The notes: generated by a model not told the origin, from the sequence alone. Counted from the stretch's first letter, positions 1 through 64,000 are shown. The stretch: 64,000 nt of DNA from Coriobacteriia bacterium (GCA_034370385.1 JAXMKZ010000044.1:44562-108561); one strand, 5' to 3'. Program-made: numbers and translations.

Positions 1-186
1 CTCTCACTGTTCGCGCGTCTGGCGGTTGCGACGGTGCTCCTTTGGGCCTACAAGCAGGCCGCTCCTACCGGTTTTCGACCCTTCGCGTTGGCATTCGCGG
101 GGGGTTTTCTCGTCTTGTACACCGTCGAGCTGGTCCGCTACGCGCGCTTGACCAAGGTGCGCAGACCTGCCGGCATAGATCGATAG
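1..186 (+). CDS. 5'-truncated small hydrophobic protein directly upstream of atpB (possibly AtpI-type ATP synthase accessory protein)
   Basis: Frame 1 is open from the window edge to TAG 184-186. My translation ...LFARLAVATVLLWAYKQAAPTGFRPFALAFAGGFLVLYTVELVRYARL... looks membrane-like. The AtpI assignment is positional inference only. Confidence 0.35.
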   Translation, partial: LSLFARLAVATVLLWAYKQAAPTGFRPFALAFAGGFLVLYTVELVRYARLTKVRRPAGIDR

Positions 187-201
187 GAGGGAGTCGCAGG
201 A

Positions 202-1065
202 GTGTCCAGTCCAATGGAAATGCTGCCGGAGAAACTCGAAGAGCTCATACACGAGCTAGCTGTGCTTCCGTACGACGACATGCACGCCGCCAGCGCCAGC
301 GTTCAGCCCTGGGAACTCACGAACTACGTGGTTTGGGGAATCGTCGCGCTCGTGGTCATCGTCACGCTGTTCGTCATCGTGGCGAATCGGGAGAAGAAAC
401 AGATCGTGCTTGCGGGCGGTGACGTCGGCTCATTGGCGCCGGCGAACCGACTGGTCGGAATGCTCGAATCGGGTGTCGAGTTCATCCGCAACATGGCAAT
501 CGATGTCATCGGCCAGAAGGATGGCCCGAAGTACGTGCCGCTGCTCGGCACCTTCTTCTTCCTCATCCTCACGTCGAACATGCTCGGACTTATCCCCGGA
601 GGAAAGGCGATCGGCGGCGCGATGGGCGGGGCAACGGCTCTCGCGCTCATCAGCTGGCTCGCCTTCGTGTGGGTCGGCTTCACCAAGAACGGCTTCATGG
701 GCTACATGAAGAGCCTGATTCCGTCAGGCGTTCGCGAGATGCCGCTTGCGGCGCGCATCGGCCTGGGTGGCTTCATCTTCTTGCTCGAGTTCCTGTCGAC
801 CTTCATCATCCGACCGCTCACGCTGTCGGTCCGACTCTTTGCCAACCTATACGCCGGACATATCATCCTCGGTGTCTTCTCGACGTTCGTGGTGATCTTC
901 ACGCAAAAGATCGGGGTCGGCGGGCTTGCGGTAGGCAGCGTGTCGCTCCTCTTCCTGGTCATCATGTATGCGTTCGAGTTGTTCGTCGCCTTCATTCAGG
1001 CGTATGTGTTCACGATTCTGACTGCGGTCTACATCCAGAGTTCGGTTCACGCATCAGAGCACTAG
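202..1065 (+). CDS. atpB: F0F1 ATP synthase subunit a
   Basis: ORF track, 287 aa, polytopic. Contains LSVRLFANLYAGHIIL with the conserved a-subunit Arg. GTG start follows GGAGGGAG. First gene of the canonical atpBEFHAGDC order. Confidence 0.95.
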   Translation: MSSPMEMLPEKLEELIHELAVLPYDDMHAASASVQPWELTNYVVWGIVALVVIVTLFVIVANREKKQIVLAGGDVGSLAPANRLVGMLESGVEFIRNMAIDVIGQKDGPKYVPLLGTFFFLILTSNMLGLIPGGKAIGGAMGGATALALISWLAFVWVGFTKNGFMGYMKSLIPSGVREMPLAARIGLGGFIFLLEFLSTFIIRPLTLSVRLFANLYAGHIILGVFSTFVVIFTQKIGVGGLAVGSVSLLFLVIMYAFELFVAFIQAYVFTILTAVYIQSSVHASEH

Positions 1066-1112
1066 TCGGTATCACGGCGCTCCGCCACCTGGGCGGGCCG
1101 CTTGAGAAGTAA

Positions 1113-1400
<288 letters not shown>

Positions 1401-1443
1401 GCAAGAGCCTGTAGGAACCACACCTAAGGACGGAGGTCACGAA

Positions 1444-2013
1444 GTGTACGAACTGCTGTTTCCGGCGGCCGCCTTTGCCGCTGAAGGTGGAGGCGAAGGG
1501 ATGGTGGCCACACTCGGTTCGGTCTACCCGAACCCGGCCACGATATGGCCGACGTGGGTCGCGTTCATAATCCTGTTCGCGCTGCTCTACAAGTTCGCGT
1601 TTCCCGCGATCTTCGGCATGCTCGACGCTCGAGCCGACCGCATCCGTGAGTCTCTTGAGAAGGCTGAAGAGACCAAGATCGAGGCGGAGCGTCTGCTCGA
1701 GGACTACAAGAAGCAGATGGCCGAGGCTCGCGGCGAAGCGGCCAAGGTCATCGAGCAGGGTCGCAAGGTCGCCGACTCGATGAAGGAAGAGATCATCGCG
1801 AAGGCCAACGAAGAGGCCACCCTGCTCATAGCCAAGGCCCATGAGGCCATGGAAGCTGAGAAGCGTGCCGCGATCGCCGAGCTCCAGGGCGAGGTCGCCC
1901 AGCTCTCTGTCGCTGTCGCGGGCAAGCTGATCGGCGAGAAGCTCTCCGCCGACGACCACGCTCGTCTCATCGAGCAGTACGTCGCAGAGGTGGGCGGGCT
2001 GAATGACAACTAG
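1444..2013 (+). CDS. atpF: F0F1 ATP synthase subunit b
   Basis: Frame of ORF 1237-2013. One N-terminal TM segment (WPTWVAFIILFALLYKFAF), then a long charged coiled coil (RIRESLEKAEETKIEAERLLEDYKKQ...). Start is GTG 1444 (after GGACGGAGG) or ATG 1501. Confidence 0.85.
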   Translation: MYELLFPAAAFAAEGGGEGMVATLGSVYPNPATIWPTWVAFIILFALLYKFAFPAIFGMLDARADRIRESLEKAEETKIEAERLLEDYKKQMAEARGEAAKVIEQGRKVADSMKEEIIAKANEEATLLIAKAHEAMEAEKRAAIAELQGEVAQLSVAVAGKLIGEKLSADDHARLIEQYVAEVGGLNDN

Positions 2014-2560
2014 CGAGAGCATCGGGACCTACGCCAGGGTCCTCTTCGAGCTCGCCAGCGCTGCCGATGCAGTCGACGCCGTAGGCGCCGGTATGCAGAC
2101 GATCGTTGATACGGTCGTGGGCAGCGTTGAGCTGCGGGATGCGCTCGCCGACGAGTCCATCACGCCCGAGAAGAAGCGCGGCATCGTGAGCGACGTCTTC
2201 TCCGGGTCGGTGGCACCAGAGGCAGTCGCAATCGCTGCCGTAGCGATAGAGCGGGGCCTTGGCGGGTCACTGGGCGCGATCTTTGCGCGCTTCGGCGAGA
2301 TCGCTGAAGCGCAGCGTGGCATCGTCGTCGCGGAAGTGACCACGGCCATACCGCTCACCGACGCGCTTCGCGCGTCGCTCACCGAGAAGCTCGCCGCAGC
2401 TCTCGGCCGCCCCGTCGCGCTGCGAGAGCGCGTTGACGAGGCGATTCTCGGTGGTATCCGCATCAACGTCGCCGGGCGCGTGCTCGACGGGAGCCTGTCC
2501 TCACAGCTCGACGCGATGCGCGCCACGCTTTCGAACGCATCGCAGGGAGGTGAGGCGTAA
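2003..2560 (+). CDS. atpH: F0F1 ATP synthase subunit delta (OSCP)
   Basis: 185-aa ORF between atpF and atpA. Has the N-terminal YARVLFELA and C-terminal ILGGIRINVAGRVLDGSLSSQL pattern typical of delta subunits. Overlaps the atpF stop by 11 nt. Confidence 0.85.
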   Translation: MTTSESIGTYARVLFELASAADAVDAVGAGMQTIVDTVVGSVELRDALADESITPEKKRGIVSDVFSGSVAPEAVAIAAVAIERGLGGSLGAIFARFGEIAEAQRGIVVAEVTTAIPLTDALRASLTEKLAAALGRPVALRERVDEAILGGIRINVAGRVLDGSLSSQLDAMRATLSNASQGGEA

Positions 2561-4126
2561 GTGACTCAGATCAGCGCAAGCTCCATCAACGAGGTGCTCA
2601 AGCGGCAGCTCGAGTCTTTCAAGCCCGAGGTCGACGTCCGCGAGGTGGGAACCGTCATGCAGCTCGGTGACGGTATCGCTCGCTGTGACGGCCTGAAGGG
2701 CGCCATGGCCGGCGAGCTCCTCGAGTTCGTGGGCGAGGGAGGCCATTCCGTGTTGGGCATGGCTCTCAACCTCGATGAGGAAGAAGTCGGCGCGGTCATC
2801 ATGGGCGAGTACTCGGCCATCAAGGAGAACGACACGGTCCGCACGACGGGACGCGTCGTGGAGGTACCCTCGGGTCCCGCGCTCCTCGGCCGAATCGTCA
2901 ACCCGCTGGGACAGCCGCTCGATGGCAAGGGTGCCATTCAGGCTGAAGGGTATCGCCCCGTCGAGTTCCGTGCGCCCGGAGTCATCGAGCGCAAGCCGGT
3001 CCACGAGCCCATGCAGACGGGCATCATGGCCATCGACGCGATGATTCCTGTCGGTCGCGGCCAGCGTGAGCTCATCATCGGCGACCGCCAGACCGGCAAG
3101 ACCGCCGTCGCGGTCGACACGATCATCAACCAGAAGGGCAAGGGCGTCATCTGCGTGTACGTCGCGATCGGGCAGAAGGCCTCGACCGTCGCCGGACTCG
3201 TGCAGACGCTGGAGCAGTACGGCGCGATGGAGTACACCATCATCGTCGCCGCCAACGCTTCGGACCCGGCTCCGATGCAGTACATCGCTCCCATGGGCGG
3301 ATGTGCCATGGGCGAGTACTTCATGTACAACGGTGCCGACGGCCAGCCGGCCAGCGAGTCCAACCCGGGCCGCCACGTCCTGTGCATCTACGACGACCTC
3401 TCCAAGCAGGCTGTCGCCTACCGCCAGATGTCTCTGACGCTGCGCCGCCCGCCGGGCCGCGAAGCTTATCCCGGCGACGTCTTCTACCTGCACAGCCGTC
3501 TACTGGAGCGCGCAGTCAAGCTCTCTGACGCCAACGGCGCCGGGTCGCTCACGGCGCTGCCGGTCATCGAGACGCAGGCCGGCGACGTGTCGGCCTACAT
3601 CCCGACCAACGTCATCTCCATCACCGATGGTCAGATGTTCCTGCAGTCCGACCTGTTCTACCAGGGAGTTCGTCCCGCCATCAACGTGGGTATCTCGGTC
3701 TCTCGAGTCGGTGGAAACGCGCAGATCAAGGCGATGAAGCAGGTCGCAGGCTCGATGCGACTCGACCTCGCGCAGTACCGCGAGCTCGCGGCGTTCGCGC
3801 AGTTCGGAAGCGACCTGGACAAGTCGACCCAGCAGACGCTGGCCCGTGGTGCTCGCCTCGTCGAGCTGCTCAAGCAGGGGCAGTACGCCCCGTACACGGT
3901 CGAGCGTCAGGTCATGGCGATCTTCTCCGGCTCAAAGGGCTTCCTCGATGATCTGCCTGTTGAGAACGTTCAGGCCTTCAGGGACGGTTTCCTGGAGTTC
4001 GTCGAAAGCGCGTATCCCGAGATCGGCAAGGCCATCGCCTCTGAGAAGGTCCTCTCCGACGAGACCGCTGAGAACCTCAGCAAAGCGCTCACGGAGTACA
4101 AGGCCCAGTTCACGGCCGAAGGCTAG
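2561..4126 (+). CDS. atpA: F0F1 ATP synthase subunit alpha
   Basis: 521 aa. Walker A GDRQTGKT. Also [26 protein letters not shown] and ITDGQMFL motifs. Confidence 0.98.
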
Positions 4127-4139
4127 GGGATACGTACCG

Positions 4140-5021
4140 ATGGCGAACCTTCGAGACATCAAGAAGCGGATCACGAGCGTCAACAGCACGCGGCAGATCA
4201 CGCGGACGATGGAAATGGTCTCGACGGCCAAGATCAAGAAGGCGCAGGAGCGCATCGAGGCGGCGCGTCCGTACGCGCTCGCTATGATGGAGCTGCTCGG
4301 CAACGTGACTCGATACGCAAGCGGTGCGCAGCACCCGTTGCTCGAGATTCGTGAAGAGCGACGCCGCGTAGTGGCCATCTCGGTCACATCCGACCGTGGA
4401 CTGGCCGGCGCCTTCAACAGCAACATCCTGAAGCTCACCGAAGAGTATCTGCGCGATGCAGCAGCATCGGGCAGCCAGGTCGATCTGGTCACCGTCGGCA
4501 AGAAGGCGGCGTCATACTTCCTCTATCGAGGAGTCACGCCGATCGCGCAGTACCGCGATATCTCCAGCAAGCCGACGTTCGCCGATGCAAAGGCCATCGC
4601 GAACCAGGTCATCCGGGCCTACTCGGATGCCGAGATCGACGAGGTCGTCGTGCTCTTCAACCGGTTCGTGAACGTCGCGGACCAGTCACCCGAGCTTCAC
4701 AAGCTGCTGCCGATCTCGAGCACCGTGCTCGAGGACGCGGCGGAAAAGTCGGATGTTTCGGCGGAGTACCTCTTCGAGCCCGGGCCTGAAGATGTCTTGG
4801 GCGACCTGCTCCCGTCGTATGTCGAGGCTCTCATCTTCCGCGCCCTCATGGAGTCTGCAGCCGCCGAGCACGGTGCGCGCCGCAAGGCCATGAAGTCGGC
4901 TACCGACAACGCATCGGAGATGATCGTGACACTTACCCGGACCTATAACCGGGCACGCCAGGCGGCGATCACCACCGAGATCTCCGAGATCATCGGCGGC
5001 GCAGCCGCACTGGAGGATTAG
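4140..5021 (+). CDS. atpG: F0F1 ATP synthase subunit gamma
   Basis: Frame of ORF 3846-5021. The real start is ATG 4140 (MANLRDIKKRITSVNSTRQITRTMEMVSTAKIKKAQ...). C-terminal ITTEISEIIGGAAALED. The upstream part of the ORF overlaps atpA and is Arg/Ser-rich nonsense. Confidence 0.95.
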   Translation: MANLRDIKKRITSVNSTRQITRTMEMVSTAKIKKAQERIEAARPYALAMMELLGNVTRYASGAQHPLLEIREERRRVVAISVTSDRGLAGAFNSNILKLTEEYLRDAAASGSQVDLVTVGKKAASYFLYRGVTPIAQYRDISSKPTFADAKAIANQVIRAYSDAEIDEVVVLFNRFVNVADQSPELHKLLPISSTVLEDAAEKSDVSAEYLFEPGPEDVLGDLLPSYVEALIFRALMESAAAEHGARRKAMKSATDNASEMIVTLTRTYNRARQAAITTEISEIIGGAAALED

Positions 5022-6455
<1,434 letters not shown>

Positions 6456-6461
6456 AAGCCC

Positions 6462-6887
6462 ATGGCCAGAACCCTACTGTGTGAGATCGTCACTCCTGAG
6501 AGCATCGTCTACAACGCTGAGGTCCAGATGGTCGTCGCTATGACGAGCATGGGTGAAGTCGGCATCTTGCCGCTGCACTCTCCTCTGGTGACGGTGCTGG
6601 CGCTTGGTGAGTTGCGACTCAAGATCGGTGCGGCCGCTGCGGACTGGGAGTACTTTGCCATCTCCGGTGGCTACATGCAGGTGCATGAGGACAAGGTCAT
6701 CGTGCTTGCCGACGATGCTGTGGCCGTGTCGCAGATCGATGGCGACCGAGCGGCTGAGTCGCGCGAGCGCGTGCGGGATCAGATGGCGCAGCTGCCGCCG
6801 GATGCCACTGACGAGATCGCTCAGTGCGAGCGCGATCTGATGTGGTGCGAGATGCAGCTGGAAGCAGCGGGCAAGCGCCGCTCGTAG
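6462..6887 (+). CDS. atpC: F0F1 ATP synthase subunit epsilon
   Basis: 141 aa, last gene of the operon. N-terminal beta-sandwich pattern (LCEIVTPESIVYNAEVQMVV...GEVGILPLHSPLVTVL) followed by a helical C-terminus. Confidence 0.9.
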   Translation: MARTLLCEIVTPESIVYNAEVQMVVAMTSMGEVGILPLHSPLVTVLALGELRLKIGAAAADWEYFAISGGYMQVHEDKVIVLADDAVAVSQIDGDRAAESRERVRDQMAQLPPDATDEIAQCERDLMWCEMQLEAAGKRRS

Positions 6888-6918
6888 GCGCTCTCAGCAC
6901 TTCTGGATAACTGACGAA

Positions 6919-6952
6919 CGAAGGGTGGCCCGCGAAAGCGAGCCACCCTTCG
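6919..6952 (+). terminator. Stem-loop after atpC (terminator-like, no U-tract)
   Basis: CGAAGGGTGGC (6919-6929) pairs perfectly with GCCACCCTTCG (6942-6952). It lies 32 nt after the atpC stop. Confidence 0.5.
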
Positions 6953-7019
6953 CGCTACCGGGGATCTTCGAACTCCACGGACTGGTGACGGCTTGCGGTG
7001 CGTGGACTGAGCCTGCGGT

Positions 7020-8315
7020 ATGCTTGCGCGCATGGAATCTATCATCGTGTGCGGCGGACGGCGGCTGAGCGGAGAGGTCGCCGTCGAAGGGGCGAAGAAC
7101 TCCGCCCTCAAACTCATGGCTGCGTCTCTCATGGTCGACGGGGTCACCCGGCTCACCAACGTACCCGAGATCTCGGACGTGGACATAATGGCGGAGGTCC
7201 TTGTGCGCCTGGGTGCCTCCGTCGAGCGCTCTGACCATGCCCTCCAGATCGATGCGACCACGCTCACGAGCCACGAGGCTCCCTACGAGCTCGTGGCGAT
7301 GATGCGCGCATCCACGGCGGTGCTGGGACCACTCCTCGCGCGCCTTGGCCTGGCCCGAGTCGCCCTGCCCGGCGGCTGCAACATCGGTTCGCGAAAGATC
7401 GACATGCACATGCACGGACTGGAGGCGCTCGGCGTGGTGATGGAGCTTGCGCACGGCTACATCAGTGCCTCCGTGCCCGAAACGGGGCTGCAAGGTGCCC
7501 ATACGATTCTCGACTTTCCTAGTGTCGGTGCGACCGAGAACCTGCTGATGGCCGCGGTGACGGCGTCGGGTACGACCATCATCGAGAACGCGGCCCGTGA
7601 GCCCGAGATCGGCGATCTGGCTGACTTTCTCGTCTCGATGGGCGCCCGGATCACCGGGATCGGGTCTTCGGTGCTCACGGTCGAGGGCGTGGACGTGCTC
7701 TCGCCCGTCGAACACAGGGTCGTGGGCGACCGGATCGAGGCGGGGACGTTTTTGGTCGCCGGGGCGATGACGGGCGGTCCCGTCACCGTCACGGGATTCG
7801 ATCCCGCTCATCTTGAGATCGTGCTGCGTAAGCTCGTGGAATGTGGCTGCGATCTGGATGTGGGTGTCGATCGGGTCACGGTGAGCCGGACGGGACCCGT
7901 GCGCTCCGTCGAGGTGCAGACACTCCCGTTCCCCGGCTTTCCCACCGACATGCAAGCGCAGTTCATGGCCATGCTGACGGTGGCCCAAGGCGGGGCCATC
8001 ATCACCGAGAACGTGTTCGAGAACCGGTTCATGTGTGCGGGTGAGCTGGGTCGAATGGGCGCGGACATCCGCATCGAGGGGCATCACGCGCTCGTCAAGG
8101 GAGTCGATGAGCTCTCGGGGGCCCCTGTGAAGAGTACTGACCTACGAGGCGGGGCTGCGCTGGTTCTAGCGGGCCTCATAGCGCAGGGCGAAACAGTCGT
8201 GACCGAGATCGAACACATCGACCGAGGCTACGAGCGCTTCTGTGACAAGCTGGCCGCGCTGGGCGCCAACATCATGCGACGCTCGGACGTGACCGACTTC
8301 GACGGGGCCTGCTGA
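7020..8315 (+). CDS. murA: UDP-N-acetylglucosamine 1-carboxyvinyltransferase
   Basis: 431 aa. Motifs [28 protein letters not shown] (catalytic Cys loop) and [15 protein letters not shown]. The start may instead be ATG 7032 (MESIIV...). Confidence 0.95.
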
Positions 8316-8362
8316 TTCGGACCCCCCTTTTTGGCATCCAGCCAACGGCAAGGAGGATCGAC

Positions 8363-8785
8363 ATGCTCGACCGCACTGCGATTGAGGCCATCATTCCTCA
8401 CAGGGACCCGTTCTTGTTGCTCGACCGGGTTGAGGAGTACGTGCCCGGCGAAAGCGCCGTGGGCTATCTGGAGGTCCGTGAGGCGATGTTCTGGGTGCCC
8501 GGTCACTTCCCGGCCTACGCGGTGATGCCCGGCGTCCTGATAGTGGAGGCGCTCGCGCAGGCCGGTGCGGTCGCGCTGCTGTCGATGCCCGAGAATCAGG
8601 GACGGCTGGCGTTCTTCGCCGGCATCGACAAAGTGCGCTTCAAGCGCCAAGTCGTGCCGGGCGAGACGCTTCGGCTGGAGTGTCGCATCGTCCGCTCGCG
8701 CGGTCCGATCGGCTTCGGCGAGGCCGTCGCGACTGTCGAGGGAGAACTCGCCGTGTCGGGCGAGTTGATGTTCGCGGTAAAATAG
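8363..8785 (+). CDS. fabZ: 3-hydroxyacyl-ACP dehydratase
   Basis: 140 aa. [36 protein letters not shown] and [19 protein letters not shown] hot-dog signature. Confidence 0.93.
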
Positions 8786-8846
8786 CTGGTCGCAAGGGAG
8801 CGGGCTGGCTCGGGCGCTTCGAAGTCGGACGCAAGGCGGGAGACGA

Positions 8847-10142
8847 ATGGGACTCAGAGAGCGCTTGAACGACGGGACGGCTGTGTACGGTGTGGTCGGC
8901 CTGGGCTACGTGGGGCTTCCTCTTGCCGTGGAGATGGCCAAGGAGGGGCACCGCGTCATCGGGCTCGAGGTCAACGATGCGAAGGTCGCCCGGGTCAACG
9001 CCGGCGACAGCTACATCCCGGACGTGCCTACCGAAGAGCTTGCAGCGCTGGTCCAAACGGGCCTGATCACTGCGACGACCGACTTCTCGCGCGCGGCGGA
9101 GTGTGACGCGATCGCCATCTGCGTCCCTACGCCGCTCAACAAGATGAAGGAGCCCGACGTCAGCTACATGGTGGCTGCTACCGAGGCGATCGCACCCCAT
9201 CTGCACTCCGACATGCTCGTGACGCTCGAGTCCACCACGTATCCGGGCACCACTGAGGAGATCGTGCAGCCGATCGTGGAGTCGGGCGGCCTGAAGGTCG
9301 GAGGGGATATCTACCTCGCCTTCTCGCCCGAACGCGTCGATCCCGGCAACCCCGTGTACCAGACGAAGAACACGCCCAAGGTTGTTGGAGGGGTCACGTC
9401 GGAGTGCACTGAGGTCGCCGCTGCGTTCTACGGCACGTTCCTCGACAGTATCGTGACGGTCTCCACCACGCGCGCGGCCGAGATGACGAAGCTGCTGGAG
9501 AACATCTTCCGCTGCGTGAACATCGCGCTCGTCAACGAGCTGCTCATGCTGTGCGAGCGCATGGACGTCAACATCTGGGAGGTGGTGGACGCGGCCCGGA
9601 CCAAGCCGTTCGGATTCATGCCGTTCTACCCGGGGCCCGGCCTCGGGGGGCACTGCATCCCCATCGACCCGTTCTATCTATCCTGGAAAGCGCGCGAGTA
9701 CGACTTTCACACGGAGTTCATCGAACTTGCCGGCAAGGTCAACGAGAACATGCCGTACTACGTCGTGACGCGGCTCATGAGCGCGCTCAACAGCCGGCGC
9801 AAGTCGCTTGCCGGCAGTCGCATCCTCGTGCTGGGCGTAGCCTACAAAAGCGACATCGACGATATGCGCGAGAGTCCCGCCATCAAGATCATCGAGCGCC
9901 TCATCGAGAACGATGCCGAAGTCGTCTATCACGACCCGTGGGTAGCTGAGTACAACGAGGGTGGGCGTGCGGTGCCCTTCGTCGAACTCACCGACGACGA
10001 GGTGTCCCGAGCCGATGCCGTGCTGGTCGTGACGGGCCACCGCAACGTGGATTACGACCTCGTCGTGCGGTCGGCGGACCTCGTTCTCGACACGCGTGAT
10101 GCTCTCAATCGATTCGATTCTGAGAATGTCGTACGGTTGTGA
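8847..10142 (+). CDS. Nucleotide-sugar dehydrogenase (UDP-GlcNAc/UDP-ManNAc 6-dehydrogenase family)
   Basis: 431 aa. N-terminal Rossmann GVVGLGYVGLPLAVEMA, catalytic GLGGHCIPIDP, C-terminal VLGVAYKSDIDDMRESPA. Substrate specificity is not resolvable from sequence alone. Confidence 0.85.
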   Translation: MGLRERLNDGTAVYGVVGLGYVGLPLAVEMAKEGHRVIGLEVNDAKVARVNAGDSYIPDVPTEELAALVQTGLITATTDFSRAAECDAIAICVPTPLNKMKEPDVSYMVAATEAIAPHLHSDMLVTLESTTYPGTTEEIVQPIVESGGLKVGGDIYLAFSPERVDPGNPVYQTKNTPKVVGGVTSECTEVAAAFYGTFLDSIVTVSTTRAAEMTKLLENIFRCVNIALVNELLMLCERMDVNIWEVVDAARTKPFGFMPFYPGPGLGGHCIPIDPFYLSWKAREYDFHTEFIELAGKVNENMPYYVVTRLMSALNSRRKSLAGSRILVLGVAYKSDIDDMRESPAIKIIERLIENDAEVVYHDPWVAEYNEGGRAVPFVELTDDEVSRADAVLVVTGHRNVDYDLVVRSADLVLDTRDALNRFDSENVVRL

Positions 10143-10237
10143 TGATTGTGCGGTGGCGAGGCCCGCACGCGTGATGATCGGCGTCGAGGCACGTAATCTG
10201 CTACGAGGCAACCGTTCGGGGAGATCCACGGAGGAGC

Positions 10238-11785
10238 ATGGGTAAGCATTCCCACAATCACGGCGGCGGACTGTTTGGTCGTCGCTCCAGTTCGGTGCCC
10301 GGCGGCAAGCCGGTGCGTCGCCGTAAGCCCACGACCGTTTCCGGCGCCCGGGTGCCCGCAGACGTCTCACGTCGGACGGCTCTGCTTGGCGACCGCAAGA
10401 AGCTCTCAGACGCCGCTTCTCGTCGTCATGGACCGCTCGAGTCAGCTCCCGCGCGTCTTCGCGCCGAGAGTGACCGTCGCAGGCAGCGCGCCAAGACCAT
10501 CGCGGCGGTGATCGCAGGTTCTGTCGTGGTGCTTCTTGTGCTGGGGGCCGGAGGCGTGTTCGCCTTTGCCAAGCACATCGAGCGCACCATGCAGCGGACG
10601 GTGCTCCAAGAAGAGAAGCTCGATCTCGATCTGAAGAAGGCGGCTCCCCAGGAGCCCTTCACCATGCTCATTCTGGGCTACGATCGACGACCGCCTGAGA
10701 CCGTGTATCGCTCGGATACGGTCATCTTGGCCAAACTCGACCCCAAGACCAAGCAGATGTGGGTGCTGTCGATTCCCCGTGACACGCGGGTCGAGATCCC
10801 CGGTCACGGCACGCGCAAGATCAACGACGCGTTCGCGCTGGGTGGCGAGGAGCTCGCCGTCGAGACCGTTGAACGATTCACCGGCGTCAAGGTGAACCAC
10901 TACATGGGCGTGAACTTCAAGGGCTTCGAGCGTGCCGTCGACGCGATGGGCGGCGTGTGGGTCGACGTCCCCAACGAGATCGACGACATCAAGGCCGACC
11001 GGAGCCCCGGCCACCGGGCGGCGCACATCGATGCGGGGTACCAGCTCCTCGACGGTGAGCACGCACTCACCTTCGTGAGGACGCGGGACTACCTGGATGC
11101 CGATGTCTCCCGCATGAAGAACCAGCAGACGTTCTTCAAGGCCGTCGCCGATCAGGTGGCGAAGCGAACGAGCCCGACCAAGCTGCCCGGAATCGTTTCG
11201 AAGGTGGCGCCCTTCATCTCCACTGACATGTCCCTGATGGAGATGCTGCGCACGGCCTCGGCGTTGCGCGACGCCGGCAGCCAGCGGGTGTACACCGCCA
11301 CCATCGGCGGCGAATGGAGCTCGCCCTATATCGTCACCGACGAAGAGAACAAAGAGACGCTGCTGGCCAAGTTCGGGGCGGGTGAGCCCTTCGAGAAGCC
11401 CGAGCCCTCCGAGGAGGACAGCGCAACCGCGGATGCGCCCGAGGGAGCCAGCGAGAAGCCCCCGACGCAGCCCAAGGATGTCTCGGTGACCATACGTAAC
11501 GGTGCGGGTATCGCCGGATGTGCCAAACAGGCGTCGTCAGTGCTCAAAGCGCGTGCGTTCGACGTCCGCGACGTGGGCAACGCGGGGCAGTTCGTCTACG
11601 ACAAGACTCTCATCGTCTTCAAGGGTGACCGCGCAGCGGCTGAACTGGTCGCGAGTGTGCTACCCCGAGGTACCAAGATCGTCGAGAGCCGCGGGATGTA
11701 CGCGTACGACTCCGAGATCCTCGTGGTCATCGGCAAGGACTGGGACGTGGCGAAGCTCCCGTTGACGCCGGTGACGACCAACTGA
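10238..11785 (+). CDS. LytR-CpsA-Psr (LCP) family glycopolymer-peptidoglycan ligase with C-terminal LytR_C domain
   Basis: 515 aa. Basic cytoplasmic tail, one TM (IAAVIAGSVVVLLVLGAGGVF), LCP core (FTMLILGYDRR...RSDTVILAKL...LSIPRDT...INDAFALGG...ALTFVRTR). C-terminal module VSVTIRNGAGIAGCA.... Confidence 0.88.
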   Translation: MGKHSHNHGGGLFGRRSSSVPGGKPVRRRKPTTVSGARVPADVSRRTALLGDRKKLSDAASRRHGPLESAPARLRAESDRRRQRAKTIAAVIAGSVVVLLVLGAGGVFAFAKHIERTMQRTVLQEEKLDLDLKKAAPQEPFTMLILGYDRRPPETVYRSDTVILAKLDPKTKQMWVLSIPRDTRVEIPGHGTRKINDAFALGGEELAVETVERFTGVKVNHYMGVNFKGFERAVDAMGGVWVDVPNEIDDIKADRSPGHRAAHIDAGYQLLDGEHALTFVRTRDYLDADVSRMKNQQTFFKAVADQVAKRTSPTKLPGIVSKVAPFISTDMSLMEMLRTASALRDAGSQRVYTATIGGEWSSPYIVTDEENKETLLAKFGAGEPFEKPEPSEEDSATADAPEGASEKPPTQPKDVSVTIRNGAGIAGCAKQASSVLKARAFDVRDVGNAGQFVYDKTLIVFKGDRAAAELVASVLPRGTKIVESRGMYAYDSEILVVIGKDWDVAKLPLTPVTTN

Positions 11786-11805
11786 CCGTCACCGCCTGCG
11801 CGCCG

Positions 11806-13029
11806 TCAGCGGTCGGTAGCTGCCGCCGATGAAAGGGTCGTCAGCACCTGCTCGGCGAGGATGTCGCGAGCGAAGCGCGATTCGGCCAACCCCCGCCCCC
11901 GTGTTCCCATGTCCGCGCGCGCCGCTTCGTCGTCCGCCAGCCGGATGACCGCCTCGGCGAGCGCATCTCCGTCACCGGCGGGGAAGTACATCCCGGCGCC
12001 GTCACTCTCGACGATCTCGCGTGTCCAGCCGTCGGAGTTGACGATCACGGGTCTACCGGAGGCCAGCGCGTCGAAGAACTTGTTCGGCGAGTTGGTGGCA
12101 AGGATGGGCTTGTCGGCGAAGAGGACGAGCAGCACGTCGGCGGTGCGGGTGAAGCGGGGAACCTCGGCCTTGGGCATCGAGCCCGCGATGACGACGTTGG
12201 GCAAGCCGTCGCATCGGCGCTGCAGCTCGTCGACGCTCTTGCCCGCCCCGGCGATCAGGAACACGATGTCGGTCCGACCCTCACGCAGCAGGCGGCTTGC
12301 CGCCGCCGGGACGTTGTCCTCGACCGCATTGCTCGGGCCGATCGCACCGGCGTACCCGACGACGAAGCGGTCGCCCAGCCCGTAGCGTGCCACGAGTTCG
12401 GCGTCGCGCGGCCCCGGCGAGAAGAGGTCGAGATCACTCGAGTTCGGTACCATGACGACCCGCTCGGGGGGGATACCCTCGCCGATGACCCCGGCGGCCA
12501 TCCCGGGCGAGAGCGCCACGACTCGCTTGGCGCGGCGGTACAGGAAGCGTTCGAGCCCCTTAGCGACCTTCTCGAGCATGCCGCCGCGCCGAATCGCACC
12601 CATCTGCACCGCAGCCTCGGGCCACAGGTCACGGACCTCGAAGACGAACGGCGTCCTGCGAAGCGCGGCGGCGAGCCACCCGGGGATGCCCACCGTGAGC
12701 GGCGTGGAGGTCGCGAAGACGACATCGTGACGACCCGCCGTGACCGCGAGCCATGTGGCGCCGGTCATGAACGTGGCGAAGGCGCCGATTCGCCGCCAGG
12801 TCCCCATGCGGTTGTCGTAGGCGACACGCACACTCCGCACACGGATACCGTCGATCTCGCCCTCGGCGAAGAGGCGCTCGGAGTACGGTGCGGGCAGCCG
12901 CGAGGCCGAGGTGATGACCGTGACCTCATGGCCCTGCTCCACCCAGCGCCGAGCGAACTCGTACGAGCGGATGAGCCCGAGTGAGGACTCGCGCGTGGCG
13001 AAGAACTGGTGGATGTAGAGGATGCGCAC
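11806..13029 (-). CDS. GT4-family glycosyltransferase
   Basis: Frame of ORF 11806-13131. Likely GTG start at 13029 (VRILYIHQFFATRES...). GT-B C-terminal pattern ...SPNKFFDALASGRPVIV.... The upstream 34 codons overlap the ugd 3' end. Confidence 0.85.
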   Translation of the reverse strand: MRILYIHQFFATRESSLGLIRSYEFARRWVEQGHEVTVITSASRLPAPYSERLFAEGEIDGIRVRSVRVAYDNRMGTWRRIGAFATFMTGATWLAVTAGRHDVVFATSTPLTVGIPGWLAAALRRTPFVFEVRDLWPEAAVQMGAIRRGGMLEKVAKGLERFLYRRAKRVVALSPGMAAGVIGEGIPPERVVMVPNSSDLDLFSPGPRDAELVARYGLGDRFVVGYAGAIGPSNAVEDNVPAAASRLLREGRTDIVFLIAGAGKSVDELQRRCDGLPNVVIAGSMPKAEVPRFTRTADVLLVLFADKPILATNSPNKFFDALASGRPVIVNSDGWTREIVESDGAGMYFPAGDGDALAEAVIRLADDEAARADMGTRGRGLAESRFARDILAEQVLTTLSSAAATDR

Positions 13030-13051
13030 TCGAGAAGCTCCTGCCGGGACT

Positions 13052-14377
13052 TCAGCCGCGGTGGGCGCCGGGGCGACCGACCGCCATGTAGGTGCAGCCC
13101 GCTGCGGTGACGGCGGCGCCGTCGAGCGCATTGCGGCCGTCGAAGATGATCGCCGGGTCAGCCATCACGGAGCGCACGCGCGCCCAGTCCAGATCGACGA
13201 GCTCGGGCCACTCGGTGACGAGTATGGCCGCTGAGGCGCCTTCGAGCGCCTCCCACACGGTGTCGCAGCGCACCGCCTCGCCCAAGTCGAGCGGTGCAGC
13301 GAGCGGGTCGTAGCAGCGCACGCGCGCACCTTCCTCAAGGAAGAGCGGGACGATGTCGATGGCGGGGCTCTCGCGCACGTCGTCGGTATGCGGCTTGAAG
13401 GCCAGCCCGAGGACGGCGACGGTGCGCTCGTGAAGGTCGGGGAGGGCCTTGGCGAGGTGGATCACCGGCAGAAGGCGCTGGCGGTTGTTCACATCGATGA
13501 CGGCCTTGAGCAGGTCGAACTGGTAGCCGTTGAGCGTCGAGATGAAGTCGAGCGCGCGCGTGTCCTTCGGGAAGCACGAGCCCCCGTAGCCGATGCCGGC
13601 GCCCAGGAAGTGGCGCCCGATGCGCACGTCCAAGCCCATACCCTCGGCCACGGCGTCCACATCGGCGCCCACGCAGTCGCACACGTTGGCGATCTCGTTG
13701 ATGAAGCTGATCTTCGTGGAGAGGAAGGCATTGCTCGCGTACTTGATGGTCTCGGCGCTCGCTACATCGGTCTTGACGATGGGGCACTCAAGGCCCGATG
13801 CGACGCAACGGTCGACGAGCGGCTGATAGACGGCGGCCACACGCTCGATGTCTGCCGGGCTCGATCCACCGAGCACGATGCGGTCGGGTTCGAAGAAGTC
13901 GCGGATGGCGGTGCCTTCGCGCAGGAACTCGGGGTTGGACACGTAGCCGATCGTGGCGCTCGCGTGGGCCAGGAAGCGGGCGAGCAGCGTCGCACCCGTC
14001 CCGGGGGGCACCGTCGACTTCATGACGAGCGTCATCTCAGACGTCGCGGCATCGGCTATCGAGCCGACCGCCGAGCGCACGTAGGAGAGGTCAGCGGCTC
14101 CGTTCTCCGCCATCGGCGTACCCACGGCCACGAAGACCACCTCAGAGAGCAGGGGCGCCCAGCCGTTCTCGGGTGTGGCGAAGCTCAGGCGGCCGGCCTC
14201 GACGTTGGCGTGGATGAGGTCCTCGATGCCCGGCTCGTAGATGGGGCTGATGCCGCGCGAGAGGCGCTCGATCTTGACGGGGTCGATGTCGACGCACGTG
14301 ACGGAGTGCCCCAGCTCGGCCAGGCACACGCCCTGCACGAGGCCGACGTATCCGGTTCCGACGACGGTGACCTGCAT
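13052..14377 (-). CDS. ugd: UDP-glucose 6-dehydrogenase
   Basis: Frame of ORF 13052-14503. ATG 14377 gives MQVTVVGTGYVGLVQGVCLAELGH. Catalytic GYGGSCFPKDT and C-terminal VLGLAFKPHTDDVRESPA. Confidence 0.92.
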   Translation of the reverse strand: MQVTVVGTGYVGLVQGVCLAELGHSVTCVDIDPVKIERLSRGISPIYEPGIEDLIHANVEAGRLSFATPENGWAPLLSEVVFVAVGTPMAENGAADLSYVRSAVGSIADAATSEMTLVMKSTVPPGTGATLLARFLAHASATIGYVSNPEFLREGTAIRDFFEPDRIVLGGSSPADIERVAAVYQPLVDRCVASGLECPIVKTDVASAETIKYASNAFLSTKISFINEIANVCDCVGADVDAVAEGMGLDVRIGRHFLGAGIGYGGSCFPKDTRALDFISTLNGYQFDLLKAVIDVNNRQRLLPVIHLAKALPDLHERTVAVLGLAFKPHTDDVRESPAIDIVPLFLEEGARVRCYDPLAAPLDLGEAVRCDTVWEALEGASAAILVTEWPELVDLDWARVRSVMADPAIIFDGRNALDGAAVTAAGCTYMAVGRPGAHRG

Positions 14378-14593
14378 CCTTGCCCCTCTTTCGCTATCGG
14401 CTGCGCGCAGAGGCGCGCGATTTCGTCTGCGTGCAACCCTACCAGAGCGGACCGACACCGTGTTGACGCTGCGCACGCCGTCACGGGGCCGTAACGGGGC
14501 CACTCGTCACCCGCACGTCACCGTCGACCACGCTGCTCGGTGCTACCATTCCCCTGGGGTAATCGGGTATTCAAGCCACCGAGAAGGGCGCGC

Positions 14594-16165
14594 GTGCTCA
14601 AAGAGCTCAGGCGAGTCTTCAAAGACACGGTCATCTACGGCATGGGCAGTCTGTTGCCCAAGGCCGCGGGCCTCATCCTCATGCCCATCTACACGCGGGT
14701 GCTCTCTACAGCCGACTACGGCATCTACTCGCTGTCGATGATGATCGCCTCGATGGTGGGTGTGGTGATGGCGCTGGGGCAGCCCGGCTCGCTCACGCTG
14801 CATTTGCGCCACAAGATCGCCGAAGAGGGCGAGACGCGCGACCTGCTGTTCACGGTGGTCACGTTCGTCATGGGTGCCGGTGCGCTCATGCTGGGTGTGT
14901 TGTACCTGCTGGGGCCTGCGCTGGTCCCCCACATCACCAAGAACGGCGAGCTCACGTTCGCGCCCTACGTGATTCTGGCGCTGCTCATCGCCTACGCCGG
15001 GTTGCCGCTGGCCATGCAGCAGGCGGTCAATAGGGCGAAGGGGCAGGCGAAGACCCACACGCTGTTCCAGCTGGCGCAGTTCACGCTCAACACGGCGTTC
15101 ACACTGTACTTCGTGGTGGCGCTCAGGCAGGGGCCGGCGGGCTCGCTCAAGGGCACGCTGACCGCTGCGCTGCTGGTGGCGCCGGTGGCGCTCATCATGC
15201 TGGCGAAGCAGATGCGGCCGCGCTTCTCGATGACGTGGCTCAAGGCGAGCCTGCGCTTCGGCCTGCCGCTGGTGCCGCACTACTTCGCCGGCTGGCTGCT
15301 GGCGTTCGCGGACCGGGCTCTGTTGGCGCGGTTGGGCACGATGTCAGACGTGGGCCTGTACTCGGTGGCCTACAACCTGTCGATGGCGCTGAACCTGTTC
15401 TCGACGGCGATCAATCAGGCGTGGGGGCCGATCTACTACGACCTGTCGGACTCGGATGAGGGCCGCGCAATGCTGCCGCGGCTCACGAGTGTGTATGCGG
15501 CCGCGGTGGCCGGCATCGCGATGGCGTTCACGCTGCTGGCGCCCGAGGCGCTTCCGATACTGGCCGCACCCGCGTTCGCCGGCGCGAAGATCGTGATCCC
15601 GCTCGTGGCGGCCGGCTACTTCTTCTTTGCGCTGTACATGGTGCTGTCCACACCCATCTTCTATGCGAAGAAGACGAAGTACGTTCCGCTCGTGTCGGGG
15701 GCGGCCGCGGTGCTCAATATCGCGTTGAACCTGTGGTGGATACCCCTGTGGGGCATGATGGGCGCGGCGGCGGCCACGCTCGTGGCCTACGCGTTCATGG
15801 CGGGTGTCTCGCGCACGTTCTCGGGACGGTTGCGCCCGGGCGCTTTCGAGGATTCACGGCTCGTCAGGATCATCGTGGTCTACTTCGTCTCGGTGGCGGC
15901 CGCCTACGGCATCATGGCGTTGGAGCTTCGTCCGCTGGCGAGCATCCCGCTGGCGCTCGCGGCGCTCGCCGGCTGCATCGGGCTGCTGTTCGTGATGGGT
16001 GTCGTGACGCGCGACGAGGTTCGCCAGATGATCGAGCGCGTGCGCTCGCGCACGCAACGCAAGCAGCGTGCGAAGGCTGATGAGGCGGCGCTTGAGGCCC
16101 GCGAGGCAGAGGCAGCGGGAGCGTCGCCGGACGCGAGCGGGTTCGACCCTGACGACCAGCGGTAG
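14594..16165 (+). CDS. Wzx-like polysaccharide flippase (MOP/polysaccharide-biosynthesis-protein superfamily)
   Basis: Frame of ORF 14540-16165. GTG 14594 follows GAGAAGGG. About 12-14 hydrophobic segments. Typical N-terminus ...VIYGMGSLLPKAAGLILMPIYTRVLSTADYG. Charged C-terminal tail. Confidence 0.8.
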   Translation: MLKELRRVFKDTVIYGMGSLLPKAAGLILMPIYTRVLSTADYGIYSLSMMIASMVGVVMALGQPGSLTLHLRHKIAEEGETRDLLFTVVTFVMGAGALMLGVLYLLGPALVPHITKNGELTFAPYVILALLIAYAGLPLAMQQAVNRAKGQAKTHTLFQLAQFTLNTAFTLYFVVALRQGPAGSLKGTLTAALLVAPVALIMLAKQMRPRFSMTWLKASLRFGLPLVPHYFAGWLLAFADRALLARLGTMSDVGLYSVAYNLSMALNLFSTAINQAWGPIYYDLSDSDEGRAMLPRLTSVYAAAVAGIAMAFTLLAPEALPILAAPAFAGAKIVIPLVAAGYFFFALYMVLSTPIFYAKKTKYVPLVSGAAAVLNIALNLWWIPLWGMMGAAAATLVAYAFMAGVSRTFSGRLRPGAFEDSRLVRIIVVYFVSVAAAYGIMALELRPLASIPLALAALAGCIGLLFVMGVVTRDEVRQMIERVRSRTQRKQRAKADEAALEAREAEAAGASPDASGFDPDDQR

Positions 16166-16227
16166 GGGTTGGCGGCGCTGGAATCACTCCGCCGACAAGC
16201 ACGGCGTTGAGTGGGTATATTCCGTCT

Positions 16228-16324
16228 GTCTCCGAGCGCTGCGACCTAACGGAACCAACCCACGGTCGCAGAGCCGATAGGGTCGGATGTGGAAACCCTC
16301 CGGCCTCCCGTTCGGAAAGGGGAC
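16228..16324 (+). ncRNA. Candidate molybdenum-cofactor (Moco) riboswitch aptamer
   Basis: P1 is GUCUCC (16228-33) / GGGGAC (16319-24). Two hairpins: CTGCGACC/GGTCGCAG, and GCCG..AGGGU/ACCCU.CGGC. 3' string GCCUCCCGUUCGGAAAGG resembles the E. coli moaA Moco motif as I recall it. No covariance-model search was run. Confidence 0.45.
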
Positions 16325-16481
16325 CCTAGAGGGCGGAGCATTGCGCCCGGTCTGCCTTTCCCGACCAAGGGAAGGGCTTTTCTCTTCCCTGGTGCGGGCG
16401 CAACGGCGTGCGCCCGGAGACCCCCCGCAGAGGGGGTCGAATCGGTCGAAGGAGTTCGACCTGAGGGGAAGGGGCAGCAGG

Positions 16482-17945
16482 ATGAAAAGACGTTTGGTTC
16501 TACTGGGGATGGCGGTGCTGGGACTGGCGTTAGTGTTGGTCGCGACGGTGTCGCCGAGTGCACAGGCCGCGTATCGGCACGCCGGAGAGATGGATTCGGA
16601 CTACTTCTTGACCGCACATCCGGAGGCCGAGGCGACGAAGCTCGACTCCTGCACGCTGTGTCATCGTGGCGGCACGGTGGGTAAGGCGGCGCTTGGTAGC
16701 TGTGAGTGGTGCCACTACACATACGGGTACGACGAGCATGGCGACATCACGAACACGCTCAATCCCTACGGGATGGACTATCGCGCCGCCGGGAGCGACG
16801 TCGCTGCGGTGGCGGCGATCGATGGTATGGACTCGGATGGTGACGGGTACAGCAACAACGACGAGATCGCTGCGGTGCGCTACCCTGGCGACGCCGGCGA
16901 CGACCCCACCAAGGTCGAAGCTCCCTATCGCGTCTACACGCTGGCCGAGATCGAGGCCATGCCTTCACAGACGCAGTTCCAGCTCATGAACACCCACAAG
17001 TCGGGCGACTACTACGCCGAGTACACCGGCGTGCCCATGGAGTACCTCCTTGACGACGCCGGGATGCTGTCCTCAGCCACGGGCATCGATGTCTTGGCCG
17101 CCGACGGGTTCGGAGTCACGCACCCTCTCGATCCCACGACCGGCTGGTACCACGTGCGGGGCGTATACCCGCAGTCCACGTTCTACTACGACGAAGAGGC
17201 CGACAAGGCGATCAACCCGTTCGGCTGGTGTGACTACAGCGCGCTGTCGGTGGCAGGACGCACCAACGGCGACCCGATCGTGGTCAATGGGGGGAGTCGT
17301 CTGCTGCTTGCCTACAAGTACGAAGGGCAGCACCTGACCCCGGGCTCGATCAACTCAGCCGGAAAGCTCCTTGGCGAGGGTCCCTTCCGCGTTGTGCCTC
17401 CACAGCGAGTTCCCGGCCCGCCGGATCAAGCATCGACCTCGCTTGTACAGGATGTGATCTGGCCCTTCGATGCAGCCGAGATCACCACCGACCACAATGC
17501 TGGGTTCTCCTCGAAATGCGTGACGGTGGTCAAGGTGGGGCCGCTTCCCGCGGGGACGACCGATATCGACACGCTCGAGGCCGGCTGGGAGTACGTTCGT
17601 GACGGCAAGGTCGTCGTGTACGGCGCCATCGATCCGGTACCGACGGTTCTCGCCAAGGGTGCGGGACTACTGGAGTTCGTCGAATCCCTTGGGAGAGAGG
17701 ACGTGCGCTCGAAGAACCTGGGCCGAGCGTATGAGCAGAAGATCAGTGCGTTCCTCAAGCAGGTCGACCGGGGCGCCGTCAATGGTGCGAGCAACAAGAT
17801 CACAAGCGACCTGTTGCCGAAGGTCGACGGCGTGGTCGAGTCAGGCGCGCCGGATGGCAATGACTGGGTCACCGACCCGGGCGCCCAGCGGCGCATCTAC
17901 TGGTCGCTGCAGGAACTGCTCGTGCTTCTCTCCATAGAGGGGTAG
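16482..17945 (+). CDS. Secreted dihaem c-type cytochrome fused to a sulfite-oxidase-like (molybdopterin-binding-fold-like) domain; contains a GEGP motif
   Basis: Frame of ORF 16287-17945. ATG 16482 gives signal peptide MKRRLVLLGMAVLGLALVLVATVSPSAQA. Two CxxCH motifs (CTLCH at 16650, CEWCH at 16701). EF-hand-type loop DSDGDGYSNNDE. LLLAYKYEGQHL...LLGEGPFRVVPP parallels LLAYEMNGEPL...FPLRLVVPG of the sulfite oxidase/YedY family. Confidence 0.7.
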   Translation: MKRRLVLLGMAVLGLALVLVATVSPSAQAAYRHAGEMDSDYFLTAHPEAEATKLDSCTLCHRGGTVGKAALGSCEWCHYTYGYDEHGDITNTLNPYGMDYRAAGSDVAAVAAIDGMDSDGDGYSNNDEIAAVRYPGDAGDDPTKVEAPYRVYTLAEIEAMPSQTQFQLMNTHKSGDYYAEYTGVPMEYLLDDAGMLSSATGIDVLAADGFGVTHPLDPTTGWYHVRGVYPQSTFYYDEEADKAINPFGWCDYSALSVAGRTNGDPIVVNGGSRLLLAYKYEGQHLTPGSINSAGKLLGEGPFRVVPPQRVPGPPDQASTSLVQDVIWPFDAAEITTDHNAGFSSKCVTVVKVGPLPAGTTDIDTLEAGWEYVRDGKVVVYGAIDPVPTVLAKGAGLLEFVESLGREDVRSKNLGRAYEQKISAFLKQVDRGAVNGASNKITSDLLPKVDGVVESGAPDGNDWVTDPGAQRRIYWSLQELLVLLSIEG

Positions 17946-17959
17946 GTGGCTTCGCGAAG

Positions 17960-17988
17960 GCGGGGGCCTGCATCCGACAGGCCCCCGC
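17960..17988 (+). terminator. Intrinsic terminator-like hairpin
   Basis: GCGGGGGCCTG (17960-70) / CAGGCCCCCGC (17978-88), followed by TTTCC. It lies 15 nt after the stop at 17945. Confidence 0.65.
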
Positions 17989-18154
17989 TTTCCTATGCGT
18001 GTCAGTCACCTGTGGACCCGGCTCAGGCTCGACCGGCTCGGCGAAGTGGACGCCAACCCGCAGGGGCTGGGCGAAGGCGTCCGCAGTCTTCGATCGTGAG
18101 GCGCGCCGCACCGGTGTGGCTGGGGAATAGGCTCGAAGACGGAAAGGGTTCAGC

Positions 18155-19123
18155 GTGAAGGCGGTCATCCAGTCAGGGTACGGCTCGGCGGACGTGATTG
18201 AACTCGCGGAGGTCGGCAAGCCGACGCCCGGCAAAGGCGAGGTTCTCGTCCGCGTGATGGCGGCCTCGCTTGCCGCAGGCGACTACTACGGGATGCGGGG
18301 CACGCCTTTTCCCGTGCGTTTCATCATGGGGCTTTTCAAGCCGAAACCGGGATACGTCGTAGGGCTCGACTTCGCTGGCGTCGTCGAGTCGGTGGGGCCC
18401 GATGTGACAGCGTTTCGCCCGGGCGACGAGGTCTACGGCGAGGGCCGCGGCGCGTGTGCTGAGTACGCCGTTGCGCGGGCGGACCGTCTCGCGCCCAAGC
18501 CAATGGGTCTCACCTTCGAGCAGGCAGCGGCCGTGCCGACATCCGGGTGCACCGCCTACGAGGCGCTGCGTGTGCACGGCAAGGTGCAGCCGGGGCAGCA
18601 CGTGCTCATCAACGGCGCGTCGGGTGGCGTGGGAACCTTTGCCGTACAGATCGCCAAGGCGCTGGGCGCGGAGGTGACGGCTGTGTGCAGCACGCGCAAC
18701 GTTGAGACGGCGCGCTCGCTGGGAGCCGACCATGTCATCGACTACACGAAGGAGGACTTCACCCAAGGCGGGCCGCGCTACGACCTGATCCTCGATAACG
18801 TGGGGAGCCATTCGCTGTCGGCTGCTCGCCGCGCGCTGAAGCCTGAGGGGGTACACCTCCCGAGCAGCGGCCACGCGGGCATGGGGTGGATCATCGCGGC
18901 GGGACTACAGTCGGTTGTCGTTCGCCAGCAGGGGGCACCATTCACTGCGTTCGCGACAAGCGACAACCTGCGCGGGGTCACTGAGCTCATCGACGCTGGC
19001 AGGGTTGCGCCACTCATCGACCGTGCACTCCCGCTAGAGGATACCGCCGAGGCGTTCCGGTACCTAGACACGGGCCACGCGCGGGGGAAGGTGGTCATTC
19101 GAGTGAGGCCCGACGGTGAGTAG
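18155..19123 (+). CDS. Medium-chain dehydrogenase/reductase, NADPH:quinone oxidoreductase-like
   Basis: 322 aa. GEVLVRVMAASLAAGD..., nucleotide-binding INGASGGVGTFAVQIAKALGAEV, C-terminal GHARGKVVI. Confidence 0.85.
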   Translation: MKAVIQSGYGSADVIELAEVGKPTPGKGEVLVRVMAASLAAGDYYGMRGTPFPVRFIMGLFKPKPGYVVGLDFAGVVESVGPDVTAFRPGDEVYGEGRGACAEYAVARADRLAPKPMGLTFEQAAAVPTSGCTAYEALRVHGKVQPGQHVLINGASGGVGTFAVQIAKALGAEVTAVCSTRNVETARSLGADHVIDYTKEDFTQGGPRYDLILDNVGSHSLSAARRALKPEGVHLPSSGHAGMGWIIAAGLQSVVVRQQGAPFTAFATSDNLRGVTELIDAGRVAPLIDRALPLEDTAEAFRYLDTGHARGKVVIRVRPDGE

Positions 19124-19262
19124 CGACGGCGTGATCGCGACAAGGAGCGGTGCGGCGATGTGCTCATCGCCGTGATCATGCTGGTCCCCATCGTCATGCT
19201 CGTTTCGAGCCTGCTCGTGCCGTACCCGGCGATTCGCTGGGTGGCGGCTCAGCTGACGTCGC

Positions 19263-21095
19263 CTAGCCCCACCTCGACGCCATGATCGCGTCCGCGAGCC
19301 TCTCGGTCGCGCGACCGTCGAGTGGCCCGTTGTAGCGCTCGTTGAATCGGGCGAGTTGCCCTGGGTCCGGACCGCCAAAACGCCCAGCAAACGCATCATC
19401 GAGCAGCTGTCGTACTTCGACGGCACTGCGACCTTCTCGCCCGATGCCCTCGCGGACGAACGGCACCTCCTGGATGCCGTCATCCGGGTTGATGACCACG
19501 AGTGGCTTGCCCATCGCGGCAGCTTCGAAGCCCACCGACGACACGTGCACGGTCACCACGTCCGATATCGCGATCAGGTCGATCAACCGGGAGTCGCGCG
19601 GCGCGATCGCGTGGGCAAGCTCGGGGTTCCGAGCCAAGACGCGCTCGTACGGCAGTTCGCGGCCTGCGCCTTGGGGGTGCAGCTTCACGACGAGGAGGGC
19701 TTCAGGCATCGACGCGAGTGCGCCGATCAGCGCGCCGAACGCCCGCTCCATCGAGCTGCCGGAGAGCCGGTGACTCGTGTAGTTGGCCGCGAACGTCACC
19801 AGGCGCCGTGGCTCGGTGGCGTTGAGCCCGAGCGAGGCCAGTACGTCTTCGCGCCTGGGGGGCTGGGCCGCAACCGCGCGGTCGAGCCGGGGGTCTCCGG
19901 TGACGACTACGTGCGCGCTCGGGGTACCGAGCGATGTCAGAACCTCCGCGTAGGCTGGTCCGTAGACAGCGAACGTTGAAAAGGGCATGGCGGCCCACTG
20001 TGGGATGTCGTGGATTATGCCGTGCTGCACGCAGGTGACGGGGATGTTTCGCGCCTCAGCCATGCAGGTGAGGGGGGTGACGATGCGGTTCGTCTCGCCG
20101 AGCAACACCAGCCGCTCGCACGCGAGATCGTCGAGCACTCGACCTGCGCGCGACAGCAACGTGGGAGCCGTGACGCCTGCGTGCGCTGCGACATCAGCGG
20201 CGAAGACCCCGGCGACCGGAGCGAGCTGTTCGGGCAGGTCGGCTTCGATGGAGCGAACCGCTGCGCTGCGGCGCACGGCGAATCGGGCGAGAATGCCGAG
20301 CGGATAGGGGTCCACCCAGTCGCGGCCGTCGACGGTCAAGTCGCTCGTGAAGCTGCTGCTCAGGGTCCGTCCGTCAGTGGAGAGGTCGACTTTGACGACA
20401 GCGTGGCCACGGTCGCGCAGGAGCGCGACCGCAGGGCCGGCGATCGCCTCGTCGCGGATCGCCTGGGTCACGAAGCCGACCAGCGGTCCCCGAGTCTCGG
20501 CAAGCGAGCGGGCGGCCGCGCGGGCGCGCGAGCGCTGGGAGGCATGACGCGCGTGTCGAAGCGACCCTCGGAGAGAGCGTGCGAACGGCGCGCTCACGCC
20601 CGGAAGCAACGATGGGCGCGCCACGGGCGGTGGAGGCGCATCGGCGACGAGTTCGGCGAGGAAAGCGGCCGTCAACGGGTCGAGACCATCCGTGCGGACC
20701 TCGGCGCCTGCTGGGACGCGGTTCGCCACAGCGGCGGCCGTGCGCCGAGCACGAGCGGCAGCGAAGCCGATGCCGTGCTGCACGATGCGACGAGTCACAA
20801 GCGCCACGCGCTCGGCGTGCTCGCCAGAGTGCCCTGTGGCACGGGCGGCAACCGGTGCGACGTCGCAGGCCCATCTCCACGCGTCCGCCTCGATCTCGCG
20901 GCGCTCAGCGTCCATCTCGAGGTACTCGCACGAAGCGTCGGGGTCCGCATCGGATAATGCGGCCCATGCCTGCCAGTCGAGGAAGATGGTGTGAACTCCC
21001 GCGCCGGTGGCGGTGGAGGTCGATGCCGCCGCATCAGGTCCGATGACAAGCACGCGCGTCGGCACCTGGGGCAAGGATGTGGGGGTGGTGTCCAT
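19263..21095 (-). CDS. Hypothetical 610-aa protein. The C-terminal half has a GT-B/TagF-like transferase pattern. The N-terminal ~300 aa are unassigned.
   Basis: C-terminal pattern VVVTGDPRLDR...LVTFAANYTS...LLVVKLHPQ...IDLIAISDVVTVHVSSVGFEAAAMGKPLVV resembles CDP-glycerol glycerophosphotransferase/capsule polymerase-type folds. No clear SD before ATG 21095, so the start is uncertain. Confidence 0.45.
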   Translation of the reverse strand: MDTTPTSLPQVPTRVLVIGPDAAASTSTATGAGVHTIFLDWQAWAALSDADPDASCEYLEMDAERREIEADAWRWACDVAPVAARATGHSGEHAERVALVTRRIVQHGIGFAAARARRTAAAVANRVPAGAEVRTDGLDPLTAAFLAELVADAPPPPVARPSLLPGVSAPFARSLRGSLRHARHASQRSRARAAARSLAETRGPLVGFVTQAIRDEAIAGPAVALLRDRGHAVVKVDLSTDGRTLSSSFTSDLTVDGRDWVDPYPLGILARFAVRRSAAVRSIEADLPEQLAPVAGVFAADVAAHAGVTAPTLLSRAGRVLDDLACERLVLLGETNRIVTPLTCMAEARNIPVTCVQHGIIHDIPQWAAMPFSTFAVYGPAYAEVLTSLGTPSAHVVVTGDPRLDRAVAAQPPRREDVLASLGLNATEPRRLVTFAANYTSHRLSGSSMERAFGALIGALASMPEALLVVKLHPQGAGRELPYERVLARNPELAHAIAPRDSRLIDLIAISDVVTVHVSSVGFEAAAMGKPLVVINPDDGIQEVPFVREGIGREGRSAVEVRQLLDDAFAGRFGGPDPGQLARFNERYNGPLDGRATERLADAIMASRWG

Positions 21096-21099
21096 GTGC

Positions 21100-21117
21100 C
21101 CATACGATACCGTATGG
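21100..21117. promoter_or_regulatory. 18-bp perfect palindrome in a divergent intergenic region (candidate operator)
   Basis: CCATACG-ATAC-CGTATGG. It begins 5 nt upstream of the annotated minus-strand start at 21095. A TATACT -10-like hexamer for the plus-strand gene sits at 21163-21168. Confidence 0.35.
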
Positions 21118-21214
21118 CTACGAATGACAGACTCTGAGGGGCGGCGTCAGGGGTGGCTCGACTATACTTCGGGGCGTGGCTTCAGCGCCCTCGCCGTCGA
21201 AAGGGACTTCCGAC

Positions 21215-22855
21215 GTGAACTGGGTACTCATTCCGGCCCGCAGGGGATCCAAGGGCGTGCCGGGCAAGAATACGCGTCTGCTCGCAGGAGTACCGCTCAT
21301 CACCTACGCGTACGCGGCGGCCGCGCGCGCATTCGGCGCGGAGGCGATCGTCGTGAGCACCGACGAGCCTGCGGTCGCGCGCCTGGCGCCGGACGGCGCG
21401 ACGGTTATCGAGCGCCCTGCGGGCCTGGCGGGTGACGCCACCACGCTCGATGAGGTTGCCACAGCGGTCGCGCGCGAGTTGATCTCGCGCGGCGCGTTGG
21501 CCGACGACGTCCTGCTCACCGTGCAGCCGACGAGTCCCTTCATCGAGCCCGACTCGCTGCGGCGGGCCGCGGCCATGATGCATGACGGCGCCGGCAGCGT
21601 GCTGTCGGTGACCGACGACAGGCACCTGCGCTGGACGCTCGTCGACGGAGTGGCTGAACCGCTGTTCACCGAGCGGGTGAACCGCCAGTGGCTCGCGCCC
21701 ACGTTCGCCGAGACCGGTGGCGTGATCGCCGCCCGCCTCGGAGCGGTCGCCGAGCAGGGCACGCGGATCCTCGAGCCCGTCGAGTTGCTCGAGCTGGACG
21801 CGGTCGAGGCACTCGACATCGATACCTTCGCCGATTGGGCTGTGGCCGAGCACTTCGCCGCACGACGCTCGATCGTGATCCGCGCCGATGGTGCGCCCAC
21901 GCTTGGCATGGGGCACGTCTACCGCGCTCTTGCCCTCGAGCACGCGCTCGCAGCACACGACCTGGTCATCGTCACGCGCGGCGACGGCGACCATGCCCTG
22001 GGAGCGGACTTCCTCGAAGGCGCGTCGTCGCGCGTTGTTCGAATCGCCGACGAGGAGGCATTCTTCGCGCTGCTCGCCGAGCGGGAGCCCGACGTCGTCG
22101 TGCTCGACATCCTCGACACCGAGCGCGCCTACGTCGAGCGCGTGAAGGCGCACGCGGGCTGGACCGTATGCATCGAGGACCTTGGCGAAGGCTCACACGT
22201 CGCCGACCTCGTCATCAACGATCTATACACCGACTTCTATCCGCGCGAGAACCACTGGTACGGCGTGCAGTACGCGCTGCTTGGCCCGCAGTTCGAGGCG
22301 ACCCCGGCCCGCGAGGGTGTGGCGTCGGAGGTGCAGCGCGTGCTCGTCACCTTCGGGGGCAGCGATCCGTGCGATCTGACGCGCCTCGCCCTGAGCGCGC
22401 TGGCCCAGTGCGCCTTCGCCGGCGAGATCGTGTGCGTGCTCGGCCCCGGCTACTCGCATGACGACTTCGAGCTTGCGGAGTTCGGTTTGACCGGAAGCGT
22501 GCACCGGGCCGCCACCAACCTCGCCGAGATCATGCATGACAGCGACATCGCGCTCACGTCGGCCGGTCGTACCGTCACCGAGCTCATGACGCAAGGCGTG
22601 CCCACCCTCGCGCTGTGCCAGAACGAGCGCGAACTCACGCACACGCACGCCTCGGGTCCGTTCGGCGTGATGAACCTGGGCTTGGGCGCCCATGTGACCG
22701 TCGACGGGCTGGCCGGCCACCTCGCCGTGCTCATGGAAGACGAACGCCTGCGCCGGTCGATGCACGACCGCATGCGCAAGGCCGTGGCCGAGAGGTCGAA
22801 CCACGCCATCGCCGAGATGATCCTAGCCTCCGCATCCGAACGAGGAGACGCATGA
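21215..22855 (+). CDS. Fused CMP-nonulosonate cytidylyltransferase-like (N-terminal) and PseG/SpsG-like UDP-sugar hydrolase/glycosyltransferase (C-terminal) protein
   Basis: Frame of ORF 21176-22855, probable GTG 21215. N-terminal VLIPARRGSKGVPGKNTRLLAGVPLI (NeuA/CTP_transf_3 signature). Central IVIRADGAPTLGMGHVYRALALEHAL and later VLVTFGGSDP (PseG-like). Confidence 0.75.
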   Translation: MNWVLIPARRGSKGVPGKNTRLLAGVPLITYAYAAAARAFGAEAIVVSTDEPAVARLAPDGATVIERPAGLAGDATTLDEVATAVARELISRGALADDVLLTVQPTSPFIEPDSLRRAAAMMHDGAGSVLSVTDDRHLRWTLVDGVAEPLFTERVNRQWLAPTFAETGGVIAARLGAVAEQGTRILEPVELLELDAVEALDIDTFADWAVAEHFAARRSIVIRADGAPTLGMGHVYRALALEHALAAHDLVIVTRGDGDHALGADFLEGASSRVVRIADEEAFFALLAEREPDVVVLDILDTERAYVERVKAHAGWTVCIEDLGEGSHVADLVINDLYTDFYPRENHWYGVQYALLGPQFEATPAREGVASEVQRVLVTFGGSDPCDLTRLALSALAQCAFAGEIVCVLGPGYSHDDFELAEFGLTGSVHRAATNLAEIMHDSDIALTSAGRTVTELMTQGVPTLALCQNERELTHTHASGPFGVMNLGLGAHVTVDGLAGHLAVLMEDERLRRSMHDRMRKAVAERSNHAIAEMILASASERGDA

Positions 22856-23922
22856 TGTACGCACCCACGCTGGAGATCGCCGGCAAGGTGGTCGGACCCG
22901 GCCACGAGCCGTTCACCATCGCCGAAGTCGGTGTCCATCACGGCAACAGCATGGAGCTGGCGAAGGCCTACGTCCTGGCGGCCAAGGTCGCGGGCGTCGA
23001 CGCCGTGAAGTTCCAGACGTACTCGGCTGACCGTCTCGCCGCGACGTGGGCACCCACGTACTGGAACGACGGCTCCGGCCGCACGCAGCACGACATCTTC
23101 GCCGAGCGCAGCCTGCTTACCGAGGCCGACTACACCGAGCTGTTTGCCTACGCGGCGGACCTCGGCGTGCTGTTCCTGTCGACGCCGTTCGACACCGACG
23201 CCGCTGCGATGCTGGGCTCCATGGGCATGGCGGCCTTCAAGATCGCTTCTGCCGACATCACCGACCTGCCGCTTCTCAGGGCGGTCGCCGCCTACGGGCG
23301 CCCCGTGCTCATGTCGACGGGCGCCTCGACGCTCGACGAGGTCGCGGTCGCGGTCGAGACCGTGCGCGCCGCCGGTGCACCCGTCGGGCTGCTGCATTGC
23401 TCGCTGTCGTACCCGACCGCCGTGCCCGACGCCAACCTCGGGCGCCTGCGCACTCTGGCCGCGCGCTTCGACGGCGTCGTGCTGGGCTACTCGGACCACA
23501 CGCAGCCGCAGGACTCCGAGCTCACGTGTCCGCTCGCCGTCGCGCTGGGCGCATCGATCATCGAGAAACACTTCACGCTCAACAAGGCGCTGCTGGGCGA
23601 CGACCACTACCACGCTGTCGACGCCGAGGGACTCGCGCGTCTCGTCAAGAACTGCCGCGAGGCGTACCTCATGTCGCAGGACCTTGGCGAGATGACCGAG
23701 GCCGAGCAGGCCGCCCGTTCGTTCGCCCGCCGCAGCATCGTCGCGGCGCGCCCGCTGGCGGCAGGCACGGTGCTCGCCGAGTCCGATGTCGACTTCAAGC
23801 GGCCTGGCACCGGGGTCTCGCCCGCTCGCTTGGCCGAGGTGCTCGGCCGCCGTCTGGCGCGCGACCTGGCAGCCGACGACCTCGTGCAGCTCGAGGACCT
23901 CGACACGGCGGGCGGTGCATAA
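22852..23922 (+). CDS. NeuB-family nonulosonic acid (sialic/pseudaminic/legionaminic-type) synthase
   Basis: Frame of ORF 22615-23922. ATG 22852 overlaps the upstream TGA (ATGA). EPFTIAEVGVHHGNSMELAKAYVLAAKVAGVDAVKFQTY, GYSDHT, and a C-terminal SAF domain (RRSIVAARPLAAGTVLAESDVDFKRPGTG). Confidence 0.88.
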   Translation: MMYAPTLEIAGKVVGPGHEPFTIAEVGVHHGNSMELAKAYVLAAKVAGVDAVKFQTYSADRLAATWAPTYWNDGSGRTQHDIFAERSLLTEADYTELFAYAADLGVLFLSTPFDTDAAAMLGSMGMAAFKIASADITDLPLLRAVAAYGRPVLMSTGASTLDEVAVAVETVRAAGAPVGLLHCSLSYPTAVPDANLGRLRTLAARFDGVVLGYSDHTQPQDSELTCPLAVALGASIIEKHFTLNKALLGDDHYHAVDAEGLARLVKNCREAYLMSQDLGEMTEAEQAARSFARRSIVAARPLAAGTVLAESDVDFKRPGTGVSPARLAEVLGRRLARDLAADDLVQLEDLDTAGGA

Positions 23923-23925
23923 GAC

Positions 23926-25047
23926 GTGCTCGTCGTCCTCTCCGGCGCCAAGAAGAACATCGGCGACTTCCTGATCGTCGATCGCGCGTGCAAGCTCATC
24001 GAGTCGATCCTCGGCGAGGAGATCGTGGTGCTGCCGAGGTGGAAGTCGCTCGACGCGCACGAAGAGACCGTCGCCAAGGCGCGGGCGGTCGTCGTGGGCG
24101 GTGGCCCGGGCGTGCTGCCGTCGATGTATCCGCAGATCTACCCGCTGTTCAGCGACCCGGGGAAGCTTCGTGAGCTCGGCGTGCCGTTGCGGCTGCTGGG
24201 TGTCGGTTGGTTTGCCAGCCGCGGTGATGCCGCCGAGATGCGCCGCTTCGCATGGACGCCCGAAACCAAAGCATTCCTCGACACGATAGGCGATGCGCTC
24301 GCCGTATCCACGCGCGATGCGGTCACGCGGCGCCTGCTGCTGGCCAAGGGGCTCTCCGACGTCACGATGTCGGGCTGCCCGGTCTTCTACGATCTGCGTC
24401 ACCTGGGCGAGCCGTACCGACGCCCGGCGGACGTGAAGACTGTCGTCTACACGACGCCGCAGAGTCCCCGCTTCACCGATCAGAACCTTCAGCTGCTACG
24501 CGCCGTCATCGAGCGCTTCCCGGGTGCGAAGGTCATTGCCGCGTTCCATCGCGGTCTGGCCGCTGATGAGTTCACCACGCCCGCCGAGGCCGAGCGCTTC
24601 GGCGAGATGGCGAGGCGGTGTGCCGAGCTCGGCGCCGAGGTGCGCGACGTCTCCTACGACCTCGACAACATCGCCTTCTACGATGACTGCGACTTCCACA
24701 TCGGCTACCGCGTGCACGCCCACCTGCGTTTCATCTCGGGCCGCAAGCCGTCCGTGCTTCTCGAAGAGGACGGCAGGGGGCGCGGCTTCGCCGAGGTGCT
24801 GCCAGCCCCGTCGATCCGCGCATGGACGATCCCGTCGCTGGGCCGCGCTCTGCTGCCGGCCCTGCCGTATGCGCCGCGTCGGCTGGAGAGGCGCTTCTCG
24901 CGCATCGAGGCCGCACCGGACACCGTCGAGCGGACGATGGTGGCGGTTGACGCCTTCATCGCCGGCGATGACGCGCCCTACGAGCGCGCCGTCGAAGCGA
25001 TCGAGGCCACGTATCCGGTGATGAAGGGGTTCATCGAGCGGGTGTAG
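23926..25047 (+). CDS. Polysaccharide pyruvyl transferase family protein
   Basis: 373 aa. N-terminal MLVVLSGAKKNIGDFLIVDRA and central FHIGYRVHAHL pattern typical of CsaB/WcaK-type pyruvyl transferases. Assigned by motif recall only. Confidence 0.65.
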   Translation: MLVVLSGAKKNIGDFLIVDRACKLIESILGEEIVVLPRWKSLDAHEETVAKARAVVVGGGPGVLPSMYPQIYPLFSDPGKLRELGVPLRLLGVGWFASRGDAAEMRRFAWTPETKAFLDTIGDALAVSTRDAVTRRLLLAKGLSDVTMSGCPVFYDLRHLGEPYRRPADVKTVVYTTPQSPRFTDQNLQLLRAVIERFPGAKVIAAFHRGLAADEFTTPAEAERFGEMARRCAELGAEVRDVSYDLDNIAFYDDCDFHIGYRVHAHLRFISGRKPSVLLEEDGRGRGFAEVLPAPSIRAWTIPSLGRALLPALPYAPRRLERRFSRIEAAPDTVERTMVAVDAFIAGDDAPYERAVEAIEATYPVMKGFIERV

Positions 25048-25129
25048 GGGGACCTGCCGTGGCAGGAAGCCGCAGCCTTGTGCCGAAGAGTCCGCTCAAC
25101 TTCGATGTGAGATTACGGGGAATCGGCTC

Positions 25130-25519
25130 ATGGGACCGGCTGCGATCGACGAGATGCGGAGTGCCGGTTATGTCGTCCTGTTACTGGCAAGCGGCTGGTC
25201 GGTGACGTGGTGGGTGCACAAGCGTGAGTCCGCCTCACGGTTCGCGATTCCGGCAGGACTCCTGGTGTCCTTGCTCGTCGGCGCTGCGCTGGACTTCGTC
25301 GAGGGCGGCTCCACGGTTCTCGATTCGTTCGTGAACGCCTTTTCCAGCCCCTACTGGCGAGTCGTAATCGTGCCGGGCATCGTTGCGGCCGGGGCGACGC
25401 TGTACTCACGCAAGCGGTCGGGCTGTCGCTACATCGGTGTCGGCCTCTTGGCCGCCGGCATCGGCTGGCTGATCCTTCTGCTGGTCTCTCTATTGGTCGT
25501 GCGCCCTGCTGGGTGGTGA
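25130..25519 (+). CDS. Small integral membrane protein, unknown function
   Basis: 129 aa with about 4 hydrophobic segments. No recognisable motif. Overlaps the next ORF by 7 nt (GTGGTGA). Confidence 0.5.
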   Translation: MGPAAIDEMRSAGYVVLLLASGWSVTWWVHKRESASRFAIPAGLLVSLLVGAALDFVEGGSTVLDSFVNAFSSPYWRVVIVPGIVAAGATLYSRKRSGCRYIGVGLLAAGIGWLILLLVSLLVVRPAGW

Positions 25520-25779
25520 TATTGCAGGCAGAGGTGATGCTTGCTATCGCTGGGGGGTGGCTTGCCCTGCTGGGCCTCGTGCAGCCCAAGGGGCCATGGG
25601 CACGCGTTGCACTTCTGAGCCTGCGTATCGTGCTCACCGCATTGGCCGTGTGGATGATTGCGCTCTTGCCGACCGGGGTCGCTGACACGTGGATCGTGGT
25701 CTTGGCCGTCGTTGTGGCTGCACTGAAGCTCGCGGGGTCCATCATCACTGCACGGCTCTTGCGTACCGCAACACCTTGA
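25513..25779 (+). CDS. Small integral membrane protein, unknown function
   Basis: 88 aa with about 3 hydrophobic segments. Translationally coupled to the preceding ORF. Confidence 0.45.
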   Translation: MVILQAEVMLAIAGGWLALLGLVQPKGPWARVALLSLRIVLTALAVWMIALLPTGVADTWIVVLAVVVAALKLAGSIITARLLRTATP

Positions 25780-25951
25780 TTCTGCCGCACCCGGACCTTG
25801 GGCTGTTGGGGCCAAGACGGTCTTCCGCCCGGATGGCCAGGTTCACACAGGCAGAGCGGCCACCGCGTCTCGGTCCGCGTGCTCTGCAGCGTGGAATGGT
25901 CGTTCACTACCGCGTCGGTGAGAAATCGGTCGCGGGGCGCGGTCCACACCG

Positions 25952-25980
25952 CTTGACGCATAACTTGACAGATGCTTGAC
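25952..25980 (+). repeat. Three phased direct CTTGAC repeats immediately upstream of the fic start (function unknown)
   Basis: CTTGAC at 25952, 25964 and 25975 (spacing 12 and 11 nt). The last copy ends 8 nt before ATG 25988. No SD is visible. Confidence 0.7.
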
Positions 25981-25987
25981 TGAAAAC

Positions 25988-27022
25988 ATGTCCTACTCGC
26001 CTTCTTTCGACATCACTCCGCAGCTGCTCGGCACGATCGAGGAGGTCGCCGTGCTTCGGCAGCAGATCGCCGACGCATCGGTCGAGCTCGCGTGGATCCC
26101 CGCGCTGCAGAAGGACAGTCGGATGCGCAACACGCACGCATCCACCGCGATCGAGGGCAATCCACTCACTCTGCCGGAGGTCCGCGCGATCGCCGACGAC
26201 ACGGCGCCACCGGCCCGGCTACCCCGCTCTCGCCAGGAAGTGGTGAACTACCTTGCCGGCCTGCGCTACATCGAGCAGCACGCCGATGCCGCGCGCATCA
26301 CCGAGGATTCGGTTCTGCAACTGCATCGGATCCTCGCCTCGGACGTCATGGATCAGGGGTTTCCCGGCGAGTACCGCTCGATTAGCGTGCAGGTCGGCAG
26401 GCACCGTCCGCCCAGCCCCGAAGCGGTGTCACAGCTCACGCGTGAGCTCATCGACTGGTGGAACGGCCCGTCGCGAGAGCTCTCGCCGGTGCTGACCTCA
26501 GCGGTCGTGCACTATCGGCTTGAGGCGATCCACCCCTTCGCCGACTGCAACGGTCGGATCGGACGGACCCTGGCGCTCTGGGAGCTGTACCGTCGCGGGT
26601 TCGACACTCACCACATCTTCTCGGTCGACGAATTCTACTGGCAGGGTCGCGAGCGCTACTACGCTGAGCTCTCGAAGGTCGACGCGTCGGACGGCGAACT
26701 GACGAGCTGGCTGGAGTACGCGGCGGCCGGCATTCGCGCAACGCTCGAGGCCGTGCTGGACCGGATTCGGCGAGCGGGCGGCGAGGATGGTGTCCGCATC
26801 GCGCTCAGGCCGAAGCAGGAGCGCCTCCTACAGATGCTCAGTGCCGCCGGCAGTATGGCCCCCCGCGAGATATGGGAGGCGCTCGCCATATCCCGGCAAG
26901 GTGCGATGGATCTGCTGAACCCCCTCGTCGATGCAGGGCTCGTCGAGAAGGTCGGGACGCGGAAGACGGGCCGGTATCGGCTGCGGAGCGTAGGTTCTGA
27001 GGGCTCGGGGCAGGATCGCTGA
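25988..27022 (+). CDS. Fic family protein (class II, with N-terminal inhibitory motif and C-terminal winged helix)
   Basis: Frame of ORF 25976-27022. Inhibitory-helix motif STAIEGN ((S/T)xxxE(G/N)). Active-site HPFADCNGRIGR, where the canonical HPFx(D/E)GNGRxxR has G replaced by C. C-terminal wHTH ...REIWEALAISRQGAMDLLNPLVDAGLVEKVG. Confidence 0.9.
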   Translation: MSYSPSFDITPQLLGTIEEVAVLRQQIADASVELAWIPALQKDSRMRNTHASTAIEGNPLTLPEVRAIADDTAPPARLPRSRQEVVNYLAGLRYIEQHADAARITEDSVLQLHRILASDVMDQGFPGEYRSISVQVGRHRPPSPEAVSQLTRELIDWWNGPSRELSPVLTSAVVHYRLEAIHPFADCNGRIGRTLALWELYRRGFDTHHIFSVDEFYWQGRERYYAELSKVDASDGELTSWLEYAAAGIRATLEAVLDRIRRAGGEDGVRIALRPKQERLLQMLSAAGSMAPREIWEALAISRQGAMDLLNPLVDAGLVEKVGTRKTGRYRLRSVGSEGSGQDR

Positions 27023-27050
27023 GCCTGGCCCTCGCGCGTGGCAACCCCAC

Positions 27051-27767
27051 ATGGACGCCACGATGGCGTCGACCGGTGCGATTGACTTTACAATAGGTAT
27101 GGTTCACTTTACTCGCATGAGATCTACCTACCCCATAGAGGCGATCCTTGGCAACAGGAGTCGCGTGCGGGTGCTGCGCATCCTTCATGGCGTGAGCGTT
27201 CCGCTGAATGCGACCCAGATCGCGCAGCTTGCCCATCTCACCAAAGTCGCTGTCGGCAACGCGCTGTCGGAACTCTCAGCGATGGGGCTTGTGCAATCGA
27301 CCCCAGTCGGACGCTCCAAGGCACACATGCTCGTCAGGGACAATGTGTACGTGGAACGTATCGTATCGCCGGTCTTTGAGGCTGAGCATGCGCTGCCGAG
27401 CCTCATCGAGGAGGAACTGGTCGGTCTCTTCGCGAACACCACGGTGTCCATTGTCTTGTTCGGGAGTCAGGCACGCGGCGAACAGGGCGAGGACAGCGAT
27501 GTGGATGTAGTCCTGGTATCAGCTCGCGAAACCCACGCTGCGGTGGAGCGAATCCTCGATGAGCAGAGCGTGCGCTTTCGCAGACGCTTCGGGGCGACGC
27601 TTTCGGCGCTCGTGTATACGACTGACGAAGCGGGTGAGCTTCATCTCAGGGCCCCGGCCTTGTTCGAGTCGATAAGTCGTGATGCCATCGTCGTGGCCGG
27701 AGTGGGACCTAAGGAGTGGGCGGGACTTGCCGAAGAAGGTCGAGACACGCGGTGTCGACAGAGCTGA
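27051..27767 (+). CDS. wHTH-fused minimal nucleotidyltransferase (MNT-type antitoxin-like)
   Basis: 238-aa ORF. The true start may be ATG 27117. MarR-like wHTH (RVLRILHGVSVPLNATQIAQLAHLTKVAVGNALSELSAMGLV) plus NTase motif LFGSQARGEQGEDSDVDVV (GSx10-11DxD). Confidence 0.8.
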   Translation: MDATMASTGAIDFTIGMVHFTRMRSTYPIEAILGNRSRVRVLRILHGVSVPLNATQIAQLAHLTKVAVGNALSELSAMGLVQSTPVGRSKAHMLVRDNVYVERIVSPVFEAEHALPSLIEEELVGLFANTTVSIVLFGSQARGEQGEDSDVDVVLVSARETHAAVERILDEQSVRFRRRFGATLSALVYTTDEAGELHLRAPALFESISRDAIVVAGVGPKEWAGLAEEGRDTRCRQS

Positions 27768-28146
27768 GGCTCGCAACGCGCTGCTGAAGGCAAGCGAGAT
27801 GAACACAGCCGCTGCTTCCGAGCTTGCGAGCGGTCGCTGGAACTCCGCGGGTCTGAACGCGGTGCACGCGGGGATCTGTGCGGCGGACTCTGCACTGATC
27901 GCCTCGGAGACCATCCGGAGCGCATCCCAGGACCATGGTGTGGTGATGGCGCTTCTGGAGGAGCTGGTTCCGGAGTTCGCCGCGACGCAGCGGCGCCAGC
28001 TTGGTGGCCTGCTCAAGATGAAGAACGTCGTCGCATACGAGCAGCGCCTGCTGAACGAGGTCGAAGCGAGGCAGATGGTGGACCAGGCGAACCGCTTGAC
28101 CAGATGGGCATCGGCGCTGATCGCCGACCGGCTTTCTGGCGGATAG
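27679..28146 (+). CDS. HEPN domain protein (toxin-like partner of the MNT)
   Basis: 155-aa ORF overlapping the MNT 3' end. Alternative TTG start at 27727. Helical, with Rx4-6H motif RSASQDH. Classic MNT-HEPN gene order. Confidence 0.7.
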   Translation: MMPSSWPEWDLRSGRDLPKKVETRGVDRAEARNALLKASEMNTAAASELASGRWNSAGLNAVHAGICAADSALIASETIRSASQDHGVVMALLEELVPEFAATQRRQLGGLLKMKNVVAYEQRLLNEVEARQMVDQANRLTRWASALIADRLSGG

Positions 28147-28157
28147 CGCCCGCCCCG

Positions 28158-30749
28158 CTACCGCACCGCCACGCCCCACACGTCGAACACGTCCACGCCG
28201 ACCCAGGCACCGCGCGAGGTGGATCGCTTCGCGCCCTTCACCGTGACGACGATCGTGTGCTTGCCTGACGCCAGCGTGAGGTCACGGAAGATCGTCTGCT
28301 GGGCGGTCGTCTTGGTCGAGTACAGGTCGAAGGTACCGCGGAGCTTCCCGTCCACGTGGACCGTCGCGGTGCCGCGGTCGGGGCCTTTGGCCGCCATCCA
28401 TCGGATCCCGCGCCCGTCGAAGCGCACGGTGGCGCTCGCGTCGCGAGTCGATGCCCGCTTCTCGTAGCCGCCGGACGCGCCTCTCACCGGCTGCGCTCCC
28501 CAGGTCCCGCGATACACAACCGCCGGGTTCGTATCTTGCACGCGCACCATGGGCGGCATCAGAGTGGTGAGCGGCCCACCGAGCACATCGATCGCGTCGA
28601 CAGCCACCCGCGTGCCCTTCGACTCGGCGCGCTTGGTGCCCAGAGTCTCGATCTTGACGGTGTGGCGGCCCCACGGGAGTCCCTCGACGCGGTGAACGAT
28701 CTGGCCCGCCTCGGTCTCGGCGTTGTATGAGTCGACCGTCACCGGGGTCTTACCGTCGACCGTGACCCTCGCCATGCCGCCGGTGTTCGCGACGCGCGCG
28801 ATCCAGTCGAAACCTGTGCCCGTGAACGCGAAGTAGAGCTTCGCGCCTTTGGTGTCGGTGTAGGTCTGACGCTTGAAGTACAGCTCAGGGTCCTCGCTCG
28901 TCTTGGCCCATCCACCGACCCAGGAGAGCACGGGGTTGCTGTCGTCGGTGCGCCGGCGTGGCGTGCTGGCCTGCAGCAGTTCGCCGGTGATGCTGATCGC
29001 GTCAACGTCGACGCGCGAGCCCTTCGACGACGCATGGCGGCGGTCGAGCACGCGGATGTCGAGCCGGTGTTCGCCGTCAGTGAGTCCGTAGTCGGAGAAC
29101 AGGGAGCGCTTGGTGGCGCTTTCGGCGCGATAGAGGTCGACCGTCTTGACGCGCTCGCCGTCGATGTAGACGTCGGCCATGCCGTAGGCCGGGCCGACCG
29201 TGCCGGTCCACAGCACGCGGGTACCCTTGAAGCGTGCCGAGAACCACGCGTTCGGTGTCTGGGTGTACAGCCTCGAGCCCCCGGAAAAGATCGAACTCTT
29301 GGAGGTCAGCCACGGACCCGTGGTCGCGAGCTTGCTTTCGGACTGCTCGAATCGCGTGAGGGGAGGCGGAGCGGGGTTACCGACGACCGGCGGCTTGGGG
29401 ACGAAGTTCTTGCCCACTGAGAACTTGGTCGAGCGCAGGCCGAGCGCGTTGCGCCACGCGTCGCCGGATGTCGTATGGGTCTTGCCGTTGGACCAGGCCG
29501 TTCTCACCGATACGGCGTAGCCCGAGCCGTTCTTCGCGCGGGTGATGGTGACGCCGGTGACGGTCGCGGGGGAGGGCTCGCTTGCCGAGCGGGTGCGCGA
29601 GCCGGCGCGAAGCTTCGCCGCCAGTGCGGCGTCGGAGTACGAGATGGCGTTGGGCCACTTCGCGTGGAAGGTGCTCGACACGTCGGGGTCGGGCACGCCC
29701 ACGTAGTACGGTTTGGGGGTGCCGCTGGTCCAGACGTCTTCGAGGTTCGCCGTGTGACCGCCGCTGGCGGCCGAGAAGAACGTGCGGATGATCTCGGTGC
29801 GCCCGTCGGGCCAGTGGTAGCGCGCGATCTTGCTGCGGGTGGCGTCCACGGCGGCGTTCGTGCGGCGGTCCTCCCACATCTGGGTGGCGCTGCGGTCAGA
29901 CCCCGCCGAGTGTCCTTGGTAGGCCTGGCTCATCGTGGTCGTGAACAGCTCGCCCACGGTCGGGTACGCGTAGCTGCGCGCGGCGATGGCCTGGGCCTGC
30001 AGTGCAGCCGGGGTTTCGTCGCCCCAGCTTGCGGGGGATTCGCGGGGAATCACGCCGTACAGGTAATCCTCGAGCGAGACCTGGTTGATCAGTTTCAGCA
30101 GTCCGCTGCGCGCGGTGATTCGCATGCTGCCGCGGTACCGGTTGTACGCCCTGCCGAACAGGCCCGTCTTCTCGAAGACCTGGACGAGCCGCGGTGAGAC
30201 GCCGCCGACCTCGGAGACCGTCACGGTTCCATTGAGTCGCGAGACGCCGTTGGGCTTCCATTGCGTGGAGCCGCGATAGACCGCGATCCCCTCGCCGTTG
30301 GGGACGAAGCGGTACCAACCGTCCGCGGGCACGGGAACGCCGGCGGTGGGCAGGTTGCTCGCCTTGACGACGAGGCGGTTGGCGGTGTTGCCGGCGCGCA
30401 GTGTCCACGCCTTCTTCGAGTGATAGGCGGTGGACGACGACGCGGCCGGGTCCACGCGAACGTAGACGCTCTTGGGCGACACCAGCTCCACCTTGGTGCG
30501 CGAGGTGTTGCCGTAGTAGTAGCGGATGATGTCGGCACCGGTGTAGGGCTTTCCGGTGTCGGGGTTCTCTCGCCTGGCTAGTTCGCGTGCCCCGTACTGG
30601 GACAGGCCGATGCCATGGCCCCAGCCGCGACCGGTCACGTGGAAGGTGGTTGCCGCGAGGGCGGGCGAAGGGGCGGCGAGCGTCAGCGAGGATACGGCGC
30701 ACAGGGCGCCGAGCACGAAACGCGCGATCCGGTGGGCTGCGATATGCAC
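28158..30749 (-). CDS. Secreted SpoIID/LytB-domain protein with three C-terminal ~140-aa tandem repeat modules
   Basis: 863 aa. Signal peptide ...SSLTLAAPSPALAA. GRGWGHGIGLSQYGA SpoIID signature. Three repeats end in VDVDAISITGELL, VAVDAIDVLGGPL and VGVDVFDVWGVAV, each with a ...VDG(K/E)...DLY... core. Confidence 0.85.
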   Translation of the reverse strand: MHIAAHRIARFVLGALCAVSSLTLAAPSPALAATTFHVTGRGWGHGIGLSQYGARELARRENPDTGKPYTGADIIRYYYGNTSRTKVELVSPKSVYVRVDPAASSSTAYHSKKAWTLRAGNTANRLVVKASNLPTAGVPVPADGWYRFVPNGEGIAVYRGSTQWKPNGVSRLNGTVTVSEVGGVSPRLVQVFEKTGLFGRAYNRYRGSMRITARSGLLKLINQVSLEDYLYGVIPRESPASWGDETPAALQAQAIAARSYAYPTVGELFTTTMSQAYQGHSAGSDRSATQMWEDRRTNAAVDATRSKIARYHWPDGRTEIIRTFFSAASGGHTANLEDVWTSGTPKPYYVGVPDPDVSSTFHAKWPNAISYSDAALAAKLRAGSRTRSASEPSPATVTGVTITRAKNGSGYAVSVRTAWSNGKTHTTSGDAWRNALGLRSTKFSVGKNFVPKPPVVGNPAPPPLTRFEQSESKLATTGPWLTSKSSIFSGGSRLYTQTPNAWFSARFKGTRVLWTGTVGPAYGMADVYIDGERVKTVDLYRAESATKRSLFSDYGLTDGEHRLDIRVLDRRHASSKGSRVDVDAISITGELLQASTPRRRTDDSNPVLSWVGGWAKTSEDPELYFKRQTYTDTKGAKLYFAFTGTGFDWIARVANTGGMARVTVDGKTPVTVDSYNAETEAGQIVHRVEGLPWGRHTVKIETLGTKRAESKGTRVAVDAIDVLGGPLTTLMPPMVRVQDTNPAVVYRGTWGAQPVRGASGGYEKRASTRDASATVRFDGRGIRWMAAKGPDRGTATVHVDGKLRGTFDLYSTKTTAQQTIFRDLTLASGKHTIVVTVKGAKRSTSRGAWVGVDVFDVWGVAVR

Positions 30750-30851
30750 TACTACGTCTCCCGGAATCGGTTGTACGGATCGTGGCGATTAGCGCCTGTG
30801 CGAGAGGCGCTCAGACGCCCACGAACCGTTTGGTAGAATACCACGTACGTC

Positions 30852-32240
30852 ATGACGCAACCTTCAGCCACTTCCTTTCACTTGCTCGCCGACGATCGCC
30901 GTGCCACCGCCGCGTGGTGCGCCATCGCCGGGTTTGCGTGCGTCGTCGCGCTGATGCCGGGCGGGTTCGTCCCCTTGCTGGCCGCGGGGGTTCTGCTCGC
31001 TGTCGCGGGGGCACTGTGGCTGCCTGCCTATCCGGAGGTCGCGCTCGGCGCGCTACTGGCCACCTCTGCCCTCGACGTGATGGGCCGTCTGGCCAAGGTG
31101 GGCCCGGCGACGGTGACCGCCTACCAGGCCGTACTGGGGTTGACGCTCCTGTTCGTCGTCGGCCTCGTCCTCACCGGGCGCGCCAAGCTGAGCGCGTCGG
31201 GTATCGACGGTTGGCTCGCGCTGATGCTCGCAGCGGCGTTGACTGTCGTGCCGGCGGCGGTGAATGGGCCCGCCTCAGCCGTCGCCTTCGTGAGTCTCGC
31301 CTCAAGCGTGGTGCTCGTCTACCTCGTGATGCTGCTGGCGCCGACGCCGGAGCAGCTCTATCGCGTGCTGGTTGCGCTTGCGGTGGTCGCCGCAGGGCTC
31401 GGTGTGCTCGCCGTGGCGGAGAGGGTGGGCATCTTCTCGGTGCAGGAGGTCTACAAGACGACTGCGGATGGCATCCGGGCACGCGTCTTCTTCAAGGACC
31501 CCAACATCTTCGGCGGTGTCTTGGCGGCCGCGGCGATCACGGCGGTGCCGCTTGCGCTTGGCGAGAAGCGCTGGCTTCGGGCCACCGCGCTGTGGGCGCT
31601 CGTCGGCGCTGCGGTGCTCGGCGTTGTGGCGACGCTGTCGCGCGGCGCGTTCCTCGGTCTCGTGGTCGGTGGCGTGCTTGCGGTCATCTTGTCGCCGGTC
31701 AGGACGCGTACCAAGATCGCGCTGCTCGGTGCGGGAGCCGGTCTGCTCGCCGTGTTCGTGGTGGTGGTGCTCGATCCGCGCTGGGTCGCTGACAAGGTGC
31801 TCGGCATCGGCGACGAGAGCAGCGCGCTCAACCGCGTCTACCTGGCGCAGGCGGCGATGGCCATGTTCGCCGACAACCCGATAGGCATCGGTCCGGGCAT
31901 GTGGAAAGAGATCATCCCGGCGTACCGCCCCTATGACTTGCCTGCTGACCTGCTGGAGTCCCACACCACCTACTTCACGCTGCTCGTGGAAGTCGGCATC
32001 CTCGGGCTGATCGGCTTCGTGGGCGCGCTCGCCGCAACCGGGTTGCGGCTGGTTCGGGCGCTGCTCGTGCCCGCTTCGCCGCACCTCGTGCGCGTACTGC
32101 TCGCGGCCACGGCCTCGGGCGCGGCCGTTCTGCTGGTGCAGTCGGTGACGTACAGTATGGAGACGAGCAAGTTCCTCTGGTTCCTTATCGGGGCGAGCCT
32201 CACGGCCGCATCGTTCACCTCTTCGAAGGAGAGTGCTTGA
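30852..32240 (+). CDS. O-antigen ligase/Wzy-like polymerase family membrane protein
   Basis: 462 aa, about 10-12 TM segments. Central loop ...TLSRGAFLGLVVGGVL... typical of the Wzy_C/O-antigen ligase domain. Confidence 0.75.
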   Translation: MTQPSATSFHLLADDRRATAAWCAIAGFACVVALMPGGFVPLLAAGVLLAVAGALWLPAYPEVALGALLATSALDVMGRLAKVGPATVTAYQAVLGLTLLFVVGLVLTGRAKLSASGIDGWLALMLAAALTVVPAAVNGPASAVAFVSLASSVVLVYLVMLLAPTPEQLYRVLVALAVVAAGLGVLAVAERVGIFSVQEVYKTTADGIRARVFFKDPNIFGGVLAAAAITAVPLALGEKRWLRATALWALVGAAVLGVVATLSRGAFLGLVVGGVLAVILSPVRTRTKIALLGAGAGLLAVFVVVVLDPRWVADKVLGIGDESSALNRVYLAQAAMAMFADNPIGIGPGMWKEIIPAYRPYDLPADLLESHTTYFTLLVEVGILGLIGFVGALAATGLRLVRALLVPASPHLVRVLLAATASGAAVLLVQSVTYSMETSKFLWFLIGASLTAASFTSSKESA

Positions 32241-33022
32241 TGACGCAGGACAGCTCGGGACTGCCCGGCGCCGTGCGGCGCGGCTGGGTCATCGTGCTCG
32301 TGTCCGTGCTGGTGGGCGTCGCAGTGGCGTACTTCGCCACCCGCCAGATGCCCACGACGAGCTTCACGGGGACACAGCGCGTGACTATCGCCGGCACGGC
32401 ATCAGGTCCCCAGAATCCCCCGAGTCCTGACGACCTGGTCGGGGCTACGACGCTCGCGATCGTGCGGCGCGATGCCGAGGAGTCGCTGGGGCTTCAGAAG
32501 GGCGCGCTCGATGGCGTGGTCGCGGCGAAGAACGACAGCGGCGACCGGCGCACGGTGATCTTCACGGCGAAGGCGGGCTCTGAGGCGGATGCAGAGGCGT
32601 ACGCCAAGGCGATCGCGGACGCGTCGAGTGCGTACATTCTGCAGCGCTTCGATGTCTACCTGCAGGTCCAAGGCGAGATCATCAAGCGCATGACCGAGCG
32701 CAAGGCCGAGCTCGAGCAGGGCGAGAAGGCGCTCCTTGCGCTGGCGGCGAAGGCAACCGGCGCCGAGCGTGCTGGCTACGAGCAGGCGCTTGTCGTCAAC
32801 CGCAACCAGATCTTCTCCGCCAGCGACGCGCTGGCCTCAGCGCAGAACGCCGAGCTGCAGGTCCTCCGGTCCATGGTGCCCGGCGTGCCGTCGGTCGCGC
32901 AGTCCACGACCGGCGGTCTCGCGCTGTCGGCGCTGCTGCAGGGCGCGCTCGTGGGACTACTCGTGGGGCTTGCCATCGTCGGTATCCGTGAGTGGCTGCG
33001 CACGCGCAGCGCCGTGGCGTAG
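32240..33022 (+). CDS. Wzz-like polysaccharide chain-length determinant (no kinase domain)
   Basis: Frame of ORF 32237-33022. TM at both ends (GWVIVLVSVLVGVAVAYFAT, LLQGALVGLLVGLAIVGI) with a coiled-coil extracytoplasmic middle. ATG overlaps the upstream TGA. Confidence 0.65.
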   Translation: MTQDSSGLPGAVRRGWVIVLVSVLVGVAVAYFATRQMPTTSFTGTQRVTIAGTASGPQNPPSPDDLVGATTLAIVRRDAEESLGLQKGALDGVVAAKNDSGDRRTVIFTAKAGSEADAEAYAKAIADASSAYILQRFDVYLQVQGEIIKRMTERKAELEQGEKALLALAAKATGAERAGYEQALVVNRNQIFSASDALASAQNAELQVLRSMVPGVPSVAQSTTGGLALSALLQGALVGLLVGLAIVGIREWLRTRSAVA

Positions 33023-33034
33023 GCCGGCTGCAAC

Positions 33035-34219
33035 GTGGCTTCTCGCCGCAAGGTCTGCATCGTGCAGTACAACTCGTCGCGCTATCTGGCGCGCGTCGAC
33101 CGTTCGGCACGCACGCTGGCCGCCGACGGCTGGGACGTCGTGCTCGTCGCCATCAAGGACGCCGAGACGCCCGCGTTCGAGGAGCGCGATGGCTACGTCG
33201 TGCGCCGCGTGGAGCTCAAGTCGCGCCAGTGGCCGCGCTGGACGCGCCCGGCCCGCTTCGTCGAGGCGGTGTGGCGCACGTATCGTGCTGCGCTTGCCGA
33301 GGACGCCGACGTCTACAACCCGCGCGACATCTATCCGCTGCTGGTGAGCTGGCTCGCAGCGAAGCGCCGCGGAGCGGTACTCGTGTATGACTCTGATGAG
33401 TTGAACTTGCATCGGAACTGGCCATGGACCTCCAAACGATGGTGGAAGGTGCTTGCGCCCGCGTACGAGGGCTTCTTCATCCGCCGCGCGGCCGCAAACA
33501 TCACGAGCGATCACGGGCGTGCCGACATCCTTGCATGCACCTATGACATCGAGCGCCCGGTGGTCGTGAGAAACGTCCCCGAGCGCGTCGAGGTAGTGGA
33601 GCGCAACGAACCGTGGCGCGCCGCGATGCTCGGTGACAGCGCGCGCTACCTGCTGATCTATCAGGGAATCCTCGCCCCGAACCGCGGGTTGCCCGAACTG
33701 GTGCAGGCGATGGTCGAGCTGCCCGACTGCGCGCTGGCGCTTGTCGGATGGGGCGCGCTCGCCGACACGCTGTCGGCCCGCGTGACCGAACTCGACCTGA
33801 GCGATCGCGTGCACCTTGTCGGGGCCGTGCCGTACGCGACGATGATGCGCTACACCGCGAGCGCCGATGCCGGTCTCATCCCGATCGTCGGCTCGTGCCT
33901 CTCGTACGTCTACGCGGCCCCCAACAAGCTCTTCGAGGACATGATGGTGGGCGTGCCCGTCGTCGCCAGTGACCTTCCCGAGATGGCGGCGGTCGTGCGC
34001 GACGAGCGCGTCGGCACGCTCATCGCCGACCCCCTCGATCCCGCATCGATCGTCGCCGCAGTCCGCGAGCTTCTGGATGGCGAGGAGCCGCTGGCCACCA
34101 TCGGCGCGCGCGCTCGCGAGGCCGCACTGGCGCGCCACCACTGGGGACTGGAGCGCGAGCGGCTGCTGGACGTCTATCGCGGCCTGACCCTGCGGCCGGC
34201 GAGCGGAGGGGCCAAGTGA
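33035..34219 (+). CDS. GT4-family glycosyltransferase
   Basis: 394 aa. GT-B C-terminal EX7E-type region ...APNKLFEDMMVGVPVVASDLPEM.... Confidence 0.85.
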   Translation: MASRRKVCIVQYNSSRYLARVDRSARTLAADGWDVVLVAIKDAETPAFEERDGYVVRRVELKSRQWPRWTRPARFVEAVWRTYRAALAEDADVYNPRDIYPLLVSWLAAKRRGAVLVYDSDELNLHRNWPWTSKRWWKVLAPAYEGFFIRRAAANITSDHGRADILACTYDIERPVVVRNVPERVEVVERNEPWRAAMLGDSARYLLIYQGILAPNRGLPELVQAMVELPDCALALVGWGALADTLSARVTELDLSDRVHLVGAVPYATMMRYTASADAGLIPIVGSCLSYVYAAPNKLFEDMMVGVPVVASDLPEMAAVVRDERVGTLIADPLDPASIVAAVRELLDGEEPLATIGARAREAALARHHWGLERERLLDVYRGLTLRPASGGAK

Positions 34220-35367
34220 GCGAGCGCAGTGTGGTCATGCTGCTCACGAACGACTTCGTGACCGACCCGCGCGTCGAGAAGGAAGCGGTCGCGCTCATCG
34301 CCGCCGGCTGGCGCGTTACCGTGCTGGCTTGGGACCGCGCAGGCGCCGCGCCCGAGCGCGAGGTGCGCAGCGGCATCGCCATCGAGCGCCTCGGACCGCG
34401 CGCGAACCACGGCTCCGGCCCCAAGGCGCTCCCGCTGTACCGCGCGTTCTGGGACGCCGCCGCCGCGCGGGCACGCGAACTCTCGCCGAGCGCCGTGCAC
34501 TGCCACGACATGGACACCGTGCCCGCAGGCCTCGCTGCAGTAGAGGACTCGGGCGCTCACCTCGTGCTCGACTTCCACGAGTTGTATCGCGAATCGCGCG
34601 TCGTGCCGCGCAAGCCGGTGATCGGGCCGCTCGTGCGCGCGGGCGTCGACCGCGTCGAGAGGCAGGGCCTGAAGCGAGCCTCGCTCGTCGTGCTCGCCTG
34701 GGAGGGTATGGCCGATCGTTACCGTCGGAGCTTCGATGGCCCGGTGGTCGTAGTCGATAACGCGCCGGACCTCGATCGCTACTCGCCCGACGGCGAGCCG
34801 CGTGGTGACCGGCCCTTCGCCGTGTGCTACATCGGCCAGAAGCGTTACACCGACTCGCTCAAGCTGCTCGTCGACATCGTCGAGCGCCACGAGGATATGA
34901 CGTGTCTGCTCGCCGGCGGCGGGGTGGGGGCCGAGGAGGTTGCTCGCCACGCAGAGGGCAAGCCGCGCGTCACCGTGATCGGGCGCGTGAACTACGACGA
35001 GATTCCCGCGCTGTATCGCGGTCAGGACTGCGTCTACACGCTCTACGACGCCGCGGTGGGCAACGCGCGCATCCACATGCCGGTCAAGGTGATGGAGGCG
35101 ATGGCCTGCGGGCTGCCCTCGCTCGTCAGCTCTGGAACCTGGGTCGGCGAGTACGTGGAGGCCGAGCGCATCGGATTCGCGGTCGAGGCGTCTGATGCCG
35201 CTGTCGAGGCGGTTCTGGTGCGGCTCAAGGACGATCCCTCGCTTGCCGCCGAGATGGGGGCGCGCGGCCGCGCGATCGTCGAGGAGCACCTGAACTGGGA
35301 GGCCGCGGCGGGACGGCTCGTAGCGGCGTACGAGGGCCTCGGCGGCAAAGGCGGCCGACGTGCGTAA
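34216..35367 (+). CDS. GT4-family glycosyltransferase
   Basis: 383 aa. GTGA overlap with the upstream gene. ...PVKVMEAMACGLPSLVSSGTW.... Confidence 0.85.
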   Translation: MSERSVVMLLTNDFVTDPRVEKEAVALIAAGWRVTVLAWDRAGAAPEREVRSGIAIERLGPRANHGSGPKALPLYRAFWDAAAARARELSPSAVHCHDMDTVPAGLAAVEDSGAHLVLDFHELYRESRVVPRKPVIGPLVRAGVDRVERQGLKRASLVVLAWEGMADRYRRSFDGPVVVVDNAPDLDRYSPDGEPRGDRPFAVCYIGQKRYTDSLKLLVDIVERHEDMTCLLAGGGVGAEEVARHAEGKPRVTVIGRVNYDEIPALYRGQDCVYTLYDAAVGNARIHMPVKVMEAMACGLPSLVSSGTWVGEYVEAERIGFAVEASDAAVEAVLVRLKDDPSLAAEMGARGRAIVEEHLNWEAAAGRLVAAYEGLGGKGGRRA

Positions 35368-36691
35368 GGTCCTCGTCATCACCTACGAGTTCCCGCCCGC
35401 GGGCGGCGGTGGCGTGCAGCGCTGGGCGAAGATGTGCCGCTACCTGCCGGAATCAGGGTGGACGCCGTTTGTGCTGACCGCCGAGCCGGTCGCGCGGCGA
35501 TCTCGCGATGAGTCGCTGCTTGCCGAGGTCGTCGGCGTCGAGGTCCGGCGCATCCCGCACCGACATGTCGCCGCAGCGGTCGCCGCCGCCATCGAGCCTG
35601 CGAAGCGCCTCGCACGCAAGGTGCGCGGGCGCTCGGGCACGCCCGCCGCGCCTGTCGGCAGCGCTCCCGCGCCGCGCGGGGTCACTCGCACGCCGCTTTC
35701 CAGCCGCATCGCCCGCTTCATCGCCGTGCCCGACGACGCCGCCTTCTGGCGCTCCAGCGCGGTCCGTGCGGCCGAGCAGCTCGGGCGCGAAGCGGGTGTC
35801 GATGCCGTCGTCGCGACAGGTCCGCCGTTCTCCTCGCTTGTAGTAGGCGCGCGCGTCGCTCGCCGACTTGGTGTGCCACTGATACTCGACATGCGCGACG
35901 GCTGGGACACGAACCCCGTGGTGCGCATGCCCACCGCGTTTCATCGCTGGCTGTCGAATCGGATCGAGCGCAAGACTCTGCCCGTGGCCGACCTCGTGAC
36001 GTGTACCGCTCCGGCGATCGGCGAGGAGGCCCGCCGCTTCGGTGCCCGCGCCACGCGCGTGATCGCCAACGGCTTCGATGCGAGCGACCTGCCGGCGCAC
36101 GCTCCCGACTCCTCGGGCCCGCTGACGCTTGTCTTCATGGGCAAGGTGTACGCGGGGCACTCGGATCCGGCGCCGCTGTTGACCGCCCTTGCGCGCGCAC
36201 GCGAGCTCTCGGACTCGGAGATTCGCTTCGAGATCGTGGGTTCGTGGCCCGACGGGCTTGAGGCGAGCATCGAAGCGGCCGGGTTGAGCGACGAGGTGGT
36301 GCTCACCAGCTACCTGCCGCATCGCGAAGCGCTTGAGCGCACGGCGCGCGCTGATGTCGGCGTGCTGCTGATCGCCGACATGCCCGGCGCGGCCGGGTCG
36401 TGCCCCGCCAAGCTCTATGAGTACCTCGGCATGGGCATGCCGGTGCTCATCGTGGGTCCGGATGACGGGATGCCCGCAGCGGTCCTCGCCGAGACCTGCG
36501 GTGGCAGCGTCATCCACCCGGACGACGTCGAGGCCCTTGCGCGCGAACTCGTGCGGCTCGCCGAACTCAAGGCGAAGGGGAACGTACTGAGCGAGCCCGA
36601 TGGGGAAGCCGTGGCCCGGTACAGCCGACAAGGTCAAGCTGCCGCGATGGCAGCGGCGCTGTCCGAGGTCGCAGGAGGGGAGTCGCGATGA
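35360..36691 (+). CDS. GT4-family glycosyltransferase
   Basis: 443 aa. N-terminal KVLVITYEFPPAGGGGVQR and C-terminal ...CPAKLYEYLGMGMPVLIVGP.... Confidence 0.85.
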   Translation: MRKVLVITYEFPPAGGGGVQRWAKMCRYLPESGWTPFVLTAEPVARRSRDESLLAEVVGVEVRRIPHRHVAAAVAAAIEPAKRLARKVRGRSGTPAAPVGSAPAPRGVTRTPLSSRIARFIAVPDDAAFWRSSAVRAAEQLGREAGVDAVVATGPPFSSLVVGARVARRLGVPLILDMRDGWDTNPVVRMPTAFHRWLSNRIERKTLPVADLVTCTAPAIGEEARRFGARATRVIANGFDASDLPAHAPDSSGPLTLVFMGKVYAGHSDPAPLLTALARARELSDSEIRFEIVGSWPDGLEASIEAAGLSDEVVLTSYLPHREALERTARADVGVLLIADMPGAAGSCPAKLYEYLGMGMPVLIVGPDDGMPAAVLAETCGGSVIHPDDVEALARELVRLAELKAKGNVLSEPDGEAVARYSRQGQAAAMAAALSEVAGGESR

Positions 36692-37512
36692 ACGACACGC
36701 TCGCGGTAGACCAGGTCGATGTCGAGCGCATTCTCGCCAGCGGGGTCTCGCCTCGGGTGGCGCTGGTTCTGGGCAGCGGCCTGGGGATGCTCGCCGACCG
36801 CATGGACGTCGCGGCACGCATCCCGTTCGCCGAGCTTGCGAGCCACCCGCGTCCGAAGGCGGGGGTGGCCGGGCATGCCGGGGAGCTCGTCGTCGGCACG
36901 CTGGCCGGAGCGCCGGTCGTGGCGTTTCTCGGCCGCGTGCACCGCTACCAGGGTGTGACCGCGCTCGATGCGGCGTGGCCTTCGCGCCTTGCGGCGGCGC
37001 TCGGGTGCGAGACCATCGTCGTCACGAACGCCGCGGGCGGCATCGACCCGTCGCTGCGTTCCGGCTCCGTCACGCTTATCGCCGATCACATCAACCTCAC
37101 GGGCGATAACCCGCTCGTGGGATGGCCCGGGCCGCCCGGCGGCACCCCGTTCGTGCCGATGGGCGACGCCTACGACCCGGCGTTGCGAGCGATCGCGCGC
37201 GAGGAGGCTGACCGCGCCGGGCTGAAGCTCACCGAGGTCGTATACGCGGGACTCCTCGGCCCGAGCTATGAGACGCCCGCCGAGGTGGAGTACCTGCGTC
37301 GCACCGGGGCCCACACCGTGGGCATGTCTACCGTACCCGAGGTCATCGCCGCACGGGCGCTCGGGCTGCGCGTGCTGGGACTCTCACTCGTGACGAACGT
37401 GGCGGGAGGAGCCGAGCTCAGCCACGCGGAGGTGCTCCAGGCCGGACGCGACGCCGCCGAAGCGATGAGTGACCTGCTCGAGGCGGTACTCGGGCGGTTT
37501 ACGTCGGAATAG
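36688..37512 (+). CDS. Purine nucleoside phosphorylase (PNP/MTAP family 2, PunA-like)
   Basis: 274 aa. GRVHRYQG, TNAAGGI and VGMSTVPEVIAARALGLRVLGLSLVTNVAGG. ATGA overlap with the preceding GT4 gene. Confidence 0.88.
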   Translation: MNDTLAVDQVDVERILASGVSPRVALVLGSGLGMLADRMDVAARIPFAELASHPRPKAGVAGHAGELVVGTLAGAPVVAFLGRVHRYQGVTALDAAWPSRLAAALGCETIVVTNAAGGIDPSLRSGSVTLIADHINLTGDNPLVGWPGPPGGTPFVPMGDAYDPALRAIAREEADRAGLKLTEVVYAGLLGPSYETPAEVEYLRRTGAHTVGMSTVPEVIAARALGLRVLGLSLVTNVAGGAELSHAEVLQAGRDAAEAMSDLLEAVLGRFTSE

Positions 37513-37526
37513 GGAAGGGACGCACG

Positions 37527-38084
37527 TTGCTCGAGGCACTGTTCGGCATCTGGCATCGCATCGCGGGCAAGGTGGGCGGGTTCACGAAGCCCGCTCGGCG
37601 CGCGTGGGCGCGAGCCTACTGGACGTCGCTTGTGAGGCTGCGCGCGGCCGAGGCGGGACCGGGCTTGCGCGTGAACGGTCGCACACAGATGCCGGGCCGC
37701 ACCGTGCGCATCGGCGCAAACTGCCACTTCAACGGCATGACCGTTCACGGCGATGGCGGCGTGACCTTCGGCGACAACTTTCACTCCGGGCGCGGCTGCA
37801 AGATCATCACCGTGAACCACCGCTGGGAGGGCGCGACCGCACTGCCGTACGACAGCGAGGTCGTGCGCAAACCCGTCACTATCGGCGAGAACGTGTGGTT
37901 CGGCGACGACGTCCTTGTGCTGCCCGGTGCCTCCATTGGCGAAGGCGCCATCATTGCTGCGGGTGCGGTGGTCGCAGGTCGCATCGAGCCGCTGACCGTG
38001 GCCGGCGGCAACCCGGCGCGCCCCATCAAGCAGCGCGACCCGAAGCACTACGAGCGGCTGAAGCTTGAGGGTAGGTACCACTAG
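37527..38084 (+). CDS. Left-handed beta-helix (hexapeptide-repeat) acetyltransferase
   Basis: 185 aa. Hexapeptide repeats ...IGENVWFGDDVLVLPGASIGEGAIIAAGAVVAG...GGNPARPI. Confidence 0.8.
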   Translation: MLEALFGIWHRIAGKVGGFTKPARRAWARAYWTSLVRLRAAEAGPGLRVNGRTQMPGRTVRIGANCHFNGMTVHGDGGVTFGDNFHSGRGCKIITVNHRWEGATALPYDSEVVRKPVTIGENVWFGDDVLVLPGASIGEGAIIAAGAVVAGRIEPLTVAGGNPARPIKQRDPKHYERLKLEGRYH

Positions 38085-38183
38085 CCCAGAGCAGCGGAGA
38101 AGGCGTCTCGGGAATCTACGGGGACTACGACGGAGACATCACCGTGGTAATCGAGCGAATGCTCAAGAAACGGGGGGACTTGG

Positions 38184-39824
38184 ATGGAATGGTCCGGATC
38201 TAAGACAATTCGAATCTGCGCAAGAGGCGTGCTGGCGGTGGCCATGCTGGCCACGGCTTCGATTGCGACGTCGCCTGAGACGGCCGAAGCAGCCTTCCTG
38301 ATGCGGGGCAAGGTTCCAGCCGGCATCGCTGTGAACGAGGTGACGAACAAGACCTATGTGGCGTACCCCTCGTCGAACTCTGTTGCGATCATCGACGGTG
38401 TGACCAACTCAGTGACGTCTATCGGTGTCGGATTGCGTCCTACCGCTGTCGCTGTTGACACTCGCGCGAACCGGATCTTCGTTGCGAACTACGGCTCGGG
38501 CACCCTGAGCATCATCGATGGCACAACGTACTACGTACGAACGGTTCCCGTCGGAGACTCTCCGACGGGGGTGACGGTCAACGAGGCAACAGGGGTGGCC
38601 TACGTCAGTCACAGCGAGGAGGACGACAGCAGGCATGCGATAAGCGCAGTCAGTGGAGCGACGGGTGCGGTTCAGACCATGAGCTTCAGGGGATTGTCGT
38701 ACCTCGCCCCGGTTGTGAACGAACTTACGGGTCGATTGTATGCCTTGTCCAGTGAGTACTCCGATGAAGGTGGAACGCGCAACTTCCTGGAGGTCATCGA
38801 CTGCAGCAGTAATCAAGTCGTCGCCCGCGTCGCGCTTCCGTCCGCGAGCTATCCGGCCGCCATCGCGGTAGACACGAGGGCGAGACAAGTCTATGTGCTG
38901 GTCTTGGACTCGGGCCTTTCTGTTGTCGACGAGAGCACGCTCGGCGCGCTGACAATCGAACTGCCGGTAGCCGCTTCCGAGGCTCAGTACTTCGTTGCGG
39001 CGAACGAGCGCACCGCCCGCGTCTACGTCACGACCATGGGTGATTTCGCGACCCCAGATGATGGCTTCGGCGTCTATGAGTTGGATGGATCGACGCTCCG
39101 GGTCTTGCGTCGATTCGCCTCGGAACCCCTCACGGGACTCGCCGTGGATGAGGGCAGGAACATCGTCCTGATGACAACCACCAACGGAACGCTGCGCGTC
39201 TATGACACGGTAACGGGGGCGACCAGAACCAGCTCGATGCCGTCGTACAAATGGACTCCGGCGGGGGTTCGCGTGAACGAGCGCCTCGGACTCGCCTACG
39301 CCAGCATCGGCTACAACTACGCATATGATTCCGGCGGCGAGGGCTACGTCCCGTCTTGGCGCGAGAGCGTCTTCGTCACTCCCGTCGACTCGATGCTCAA
39401 CCGAATCGAGCTATCCCTTCCGCTCGCGACCAAGCAGACTCTCACGATCCTAGGCGGCTCGGGCTCTGCGATATGGAGCAGCGCGAATCCCGCCATCGCA
39501 TCCGTGAACTCCGATGGCGTCGTGACCGGGCGCAAGGCTGGTTGGACTGAGATCAAGGCGGTCCGAGGAGGAGCATCGATGACCTCCCAAGTGGTTGTGA
39601 CGAATCCGCGATTGAGTAGGACGAAGACGTCGCTTCGGCGCGGTGCGCGCCAGACCCTGAAGGTCACTGGCGGATCGGGTGTGATTCGGTGGTCCAGTAC
39701 GAATCGTGCCGTAGCCACGGTCGGCAGCACCGGCGTCGTGACCGGGCGCGGACGGGGGACGGCGACGATCGTCGCCGTCCGCAACGGAGTTCGCATGACC
39801 TGCAAGGTCACCGTCACCAACTGA
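38184..39824 (+). CDS. Secreted YVTN-type beta-propeller repeat protein with two C-terminal Big_2 (bacterial Ig-like) domains
   Basis: 546 aa with a signal peptide. Repeated ...P.G(I/V)AV(N/D)..T(N/G).(V/I)YV(A/S)N... units. Two homologous ~80-aa Ig-like modules (LTILGGSGSAIWSSANPAIASVNSDGVVTGRKAG... / LKVTGGSGVIRWSSTNRAVATVGSTGVVTGRGRG...). Confidence 0.8.
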   Translation: MEWSGSKTIRICARGVLAVAMLATASIATSPETAEAAFLMRGKVPAGIAVNEVTNKTYVAYPSSNSVAIIDGVTNSVTSIGVGLRPTAVAVDTRANRIFVANYGSGTLSIIDGTTYYVRTVPVGDSPTGVTVNEATGVAYVSHSEEDDSRHAISAVSGATGAVQTMSFRGLSYLAPVVNELTGRLYALSSEYSDEGGTRNFLEVIDCSSNQVVARVALPSASYPAAIAVDTRARQVYVLVLDSGLSVVDESTLGALTIELPVAASEAQYFVAANERTARVYVTTMGDFATPDDGFGVYELDGSTLRVLRRFASEPLTGLAVDEGRNIVLMTTTNGTLRVYDTVTGATRTSSMPSYKWTPAGVRVNERLGLAYASIGYNYAYDSGGEGYVPSWRESVFVTPVDSMLNRIELSLPLATKQTLTILGGSGSAIWSSANPAIASVNSDGVVTGRKAGWTEIKAVRGGASMTSQVVVTNPRLSRTKTSLRRGARQTLKVTGGSGVIRWSSTNRAVATVGSTGVVTGRGRGTATIVAVRNGVRMTCKVTVTN

Positions 39825-39886
39825 CTCATCACGCGAGGGATTCCCGGTGGACGCGGGTGCCGGTCACACGCGGCGCCCTTCGACGC

Positions 39887-39895
39887 TGCTATACT
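39887..39895 (+). promoter_or_regulatory. Extended -10 promoter candidate for ahcY (TGC-TATACT)
   Basis: TGCTATACT lies 62 nt upstream of ATG 39957 in an intergenic region. Confidence 0.4.
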
Positions 39896-39956
39896 CTCTC
39901 GGCTGTGAATGACCGGGGCGGCGCAACGACGCGCGCGCCACGTATCGAAGGGAATC

Positions 39957-41219
39957 ATGATGGATCACCACGTAAAGGACCTCTCGCTCGCCGATGCCGG
40001 CAAGGCGCGCATCGAGTGGGCGGATGCCGACATGCCCGTTCTGGCCAGCATCCGCGACCGCTTCGAGACCGAGAAGCCGCTCGACGGCATCCGCATCAGC
40101 GCGTGTCTGCACGTCACCACCGAGACCGCGAACCTGATGCGCACGCTGGCCGCCGGCGGCGCTGACATCGTGCTGTGCGCGAGCAACCCGCTCTCGACCC
40201 AGGACGACGTGGCCGCGGCGCTCGTGCAGCACTACGGCATCCGCACCTACGCCATCAAGGGCGAGGATACCGAGAGCTACTACGCGCACATCGACGCCGC
40301 CATCGAGCACAACCCGCAGATGACGATGGACGACGGCGCGGACGTCGTCGGCCGCATCCACGCCGAGTTCCCCGAGAAGCTCGAGCACATCATCGGCGGT
40401 ACCGAGGAGACCACGACCGGCGTGATCCGCCTGGCCGCCATGGCCGAGGACGGCGCGCTGAAGTACCCCATCGTCGCGGTCAACGAGGCCATGACGAAGC
40501 ACCTCTTCGATAACCGCTACGGTACCGGCCAGTCCACGCTCGACGGCATCATCCGCGCCACGAACCGGCTGCTCGCCGGCCGCACGCTCGTCGTGTCCGG
40601 CTACGGCTGGTGTGGCCGCGGCATCGCGATGCGTGCGAGCGGCATGGGCTCCAACGTAGTCGTCTGTGAGATCGATCCGCTCAAGGCGCTCGAGGCTGTC
40701 ATGGACGGCTACCGCGTGATGCCCGCCGTCGAGGCCGCCAAGATCTGCGATGTGTGGGTCACGGTCACCGGCGACATCAACGTCATCGACGTCGCGATGT
40801 TCGACGTGATGAAGGACGGCGCGATCATCTGCAACTCGGGCCACTTCAACGCCGAGATCAACATCCCCAAGCTGCGTGAGATGGCCGTCTCGAACCGCGA
40901 GGTTCGTCCGTTGGTCGAGGAGTTCGTGATGGAGAGCGGGCGTAAGATCTTCCTGCTCGCCGACGGCCGCTTGGTCAACCTGGCGTGCGCCGAGGGTCAC
41001 CCTGCCAATGTGATGGACATGAGCTTCGCGAACCAGGCCCTGTGCGCCGAGTACATGGCTGCCGCGGCCGCCGAGCTCGAGCCGGGCGTCTATGACGTGC
41101 CCGAGGAGATCGATCAGATGATCGCCGCGCTCAAGCTCGCGTCGATGGGCGTGCACATCGACGTGCTGACCGAGGAGCAGGAGAAGTACCTGTGCTCTTG
41201 GGAAGAGGGCACCTGCTAG
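39957..41219 (+). CDS. ahcY: Adenosylhomocysteinase
   Basis: Frame of ORF 39909-41219. [59 protein letters not shown] (NAD site), GHFNAEI, and C-terminal ...[14 protein letters not shown]. Confidence 0.96.
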
Positions 41220-41367
41220 AAGGTTCGATTCCGCGCATATACTGAGTAATCGAGCGCCTTTGGCATACCCGCCCGGGGCGCTCGTTCGTACGCCCGCGGG
41301 CTCGCCCTCTTTGCATTCGCTGCTATCCTATTCGCCGTCACGCACGCGACACGCCAAGGAGAATCGC

Positions 41368-42627
41368 ATGGCCATCAACGACATCCCGAAGACCATCTGG
41401 TGGGGCGAGGACGAGACATCAGGCCGCCCGGTCGTCTATCTCATCGACCAGACGCGGCTGCCGCTGCAAGGTGACGTGCTGGCCTGCAATACCTACGACG
41501 GAGTGATCGTGGCCATCAAGTCGCTCGCAGTACGCGGCGCACCCGCGCTGGGCGTCGCAGCGGCACTGGCCGTCGGGCTGTGGAGCGAGACAGAGGGCGT
41601 TCAGTACGACGATCCCAACGAGTACCTCGATCGTCTCGTCGAGGTCGTGGATGAGATAACCGCTGCCCGTCCGACCGCCGTCAACCTACGCTGGGGCGCA
41701 GAGCGCATGCGCGTCTTCGCGTTCAAGAACGGTGACAAGCCGCTCGAGGATCTGCGCGAACTGATCGTGCAAGAGGCCGCGAGCATGGTTGACGAGGACG
41801 AGGCCCGCAACCGCATTCTGGGGGACTTCGGCGCGGCGCTTCTCCCCGAGAAGGCGAAGATACTCACGCACTGCAACGCCGGATCGCTCGCCACGGCGTA
41901 CTTCGGTACCGCGCTTGGCGTCGTGTTCGCCGCGCACGAGCAGGGCAAGATCGAGCACGTGTGGGTCGACGAGACGCGTCCCGTCAACCAGGGCGGACGC
42001 CTGACTGCATGGGAGCTCATGGTGGCCGGCGTGCCGAGCGCGCTTATCACCGACAGCATGGCAGCGGCGGTGATGAAGAACGGGTGGGTCGACGCGGTCA
42101 TCGTGGGCGCCGATCGCATCTGCGCCAACGGCGACACGGCGAACAAGATCGGCACCTACGGACTCGCCGTGCTTGCCAAGGCCCACGACATCCCGTTCTA
42201 CGTCGCGGCTCCCTCCTCGACGGTTGACCTCACCCTGTCGGACGGTTCGCAGATCGTGATCGAGGAACGTGACCCGCGCGAGGTCGAAGGAGTCACGGTC
42301 TCGGGCGTCTTCGATCCGGACAGCAAAGACGCGTCACGGGCATTCGACCTGCTCACGAAGGAAGGCGCGTACCAGGTACCGCTGCAGAAGGGGCATCAGA
42401 TGCTCCTGGAGCGCAAGGGCGGAGGATACAGCTTCGATGCATGGTTCAAGACGACGCCTCCGGGGGTCGAGATCTACAACCCCGCGTTCGACGTGACACC
42501 CGGCGAGTACATCACCGCCTTCATCACCGAGCGTGGCGTGATCCGTCCGGAACCTGACTATGAGATGGCGCTCGCCGTGCACTGTATTGGCTCGGGTTGC
42601 CTGCACGAACTCGATCTCGAGCGCTAG
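41368..42627 (+). CDS. mtnA: S-methyl-5-thioribose-1-phosphate isomerase (eIF-2B alpha/beta/delta-like family)
   Basis: Frame of ORF 41260-42627. ATG 41368 follows AAGGAGAA. RGAPALGVAAALA, TRPTAVNLRW, HCNAGSLATAYFGTALGV, GADRICANGDTANKIGTY, NPAFDVTP. About 60-70 aa longer than the typical MtnA I recall. Confidence 0.88.
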   Translation: MAINDIPKTIWWGEDETSGRPVVYLIDQTRLPLQGDVLACNTYDGVIVAIKSLAVRGAPALGVAAALAVGLWSETEGVQYDDPNEYLDRLVEVVDEITAARPTAVNLRWGAERMRVFAFKNGDKPLEDLRELIVQEAASMVDEDEARNRILGDFGAALLPEKAKILTHCNAGSLATAYFGTALGVVFAAHEQGKIEHVWVDETRPVNQGGRLTAWELMVAGVPSALITDSMAAAVMKNGWVDAVIVGADRICANGDTANKIGTYGLAVLAKAHDIPFYVAAPSSTVDLTLSDGSQIVIEERDPREVEGVTVSGVFDPDSKDASRAFDLLTKEGAYQVPLQKGHQMLLERKGGGYSFDAWFKTTPPGVEIYNPAFDVTPGEYITAFITERGVIRPEPDYEMALAVHCIGSGCLHELDLER

Positions 42628-42636
42628 GGACCGCTG

Positions 42637-43545
42637 GTGCAGCCGAGCGTCCTTACGTCGACGATCCTCACGTTTGCCGCGATCGTCGGGGTCGGGGCGC
42701 TTCTGAGGGCATTTCGAGTTCTGCGCGCCGAGGATGCCAAGACGCTCAACGCGGTTATCGTCTACGTGGGTCTTCCGGTGTTCATCTTCCAGGCCGTCCG
42801 TGGCGCTGAGCTCGGCGGCGATGTCTGGCGGGTGGTCGCCGTGGCCTGGATCGCGTTCGCTGCGGCGTTCGGTATCGCCTGGGTGCTCTCGCGCGTGCGC
42901 GCCCACGATCCGCAGCGCAGGGGAGCATTTCTCCTCGCTGCCGCCTTCGGCAACACGGGGTTCATCGGCTACCCGGTGGCGGCAGCGGTTCTCGGCGCCG
43001 CCGCTGTCCCGATGGCGGTGTTCTCCGACGTGTTCGGGACGGTGTTCGCCCTGGTCCTGATCGGGCTGCCTGTCGCGGCCCGGCTCGGCGGCGGGAACAC
43101 GCGAGTCAACCTGGTTCGCGAGCTTCTCACCTTCCCGGCGGTGATCGCTCTTGCGGCGGGGCTGATCGCGCGGCCCCTGCCGATTCCGAGCGCGGTAAGT
43201 TCCGGGTTGGACCTGCTCGCTAATCTCGTGGCGCCACTCATCATGCTGTCCGTGGGGCTCGCTCTCAAACCCCGCTCGCTCGTGCGCGGTGCCGTCGACG
43301 TCGGGCTGGTCTCCGTGGTGCGGCTGGCGCTGGCACCGATGATCGCGCTGCTCGTCGGTGATGTGATGCTGAGTGGTCAGGCACTGCAGGTTGCGACATT
43401 GCAGGCGGGCATGCCGACGATGATGCTCACCCTCGTGGTGGGTGAGCGCTTCGGGCTCGACTCGGACTTCATCGCCTCGGCGATCTTCACGACGACCGTG
43501 CTGTCGGCGGTGACCATCCCGCTGATTCAGGCGGTAGTCGGCTAA
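42637..43545 (+). CDS. AEC (auxin efflux carrier) family transporter
   Basis: 302 aa, about 9-10 TM. ...AAFGNTGFIGYPVA... motif typical of the family. Confidence 0.75.
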   Translation: MQPSVLTSTILTFAAIVGVGALLRAFRVLRAEDAKTLNAVIVYVGLPVFIFQAVRGAELGGDVWRVVAVAWIAFAAAFGIAWVLSRVRAHDPQRRGAFLLAAAFGNTGFIGYPVAAAVLGAAAVPMAVFSDVFGTVFALVLIGLPVAARLGGGNTRVNLVRELLTFPAVIALAAGLIARPLPIPSAVSSGLDLLANLVAPLIMLSVGLALKPRSLVRGAVDVGLVSVVRLALAPMIALLVGDVMLSGQALQVATLQAGMPTMMLTLVVGERFGLDSDFIASAIFTTTVLSAVTIPLIQAVVG

Positions 43546-43580
43546 CCTCGCCCGCGCGTCGCTGAACGAAGGGCGGCGCC

Positions 43581-44264
43581 TTGCCATTTCTACACGGAGT
43601 AGCCGAGTTGTTCGCGCCGACCCGGTGTGCCGGGTGCGAGATGCCCGGAGCGCTGTTGTGCGAGGCCTGCGACGCTTCGCTGCCGCGCGTGGAGCCTACC
43701 TATGCCTGCCCGCGGTGTGGCGCCCCCTTCGGGTTTCTCGTGTGCACTGAATGCTGGCGAAGCGAGTTCGCATTCGAGGCGTGCGTGTCGCTGGGCGTGC
43801 TTGACGGAGCACTGGCTCGGAGCGTCGTCATCCACAAGGACGCGAGCGAGCGGCGTCTTGGCGCGGTGCTCGGCCGGATGCTCGCCCACGTTGCTCTCCG
43901 CGCGTGGCCGCAGTGGCCGGATGTGGTCACCTGGGTTCCGGCCACGGCTGCTGCGATGAGGCGACGCGGCTTTGACCACGGGTGGGGGATCGCCGCTCCG
44001 GTCGCCGAGGAGTTCGGGCTTGAGCCGCGAGCGATCCTGACCAGGGGGCGAGCCCGTGACCAGCGTGTGCTGGACAAGGCCGATCGGGCCAGCAACGCCG
44101 CCGGGACGTTCGCCGTAGCGAACGCGGAGCTGCCCGTCGGAGCGCGCGTGCTGATCGTCGACGATGTGTTGACGACGGGCGCCACGCTTGACGCCGCTGC
44201 CGAGGCGATCCTGTCGGCGGGTGCCGGGGCGGTCCGAGCGGCGGTGCTGGCCCGGGCGTGGTGA
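43581..44264 (+). CDS. comF: ComF family phosphoribosyltransferase-domain protein
   Basis: 227 aa. N-terminal Cys-pairs (CAGCEMPG..CEAC...CPRCGAPFGFLVCTEC) and a PRTase loop VLIVDDVLTTGATL. Confidence 0.85.
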   Translation: MPFLHGVAELFAPTRCAGCEMPGALLCEACDASLPRVEPTYACPRCGAPFGFLVCTECWRSEFAFEACVSLGVLDGALARSVVIHKDASERRLGAVLGRMLAHVALRAWPQWPDVVTWVPATAAAMRRRGFDHGWGIAAPVAEEFGLEPRAILTRGRARDQRVLDKADRASNAAGTFAVANAELPVGARVLIVDDVLTTGATLDAAAEAILSAGAGAVRAAVLARAW

Positions 44265-44292
44265 GGCGCTGTGCCGTGCGCGATGTCCGGCG

Positions 44293-44301
44293 TGCTAGAA
44301 T
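44293..44301 (+). promoter_or_regulatory. Extended -10 promoter candidate (TGC-TAGAAT) for the ABC transporter operon, implying a ~280-nt leader
   Basis: GTGCTAGAATC at 44292-44302. The identical 11-mer recurs at 57089-57099 upstream of secA. TAGAAT fits the actinobacterial TAGRRT -10 consensus. Confidence 0.4.
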
Positions 44302-44578
44302 CGCACTCGCTTCCGCCCGGGTCTGTGGTTGCGGGTGCGCAAGCACCCTAGTCCATGGTAGACGCGGCCCAAAGGACCCACGTAAGCCGGCGCCTTCGTG
44401 GCGTCGCGCGAGCATGGCGCGTCTTAGGGGTAAGTCGTACCGTTCGGTCCGGCCATCCAGGCTGGCGGGCGAGAGGGTCACTAGTGAGATTGCATCAAGC
44501 GAACGCCCCGGTATGCGAGTGTGGGGTCAAAGACCAGGTCAGCCGGGCGGAAGCACTCCGGAGACACAAGGGGGCGGC

Positions 44579-45421
44579 ATGAGACGGCTCGTACCTGTAC
44601 TCGCGGTCATGATGCTCGCAGGCGCCCTGCTCGTTGCCGGGTGCGCGAAGCCCAGCGAGCCCGAGCCGACGCCGATGGTGGCACCTCCCGCGATCATCAC
44701 CGCGGGCACGCTCACCGCCGGTATCGATCTCTCCACTCCGCCCTTCGGGGGCGTCGATGCCGGGCGCGAGGCGGGGCTTGATGTGGATGTGGCGGCGGCG
44801 CTCGCCGACAAGCTCGGTCTGACCCTTACCGTCGTGGACGTGAAGCCGTCAGATGCGGCGACGGCTCTCGCCGATGGCTCCGTCGACGTGGTGCTGTCCG
44901 TGCCACTTGACGGTCCGCAGCTTTCCTCGCTGGCGCTCTCCGGCACGTATGCGACCAACGGGCCTGCCTTCTTCGTCTCGACGGGCTCCACGCAATCCGT
45001 GGAGCCCTCACTCACGCTCGACACCCTTGACGTTGAGCTCATCGGCGCTCAGCAGGACAGCCTTGCGTATTGGACGCTCATAAACGAGCTCGGCGAGGAG
45101 GCTGTCGAGTCCTACGGCACGCTGCGCGAGGCACTCGAAGCGCTTGATCGCGACGAGATCGAACTCGTGGCAGGAGACGCGTTCGTTGCGGCCTACATCG
45201 CGCGGGATCTGCCCACCGTGCACTACGCCGGACAGCTCAGAGACTCCTCACCGCTCTCTGTTGCGACGGGTTCCGAGGCGACGGCACTTGGTGATGCGGT
45301 TCGCGAGGCACTGGACGTGTTGGCTGCTGATGGTGTGCTCGACACGCTGCGGCGCAAGTGGGTGGGGGAGCTTCCCGAGCTGTCGCTGCCGGCATCCGAG
45401 GCATCCACCTCCGCGCCCTAG
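44579..45421 (+). CDS. Polar amino-acid ABC transporter substrate-binding lipoprotein (family 3 SBP)
   Basis: Frame of ORF 44258-45421. ATG 44579 follows AAGGGGG. Lipobox LLVAGC. SBP_bac_3-like ...LTAGIDLSTPPFGG.... Confidence 0.8.
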   Translation: MRRLVPVLAVMMLAGALLVAGCAKPSEPEPTPMVAPPAIITAGTLTAGIDLSTPPFGGVDAGREAGLDVDVAAALADKLGLTLTVVDVKPSDAATALADGSVDVVLSVPLDGPQLSSLALSGTYATNGPAFFVSTGSTQSVEPSLTLDTLDVELIGAQQDSLAYWTLINELGEEAVESYGTLREALEALDRDEIELVAGDAFVAAYIARDLPTVHYAGQLRDSSPLSVATGSEATALGDAVREALDVLAADGVLDTLRRKWVGELPELSLPASEASTSAP

Positions 45422-45615
45422 GACGCTCGTTTCGTATACAGCCGATGCGTCCGCCTGCATGAATCAGCGACGTGAATGCATACCATTACTGCCCGTTTGC
45501 ATACGCTGGAACAGGCTCGCGGGCGTGCAGAAGAGGTGTATGATTATGCACTGTGATTCGCAAGCGCCGCCGATGGTTGTGGCGCGAGGGGACAGACAAC
45601 CGTGAACGAGGAGGA

Positions 45616-46461
45616 ATGATGTTGAAGAGTCGTAAACTGCTCTCGCTTCTGCTCGCACTGATGCTTGCGCTTGGCCTGATGGGCCTTGCCGGGTGTGGTG
45701 CCGAGGAGCCCGCTGAGGAGCCCGCCGCCGAGCCCGCCGCCGAGGCACCTGCCTTCACCACGATCACCGAGGGCAAGATCATCGTCGGTTCCGATACGGC
45801 CTACCCGCCGTTTGAGAACGTCGTCAATGGCGTGACCGAGGGTTTCGACGTTGACATGATGAATGCCGTCGGCGAGAGGCTGGGCGTCGGGGTCGAGTTC
45901 AAGACCTACAAGTTCGATGCGCTCATCGCCGGCATGCAGGCCGGAACCGAGTTCGACATGATCGCATCCGCTATGACGATCACGGACGAGCGCAAGGAAG
46001 CCATCGACTTCTCGGATCCCTACATCAACTCGAACCAGTCGCTCGCCGTTGCCGCCGATTCAGCGGTCATGACCGTGGACGATCTGAAGAGCGGTGACCG
46101 GGTCGGCGTGCAGTCCGGAACCACCGGCGAGAAGTGGGCCACCGACAATCTCGCCCCCAAGGGTATCGTCGTGACCCCGTACGATGACATTCTCGCCGCG
46201 TTCAACGCGCTGTCCGCTGGCGACATCGTCGGCGTCATCAACGACGCGCCGATCTCACAGGATGTCGTCAAGGACGAGGCCCGCAAGGCCAAGGTCGTCG
46301 CCGAGATTCCGACCGGCGAGCAGTACGGCTTCGCGTTCAACAAGGACAACGTCGCCCTGCGTGACGCTGTCAACGGCGCCCTTGCTGAGATCAAGACCGA
46401 CGGCACGTACGTCGAGATCTACAAGAAGTGGTTCGGCGCTGAGCCGCTGTCCATCCCCTAG
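45616..46461 (+). CDS. Polar amino-acid ABC transporter substrate-binding lipoprotein (family 3 SBP), second copy
   Basis: Frame of ORF 45553-46461. ATG 45616 follows GAGGAGGA. Lipobox GLAGCG. IIVGSDTAYPPFE...FDVDMMNAV...FDMIASAMTITDERKEAIDFSDPY. Confidence 0.88.
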   Translation: MMLKSRKLLSLLLALMLALGLMGLAGCGAEEPAEEPAAEPAAEAPAFTTITEGKIIVGSDTAYPPFENVVNGVTEGFDVDMMNAVGERLGVGVEFKTYKFDALIAGMQAGTEFDMIASAMTITDERKEAIDFSDPYINSNQSLAVAADSAVMTVDDLKSGDRVGVQSGTTGEKWATDNLAPKGIVVTPYDDILAAFNALSAGDIVGVINDAPISQDVVKDEARKAKVVAEIPTGEQYGFAFNKDNVALRDAVNGALAEIKTDGTYVEIYKKWFGAEPLSIP

Positions 46462-46555
46462 GGACTACGGACGCCTAGACACTAGATGAGGGCCGGCGGC
46501 CACGGTCGTCGGCCCTCTCTTCTCCACCCGATAGTCGCTGCAAGGAGCACATGGC

Positions 46556-47416
46556 GTGGATGCGCTGATCGAGTCTCTCCAGACGATCAAGGACATATTC
46601 TTCGACGTCGGCCACATGGTCGAAGCGTTCCCGATCATCCTCGCGGCCTTCCCGGTCTCGGTGTTCATCGGCGTCGGCTCGTTCTTCCTCGGCATACCTG
46701 GAGGGCTTCTGCTCGCCTTCATGAAGATGTCGAGGCGTCGCCCGATCAGGTGGATGGCGACGTTCTACATCGATGTCGTTCGCGGCACTCCGCTCTTCTT
46801 GCAGATACTGATCGTCTACTTCGGCCTGACGCTCCTGCCGTTCTACCAGACGTTGATCAAGGAGGTTCCGGCGGTCAAGGAGCCGCTGCTGTTTGGGATG
46901 GACGCCACCATCTACCTGCGGGCGTTCTTCGTTCTATCGCTCAACTCCGCCGCGTATATGGCCGAGATTTTCCGCGCCGGCATCCAGTCGATTCCGAAGG
47001 GACAGACCGAGGCCGCGCGCTCGCTCGGGATGAGTACACCCCAGGCGATGACGTTCGTCATCATCCCCCAGACCATTCGCCGCATCCTTCCCACGCTCAT
47101 GAGTGAGTTCATCCTGCTGTTCAAAGACACCTCCATGCTCGCCGCCGTCGGCGTGGCCGAGATGACCATGCGTTCCAGACAGTACGTTGCGAGCACGTTC
47201 AACCAGTCCGCGTACATGGTCGCTGCGGGCTTCTACCTGTTGCTTACGATTCCGCTCGGTCGGCTTGTGGGCCGCCTGGAAGACAGGTTGGCGGAGTCCG
47301 AAGGCGGGGGAGGCGGCAAGCGACCGCCGACTATCGACGCCCCCGCGATAGACGCCGAGCATGTCGTCGCACACAGTGACTTGATCCCCCTCAATCAACG
47401 ACAGACCGGCAGGTGA
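46556..47416 (+). CDS. Amino-acid ABC transporter permease (His/Glu/Gln/Arg/opine family)
   Basis: 286 aa. [20 protein letters not shown] and the EAA loop [22 protein letters not shown]. Confidence 0.9.
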
Positions 47417-48189
47417 TGGCGATGACCGAGACACACGTTCCCGCTCGTAAGGGCGGCGATCAGGCCATCGTACGAATCAAGAACCTGCACAAAGCCTTCG
47501 GCGAGCTCGAGGTGCTGAAGGGCGTCGACCTTGAGGTGACCAAGGGCGAGGTGGTCGTCATCCTCGGTCCGTCGGGTTCGGGCAAGTCGACGCTGCTGCG
47601 TTGTGTGAACCGCCTTGAAGAATCAACCGGTGGCGAGATCTGGTTCGAGGACATCGAGGTGACCGCCAAGAAGACCAACATCAATGCGGTGCGCGAACGC
47701 ATCGGCATGGTGTTCCAGTCCTTCAACCTGTTTCCGCACCTGACGGCCAAGGGCAACGTCATGCTGGCGCAGCAGAAGGTCCTCAAGCGCTCTAAGGCCG
47801 AGGCGGCAGCCAAGGCCGAGGAGCAGCTCAGGCTGGTAGGACTCGGCGACAAGATCGACTCCTACCCCTCGCAGCTTTCGGGTGGCCAGCAGCAGCGCGT
47901 AGCCATCGCGCGAGCCTTGGCGATGGACCCCCATGTGATGCTCTTCGACGAGGCCACGTCGGCGCTTGACCCCGAGCTCGTACGCGGAGTCCTCGATGTC
48001 ATGAAGCTGCTTGCCAAGGCGGGGATGACGATGATGGTCGTCACGCACGAGATGGGCTTCGCCCGGGATGTCGCCGACAGGGTCGTCTTCATGGATGAAG
48101 GCGTGATCGTCGAGCAGGGTTCTCCGACCGAGGTATTCGATCACCCGACCTCGGACCGCACGAAGGACTTCTTGGGCCACATCACCTGA
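47413..48189 (+). CDS. Amino-acid ABC transporter ATP-binding protein
   Basis: 258 aa. Walker [10 protein letters not shown], signature [15 protein letters not shown], Walker [17 protein letters not shown] overlap with the permease gene. Confidence 0.95.
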
Positions 48190-48288
48190 TTCTCCGGCGC
48201 GAGTGAAACCGCGACGCGAATCTGCATCGGCAGACGCCCTCAGAGGGGTATCTTCTCACTAGAGAGGTCCTATCCCGACGAGGAGGCA

Positions 48289-48855
48289 TTGGCGATGCAG
48301 ATCAATATCACCGGACGGCACATGCCAGTGACGGATTCGATCCGCGCTTATGCGGAGGAGAAGATCAGCAAGGCCGCGATGATTCATGACCGTGACGAGA
48401 TGACTGTCGACGTGGTGCTTCATGTCGAGAAGAACCCGGCGAACAAGAACCGGGATGTGGCAGAGGTCACGGCCCGCATGAAGGGCGTCGTCGTCAGGGC
48501 CGAGGAAGCCGCACCTGACATGTACGCCGCCATCGATCTTGTCAGCGAGAAGCTCGAGCGTCAGATGCGTAAGTTCAAGGCGAAGCTCCTTGACCGTCGG
48601 AGCGGCAAGACGTCCGTCAAGACGGCACCTGGCGTCGAGGAGATAGGCGGTCCGCCGCTCGAGCCAGAGCCGGAGGGTCAAGTTGTGCGCAAGAAGCTTG
48701 TCGATACCAAGCCGATGAGCGAGGAAGAGGCGATACTCCAGCTGGAGCTCTTGGGTCACGACTTCTTCGTGTTCAACCACGCAGAGGAAGGCACCCTGAA
48801 CGTCATGTATCGCCGGCAGAATGGCGACTACGGCCTGATTCAGCCGCGGGCGTAG
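48289..48855 (+). CDS. hpf: Ribosome hibernation promoting factor, long form
   Basis: 188 aa. N-terminal MQINITGRHMPVTDSIRAYAEEKISK (S30AE/RaiA fold). C-terminal dimerisation domain ...MSEEEAILQLELLGHDFFVFNHAEEGTLNVMYRRQNGDYGLIQP. Confidence 0.93.
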   Translation: MAMQINITGRHMPVTDSIRAYAEEKISKAAMIHDRDEMTVDVVLHVEKNPANKNRDVAEVTARMKGVVVRAEEAAPDMYAAIDLVSEKLERQMRKFKAKLLDRRSGKTSVKTAPGVEEIGGPPLEPEPEGQVVRKKLVDTKPMSEEEAILQLELLGHDFFVFNHAEEGTLNVMYRRQNGDYGLIQPRA

Positions 48856-48881
48856 ACCCAGAATCATCGCACGACGATCGC

Positions 48882-48907
48882 GCGGGGCGCCCCTTGGGGT
48901 GCCCCGC
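48882..48907 (+). terminator. GC-rich hairpin after hpf (terminator-like, no U-tract)
   Basis: GCGGGGCGCC(CC) / (GG)GGTGCCCCGC, starting 27 nt after the stop. Confidence 0.45.
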
Positions 48908-48944
48908 TGCGTGAGCCGAACACAGAACACGATTCATACCCTGG

Positions 48945-48974
48945 TTGACATGTGACGAATCGCACACTTACGCT
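48945..48974 (+). promoter_or_regulatory. Sigma-70-type promoter candidate upstream of the 49052 gene
   Basis: TTGACA (48945-50), an 18-nt spacer, then TACGCT (48969-74, fits TANNNT). It lies in a lower-GC intergenic stretch. Confidence 0.3.
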
Positions 48975-49051
48975 ACGCGTAGTTTCGTGGAGGTCGCGAG
49001 GCTCAGGTCTGGGGCAACATAGCATTCACCGCAGCAGAGGGGCCTGTCCGC

Positions 49052-49723
49052 ATGGAGCAGAGCGTAGGACGCATCCGCGCACAAGACATCGAGTTCGCGC
49101 TATCACAGATAGGTGAGATCAAGGCCGCGCGTGTAGTGGTGGCCCCTGAGGGCAACATCACCGAGATTCACGTGGTCGCGCTCCCTTCCAAGTCCCCTAA
49201 GCAGCTGGTCCGTGACATCGAGTCCGCACTCATGGCGCGCTTCGGGTTGCCTGTCGACCACCGCAAGATCTCAATCGCCCAGCTCGGCAGCGAATTCCTG
49301 CCGCCCGAAGAGGTCAATCCAGAGCGCCCAAGCGCCGTTCGTCCTCGCATCGTGAGCATCAACGCATCGGTGTCCGGCGTTCAGGCATCAGCCGCTGTCA
49401 CTCTCGAGATCGGCGGCGAGGAGTACACGGGTCGCGCTTCAGGCGCCGCAAGCACGACCGGTCGCATCAGACACGTCGCACTGGCGGCGCTCGATGCCGT
49501 GGCGATGTATGCGCCGGATGGGACCACCTTCGCGCTTGAAGACGTCTCTGTGTTGCAGCTCGGTCGCGAGCGAGTCGCCGTCGCCTGCGTGACGCTGGTG
49601 ACGCCGAACGGTGAGCAGTCGTACTCAGGCTCGGCGCTTGTGCGGCAGAACGACAAGGACTCGATAGTCCGGGCAACCCTCGATGCGATCAATCGTCGCA
49701 TCGGTTTACTGACAACCGAATAG
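49052..49723 (+). CDS. Hypothetical two-domain cytoplasmic protein
   Basis: 223 aa with coding-like composition. N-terminal ~80 aa, a Pro/Glu linker, and a C-terminal ~125 aa. The C-terminal strand/helix pattern (AAVTLEIGGEEYTGRASG...ALAALDAV...ALVRQNDKDSIVRATLDAINRRI) loosely recalls LeuA-type regulatory domains. No confident family. Confidence 0.5.
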   Translation: MEQSVGRIRAQDIEFALSQIGEIKAARVVVAPEGNITEIHVVALPSKSPKQLVRDIESALMARFGLPVDHRKISIAQLGSEFLPPEEVNPERPSAVRPRIVSINASVSGVQASAAVTLEIGGEEYTGRASGAASTTGRIRHVALAALDAVAMYAPDGTTFALEDVSVLQLGRERVAVACVTLVTPNGEQSYSGSALVRQNDKDSIVRATLDAINRRIGLLTTE

Positions 49724-49862
49724 CCTTCCTCTTGGACCGGCGCCATGCTTCGTGAAACAAACACTGTACGCACTACCACGAGCGGAGCGGACAGCGTTCT
49801 TCCATCACTAGCGGGATGGGAGAAGACCAGAACCTTGAATCCACAAAGGGGGTCTTCTCACC

Positions 49863-49940
49863 ATGCAGCGAATTCTTGTACTTCTCGCGTCGCTGGCAGC
49901 CGTCGTGCTGGCCAATGGCGCCTACTTCAAGATTCGGTAG
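49863..49940 (+). CDS. Candidate 25-codon hydrophobic micro-ORF (MQRILVLLASLAAVVLANGAYFKIR)
   Basis: My own translation; the ORF is below the track's size cut-off. AAGGGGG lies 10 nt upstream. A single TM-like segment. It ends 40 nt before the HD-GYP gene. Could be fortuitous. Confidence 0.25.
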   Translation: MQRILVLLASLAAVVLANGAYFKIR

Positions 49941-49979
49941 ATGTGATCGTCGCCGGTCCGTCCGACTTGGAGGGGCGAG

Positions 49980-51323
49980 GTGTGCCGCATGAGTGATGAG
50001 ACTCGAGCCCCTCGCCCCTTCCGAGTCTTCGTTGTCGTTCTTGCAGGAGCCGGGCTTCTGCTGACCGTTCTGTTTTCGGATGCTGCGCGCGGCTTCGATG
50101 CATGGGGTCTGTTGGTTCTCCTTGTCCTCGGGGTGTTTGTCTCGGAGAACTACACCGCAGAGATTGCCGACATCAATGTTGGGCTGTCGTATCCCTTGAG
50201 CCTTGCAGCGGTCGTCCTGCTTGGCCCGGTGCCGGGCGCCGCTGTCGCCGCGGTCTCTGGCGTGAGCGTTTCCGACATACGCCGCGGTCAGACGCTGGAA
50301 GTCATCATCTTCAACGTGAGCCAGTTGGTGGTTGCGACACTGCTGGGCTCGTTCGTCTACTTCTCCCTAGGGGGGCAGCCGCTTGCGTCCGGCGGTGAGC
50401 TTATCCCGTGGGACGCGCGGTCTTTCGCGGACAGCCTGGTTCCTTTGCTCGGTCTTGCGACGGTTTCCGCCGGAGCGAACATGGTTCTGGTATCGGTCGG
50501 GCTGAGTCTGAAGGGCCAAGGTACCGTGGGCTCCACGCTGCGTTCGATGGGGTGGGCTCTCCCCACACAGATTCCGCTTGCCTTCGTTGGCTTCCTGATG
50601 GCTCAGGTGCTTGCGATATCCGTCGTGGCCCTGCCGCTCTTCGTAATTCCGCTCTTCTTGGCGCGCCAGGTCTACCAGCGCTACTCGTACATGCAGGAGG
50701 TCTATCTCGACACAGTGAAATCCCTTGTCTTCGCTCTGGAGGCGAAGGACCCGTATACGCGTGGGCATTCCGAGCGTGTCGCCGGATACTCAAAGTCGCT
50801 TGGCGAGGCAATGGGAATGGAGCCATCCTCGTTGGACCGACTGTTCCGATCGGCCCTGCTTCACGACATCGGCAAGCTGTCAGTTGCATCGAGCGTGCTA
50901 TCCAAGCAGGGCCCGCTGTCGGCGGAGGAAGCGGAACTGATTAGACTGCACCCAGAGCGTGGCGCGCACATGGTGGAGGTGATTCCGACGCTGAACAAGC
51001 TTGCGGAGAATGTCCTCATGCACCACGAGCGCCTGGACGGCAGCGGATACCCTCGCGGGCTTGTCGATGTGGCCATCCCGCTCGCTCCGAGGATTCTTGC
51101 GGTCGCAGATGCATATGACGCCATGACCACGCATCGACCGTATCGTCGGGCGCTGTCACGGGAAGAGGCGACCGCCGAACTCGTGGGCGGTGCCGGCAGT
51201 CAGTTTGACCAAGATGTGGTGCGCGCATTCATCGAGCACAGGGTGGGTGTGCCGGAGCCTCAACACGCGGTGGTCGGCGGCTCGCAATTGCCGGTTGAGG
51301 TCGAGGCGGTGATGGGGTCGTGA
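49980..51323 (+). CDS. Membrane-anchored HD-GYP domain phosphodiesterase
   Basis: 447 aa, about 7 N-terminal TM segments. RGHSERVAGYS...LLHDIGKL...HHERLDGSGYPRG...VADAYDAMTTHRPYR. Start is GTG 49980 or ATG 49989. Confidence 0.9.
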   Translation: MCRMSDETRAPRPFRVFVVVLAGAGLLLTVLFSDAARGFDAWGLLVLLVLGVFVSENYTAEIADINVGLSYPLSLAAVVLLGPVPGAAVAAVSGVSVSDIRRGQTLEVIIFNVSQLVVATLLGSFVYFSLGGQPLASGGELIPWDARSFADSLVPLLGLATVSAGANMVLVSVGLSLKGQGTVGSTLRSMGWALPTQIPLAFVGFLMAQVLAISVVALPLFVIPLFLARQVYQRYSYMQEVYLDTVKSLVFALEAKDPYTRGHSERVAGYSKSLGEAMGMEPSSLDRLFRSALLHDIGKLSVASSVLSKQGPLSAEEAELIRLHPERGAHMVEVIPTLNKLAENVLMHHERLDGSGYPRGLVDVAIPLAPRILAVADAYDAMTTHRPYRRALSREEATAELVGGAGSQFDQDVVRAFIEHRVGVPEPQHAVVGGSQLPVEVEAVMGS

Positions 51324-52432
51324 ACTTGACGAGTCTCTTGTCTACCGAGGTCCTTGCCGCGCTGCAGCAGTTGCCGACCCTTGAAGCGTTGTGGTTCGCG
51401 GTGGCAATTGCACTGCTCGGATACTTCGACATCTCCCTGCCTAGGGGCGACTCGGTTGGAGTAACCGGGGCGCTGGAGGCGGCGGCACTGCTTGCGCTGG
51501 GTTTCTGGGCTGCGGTTCCGGTGATCCTAGGTGCAGCACTAGTTGCCATGATTGCCCGGCACCTTGCTGGTCGCGGCGTACGTGTGCTGTCGGGGCTTGC
51601 ATCGCGGGTAGCGGGGCTGGTCGCCGTCGCGGTACTGCTGCGTGCAGTCGAGGGGGCATCACTTGGGGGATGGGCCAAGACACTCGGCGTCATAGCCGTT
51701 TACGTCGTGGCGGAGATGCTCGCACGTCAGACCGCTGAGGCGCTGCGGAGTCGCCGTTCACTTCGACGACAGGTGCTGGGCGGCTTATCTCTGCAGGCGC
51801 CCCTTGTGCTCGCTCAGTTCTCGACCGCCGCGCTCGTTGCCGTGGTCTATCCGCACATGCAGTCGTGGAGTCTGGTCACAGCCGTCGCCCTGCTCCTTCT
51901 CATTCGTCAGTCGTATCGGCTGCTTCTGGGCGAGAAGGAGACATACCGGATGACGGTGGAGGTGCTCGTTGAGGCGGCCGAGGCCGCTGACGTGAATCGG
52001 CACGGTCACGCCGAGAGAACCGCCTCGATAGCGCGGGCAATAGCGATCAGGTGCTCGTTCCCAAGCAAGGAGATCGAGCGCGTGAGCTACGCTGCGCTTC
52101 TCCATGACATAGCAAGAATTCGAGAGCAGGGGGCCGCCGACTATACGCCGACGACTTCATCGCAACTCCTGGAGGGCGTTGACTTCTTCGAGGATGTCGT
52201 TCGCGTGATGCGCGTGTTCGACGGGCACGTGCCGGAGGAGGCGTCCGCTTCCGCGGCTGACGTACGGGCGGCTTTCGTGGTCGGCCTCGCCAGCGACATC
52301 GATGACGCTGCTCACGGAGCGTACGGCGCGGGGAGTGTGTCGTCGCTCGCAGACATCGTCCCGTGGTCCGTCAAGGCGTCCGCAGTGGGCGCCGCTCTTT
52401 CGTTGGGCTACCAAGTACCCGCGGTTCGATGA
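51320..52432 (+). CDS. Membrane protein with degenerate HD domain (no GYP motif)
   Basis: 370 aa with a polytopic N-terminus. HGHAERTASIARAI...ALLHDIARI is present, but the HHExxDGxGYP block is absent. GTGA overlap with the HD-GYP gene. Confidence 0.75.
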   Translation: MNLTSLLSTEVLAALQQLPTLEALWFAVAIALLGYFDISLPRGDSVGVTGALEAAALLALGFWAAVPVILGAALVAMIARHLAGRGVRVLSGLASRVAGLVAVAVLLRAVEGASLGGWAKTLGVIAVYVVAEMLARQTAEALRSRRSLRRQVLGGLSLQAPLVLAQFSTAALVAVVYPHMQSWSLVTAVALLLLIRQSYRLLLGEKETYRMTVEVLVEAAEAADVNRHGHAERTASIARAIAIRCSFPSKEIERVSYAALLHDIARIREQGAADYTPTTSSQLLEGVDFFEDVVRVMRVFDGHVPEEASASAADVRAAFVVGLASDIDDAAHGAYGAGSVSSLADIVPWSVKASAVGAALSLGYQVPAVR

Positions 52433-52974
52433 TTGCCGCTGGCGCGATCGCGTGGGCGCTGCTGATCGCATGGGCGGCTGGCGGCAAGTTCGCGAATCTC
52501 GCCCAGGTCAGGCTCAGTCACGAGCTTCTAATCGCACTACTCTTCGTCGGTCAGAGCATCTTTCGCGGGCGACTGCCCTTCTGGGATGGCGCAGCCCATG
52601 ATTGGGCCGTCTTCTTCTGGGGCCTGGCCTCCCTCGCGCTGCTTGCGACGTTGATTCCGGATGCGAAGTTGCCTGGAATAGGGGTCGCGATACTGGGCAT
52701 TGCCGCCAACCTTACCGTCGTATTGGCAAACGAGGGCATGCCCTATGTAGCTGCTGGCGGCGCCGTTCTTGATTCAGGTGCCTTCTTCTATCGGACCGGC
52801 ACTATTGGGACCAGCCTGCTGTTCTTGGGCGATGTGCTGCCAGTCCCGAGCGGTGCGTACCTGCTCAGCTTGGGCGATATCCTCCTCGGGATAGGTGTAA
52901 TGGTGTTCATAGTCGCAGGCAGCGTGGCCGGCATGAATGGATCCACAACGGGCACAGGCCGCGCTGGACGTTGA
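52429..52974 (+). CDS. Small polytopic membrane protein (DUF5317-like by recollection)
   Basis: Frame of ORF 52363-52974. ATG 52429 overlaps the upstream TGA (ATGA). About 5 TM segments. C-terminal ...LFLGDVLPVPSGAYLLSLGDILLGIG.... Confidence 0.6.
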   Translation: MIAAGAIAWALLIAWAAGGKFANLAQVRLSHELLIALLFVGQSIFRGRLPFWDGAAHDWAVFFWGLASLALLATLIPDAKLPGIGVAILGIAANLTVVLANEGMPYVAAGGAVLDSGAFFYRTGTIGTSLLFLGDVLPVPSGAYLLSLGDILLGIGVMVFIVAGSVAGMNGSTTGTGRAGR

Positions 52975-53079
52975 GCCTATTCGCTGACCAAGAGAACTGG
53001 GGCAGTATAGTCGGCGGGTGGTCCTTCTTTGCGCAACATTCGGAACGGGTGGGACCCTCGCTTCGGCCGCGCACGCGGG

Positions 53080-53215
53080 ATACTGGGGCACCTTGCCGCG
53101 ATGGACTTTAGGCGGCGCAGCGGCGCCGTCGAGACGTTCCTCCAGCGCAAAGAGGGATTCTCGGAAGATTCCGGGTTCGATCCGTCGTCGCGGACCACGG
53201 CACCATGCCAGCGTT
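53080..53215 (+). pseudogene. Remnant of a BTAD-domain regulator 3' end (paralogous to 56575-56707)
   Basis: ORF 53029-53295 reads ...RSGAVETFLQRKEGFSEDSGFDPSSRTT.... The tail of the 53583 protein reads ...RSGAIETFLQCRGRLSEDLGLDPSSQTM.... There is no upstream domain and no plausible start. Confidence 0.7.
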
Positions 53216-53290
53216 CTCTTGGCATCGGGACGGCCCGCGCCAAGGCAGTTACCGTCCATCTCGATCGAGGCAGCGAGGTCGCACGGATCC

Positions 53291-53323
53291 GGTAAGAAAG
53301 TGGTAAGACCCGCCTGATACGGT
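53291..53323 (+). promoter_or_regulatory. Two GGTAAG boxes phased at 11 nt plus a TACGGT -10-like hexamer (SARP-type activator-dependent promoter candidate)
   Basis: GGTAAG at 53291 and 53302. TACGGT at 53318-53323 lies 9 nt after the heptamer GGTAAGA. Confidence 0.3.
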
Positions 53324-53506
53324 TCACGCGGATCGGAAGACCCCCGATTCAGCGCAGGGCTCGGCGGGTTTCCCGGATAAGGGATCTCACGGGCGGGACG
53401 CGGTCCATTGCAGGTGTGGAGCGGGAGAGTTCCAGAGGGGCACCGCCAGGGCCGTCAAGTAGCCGTTCGAACTCAAGGAGTCTTGCGAGGGTTCCCCCGG
53501 GCGGGG
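53291..53506 (+). repeat. Conserved non-coding block, copy A (upstream of the NTPase-BTAD regulator gene)
   Basis: By my hand alignment it has 10 substitutions and 1 indel against 56786-57002 (~95% identity), including a 63-nt stretch with no change. Confidence 0.9.
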
Positions 53507-53582
53507 CTCGTGGCAGGCCAGCACTGGCACCGCTCGGGGGCACTCCGATACTCTTGTGTCAGAGGGCTGAAGGCCTGGCAGG

Positions 53583-56500
53583 TTGGGTGCCGCCATGTGC
53601 AAGCGGCGCCCCTTCAGGCTGAGCGGAGGTCTCGACGTGCCAGGACATGCTGCGTGCACACTGCCGCCCGACTACTCCTCGTTGGCGCGCAGGGTGAGAT
53701 TGGACCGAGTGATCGACTCGGCCGGCGGACGCCCGTGTGTGATTGCCGCGCCGCCGGGATGGGGAAAGACCGTGGTCGCGTCCCACTATGCTGCGCGGTT
53801 CAACGGATGGACGTGCTGGCTCGACGCTGCGGGGAATTCAGTATCAGAGCAGCTGGTGCTGGGAGCTGTCGAGGGGGCGCGAGAGCGGGCGTGCTTGGAT
53901 CCCAAGAAGGCGGGGTCTGGCATCGTCGTGCTCGACGATCTGTATCTTGGCGAGCATGGCCTTCACGGGCTGATGGAGCTCCAACCGCGCCTAGCGAGCT
54001 TGGGTGCTCGCTTGGTGGTCACCACTCGCTGCCCGTTCCCTTCCGACGCCTCGCCGGGCAGCCGGCTCCCACAGTGCGTAGGGGTGGCCGAGCTGAGGTT
54101 CTCGGGCAAGGAGGCTACGTCGCTGATGGCCTCGTTCGGAATCGAGACGAGTGCGGGCCCCCGCTTGGCGGCGCTTGCAGCGGGCCACCCTGAGGTGATC
54201 AAGCGCCTTGCCGTCCACGATACGACCGAGTTCGGTGACGCTGGGCATGGGCTCACTGACTGGCTCATACGCCATGTGTTGGGGAGCTCGTGGGATGCTC
54301 GGCTGCGGCTCTACAACCGGGTGTTGATGGGATCAGTCGTCCCCGATTGCCGGGCGCCGGTGCGCCGTAGTCCCGAGACCGCGTTTCCTGAGCTCGAGGG
54401 GCTGCATCAGTCGGAGGATTATTCGACGACGGTCACGGCCGCCGTTGTCGAGGCGTTCCGTTCGGAGGGAAGGGACGAGACGGAGTGCGTCCTCAGTGCC
54501 GTCGTGCCGGCCCTCGTCGAGGCGGGCGACCACGAAGGAGCGCTGCGGGCGATCGGGGTGTGCGGGGTACCTGAGCTGACGGCGGCATTGCTGATTCGCG
54601 ACGCGGTTGCGTTCGAGTCGGACGCGAAGGTCAGGGAGCTACTGCAGATCATGGACGACCTTCCCGTGCACGTGATGATGGAGCACGCCTGCCTGGTCGG
54701 CATGTGGGCCCTGGCGCTCTATCGGTCCGGCTTGCTGGAGGATGCGGTGGCCAAAGCCAGGGCATGCCTCAGGCTGTGTGCCGTGGATGGCGACTCCGAT
54801 GTCGCGTCACGGGCGCGGGTGACGCTGATAGATGCGTTGTCGGGTCTTCAGCGCTTTGAAGAGGCCGCAACCGTGATTCGGCAAGATGGTGACGACAGGC
54901 GGACCAGGTCGCTAGCCGAGTCCGTGGCTGCGGCTTGCGTGGAGGCCTACTTCGGTCGTGCCCAGGAAGCGTACGCCGCCGTGGACGCCCTCTCTTCGAC
55001 GGCGTTCGCGCTGGATGTTTCCGACTACGAGCGCCTTCGCTGGGAGCACGCCCGGGCGAGCATCCTGTCGTTGTGCACCGGCGGCTACGACGTGCTGGCA
55101 GCTGATCTAGCAGTCATGATCCCGCGAACGCGTGTCTGGATGCGGGAGTTCGCGCTGATACGTGGGAACCTAGGGCTCGCACTCATGGAGACAGGGCGGT
55201 TAGCACGTGCCGGGGCACTACTCTCCGCTGCGGTCTCATCTGGTATTGAAGATGCGTTCGCTCGGTACTCGGCACTTATGCTCTGCGTCCTCGCTGGAAA
55301 GGGCGATGTCGATCAGGCGCTCGAACTGGTTGTCCAGTGCATTCACGCGTCATCCGAGATGGGCTCTGAAGCCGACCTGGCCGGCAACAGGGTCTACATC
55401 TCCACCGTGCTGCGCGCGGCTGGCGAGCGGGATGAATCCCTCGCAGCGGCTGAGAGGGCCTACGAGCACCTCTGCGTCGTCGACTACATGGGATACCGTC
55501 GTCTCGCGGCCCTCGAAGTCGCTGCGTCCCTGCTGTCGCTTGGCGATTGCGACGCGGCTCGTCGCTGGGTCGCCACCGTGGAAGCGGAGGGTTTCGGCCG
55601 CAACCGCTACCACGCCCTGCGGGCGGCGATGATCCTCGCCGAATGCGATCGCATCGACGGCGAAGTAGAAGCAGGGGTCGCTCGGCTCGCCGGGCACGCC
55701 GAGCACATCCTGTCTGAGAGCTCCAACTGGCAGATGGCGATGTACTGTCGAGCCTTTCCGGGACTGCTCGGGATGCTTGCCGCAGCCGTGACAGTGAAGC
55801 GTCTTCCTGTCCACATGCTACGAATGGTCCTCCCGGAGTACGCTGAGCGCGGGCTGAGGGCGTGCCGCGCGTGGCTGGACGCCGACGAATGGCGGGCGCT
55901 GGGCATGCGCACGCTTGGCGAGACCGGCTTCGGGATGCTCGAGCGGCGCAACGGCGAGCCAATCTGCCGCGTCCGACTGCTCGGCGGTCTCGATGTCGTC
56001 GTCGGGGATCGGACCGTGGGCGAGCGTGACTGGCCCAAGAGAAAGGCCCGACTGCTGTTTGCCATGCTCGTGGTCAAGCGCGGCCACGACGTTCCGCGCG
56101 AACAGATCTTTGAGCACCTATGGCCCGATCTTGACGAGGAGCGGGCGCGCAACAACCTCTACGTCGTCTGGAGTGCCATGAAGCAAGCGCTCATGGGGCC
56201 AACGACTCGTGCGACGAAGTGCCCCTACCTCGAGAACAAGGGCGGGCGGCTCCGGGTCGTGAGCGACGTGGCGCGCTCCGACATAGACGAGTTCGAGGAG
56301 GCCTTGGGGGCGGCGCGGGTCGCAGAGGCCGCCGGCGACACCGATAGGGCGCTTGGCGGCTACGTGCTGCTGGCAACCGTCTACCGAGGCGACCTGCTGC
56401 CGGGAGACATCTACGACGACTGGTTCGCCCCGCTGCGGGACCACTATCGGCTTCAGTTCGTCGACGCGATGACGCGTGCGGCCGAGCTCCTGCTGGAGCG

Positions 56501-56759
56501 CGACGATCCGTGTGAGGCCCTCGTCTACGCGCGGCGCGCACTGGCAGCAGACCCCCTGCGCGAGGATGTCTACCAGCTGGCGCTCAGGTGCCACATCTCC
56601 GCCGGGCAGCGCAGCGGCGCTATCGAGACGTTCCTCCAGTGCCGCGGGCGGCTTTCAGAGGATCTGGGGCTCGATCCGTCGTCGCAGACCATGGCGCTCT
56701 ATCAAGAGATCCTCGTCATGGAGGACAGCCCGCGCTACGACGACTATGGGCTTTGCTAG
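53583..56759 (+). CDS. Large STAND-like NTPase - TPR-like - OmpR-type wHTH - BTAD transcriptional regulator
   Basis: 1058-aa ORF. Start is TTG 53583 or ATG 53595. Walker A APPGWGKT, Walker B IVVLDDLYL, long helical repeat region. wHTH RLLGGLDVVVGDRTVGERDWPKRKARLLFAMLVVKRGHDVPREQIFEHLWPD. BTAD ...YRGDLLPGDIYDDWF...LREDVYQLALRCHISAGQRSGAIETF. Confidence 0.85.
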   Translation: MGAAMCKRRPFRLSGGLDVPGHAACTLPPDYSSLARRVRLDRVIDSAGGRPCVIAAPPGWGKTVVASHYAARFNGWTCWLDAAGNSVSEQLVLGAVEGARERACLDPKKAGSGIVVLDDLYLGEHGLHGLMELQPRLASLGARLVVTTRCPFPSDASPGSRLPQCVGVAELRFSGKEATSLMASFGIETSAGPRLAALAAGHPEVIKRLAVHDTTEFGDAGHGLTDWLIRHVLGSSWDARLRLYNRVLMGSVVPDCRAPVRRSPETAFPELEGLHQSEDYSTTVTAAVVEAFRSEGRDETECVLSAVVPALVEAGDHEGALRAIGVCGVPELTAALLIRDAVAFESDAKVRELLQIMDDLPVHVMMEHACLVGMWALALYRSGLLEDAVAKARACLRLCAVDGDSDVASRARVTLIDALSGLQRFEEAATVIRQDGDDRRTRSLAESVAAACVEAYFGRAQEAYAAVDALSSTAFALDVSDYERLRWEHARASILSLCTGGYDVLAADLAVMIPRTRVWMREFALIRGNLGLALMETGRLARAGALLSAAVSSGIEDAFARYSALMLCVLAGKGDVDQALELVVQCIHASSEMGSEADLAGNRVYISTVLRAAGERDESLAAAERAYEHLCVVDYMGYRRLAALEVAASLLSLGDCDAARRWVATVEAEGFGRNRYHALRAAMILAECDRIDGEVEAGVARLAGHAEHILSESSNWQMAMYCRAFPGLLGMLAAAVTVKRLPVHMLRMVLPEYAERGLRACRAWLDADEWRALGMRTLGETGFGMLERRNGEPICRVRLLGGLDVVVGDRTVGERDWPKRKARLLFAMLVVKRGHDVPREQIFEHLWPDLDEERARNNLYVVWSAMKQALMGPTTRATKCPYLENKGGRLRVVSDVARSDIDEFEEALGAARVAEAAGDTDRALGGYVLLATVYRGDLLPGDIYDDWFAPLRDHYRLQFVDAMTRAAELLLERDDPCEALVYARRALAADPLREDVYQLALRCHISAGQRSGAIETFLQCRGRLSEDLGLDPSSQTMALYQEILVMEDSPRYDDYGLC

Positions 56760-56774
56760 CGACGGGTGGTAACC

Positions 56775-56818
56775 GGTATGTGCGCGGTAAGGAAGCGGTA
56801 AGACCCGCCTGATACGGT
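56775..56818 (+). promoter_or_regulatory. Three GGTA(T/A)G boxes phased at 11 nt plus a TACGGT -10-like hexamer (SARP-type promoter candidate)
   Basis: GGTATG at 56775, GGTAAG at 56786, GGTAAG at 56797, TACGGT at 56813-56818. Begins 16 nt after the regulator stop codon. Confidence 0.3.
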
Positions 56819-57002
56819 TCACGCGGATCGGATGACCCCCGATTCAGCGCAGGGCTCGTCGGGTTTCCCGGACAAGGGATCTCACGGGCGGGGCGCGGTC
56901 CATTGCAGGTGTGGAGCGGGAGAGTTCCAGAGGGGCACCGCCAGGGCCGTCAAGTACCCGTTCGAACCCAAGGAGTCTTGCGTGGCTTCCCCCGGGGCGG
57001 GG
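56786..57002 (+). repeat. Conserved non-coding block, copy B (between the regulator stop and the secA promoter)
   Basis: See copy A. The offset between copies is 3495 nt, the same (within 1 nt) as for the decayed coding remnant, so both belong to one duplicated segment. Confidence 0.9.
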
Positions 57003-57089
57003 TCGGATGACCTATTGGTCCGGCTCCGCTCAGGGGTGGATTTGGCTCCGTGTGGAGCCTGTGGAGGCCCCAGGCGCCCGGCATCCCTG

Positions 57090-57098
57090 TGCTAGAAT
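57090..57098 (+). promoter_or_regulatory. Extended -10 promoter candidate for secA (TGC-TAGAAT)
   Basis: GTGCTAGAATC at 57089-57099, 50 nt upstream of ATG 57148. Same 11-mer as at 44292. Confidence 0.45.
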
Positions 57099-57147
57099 CT
57101 GCAGGGCTTTCGCGCCCCCCAACCCCTCTCAAGAAAGCGCAGTAACC

Positions 57148-59913
57148 ATGGTGAACATCCTGCAGAAGCTCCTCACTCTCGGTGAGGGCAAGCAGATTCG
57201 CGGGTACGAGGGCCTGGTCGCCCAGGTCAACGAACTCGAGCCCGAAGTCGCGGAGCTCGATGACGCGGCTCTGGCAGCCAAGACCGTTGCGTTTCGCCAG
57301 CGAGTCGATCGCGGGGAGGACCTGTCATCTCTGCTTCCCGAGGCGTTCGCCGCGATGCGTGAGGCATCGAAGCGTGCACTGGGGATGCGCCATTTCGACG
57401 TTCAGCTCATCGGCGGAATGGTGCTCAACGACGGCATGATCGCCGAGATGAAGACCGGAGAAGGCAAGACCCTCGTTTCGACGCTCGCGGGCTACCTCAA
57501 CGCCTTGCGTGGCGAGGGCGTCCACGTGGTCACCGTCAACGACTACCTCGCCAAGCGCGATAGCGAGTGGATGGGTCGTGCGTACGCTGCGCTCGGCATG
57601 GATGTCGGGCTCATCCAGTCGCAGATGGATCCGTCGCGCCGAGTTCCTTCGTACCGTGCCGACATCACCTACGGAACGAACGCGGAGTTCGGGTTCGACT
57701 ATCTCCGCGACAACATGGTCGTAGCCCCGCGCGATCGCGCGCAGCGCGGTCATCACTTCGCCGTGGTCGATGAAGTCGACTCGATTCTCATCGACGAGGC
57801 GCGTACCCCGCTCATCATCTCTGGCGCCGGTACCAGGTCCGCTGACGCGTACAAGGATTTCGCCAAGATGATCCCTCGGATGCGCGAGGGTGTGGACTTC
57901 GATCTTGATGAGGCGAAGCGCACGGTCGCGCCGACCGAGGCGGGAATCAAGAAGGCGGAGCAGGCGCTGGGCATCGAGGACATCTATATGGACCCCTCGG
58001 GCCAGATGGTGAACCACCTCCAGCAGGCCCTGAAGGCGCAGTTCCTGTTCAAGTTGGACGTCGACTACGTGGTCAAGGACGGCGAGGTCCTCATCGTGGA
58101 CGAGTTCACCGGTCGCCTCATGTATGGGCGCCGCTACTCAGAGGGTCTCCACCAAGCGCTCGAGGCCAAGGAACGCGTGCACGTGCGCGAGGAGAACCAG
58201 ACGCTTGCGACCATCACGCTGCAGAACTACTTCCGCATGTACGAGAAGCTCTCGGGCATGACCGGCACCGCCGTGACCGAGGACAAGGAGTTCCGCGAGA
58301 TCTACAAGCTGCCCGTCATGGTCGTTCCGACGAACCAGCCGATGGTCCGTGACGACCGCAACGATCTCGTCTATCGCACGGTCCCGGCGAAGTTTGATGC
58401 TGTCGTCGAGGATATCGCTGAGCGCCATGAGGCCGGGCAGCCGTGCCTGGTGGGCACGATCTCAATCGAGAACTCCGAGCGACTCTCGCGTCTCCTGACC
58501 AAGCAAGGCGTGAAGCACAACGTGCTCAACGCGAAGTTCCACGAGCAGGAAGCGCTCATCGTCGCTCAGGCAGGACGCCTCGGGGCGGTCACGATCGCCA
58601 CGAACATGGCGGGACGAGGCACCGACATCATCCTCGGCGGCAACCCCGAGTTCCTCTGGGAGGACATCGTCAGAGAGCGCGGAGTGCAGCCCGAGGATGC
58701 CACTGAAGAGCAGCGGGCCGATGCACTGGAGGCGGCCAAGCGCATCTGTGCGGATGAGCATGAGGCCGTCGTGGGTGCGGGAGGGCTCGCCGTGCTCGGC
58801 ACTGAGCGCCACGAGTCGCGACGCATCGACAACCAGTTGCGCGGTCGCTCCGGTCGCCAGGGAGACCCCGGTGTCTCGCAGTTCTACCTCTCTTTGGAGG
58901 ACGATCTCATGCGCCTCTTCGGAGGCGGTCGGATGGACCGGATCTCGGCGTTCATGGCTAAGGCCGACATCCCTGACGACATGCCCATCCAGGCTGGCAT
59001 GGTCTCCAAGGCCGTCGAGAGCGCGCAGCGCCAGATCGAGGCGATGAACTTCTCGGCCAGAAAGCACGTTCTTGACTACGACGACGTGATGAACAAGCAG
59101 CGCGAGGTCATCTATGCAGAGCGCCAGCGCGTGCTTGACGGTAAAGACATACACGAGCGGGTCGAAGAGCTCATCGGGGACGTCATCGCCTCCAATGTGC
59201 TCACGTTCTGTCCGGAGCGCACCTATTCGGAGGAGTGGGACTGGGACACGCTCGAGCTGTGGTTCCACGACCTGACCGGCATGGGGTCCGAGCCGATCGA
59301 GGCCGCCCGCGGCGACGTGGACAACCCGCACCTGTTGGCGGAGTCCCTCAGTGAGATCGTGCTCGGGGCGTACGCCAACAAGGAGTCCGAGATCGGCCCC
59401 GACCAACTGCGCGAGCTCGAGCGGCACATCATGCTGCGGATCATCGATGCGCGCTGGATGGAGCACCTCCAGGAGATGGACTATCTCAAGGAGGGAATCG
59501 GACTGCGAGCGATGGGCCAGCGCGATCCGAAGGTCGAGTACAAGAACGAGGCCTACGACATGTTCTCCGCGATGGTCCAGGGCGTGAACGAGGACTTCCT
59601 GCGCACCATCATGCACATGCAGGTGGCGTTTGAGCCGGAGCCGGAGCAGGCTCCCGTGCTCAGCAACGTGAACTACTCGGCACCCAGCGAGTCGTCGATA
59701 TTTGCGACGGCTGCCGGTGCAGCCGCCGCGGTTGGCGTCGATGCGCCGTCGCCCGACGCCATCGCCGCCGCTGCCGCTGTGGCTGGTGGCACCAGCAAGG
59801 CCGCTACCGTGGTGAAGGACAAGCAAGACCCCTTCGCCGATGTCGGGCGAAACGACCCGTGCCCCTGCGGCAGTGGGAAGAAGTACAAGAAGTGCCACGG
59901 AGCAGGGGCGTAG
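57148..59913 (+). CDS. secA: Preprotein translocase ATPase SecA
   Basis: Frame of ORF 56911-59913. ATG 57148 gives [28 protein letters not shown] (Walker A), [30 protein letters not shown]-terminal zinc motif [14 protein letters not shown]. Confidence 0.98.
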
Positions 59914-59922
59914 TCGACAGCC

Positions 59923-61062
59923 ATGGTCAACGACCGGACACAAGACATCGCCGCATTGCGCTCCCGCGTCGAGCGCATGGCTGAGTACCTGCACATCGAC
60001 GCCAAGCGCGGCGATCTTGCGGTCCTCGAGGAGAACAGCGCGGCGCCGGACTTCTGGGACGACCAGTCCAAGGCGCAGACCGTCATGGCTCATGCCGCTG
60101 GTCTGCGCGACGAGATCGAGACCTACGAGTCGGTAGTGGCGGTGCTTGATGATGCTGAGGTCGCCAACGAACTCGCCATGGACGCAGGAGACGAGGATCT
60201 GGCCACCGAGATCGACTCGATGCTGTTGGATGCGGCGGGCCGCGTCGACGGTCTTGAGGTAGCTAGCTGGTTCACTGGCGAGTTCGACCCCGGTGACGCC
60301 ATACTCACCATCACTCCGGGCCAAGGTGGCCTCGAGGCCCAGGACTGGGCCGAGATGCTGCTCCGCATGTACACGAAGTACTGCGAGCGCAAGAAGTGGA
60401 AGCTTGACCTTCACGACGCGCCCGCCGGAGTCGAGTTGGGTATCGATCGTGCGGTGTTCACGGTTCATGGACGCAACGCCTACGGGATGCTGCTTTCCGA
60501 GATGGGGGTGCATCGACTGGTGCGCATCAGCCCCACCGACGAGAAGAAGCGTCGCCAGACGACGTTCGCCGGCGTCGAAGTGCTGCCGGTGCTTCCCGAT
60601 GATGTCGAGGTCGACCTCAAGGAAGAGGACCTGAGAATCGACGTGTATCGCTCCAGTGGTCCGGGTGGACAGTCGGTCAATACGACCGACTCCGCCGTGC
60701 GCATCACGCACCTGCCTACGGGCCTCGTCGTGACCTGCCAAAACGAAAAGTCGCAGCACAAGAACAAGGACGCGGCGATGAAGATCCTACGCTCGCGCCT
60801 GTTCGAGATCGAGCGCGAGAAGCGCGAGGCGGAACTCGATGAGCTGCGTGGCCCGAAGCGCGAGATCACCTTCGGCAGCCAGATCCGAAACTACGTTCTG
60901 TACCCGTACCAGCTGGTCAAGGATGTGCGCACGTCCATTGAGACGGGCAATGTCGACTCCGTGCTTGATGGAGACATCCAGCAGTTCGTGGTCGGCTACC
61001 ACCGGTGGCGCGTGCACCAGGAGCAGGCCGATTCCGTTGGCGCAGCCAGTCGGGAGCAGTAG
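59923..61062 (+). CDS. prfB: Peptide chain release factor 2 (uninterrupted ORF, no programmed frameshift)
   Basis: 379 aa. SPF-region ...RISPTDEKKRRQTTFAGVEVLP and GGQ motif YRSSGPGGQSVNTTDSAVRITHLPTG. The N-terminus is continuous in one frame. Confidence 0.95.
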   Translation: MVNDRTQDIAALRSRVERMAEYLHIDAKRGDLAVLEENSAAPDFWDDQSKAQTVMAHAAGLRDEIETYESVVAVLDDAEVANELAMDAGDEDLATEIDSMLLDAAGRVDGLEVASWFTGEFDPGDAILTITPGQGGLEAQDWAEMLLRMYTKYCERKKWKLDLHDAPAGVELGIDRAVFTVHGRNAYGMLLSEMGVHRLVRISPTDEKKRRQTTFAGVEVLPVLPDDVEVDLKEEDLRIDVYRSSGPGGQSVNTTDSAVRITHLPTGLVVTCQNEKSQHKNKDAAMKILRSRLFEIEREKREAELDELRGPKREITFGSQIRNYVLYPYQLVKDVRTSIETGNVDSVLDGDIQQFVVGYHRWRVHQEQADSVGAASREQ

Positions 61063-61067
61063 CCCCG

Positions 61068-61871
61068 GTGCGCCTGCTTGCCGACCTCCACACCCACACC
61101 ATCGCCTCGGGGCATGCGTACTCAACGTACACAGAGCTCGCCCAGGTGGCGCGTGCGAGGGGCCTTGAGCTTATCGCGGTGACGGACCATGGGCCGAGCG
61201 TGCCGCAGGGAGCGCACCCGTGGTACTTCTGGAACTCCAAGGTCGTCCCGAGCGTGCTCGATGGCGTTCGCATCTTGAAGGGATGCGAGGCCAACCCCTC
61301 AGTAGGGACGGACAACGGAATCGACCTGCCGGACGAGCTGCTCCGGCTGCTCGACTTCGTCTCGGTGGGATTCCACCCGCTCACCGGATTCGACGATCGT
61401 GATCGCGCGCGGAACACCGAGGTGCTCCTGCGCGTCATCGCCAATCCCTACGTCGACCAGATCACCCATCCAGGCAATGAGGCCGAGTTCCCGCTCGACA
61501 TCGATGCGGTCGTCGAGGCCGCGGTCAACCACCGGGTCATCCTGGAGCTCAACGACCACTCCTTTGCGCCGACGAGCGCTCGTTCCAGCGCCATCTCGCG
61601 TGAGCGGGAGTTCGCCGCCGCGGCGCTTGAGGCGGGGGCGCCCATCGCCATCGGCAGCGATGCGCACTACGCGCTGCACGTGGGGCGCTTCGATGCGGCC
61701 GTCGCGTGCGCGAACGAACTGGGCATCACCCCTGAGCGCCTCGTGAACCGCGACGCCGAGTCCACGCTCGCGTTTCTTATCGGCAAGCGCGAGCGCCCGC
61801 GCCTCGAGGTCGGCGGCGAATGGACGTGGCCCGCCGATGACGCAGGGCCACTTCCGACGGGGGAGGTGTAG
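61068..61871 (+). CDS. PHP-domain phosphoesterase (YcdX-like)
   Basis: Frame of ORF 61005-61871. GTG 61068 gives VRLLADLHTHTIASGHAYST. Later ...AVTDHGP... and ...GSDAHYALHVG. Confidence 0.8.
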   Translation: MRLLADLHTHTIASGHAYSTYTELAQVARARGLELIAVTDHGPSVPQGAHPWYFWNSKVVPSVLDGVRILKGCEANPSVGTDNGIDLPDELLRLLDFVSVGFHPLTGFDDRDRARNTEVLLRVIANPYVDQITHPGNEAEFPLDIDAVVEAAVNHRVILELNDHSFAPTSARSSAISREREFAAAALEAGAPIAIGSDAHYALHVGRFDAAVACANELGITPERLVNRDAESTLAFLIGKRERPRLEVGGEWTWPADDAGPLPTGEV

Positions 61872-61874
61872 GAG

Positions 61875-62771
61875 ATGGTGTCGCCCGGGCTGACCCCCTC
61901 ACGGGTGCTGCGAGCCCGACCCGTACGCGACTATGCCCTCATGACGGTGGGCCTAGCGCTGACCGCTTACGGGCTCGACGCCTTTCTCATTCCGAACAAG
62001 ATCGCGGCGGGTGGTGTATCGGGCCTGGCGACGGTCATCTACTACACGCTGCAGGAGGCCGCCGGACTCGAGGTGAGCATCGCACTGCAGGTGCTCCTCA
62101 TGAACGTCGTGCTGCTCGTGATCGCCATCCAATCCCGCGGCTTGACGTACGTGGCCAAGACCATCTTCGGCATCGTCGGTCTGTCGATCTTCATCGGACT
62201 GTTCGCCCAGTTCAACCCGGTCGTTGGCTCCGAGGACCTGCTGCTCGCAGCGCTGTACGGCGGCGTCATCAGCGGTCTTGGCGTCGGGCTGGTCTTCAAG
62301 GGCGGGGGCAACACCGGAGGGACCGACATCGTGGCCCAGCTGCTGGCGAGCCGATTCCCGCTCGGTGTCGGCCAGATCATGCTGGTAGTGGACGCGGCGG
62401 TCACGCTGCTTGCCGCAATCGCGTTCGGGCCGGTCCTGGCAATGTACGGTGCCGTTGCGATCTTCGTCGGTTCGGTCACCATCGATGTGGTACTTGAAGG
62501 CATCCCGGTCGAGAAGGCCGCATTCATCATCTCGGACCAGAACGACGCGATCGCGCAGGCGATCGTTCATGAGATGGGCCGAGGCGCCACGATGCTGCAG
62601 GCCACCGGAGTATGGACCGGCGATGAGCGCCGGATGCTGTTCGTGGTGCTCTCTCGCAACGAGATCGACTCGCTCAAACGGGTTGTCGCGACCCTTGACC
62701 CGACTGCTATGGTCGTCATAAGTGATGTGCACGAGACCATCGGCGAGGGATTCAAGGCCATGCCTGGGTAG
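61875..62771 (+). CDS. YitT family membrane protein (with C-terminal DUF2179-like domain)
   Basis: 298 aa. FLIPNKIAAGGVSGLATVIYY, GGNTGGTDIVAQLL. C-terminal soluble domain ...ATMLQATGVWTGDERRMLFVVLSRNEIDSLKRVV.... Confidence 0.8.
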   Translation: MVSPGLTPSRVLRARPVRDYALMTVGLALTAYGLDAFLIPNKIAAGGVSGLATVIYYTLQEAAGLEVSIALQVLLMNVVLLVIAIQSRGLTYVAKTIFGIVGLSIFIGLFAQFNPVVGSEDLLLAALYGGVISGLGVGLVFKGGGNTGGTDIVAQLLASRFPLGVGQIMLVVDAAVTLLAAIAFGPVLAMYGAVAIFVGSVTIDVVLEGIPVEKAAFIISDQNDAIAQAIVHEMGRGATMLQATGVWTGDERRMLFVVLSRNEIDSLKRVVATLDPTAMVVISDVHETIGEGFKAMPG

Positions 62772-62780
62772 GAGTGCGGT

Positions 62781-63800
62781 GTGAACTACGGGCGCCAGCG
62801 GGGACAGGGCGGTCACGTTCCGTGGGACGGAGATGAGGGCTTCGACTCCGCCGCGTGGGCGGCCGAGCGCGCCGCGGCTCGCGAACGACGGCGTAGCGCC
62901 GAGAGGCGCAAGCGCCAAGTTCGAGGCTTTGCGGGCGTCGTGGTACTGCTCCTGATTGCTGGCGCAGGCGCAGGGGCGGTCAAGAACTCGTTGGGCTCCG
63001 ACGAGCCACGCTACGAGTTCGAAGATGTCGCCGGGGAAGCGACCCCGACGCCACCGGCCGCCGGTGCCGCGGAGACACCGGAGCTCGTGCCCGTCACCCA
63101 GACCCAGAAGCCGACGCCCGAGCCTGCCCATGATGCGCCGGACCCCGTCGCAGCGGCTGCGGTTCAGTACCCCGGTGCCCCCGCGGTCGAGCCCGAAGTG
63201 ATCCAATCGGCCAATCCGGCCGAGAAGCTGGTCGCGATCACGATAGACGACGGGATCCCGATTGATGAGCGCCTCCTTGACCTGCTGATCGACAGGGATG
63301 TTCCGGTCACCACATTCTTGCTGGGCCAGGCCGTGGTCTCGCGTCGGACCCTCGTGAAGCGGATGCACGATGCCGGCTTCGAGATTGCGACGCACGGCTG
63401 GGACCACGACAGCTTCACCAAGATGTCGGAGTCTGAGATGCGGTCGCAGTTGAAGCGCACCCAAGACGCCATCACCGACATCACCGGTGACCAAGCGCCG
63501 TACTTCCGGCCACCCTACGGGGCCCGCAACGATACCGTCGACCGCATCGCGGCCGAGCGCGGCTACCGTGTCGTCCTGTGGGATGCGTCATTCGTCGATA
63601 CCTACAAGAACGCAACCCCTGAGTACAGCATGAACAAGGCGCTCAAGAACCTGCACCCCGGTTCCATCATCTTGTGCCACTGGGGACGGCCCGCCACGTA
63701 CGGCGCGATGAGGCTGCTGCTCGATGAGCTGGACCGGCGGGGGTATCGCGCCGTGACGCTTTCCGAACTCCTCGCGGCGCCCGAAGAAGAGATGCGCTGA
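62781..63800 (+). CDS. Polysaccharide deacetylase (NodB homology domain), membrane-anchored
   Basis: 339 aa. Basic N-terminus plus a TM segment, a Pro-rich linker, then VAITIDDG...TFLLG...GFEIATHGWDH...YFRPPYG.... Confidence 0.85.
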   Translation: MNYGRQRGQGGHVPWDGDEGFDSAAWAAERAAARERRRSAERRKRQVRGFAGVVVLLLIAGAGAGAVKNSLGSDEPRYEFEDVAGEATPTPPAAGAAETPELVPVTQTQKPTPEPAHDAPDPVAAAAVQYPGAPAVEPEVIQSANPAEKLVAITIDDGIPIDERLLDLLIDRDVPVTTFLLGQAVVSRRTLVKRMHDAGFEIATHGWDHDSFTKMSESEMRSQLKRTQDAITDITGDQAPYFRPPYGARNDTVDRIAAERGYRVVLWDASFVDTYKNATPEYSMNKALKNLHPGSIILCHWGRPATYGAMRLLLDELDRRGYRAVTLSELLAAPEEEMR

Positions 63801-63865
63801 GTGCCTGCAGGGGAGTGCTATCCTTGCGAGGTTTCCCACGCAGCCACGCCGATTGGAGCCAGCAC

Positions 63866-64000
63866 ATGTTCGACGCCAGGGTTGTCGAATCCAAGGCGCA
63901 GCAGATGCGTCGCGACATCGTGGAGATGATCGCCGCAGCGGGATCCGGCCACCCGGGCGGCTCGCTGTCCGCGGCCGACATACTTGCCACTCTCTACTTC
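63866..64000 (+). CDS. Transketolase N-terminal subunit, 3'-truncated by the window edge
   Basis: My translation from ATG 63866: MFDARVVESKAQQMRRDIVEMIAAAGSGHPGGSLSAADILATLYF, which contains the GSGHPGGSLS TPP-binding signature. Confidence 0.8.
   Translation, partial: MFDARVVESKAQQMRRDIVEMIAAAGSGHPGGSLSAADILATLYF

Follow-up and report, generated by a model that had tools for sequence, protein, structure and literature searches.

A nearly unchanged non-coding block precedes both a regulator gene and secA in the 64-kb window (the whole stretch of DNA analysed, 64,000 nt), which raises the question of what the block encodes and how it came to be present twice. The sequence-only reading had proposed an activator-dependent promoter followed by a conserved leader or small RNA of about 190 nt. 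This proposal gained strength, as about 52 species share the boxes, the -10 element and the RNA, with strong covariation. We consider it fairly probable that the block is a complete gene on the + strand whose product is a structured non-coding RNA of about 200-225 nt, and that this gene has an activator-type promoter and a predicted transcript of its own. The features are listed in Table 1.

Table 1. Features of the regulator-secA region, in coordinates of the window
Feature	Position	Strand	Details
Decayed BTAD/SARP gene 3' end and former 3' flank	53046..53289	+	pseudogene remnant; tblastn match 53089-53220 in frame
Copy A promoter	53291..53323	+	GGTAAG 53291-53296, GGTAAG 53302-53307, TACGGT 53318-53323
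RNA copy A, derived	53324..53545	+	covariance model R1 full-length, 118.1 bits, E 1.7e-21
RNA copy A, parts			P1 hairpin 53330-53350; invariant core 53413-53444; 3' hairpin 53494-53540; predicted start ~53330
Regulator gene	53583..56759	+	start TTG 53583 or GTG 53637
Copy B promoter	56775..56818	+	GGTATG 56775-56780, GGTAAG 56786-56791, GGTAAG 56797-56802, TACGGT 56813-56818
RNA copy B, ancestral, syntenic	56819..57042	+	covariance model R1 full-length, 140.6 bits, E 5e-26
RNA copy B, parts			P1 hairpin 56825-56845; invariant core 56908-56939; 3' hairpin ~56989-57036; predicted start ~56825
secA own extended -10 promoter	57088..57098	+	TGTGCTAGAAT; bounds the RNA gene, outside it
secA	57148..59913	+	Pfam SecA_DEAD, SecA_PP_bind, P-loop_SecA, SecA_SW, SEC-C

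Global alignment, blastn and a repeat search agreed that 53290-53510 and 56785-57005 are 94-95% identical, bearing out the figure of about 95% given earlier. The alignment of the RNA block covers 218 positions with 10 substitutions and one indel, at an offset of 3494/3495 nt, and the 63-nt stretch described as unchanged was bounded by differences at 53398 and 53462. The substitutions named in two hairpin loops were also real and map to the P1 and P3a loops. However, the homology did not stop at 53506/57002 as claimed. The duplicated unit runs on to about 53541/57036, because the outer stem of the 3' hairpin, CCCCCGGG(G)CGG ... CCGCTC(G/A)GGGG, is common to both copies and the apical part alone differs. 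The flanks outside the unit were no more similar than shuffled sequences. Both blastn and the covariance model found just two copies of the block in the window, and full-length matches to model R1 numbered exactly two.

The regulator 3' tail next to the block was only 60-78% identical between the copies. The repeat search gave 78% for 53111-53201 against 56605-56695, and the decayed tail as a whole showed 68% nucleotide identity with 56575-56790. Identity along the duplicated segment was mosaic, at about 59%, 84%, 65% and 95%. The translation of 53111-53201 matched the C-terminus of the window's regulator with 58% amino acid identity over 36 residues, and the orthologue in a relative (L051) with 52% over 44. 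The upstream part is thus a remnant of the regulator C-terminus, in agreement with the link that had been drawn to the 3' end of the BTAD regulator gene. Clear homology of this remnant begins at about 53080-53110, and its extension to the left, to 53046, was not significant.

The block has a secondary structure that is backed by compensatory changes across species. In a MAFFT-only alignment of 22 sequences, 79.4% of the cells in the 70-pair model were paired, versus 40-50% with slid partners, and 47 pairs had changed on both sides, versus 19-29 in the controls; none of 500 shuffles reached these values. A model-based alignment of 58 sequences gave 84.7% paired cells versus 37-48%, with compensatory change in 61 of the 69 pairs. 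One pair within the invariant core also covaried (A-U, U-A, G-C). The frequent U-G and G-U pairs place the RNA on the + strand. The fold consists of a 5' hairpin, a multi-branched domain, an invariant core hairpin and a long GC-rich 3' hairpin, with a fold z-score of -3.3 for copy B and 3' hairpin energies of -34.9 kcal/mol (copy A) and -38.2 kcal/mol (copy B). The core hairpin, purine-rich and 32 nt long, contains an internal loop and reads GGUG-N-GGAG[A GGGAGA]CUCC-N'-GAGGGG-GCACC.

The RNA family is previously uncatalogued. Rfam 15 gave no matches at E up to 1 across 52000-58000, the whole-window scan at gathering scores found nothing at the element, and a scan of one orthologue (L012) at E up to 10 returned sub-threshold chance matches only, which agrees with the earlier failure to recognise the block as a known RNA family.

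Conservation might instead act at the DNA or protein level, the block being protein-binding DNA, a SecM-like arrest-peptide open reading frame (ORF) or a miniature transposable element (MITE). Arrest-peptide ORFs are known upstream of secretion genes, as with SecM before secA in Escherichia coli, and one frame through the core ran for 50 codons or more without a stop in 34 of the 52 sequences. However, indels of 1-2 nt occurred within the core and across the element, the ATG of the copy B ORF was absent from copy A, and compensatory pair changes, G-U included, dominated. We regard this explanation as highly improbable, and the mobile form of it was rejected from the distribution described below.

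The 22-nt core motif was scanned across 185,579 species genomes and yielded 60 loci, 54 of them true family members with one copy each. The carriers were nearly all Coriobacteriia or Actinomycetota MAGs, amounting to about 50-52 uncultured Coriobacteriia-like species. The gene order was almost always BTAD regulator, RNA, secA, and about 175-315 nt lay between the core motif and the start of secA. Of the 49 loci whose sequence extends 1 kb or more upstream, 46 had the regulator before the RNA on the same strand; three loci carried the RNA with no adjoining regulator, and the RNA was parted from the regulator in L001, L018, L024 and L007. A MITE or other mobile repeat does not fit this single copy per syntenic locus (two in the window) in a fixed context; terminal inverted repeats were absent, and plasmid and phage collections contained no match to the element.

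The P-loop (GWGKT) of the large regulator lies in its N-terminal part, the middle is TPR-like, and a SARP domain forms the C-terminal part. Pfam BTAD matched residues 900-1044 (E 3e-20), and matches to Trans_reg_C (E 0.019) and AAA_16 were weak. The C-terminal part of about 250 aa aligned end to end with EmbR (2FEZ, E 4e-7), and the C-terminus likewise with the SARP domain of AfsR (8HVR, E 3e-5). An OmpR-type winged helix thus directly precedes the BTA domain, the arrangement of AfsR/EmbR-type SARPs, and the claimed C-terminal wHTH-BTAD was upheld.

SARP-dependent promoters carry direct repeats at intervals of 11 (or 22) bp that overlap the -35 region, and about 8 bp separate the 3' repeat from the -10 element (PMC10936776). 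The RNA promoter shows this geometry, that of the AfsR/SARP afs box. G(G/T)TAAG boxes in 11-bp phase lie at about -50, -39 and -28, no usable -35 hexamer is present, and the last box ends 8-10 bp before the -10 element, according to the length assigned to a box (6-8 nt). The position matrix built from 42 promoters anchored on the -10 element (position 49) has box starts at 11, 22 and 33. The pattern of boxes and -10 element was kept in 42 of the 51 anchored promoters, and the promoters of both window copies were assigned from this matrix and an exact pattern match. The box counts (two in copy A, three in copy B) and the 11-nt phase agreed with those noted before, although the spacing between the last box and TACGGT was 10 nt instead of 9. 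Box 1 is missing in copy A, since the distal site reads CGCACG. The predicted start and helix P1 follow the conserved TAnnnT -10 element by about 6-7 nt, and the transcription starts forecast near 53330 and 56825 coincide with the 5' edge of the conserved structure. One locus (L007) has the RNA beside unrelated genes, yet it retained GGTAAG-N5-GGTAAG-N10-TAGGGT.

The regulator probably binds the GGTAAG boxes, as predicted from gene adjacency and box geometry. In the clade with GTTyAG boxes, the recognition helix reads RAKSN instead of RARNN. This joint change of helix and box lends weak support to the pairing of regulator and boxes, because it was seen in one clade only. The SARP domain would probably bind as a dimer, its subunits side by side on boxes 2 and 3, with box 1 as an auxiliary site, and recruit RNA polymerase in the manner of AfsR at the afsS promoter. 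If the regulator activates the RNA promoter in this way, the RNA would be its dedicated output, and would probably act in trans via its invariant core on a conserved partner.

The position of the RNA before secA invites another explanation, in which it serves secA as a leader acting in cis. Transcripts started at the activator promoter would cross the RNA, the 3' hairpin would serve as a regulated attenuator, and the RNA would sense a ligand or protein and tune secA and, via copy A, the regulator too. In about 47 of the 52 loci the RNA immediately precedes secA in the same orientation, and the invariant core resembles a binding site more than a simple seed. Termination at the 3' hairpin may also be partial, since a strong U-tract is absent. 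The T frequency after the 3' stem was 0.27 versus a background of 0.155 and a generic terminator scan did not call the hairpin, so transcription may continue past the hairpin, into secA from copy B or into the regulator gene from copy A. However, secA has its own extended -10, conserved as TG(T/C)GCTA(G/C/T)(A/C)AT about 45-60 nt before its start in nearly all loci and downstream of the RNA 3' hairpin in essentially every species. The sequence-only reading had suggested shared control of the regulator gene and secA through the block, and for secA this promoter speaks against it. The hairpin and the secA promoter lie at very different distances from each other, in some loci directly adjoining and in others about 100 nt or more apart, and other genes follow the RNA where it is parted from secA (L007 and L013) and in copy A of the window. 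A search for antiterminator-type alternative pairing in the RNA found none, the hairpin arms having no conserved alternative pairing to the RNA body (mean z-scores 0.18 and 0.05). Predicted pairing of the RNA with the secA 5' UTR was no better than for shuffled sequence. A riboswitch or attenuator leader of secA was rejected on the lack of conserved alternative pairing, the separate secA promoter and the occurrence of the RNA away from secA, and we consider a cis-acting role quite unlikely. Under the preferred reading of an independent RNA gene, the GC-rich 3' hairpin would probably stop transcription ahead of the secA promoter.

With regard to the history of the two copies, copy B is ancestral and copy A is an insert, about 495 nt long and specific to this lineage. 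Copy B occupies the position of the single copy in relatives (L051, L062 and L063), in which the gap of about 80 nt between the DUF5317 gene and the regulator gene lacks the RNA. The second copy in front of the regulator gene was found in the source genome alone. The regulator 3' end, promoter, RNA and hairpin would have been copied together into the short spacer before the regulator gene, after which the coding remnant would have decayed freely while RNA copy A remained close to copy B. Autoregulation of the regulator via copy A, in the source genome only, is possible as a by-product of this private duplication.

The suggested two fates of the segment stood in part: the coding tail had decayed and the RNA block was kept, but the RNA copies were not equivalent, the changes that an outgroup can decide lying in copy A. 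Polarised against L051, five of the eight body differences were derived in copy A and none in copy B, and nearly all the substitutions that postdate the duplication lay in copy A. Two of them break helix pairs, and another weakens a pair found as G-C in 95% of family members. With box 1 lost, the apical part of the 3' hairpin replaced and a covariance score 22 bits below that of copy B, copy A could be a dying duplicate, its 95% identity coming from recent re-copying or gene conversion over an older duplication instead of selection. The mosaic identity fits this account. So does the copy B lineage, which had three private changes in the 91 nt of best-aligned tail and about none in 176 nt of RNA; three-way site counts assigned most tail changes to the copy A remnant. 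The RNA copies could thus be more alike than the tails through gene conversion rather than selection. However, these counts are small (eight RNA substitutions and three B-private changes in the tail), and the start of the high-identity tract coincides, to within a few nt, with a functional boundary, box 2. Copy A also retains the 32-nt core, boxes 2 and 3, the -10 element, the family fold and a strong 3' hairpin. The eight body differences avoid positions conserved in the family (permutation p about 0.01), so constraint on copy A looks relaxed, not lost. We consider the dying-duplicate account somewhat unlikely. Continued selection on copy A, weaker than on copy B, is the likeliest explanation of its closeness to copy B, and later homogenisation of the RNA copies by gene conversion is possible.

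Among known systems, SecM and other upstream regulators of secA resemble the RNA in immediately preceding secA in the same orientation. They differ in that the RNA has no conserved ORF and no predicted pairing with the secA 5' UTR, and that secA has its own promoter. The raiA motif RNA (RF03072) is an independent transcript of about 200 nt whose biochemical function is unknown, found in Actinomycetota including Coriobacteriia in the neighbourhood of comFC, raiA(hpf) and secA (PMC10861870). The RNA studied here is likewise structured, about 200 nt long, predicted to be transcribed independently and set in the comFC / raiA(hpf) / secA neighbourhood, but its structure, core and promoter differ. 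A genuine raiA RNA occurs elsewhere in the window at 44312-44551 (158 bits). The identity of our element with raiA RNA was rejected given this separate raiA RNA and the absence of an Rfam match at the element.

In the AfsR-afsS system of Streptomyces coelicolor, as here, the regulator is a large protein that senses signals and combines a SARP domain with a nucleotide-binding domain and TPR repeats. The afsS gene is a small gene immediately downstream of afsR, and the target here is also a small gene right after the regulator gene. The promoters are alike in having repeats near the -10 element and no good -35, boxes 2 and 3 here lying at about -39 and -28, with binding predicted from sequence in our case. 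The afsS promoter has a poor or absent -35 and two 11-bp direct repeats at about -40 to -19, beside a weak -10 (PMC10936776). The present system differs in its GGTAAG-like boxes with a third upstream repeat, in its domain order (P-loop, TPR, SARP, versus SARP, NOD, TPR in AfsR) and in its setting, an anaerobic lineage of Coriobacteriia-like MAGs in which no antibiotic gene cluster lies close to the locus. Its target is a structured non-coding RNA, whereas afsS encodes a small protein.

The repeated block, present in front of the regulator gene (copy A) and of secA (copy B), was recovered by global alignment, blastn and a repeat finder alike. These aligned 53290-53510 with 56785-57005 at 94-95% identity and an offset of 3494/3495, including a 63-nt run without any difference. 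The segment preceding the block (53111-53201 against 56605-56695) was only 78% identical, and the A-side sequence further upstream was a recognisable BTAD regulator C-terminus, sharing 58% amino acid identity with the window's own regulator over 36 residues and 52% with the closest regulator orthologue over 44 residues. Both the duplication and the decay of its coding part, as described in the sequence-only reading, were thus borne out. The homology did not stop at 53506/57002, however, as that reading had it, but ran to about 53541/57036 through a long 3' hairpin, whose outer stem is common to both copies and of which only the apical part differs. Local alignments of the flanks beyond 53046 or 53546 were no better than shuffles, and neither blastn nor a search with the covariance model of the RNA (R1) found further resemblance to the block elsewhere in the 64-kb window. 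The decayed regulator tail forms an open 99-codon frame (53018-53317, + strand) that enters the copy A promoter boxes and is probably a by-product of high G+C.

Positions in the window of neighbouring genes and of the differences between copies A and B, with the elements of the RNA
Feature	Position	Description
HD-GYP-type gene	49980-51323	
HD-domain gene	51320-52432	
DUF5317 gene	52363-52974	
Regulator gene	53583 or 53637 to 56759	start codon ambiguous: TTG 53583 or GTG 53637
secA	57148-59913	
prfB	59923-61062	
P1		variable 5' hairpin
P2/P3		closing helix, with small hairpin P3a
P4		long interrupted helix
Invariant apical module		tip of P4; GGUG-N-GGAG[A GGGAGA]CUCC-N'-GAGGGG-GCACC
3' hairpin		after short linker; 15 pairs, GC-rich
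A/B difference	53338	P1 loop; derived in A (L051 outgroup)
A/B difference	53364	breaks P3 pair; derived in A (L051 outgroup)
A/B difference	53378	P3a loop; not polarised by L051
A/B difference	53398	unpaired; derived in A (L051 outgroup)
A/B difference	53462	breaks P4 pair; not polarised by L051
A/B difference	53473	G-C (95% conserved in family) to G-U; derived in A (L051 outgroup)
A/B difference	53488	linker; not polarised by L051
A/B difference	53491	linker; derived in A (L051 outgroup)

A 22-nt core common to the window and to L001, a syntenic contig of a Coriobacteriia MAG, was used as a search motif (GGGAGA-N1-2-TCC-N-GAGGGGCACC) over one genome per species from 185,579 species. The scan returned 60 loci, 54 of which were true members by the covariance model; the others were five chance matches (Synergistales, Pseudonocardia, Streptomyces, Geomonas and one Actinomycetales MAG) and L005, on the same contig as L001. 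Nearly all members were MAGs labelled Coriobacteriia, Anaerosomatales or Actinomycetota. A MITE-like mobile repeat scattered over many unrelated contexts was considered and rejected, given the single copy per locus, the fixed context and the lack of plasmid or phage matches. The regulator gene ended ~90-220 nt before the core in 46 of the 49 loci with enough upstream sequence, and the secA start codon lay ~175-315 nt 3' of the core on the same strand. In seven loci (L003, L026, L030, L046, L053, L059 and L061) an extra small gene stretched the regulator-to-core distance to ~700 nt; the ~550 nt added after the regulator stop, 5' of the RNA promoter, appeared to encode a product ending ...FVFAAMRK and reached exactly to box 1. 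Other loci departed from the regulator-RNA-secA order. The element lay beside the regulator but 4.6 kb from secA in L013, was separated from the regulator by a 3-kb insert in L001 and L018, and followed an unrelated Fe-S/Rce1-like gene in L024. In L007, a Coriobacteriaceae MAG, it was found at 5054-5289 (+) beside glutamine synthetase and glutamate-synthase-like genes, with neither regulator nor secA adjacent. These departures show it to be an independent unit.

Both window copies adopted similar folds. Twenty-two diverse members were aligned with plain MAFFT and their individual folds put to a vote; on that alignment the resulting 70-pair consensus had standard pairs in 79.4% of cells, against 40-50% when the 3' partners were slid by 1-3 columns; 47 pairs had changed on both sides, against 19-29 in the controls, and none of 500 shuffles matched the observed values. 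Re-alignment of 58 sequences to R1 (235 positions, 69 pairs) gave 84.7% paired against 37-48%, with compensatory change in 61 of 69 pairs, but this alignment is biased in favour of R1, which leaves the MAFFT-only count as the cleaner test. Its U-G and G-U pairs, which are frequent, would read as C-A and A-C mismatches on the opposite strand, so the RNA was assigned to the + strand. Measured from P1 to the hairpin end, it has a median length of 208 nt. The N/N' pair of the invariant module covaried (A-U, U-A, G-C), and the 3' hairpin was free to vary in sequence while its pairing was kept (90.8% of cells). A small ORF or arrest peptide was rejected, since no frame was conserved, indels of 1-2 nt occurred even in the core, and copy A had no start codon. 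The sequence-only reading had not recognised the block as a known RNA, and Rfam 15 likewise gave no family match, whether 52000-58000 was scanned by E-value, the whole window at gathering thresholds, or the L012 orthologue. No description of this RNA was found by full-text literature search, and the window contained no tRNA or tmRNA. Our best guess is that the RNA acts in trans, its invariant purine-rich module binding a conserved protein or a pyrimidine-rich RNA.

Two known RNAs were also seen in the window. A full-length raiA motif RNA (RF03072, 158 bits, E 1e-39) occupies a separate locus at 44312-44551 (+), ~9 kb 5' of the studied element in the same hpf/secA neighbourhood, and is a second large structured RNA without known function. 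A molybdenum/tungsten cofactor riboswitch aptamer (RF01055, 66 bits) lies at 16218-16338 (+).

Anchoring 42 family promoters on the -10 element revealed three boxes in 11-nt phase, GG(T/A)(T/A)AG, GGTAAG and G-N-TAAG. Box 3 is followed by 10 nt, then by TAnnnT, in which the T, A and final T are invariant, with ~6 nt more to the first P1 base. In the window the last box likewise stands 10 nt from TACGGT, not the 9 nt counted earlier. No -35 hexamer was present at the normal distance in these promoters. With a start 7 nt 3' of the -10 element, box 2 begins at ~-39 and box 3 at ~-28, which is the published geometry of SARP targets (PMC10936776). The boxes accompany the RNA even in L007, where the regulator is absent nearby. 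A generic promoter and terminator scan called neither the RNA promoter nor the 3' hairpin because neither is canonical. A third two-box and -10 match, GGTAAG-N5-GGTTGG-N10-TAATCT, occurred at 43194-43226 (+) with 2 mismatches (chance expectation ~0.01). As a 302-aa ORF (42637-43545) encloses it, it is probably a chance match and no promoter.

Close relatives of the regulator were very few in the protein database. One, at 49% identity, is encoded in L001, which carries block-like sequence 5' of secA and none 5' of its regulator gene. An end-to-end alignment matched the C-terminal 250 residues of the window's regulator to the SARP domains of EmbR (2FEZ, E 4e-7) and AfsR (8HVR). The N-terminus has a Walker-A motif (GWGKT) and weak AAA_16 matches followed by TPR-like repeats, so the domain order is the reverse of that in AfsR-type large SARPs; its ~730 residues (query 732 aa) had no sequence match in the PDB. 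In one clade with GTTyAG boxes, the predicted recognition helix has RAKSN in place of RARNN. This co-change is suggestive, but it is a single phylogenetic event. The regulator probably binds the boxes. An HD-GYP-type phosphodiesterase (HD_5), a second HD-domain protein and a DUF5317 membrane protein form a conserved trio 5' of the regulator, with short or overlapping gene junctions (49980-52974). The trio also occurs in L009, L018, L030, L044, L045, L048, L051, L052, L054, L059 and L062, and may provide the sensing function of the same module. Given the neighbouring HD-GYP-type genes, cyclic dinucleotides are candidate ligands of the invariant core of the RNA.

The proposal that the block places secA and the regulator under shared control was not supported. 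At nearly every locus TG(T/C)GCTA(G/C/T)(A/C)AT, a textbook extended -10, lies ~45-60 nt before the secA start (57088-57098 in the window) and 3' of the RNA hairpin, giving secA its own conserved promoter. The element, TGTGCTAGAAT(C), is unusually well conserved over ~50 loci, with no -35 element evident, and conserved features of the secA 5' UTR, GTGCTTTT and AAGGTG, follow it. No proper U-tract follows the stem of the 3' hairpin (T frequency there 0.27, background 0.155), so some read-through is possible. Two results speak against a role in cis. Antiterminator pairing was rejected, as each hairpin arm tested against the RNA body gave no conserved signal of alternative pairing (mean z 0.18 and 0.05). 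Pairing of the core with the secA 5' UTR was also rejected, the duplex energies in 47 species being no better than dinucleotide shuffles (mean z +0.42). Most simply, old synteny accounts for the adjacency of the RNA gene and secA, which would then not form a single regulatory unit.

The duplication itself is private to this genome. The closest relatives (SecA identity: L051, 88%; L062, 87%; L063, 79%) each have a single RNA copy, and a metagenome scan for close relatives with the duplication returned two loci, both single-copy. Since the gap between the DUF5317 and regulator genes is 608 nt in the window and ~80 nt in L051 and L062, ~495 nt were copied into the spacer. This segment holds the regulator 3' end, promoter, RNA and hairpin; equivalently, the regulator and RNA could have been duplicated in tandem and most of the first regulator copy then lost. 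Copy B is in the ancestral position. Aligned over 176 positions, the two RNA bodies show 8 differences, none of them derived in B, and three-taxon distances gave branch lengths of ~0.043 for A and ~0.004 for B. Copy A also lacks box 1 (CGCACG where B has GGTATG), and its hairpin tip is remodelled yet still strong (-34.9 against -38.2 kcal/mol in B); the R1 scores were 118 bits for A and 141 for B.

These changes might reflect simple decay of copy A. However, the eight differences favour family-variable positions (mean conservation 0.40 against 0.60 overall; permutation p ~0.01), and copy A retains its core, its boxes 2 and 3 and its -10 element unchanged. In the A lineage the pseudogene tail accumulated 15 private changes in its best-aligned 91 nt and is near saturation elsewhere, a rate ~4-8 times that of the RNA. 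The more probable reading is therefore that copy A is still under constraint, in relaxed form. Later gene conversion that reset its RNA part is possible: identity along the segment is a mosaic, and the B lineage shows 3 private changes in the 91-nt tail and ~0 in the 176-nt RNA, although these counts are small. In this genome only, the upstream operon and the regulator gene are separated by a SARP-type promoter and a hairpin that the insertion brought in. The regulator may here depend partly on its own target promoter, as positive feedback, and only in this form would the autoregulation proposed in the sequence-only reading hold.

The finding is more interesting than a local repeat because it brought to light a structured RNA, uncatalogued and present across a whole lineage, whose regulator can be identified. 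Few bacterial RNAs of ~200 nt combine a fold backed by strong covariation with a long invariant core, and raiA, OLE, 6S and the riboswitch classes each opened new biology. The present RNA has a clear regulatory handle, an AfsR-style direct-repeat promoter with a probable activator encoded next door. SARP regulators would thereby gain an RNA output and extend beyond antibiotic gene clusters, and past Streptomyces-like actinomycetes into anaerobic subsurface Coriobacteria. The duplication is a natural experiment, in which the pseudogene half decayed freely and the RNA half stayed nearly intact, and so calibrates the constraint on the RNA. Taken jointly, these observations could describe a new class of large structured RNA with a 32-nt invariant core, whose sole transcriptional input is a dedicated STAND-like SARP of inverted domain order (the first SARP with a non-coding RNA as direct target). 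This RNA would have a conserved cellular partner, on which it acts in trans, and the private duplication would wire a second copy before the regulator as a potential positive-feedback loop, a circuit rewired by segmental duplication. We put this full reading forward tentatively, and consider it somewhat doubtful as a whole.

The closest analogue is AfsR-afsS, a large sensor SARP with an adjacent small target gene; afsS adjoins the afsR gene. In the present system the product is instead a structured RNA, the regulator domains run in the opposite order, the boxes have another sequence and a third repeat, and the hosts are anaerobic Coriobacteria-like MAGs. AfsR activates at afsS through a two-repeat box overlapping the -35 region (PMC10936776). 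The likeness to raiA is limited to size, neighbourhood and unknown function. We rate the system as a SARP with an adjacent small target gene, the target being a new RNA family.
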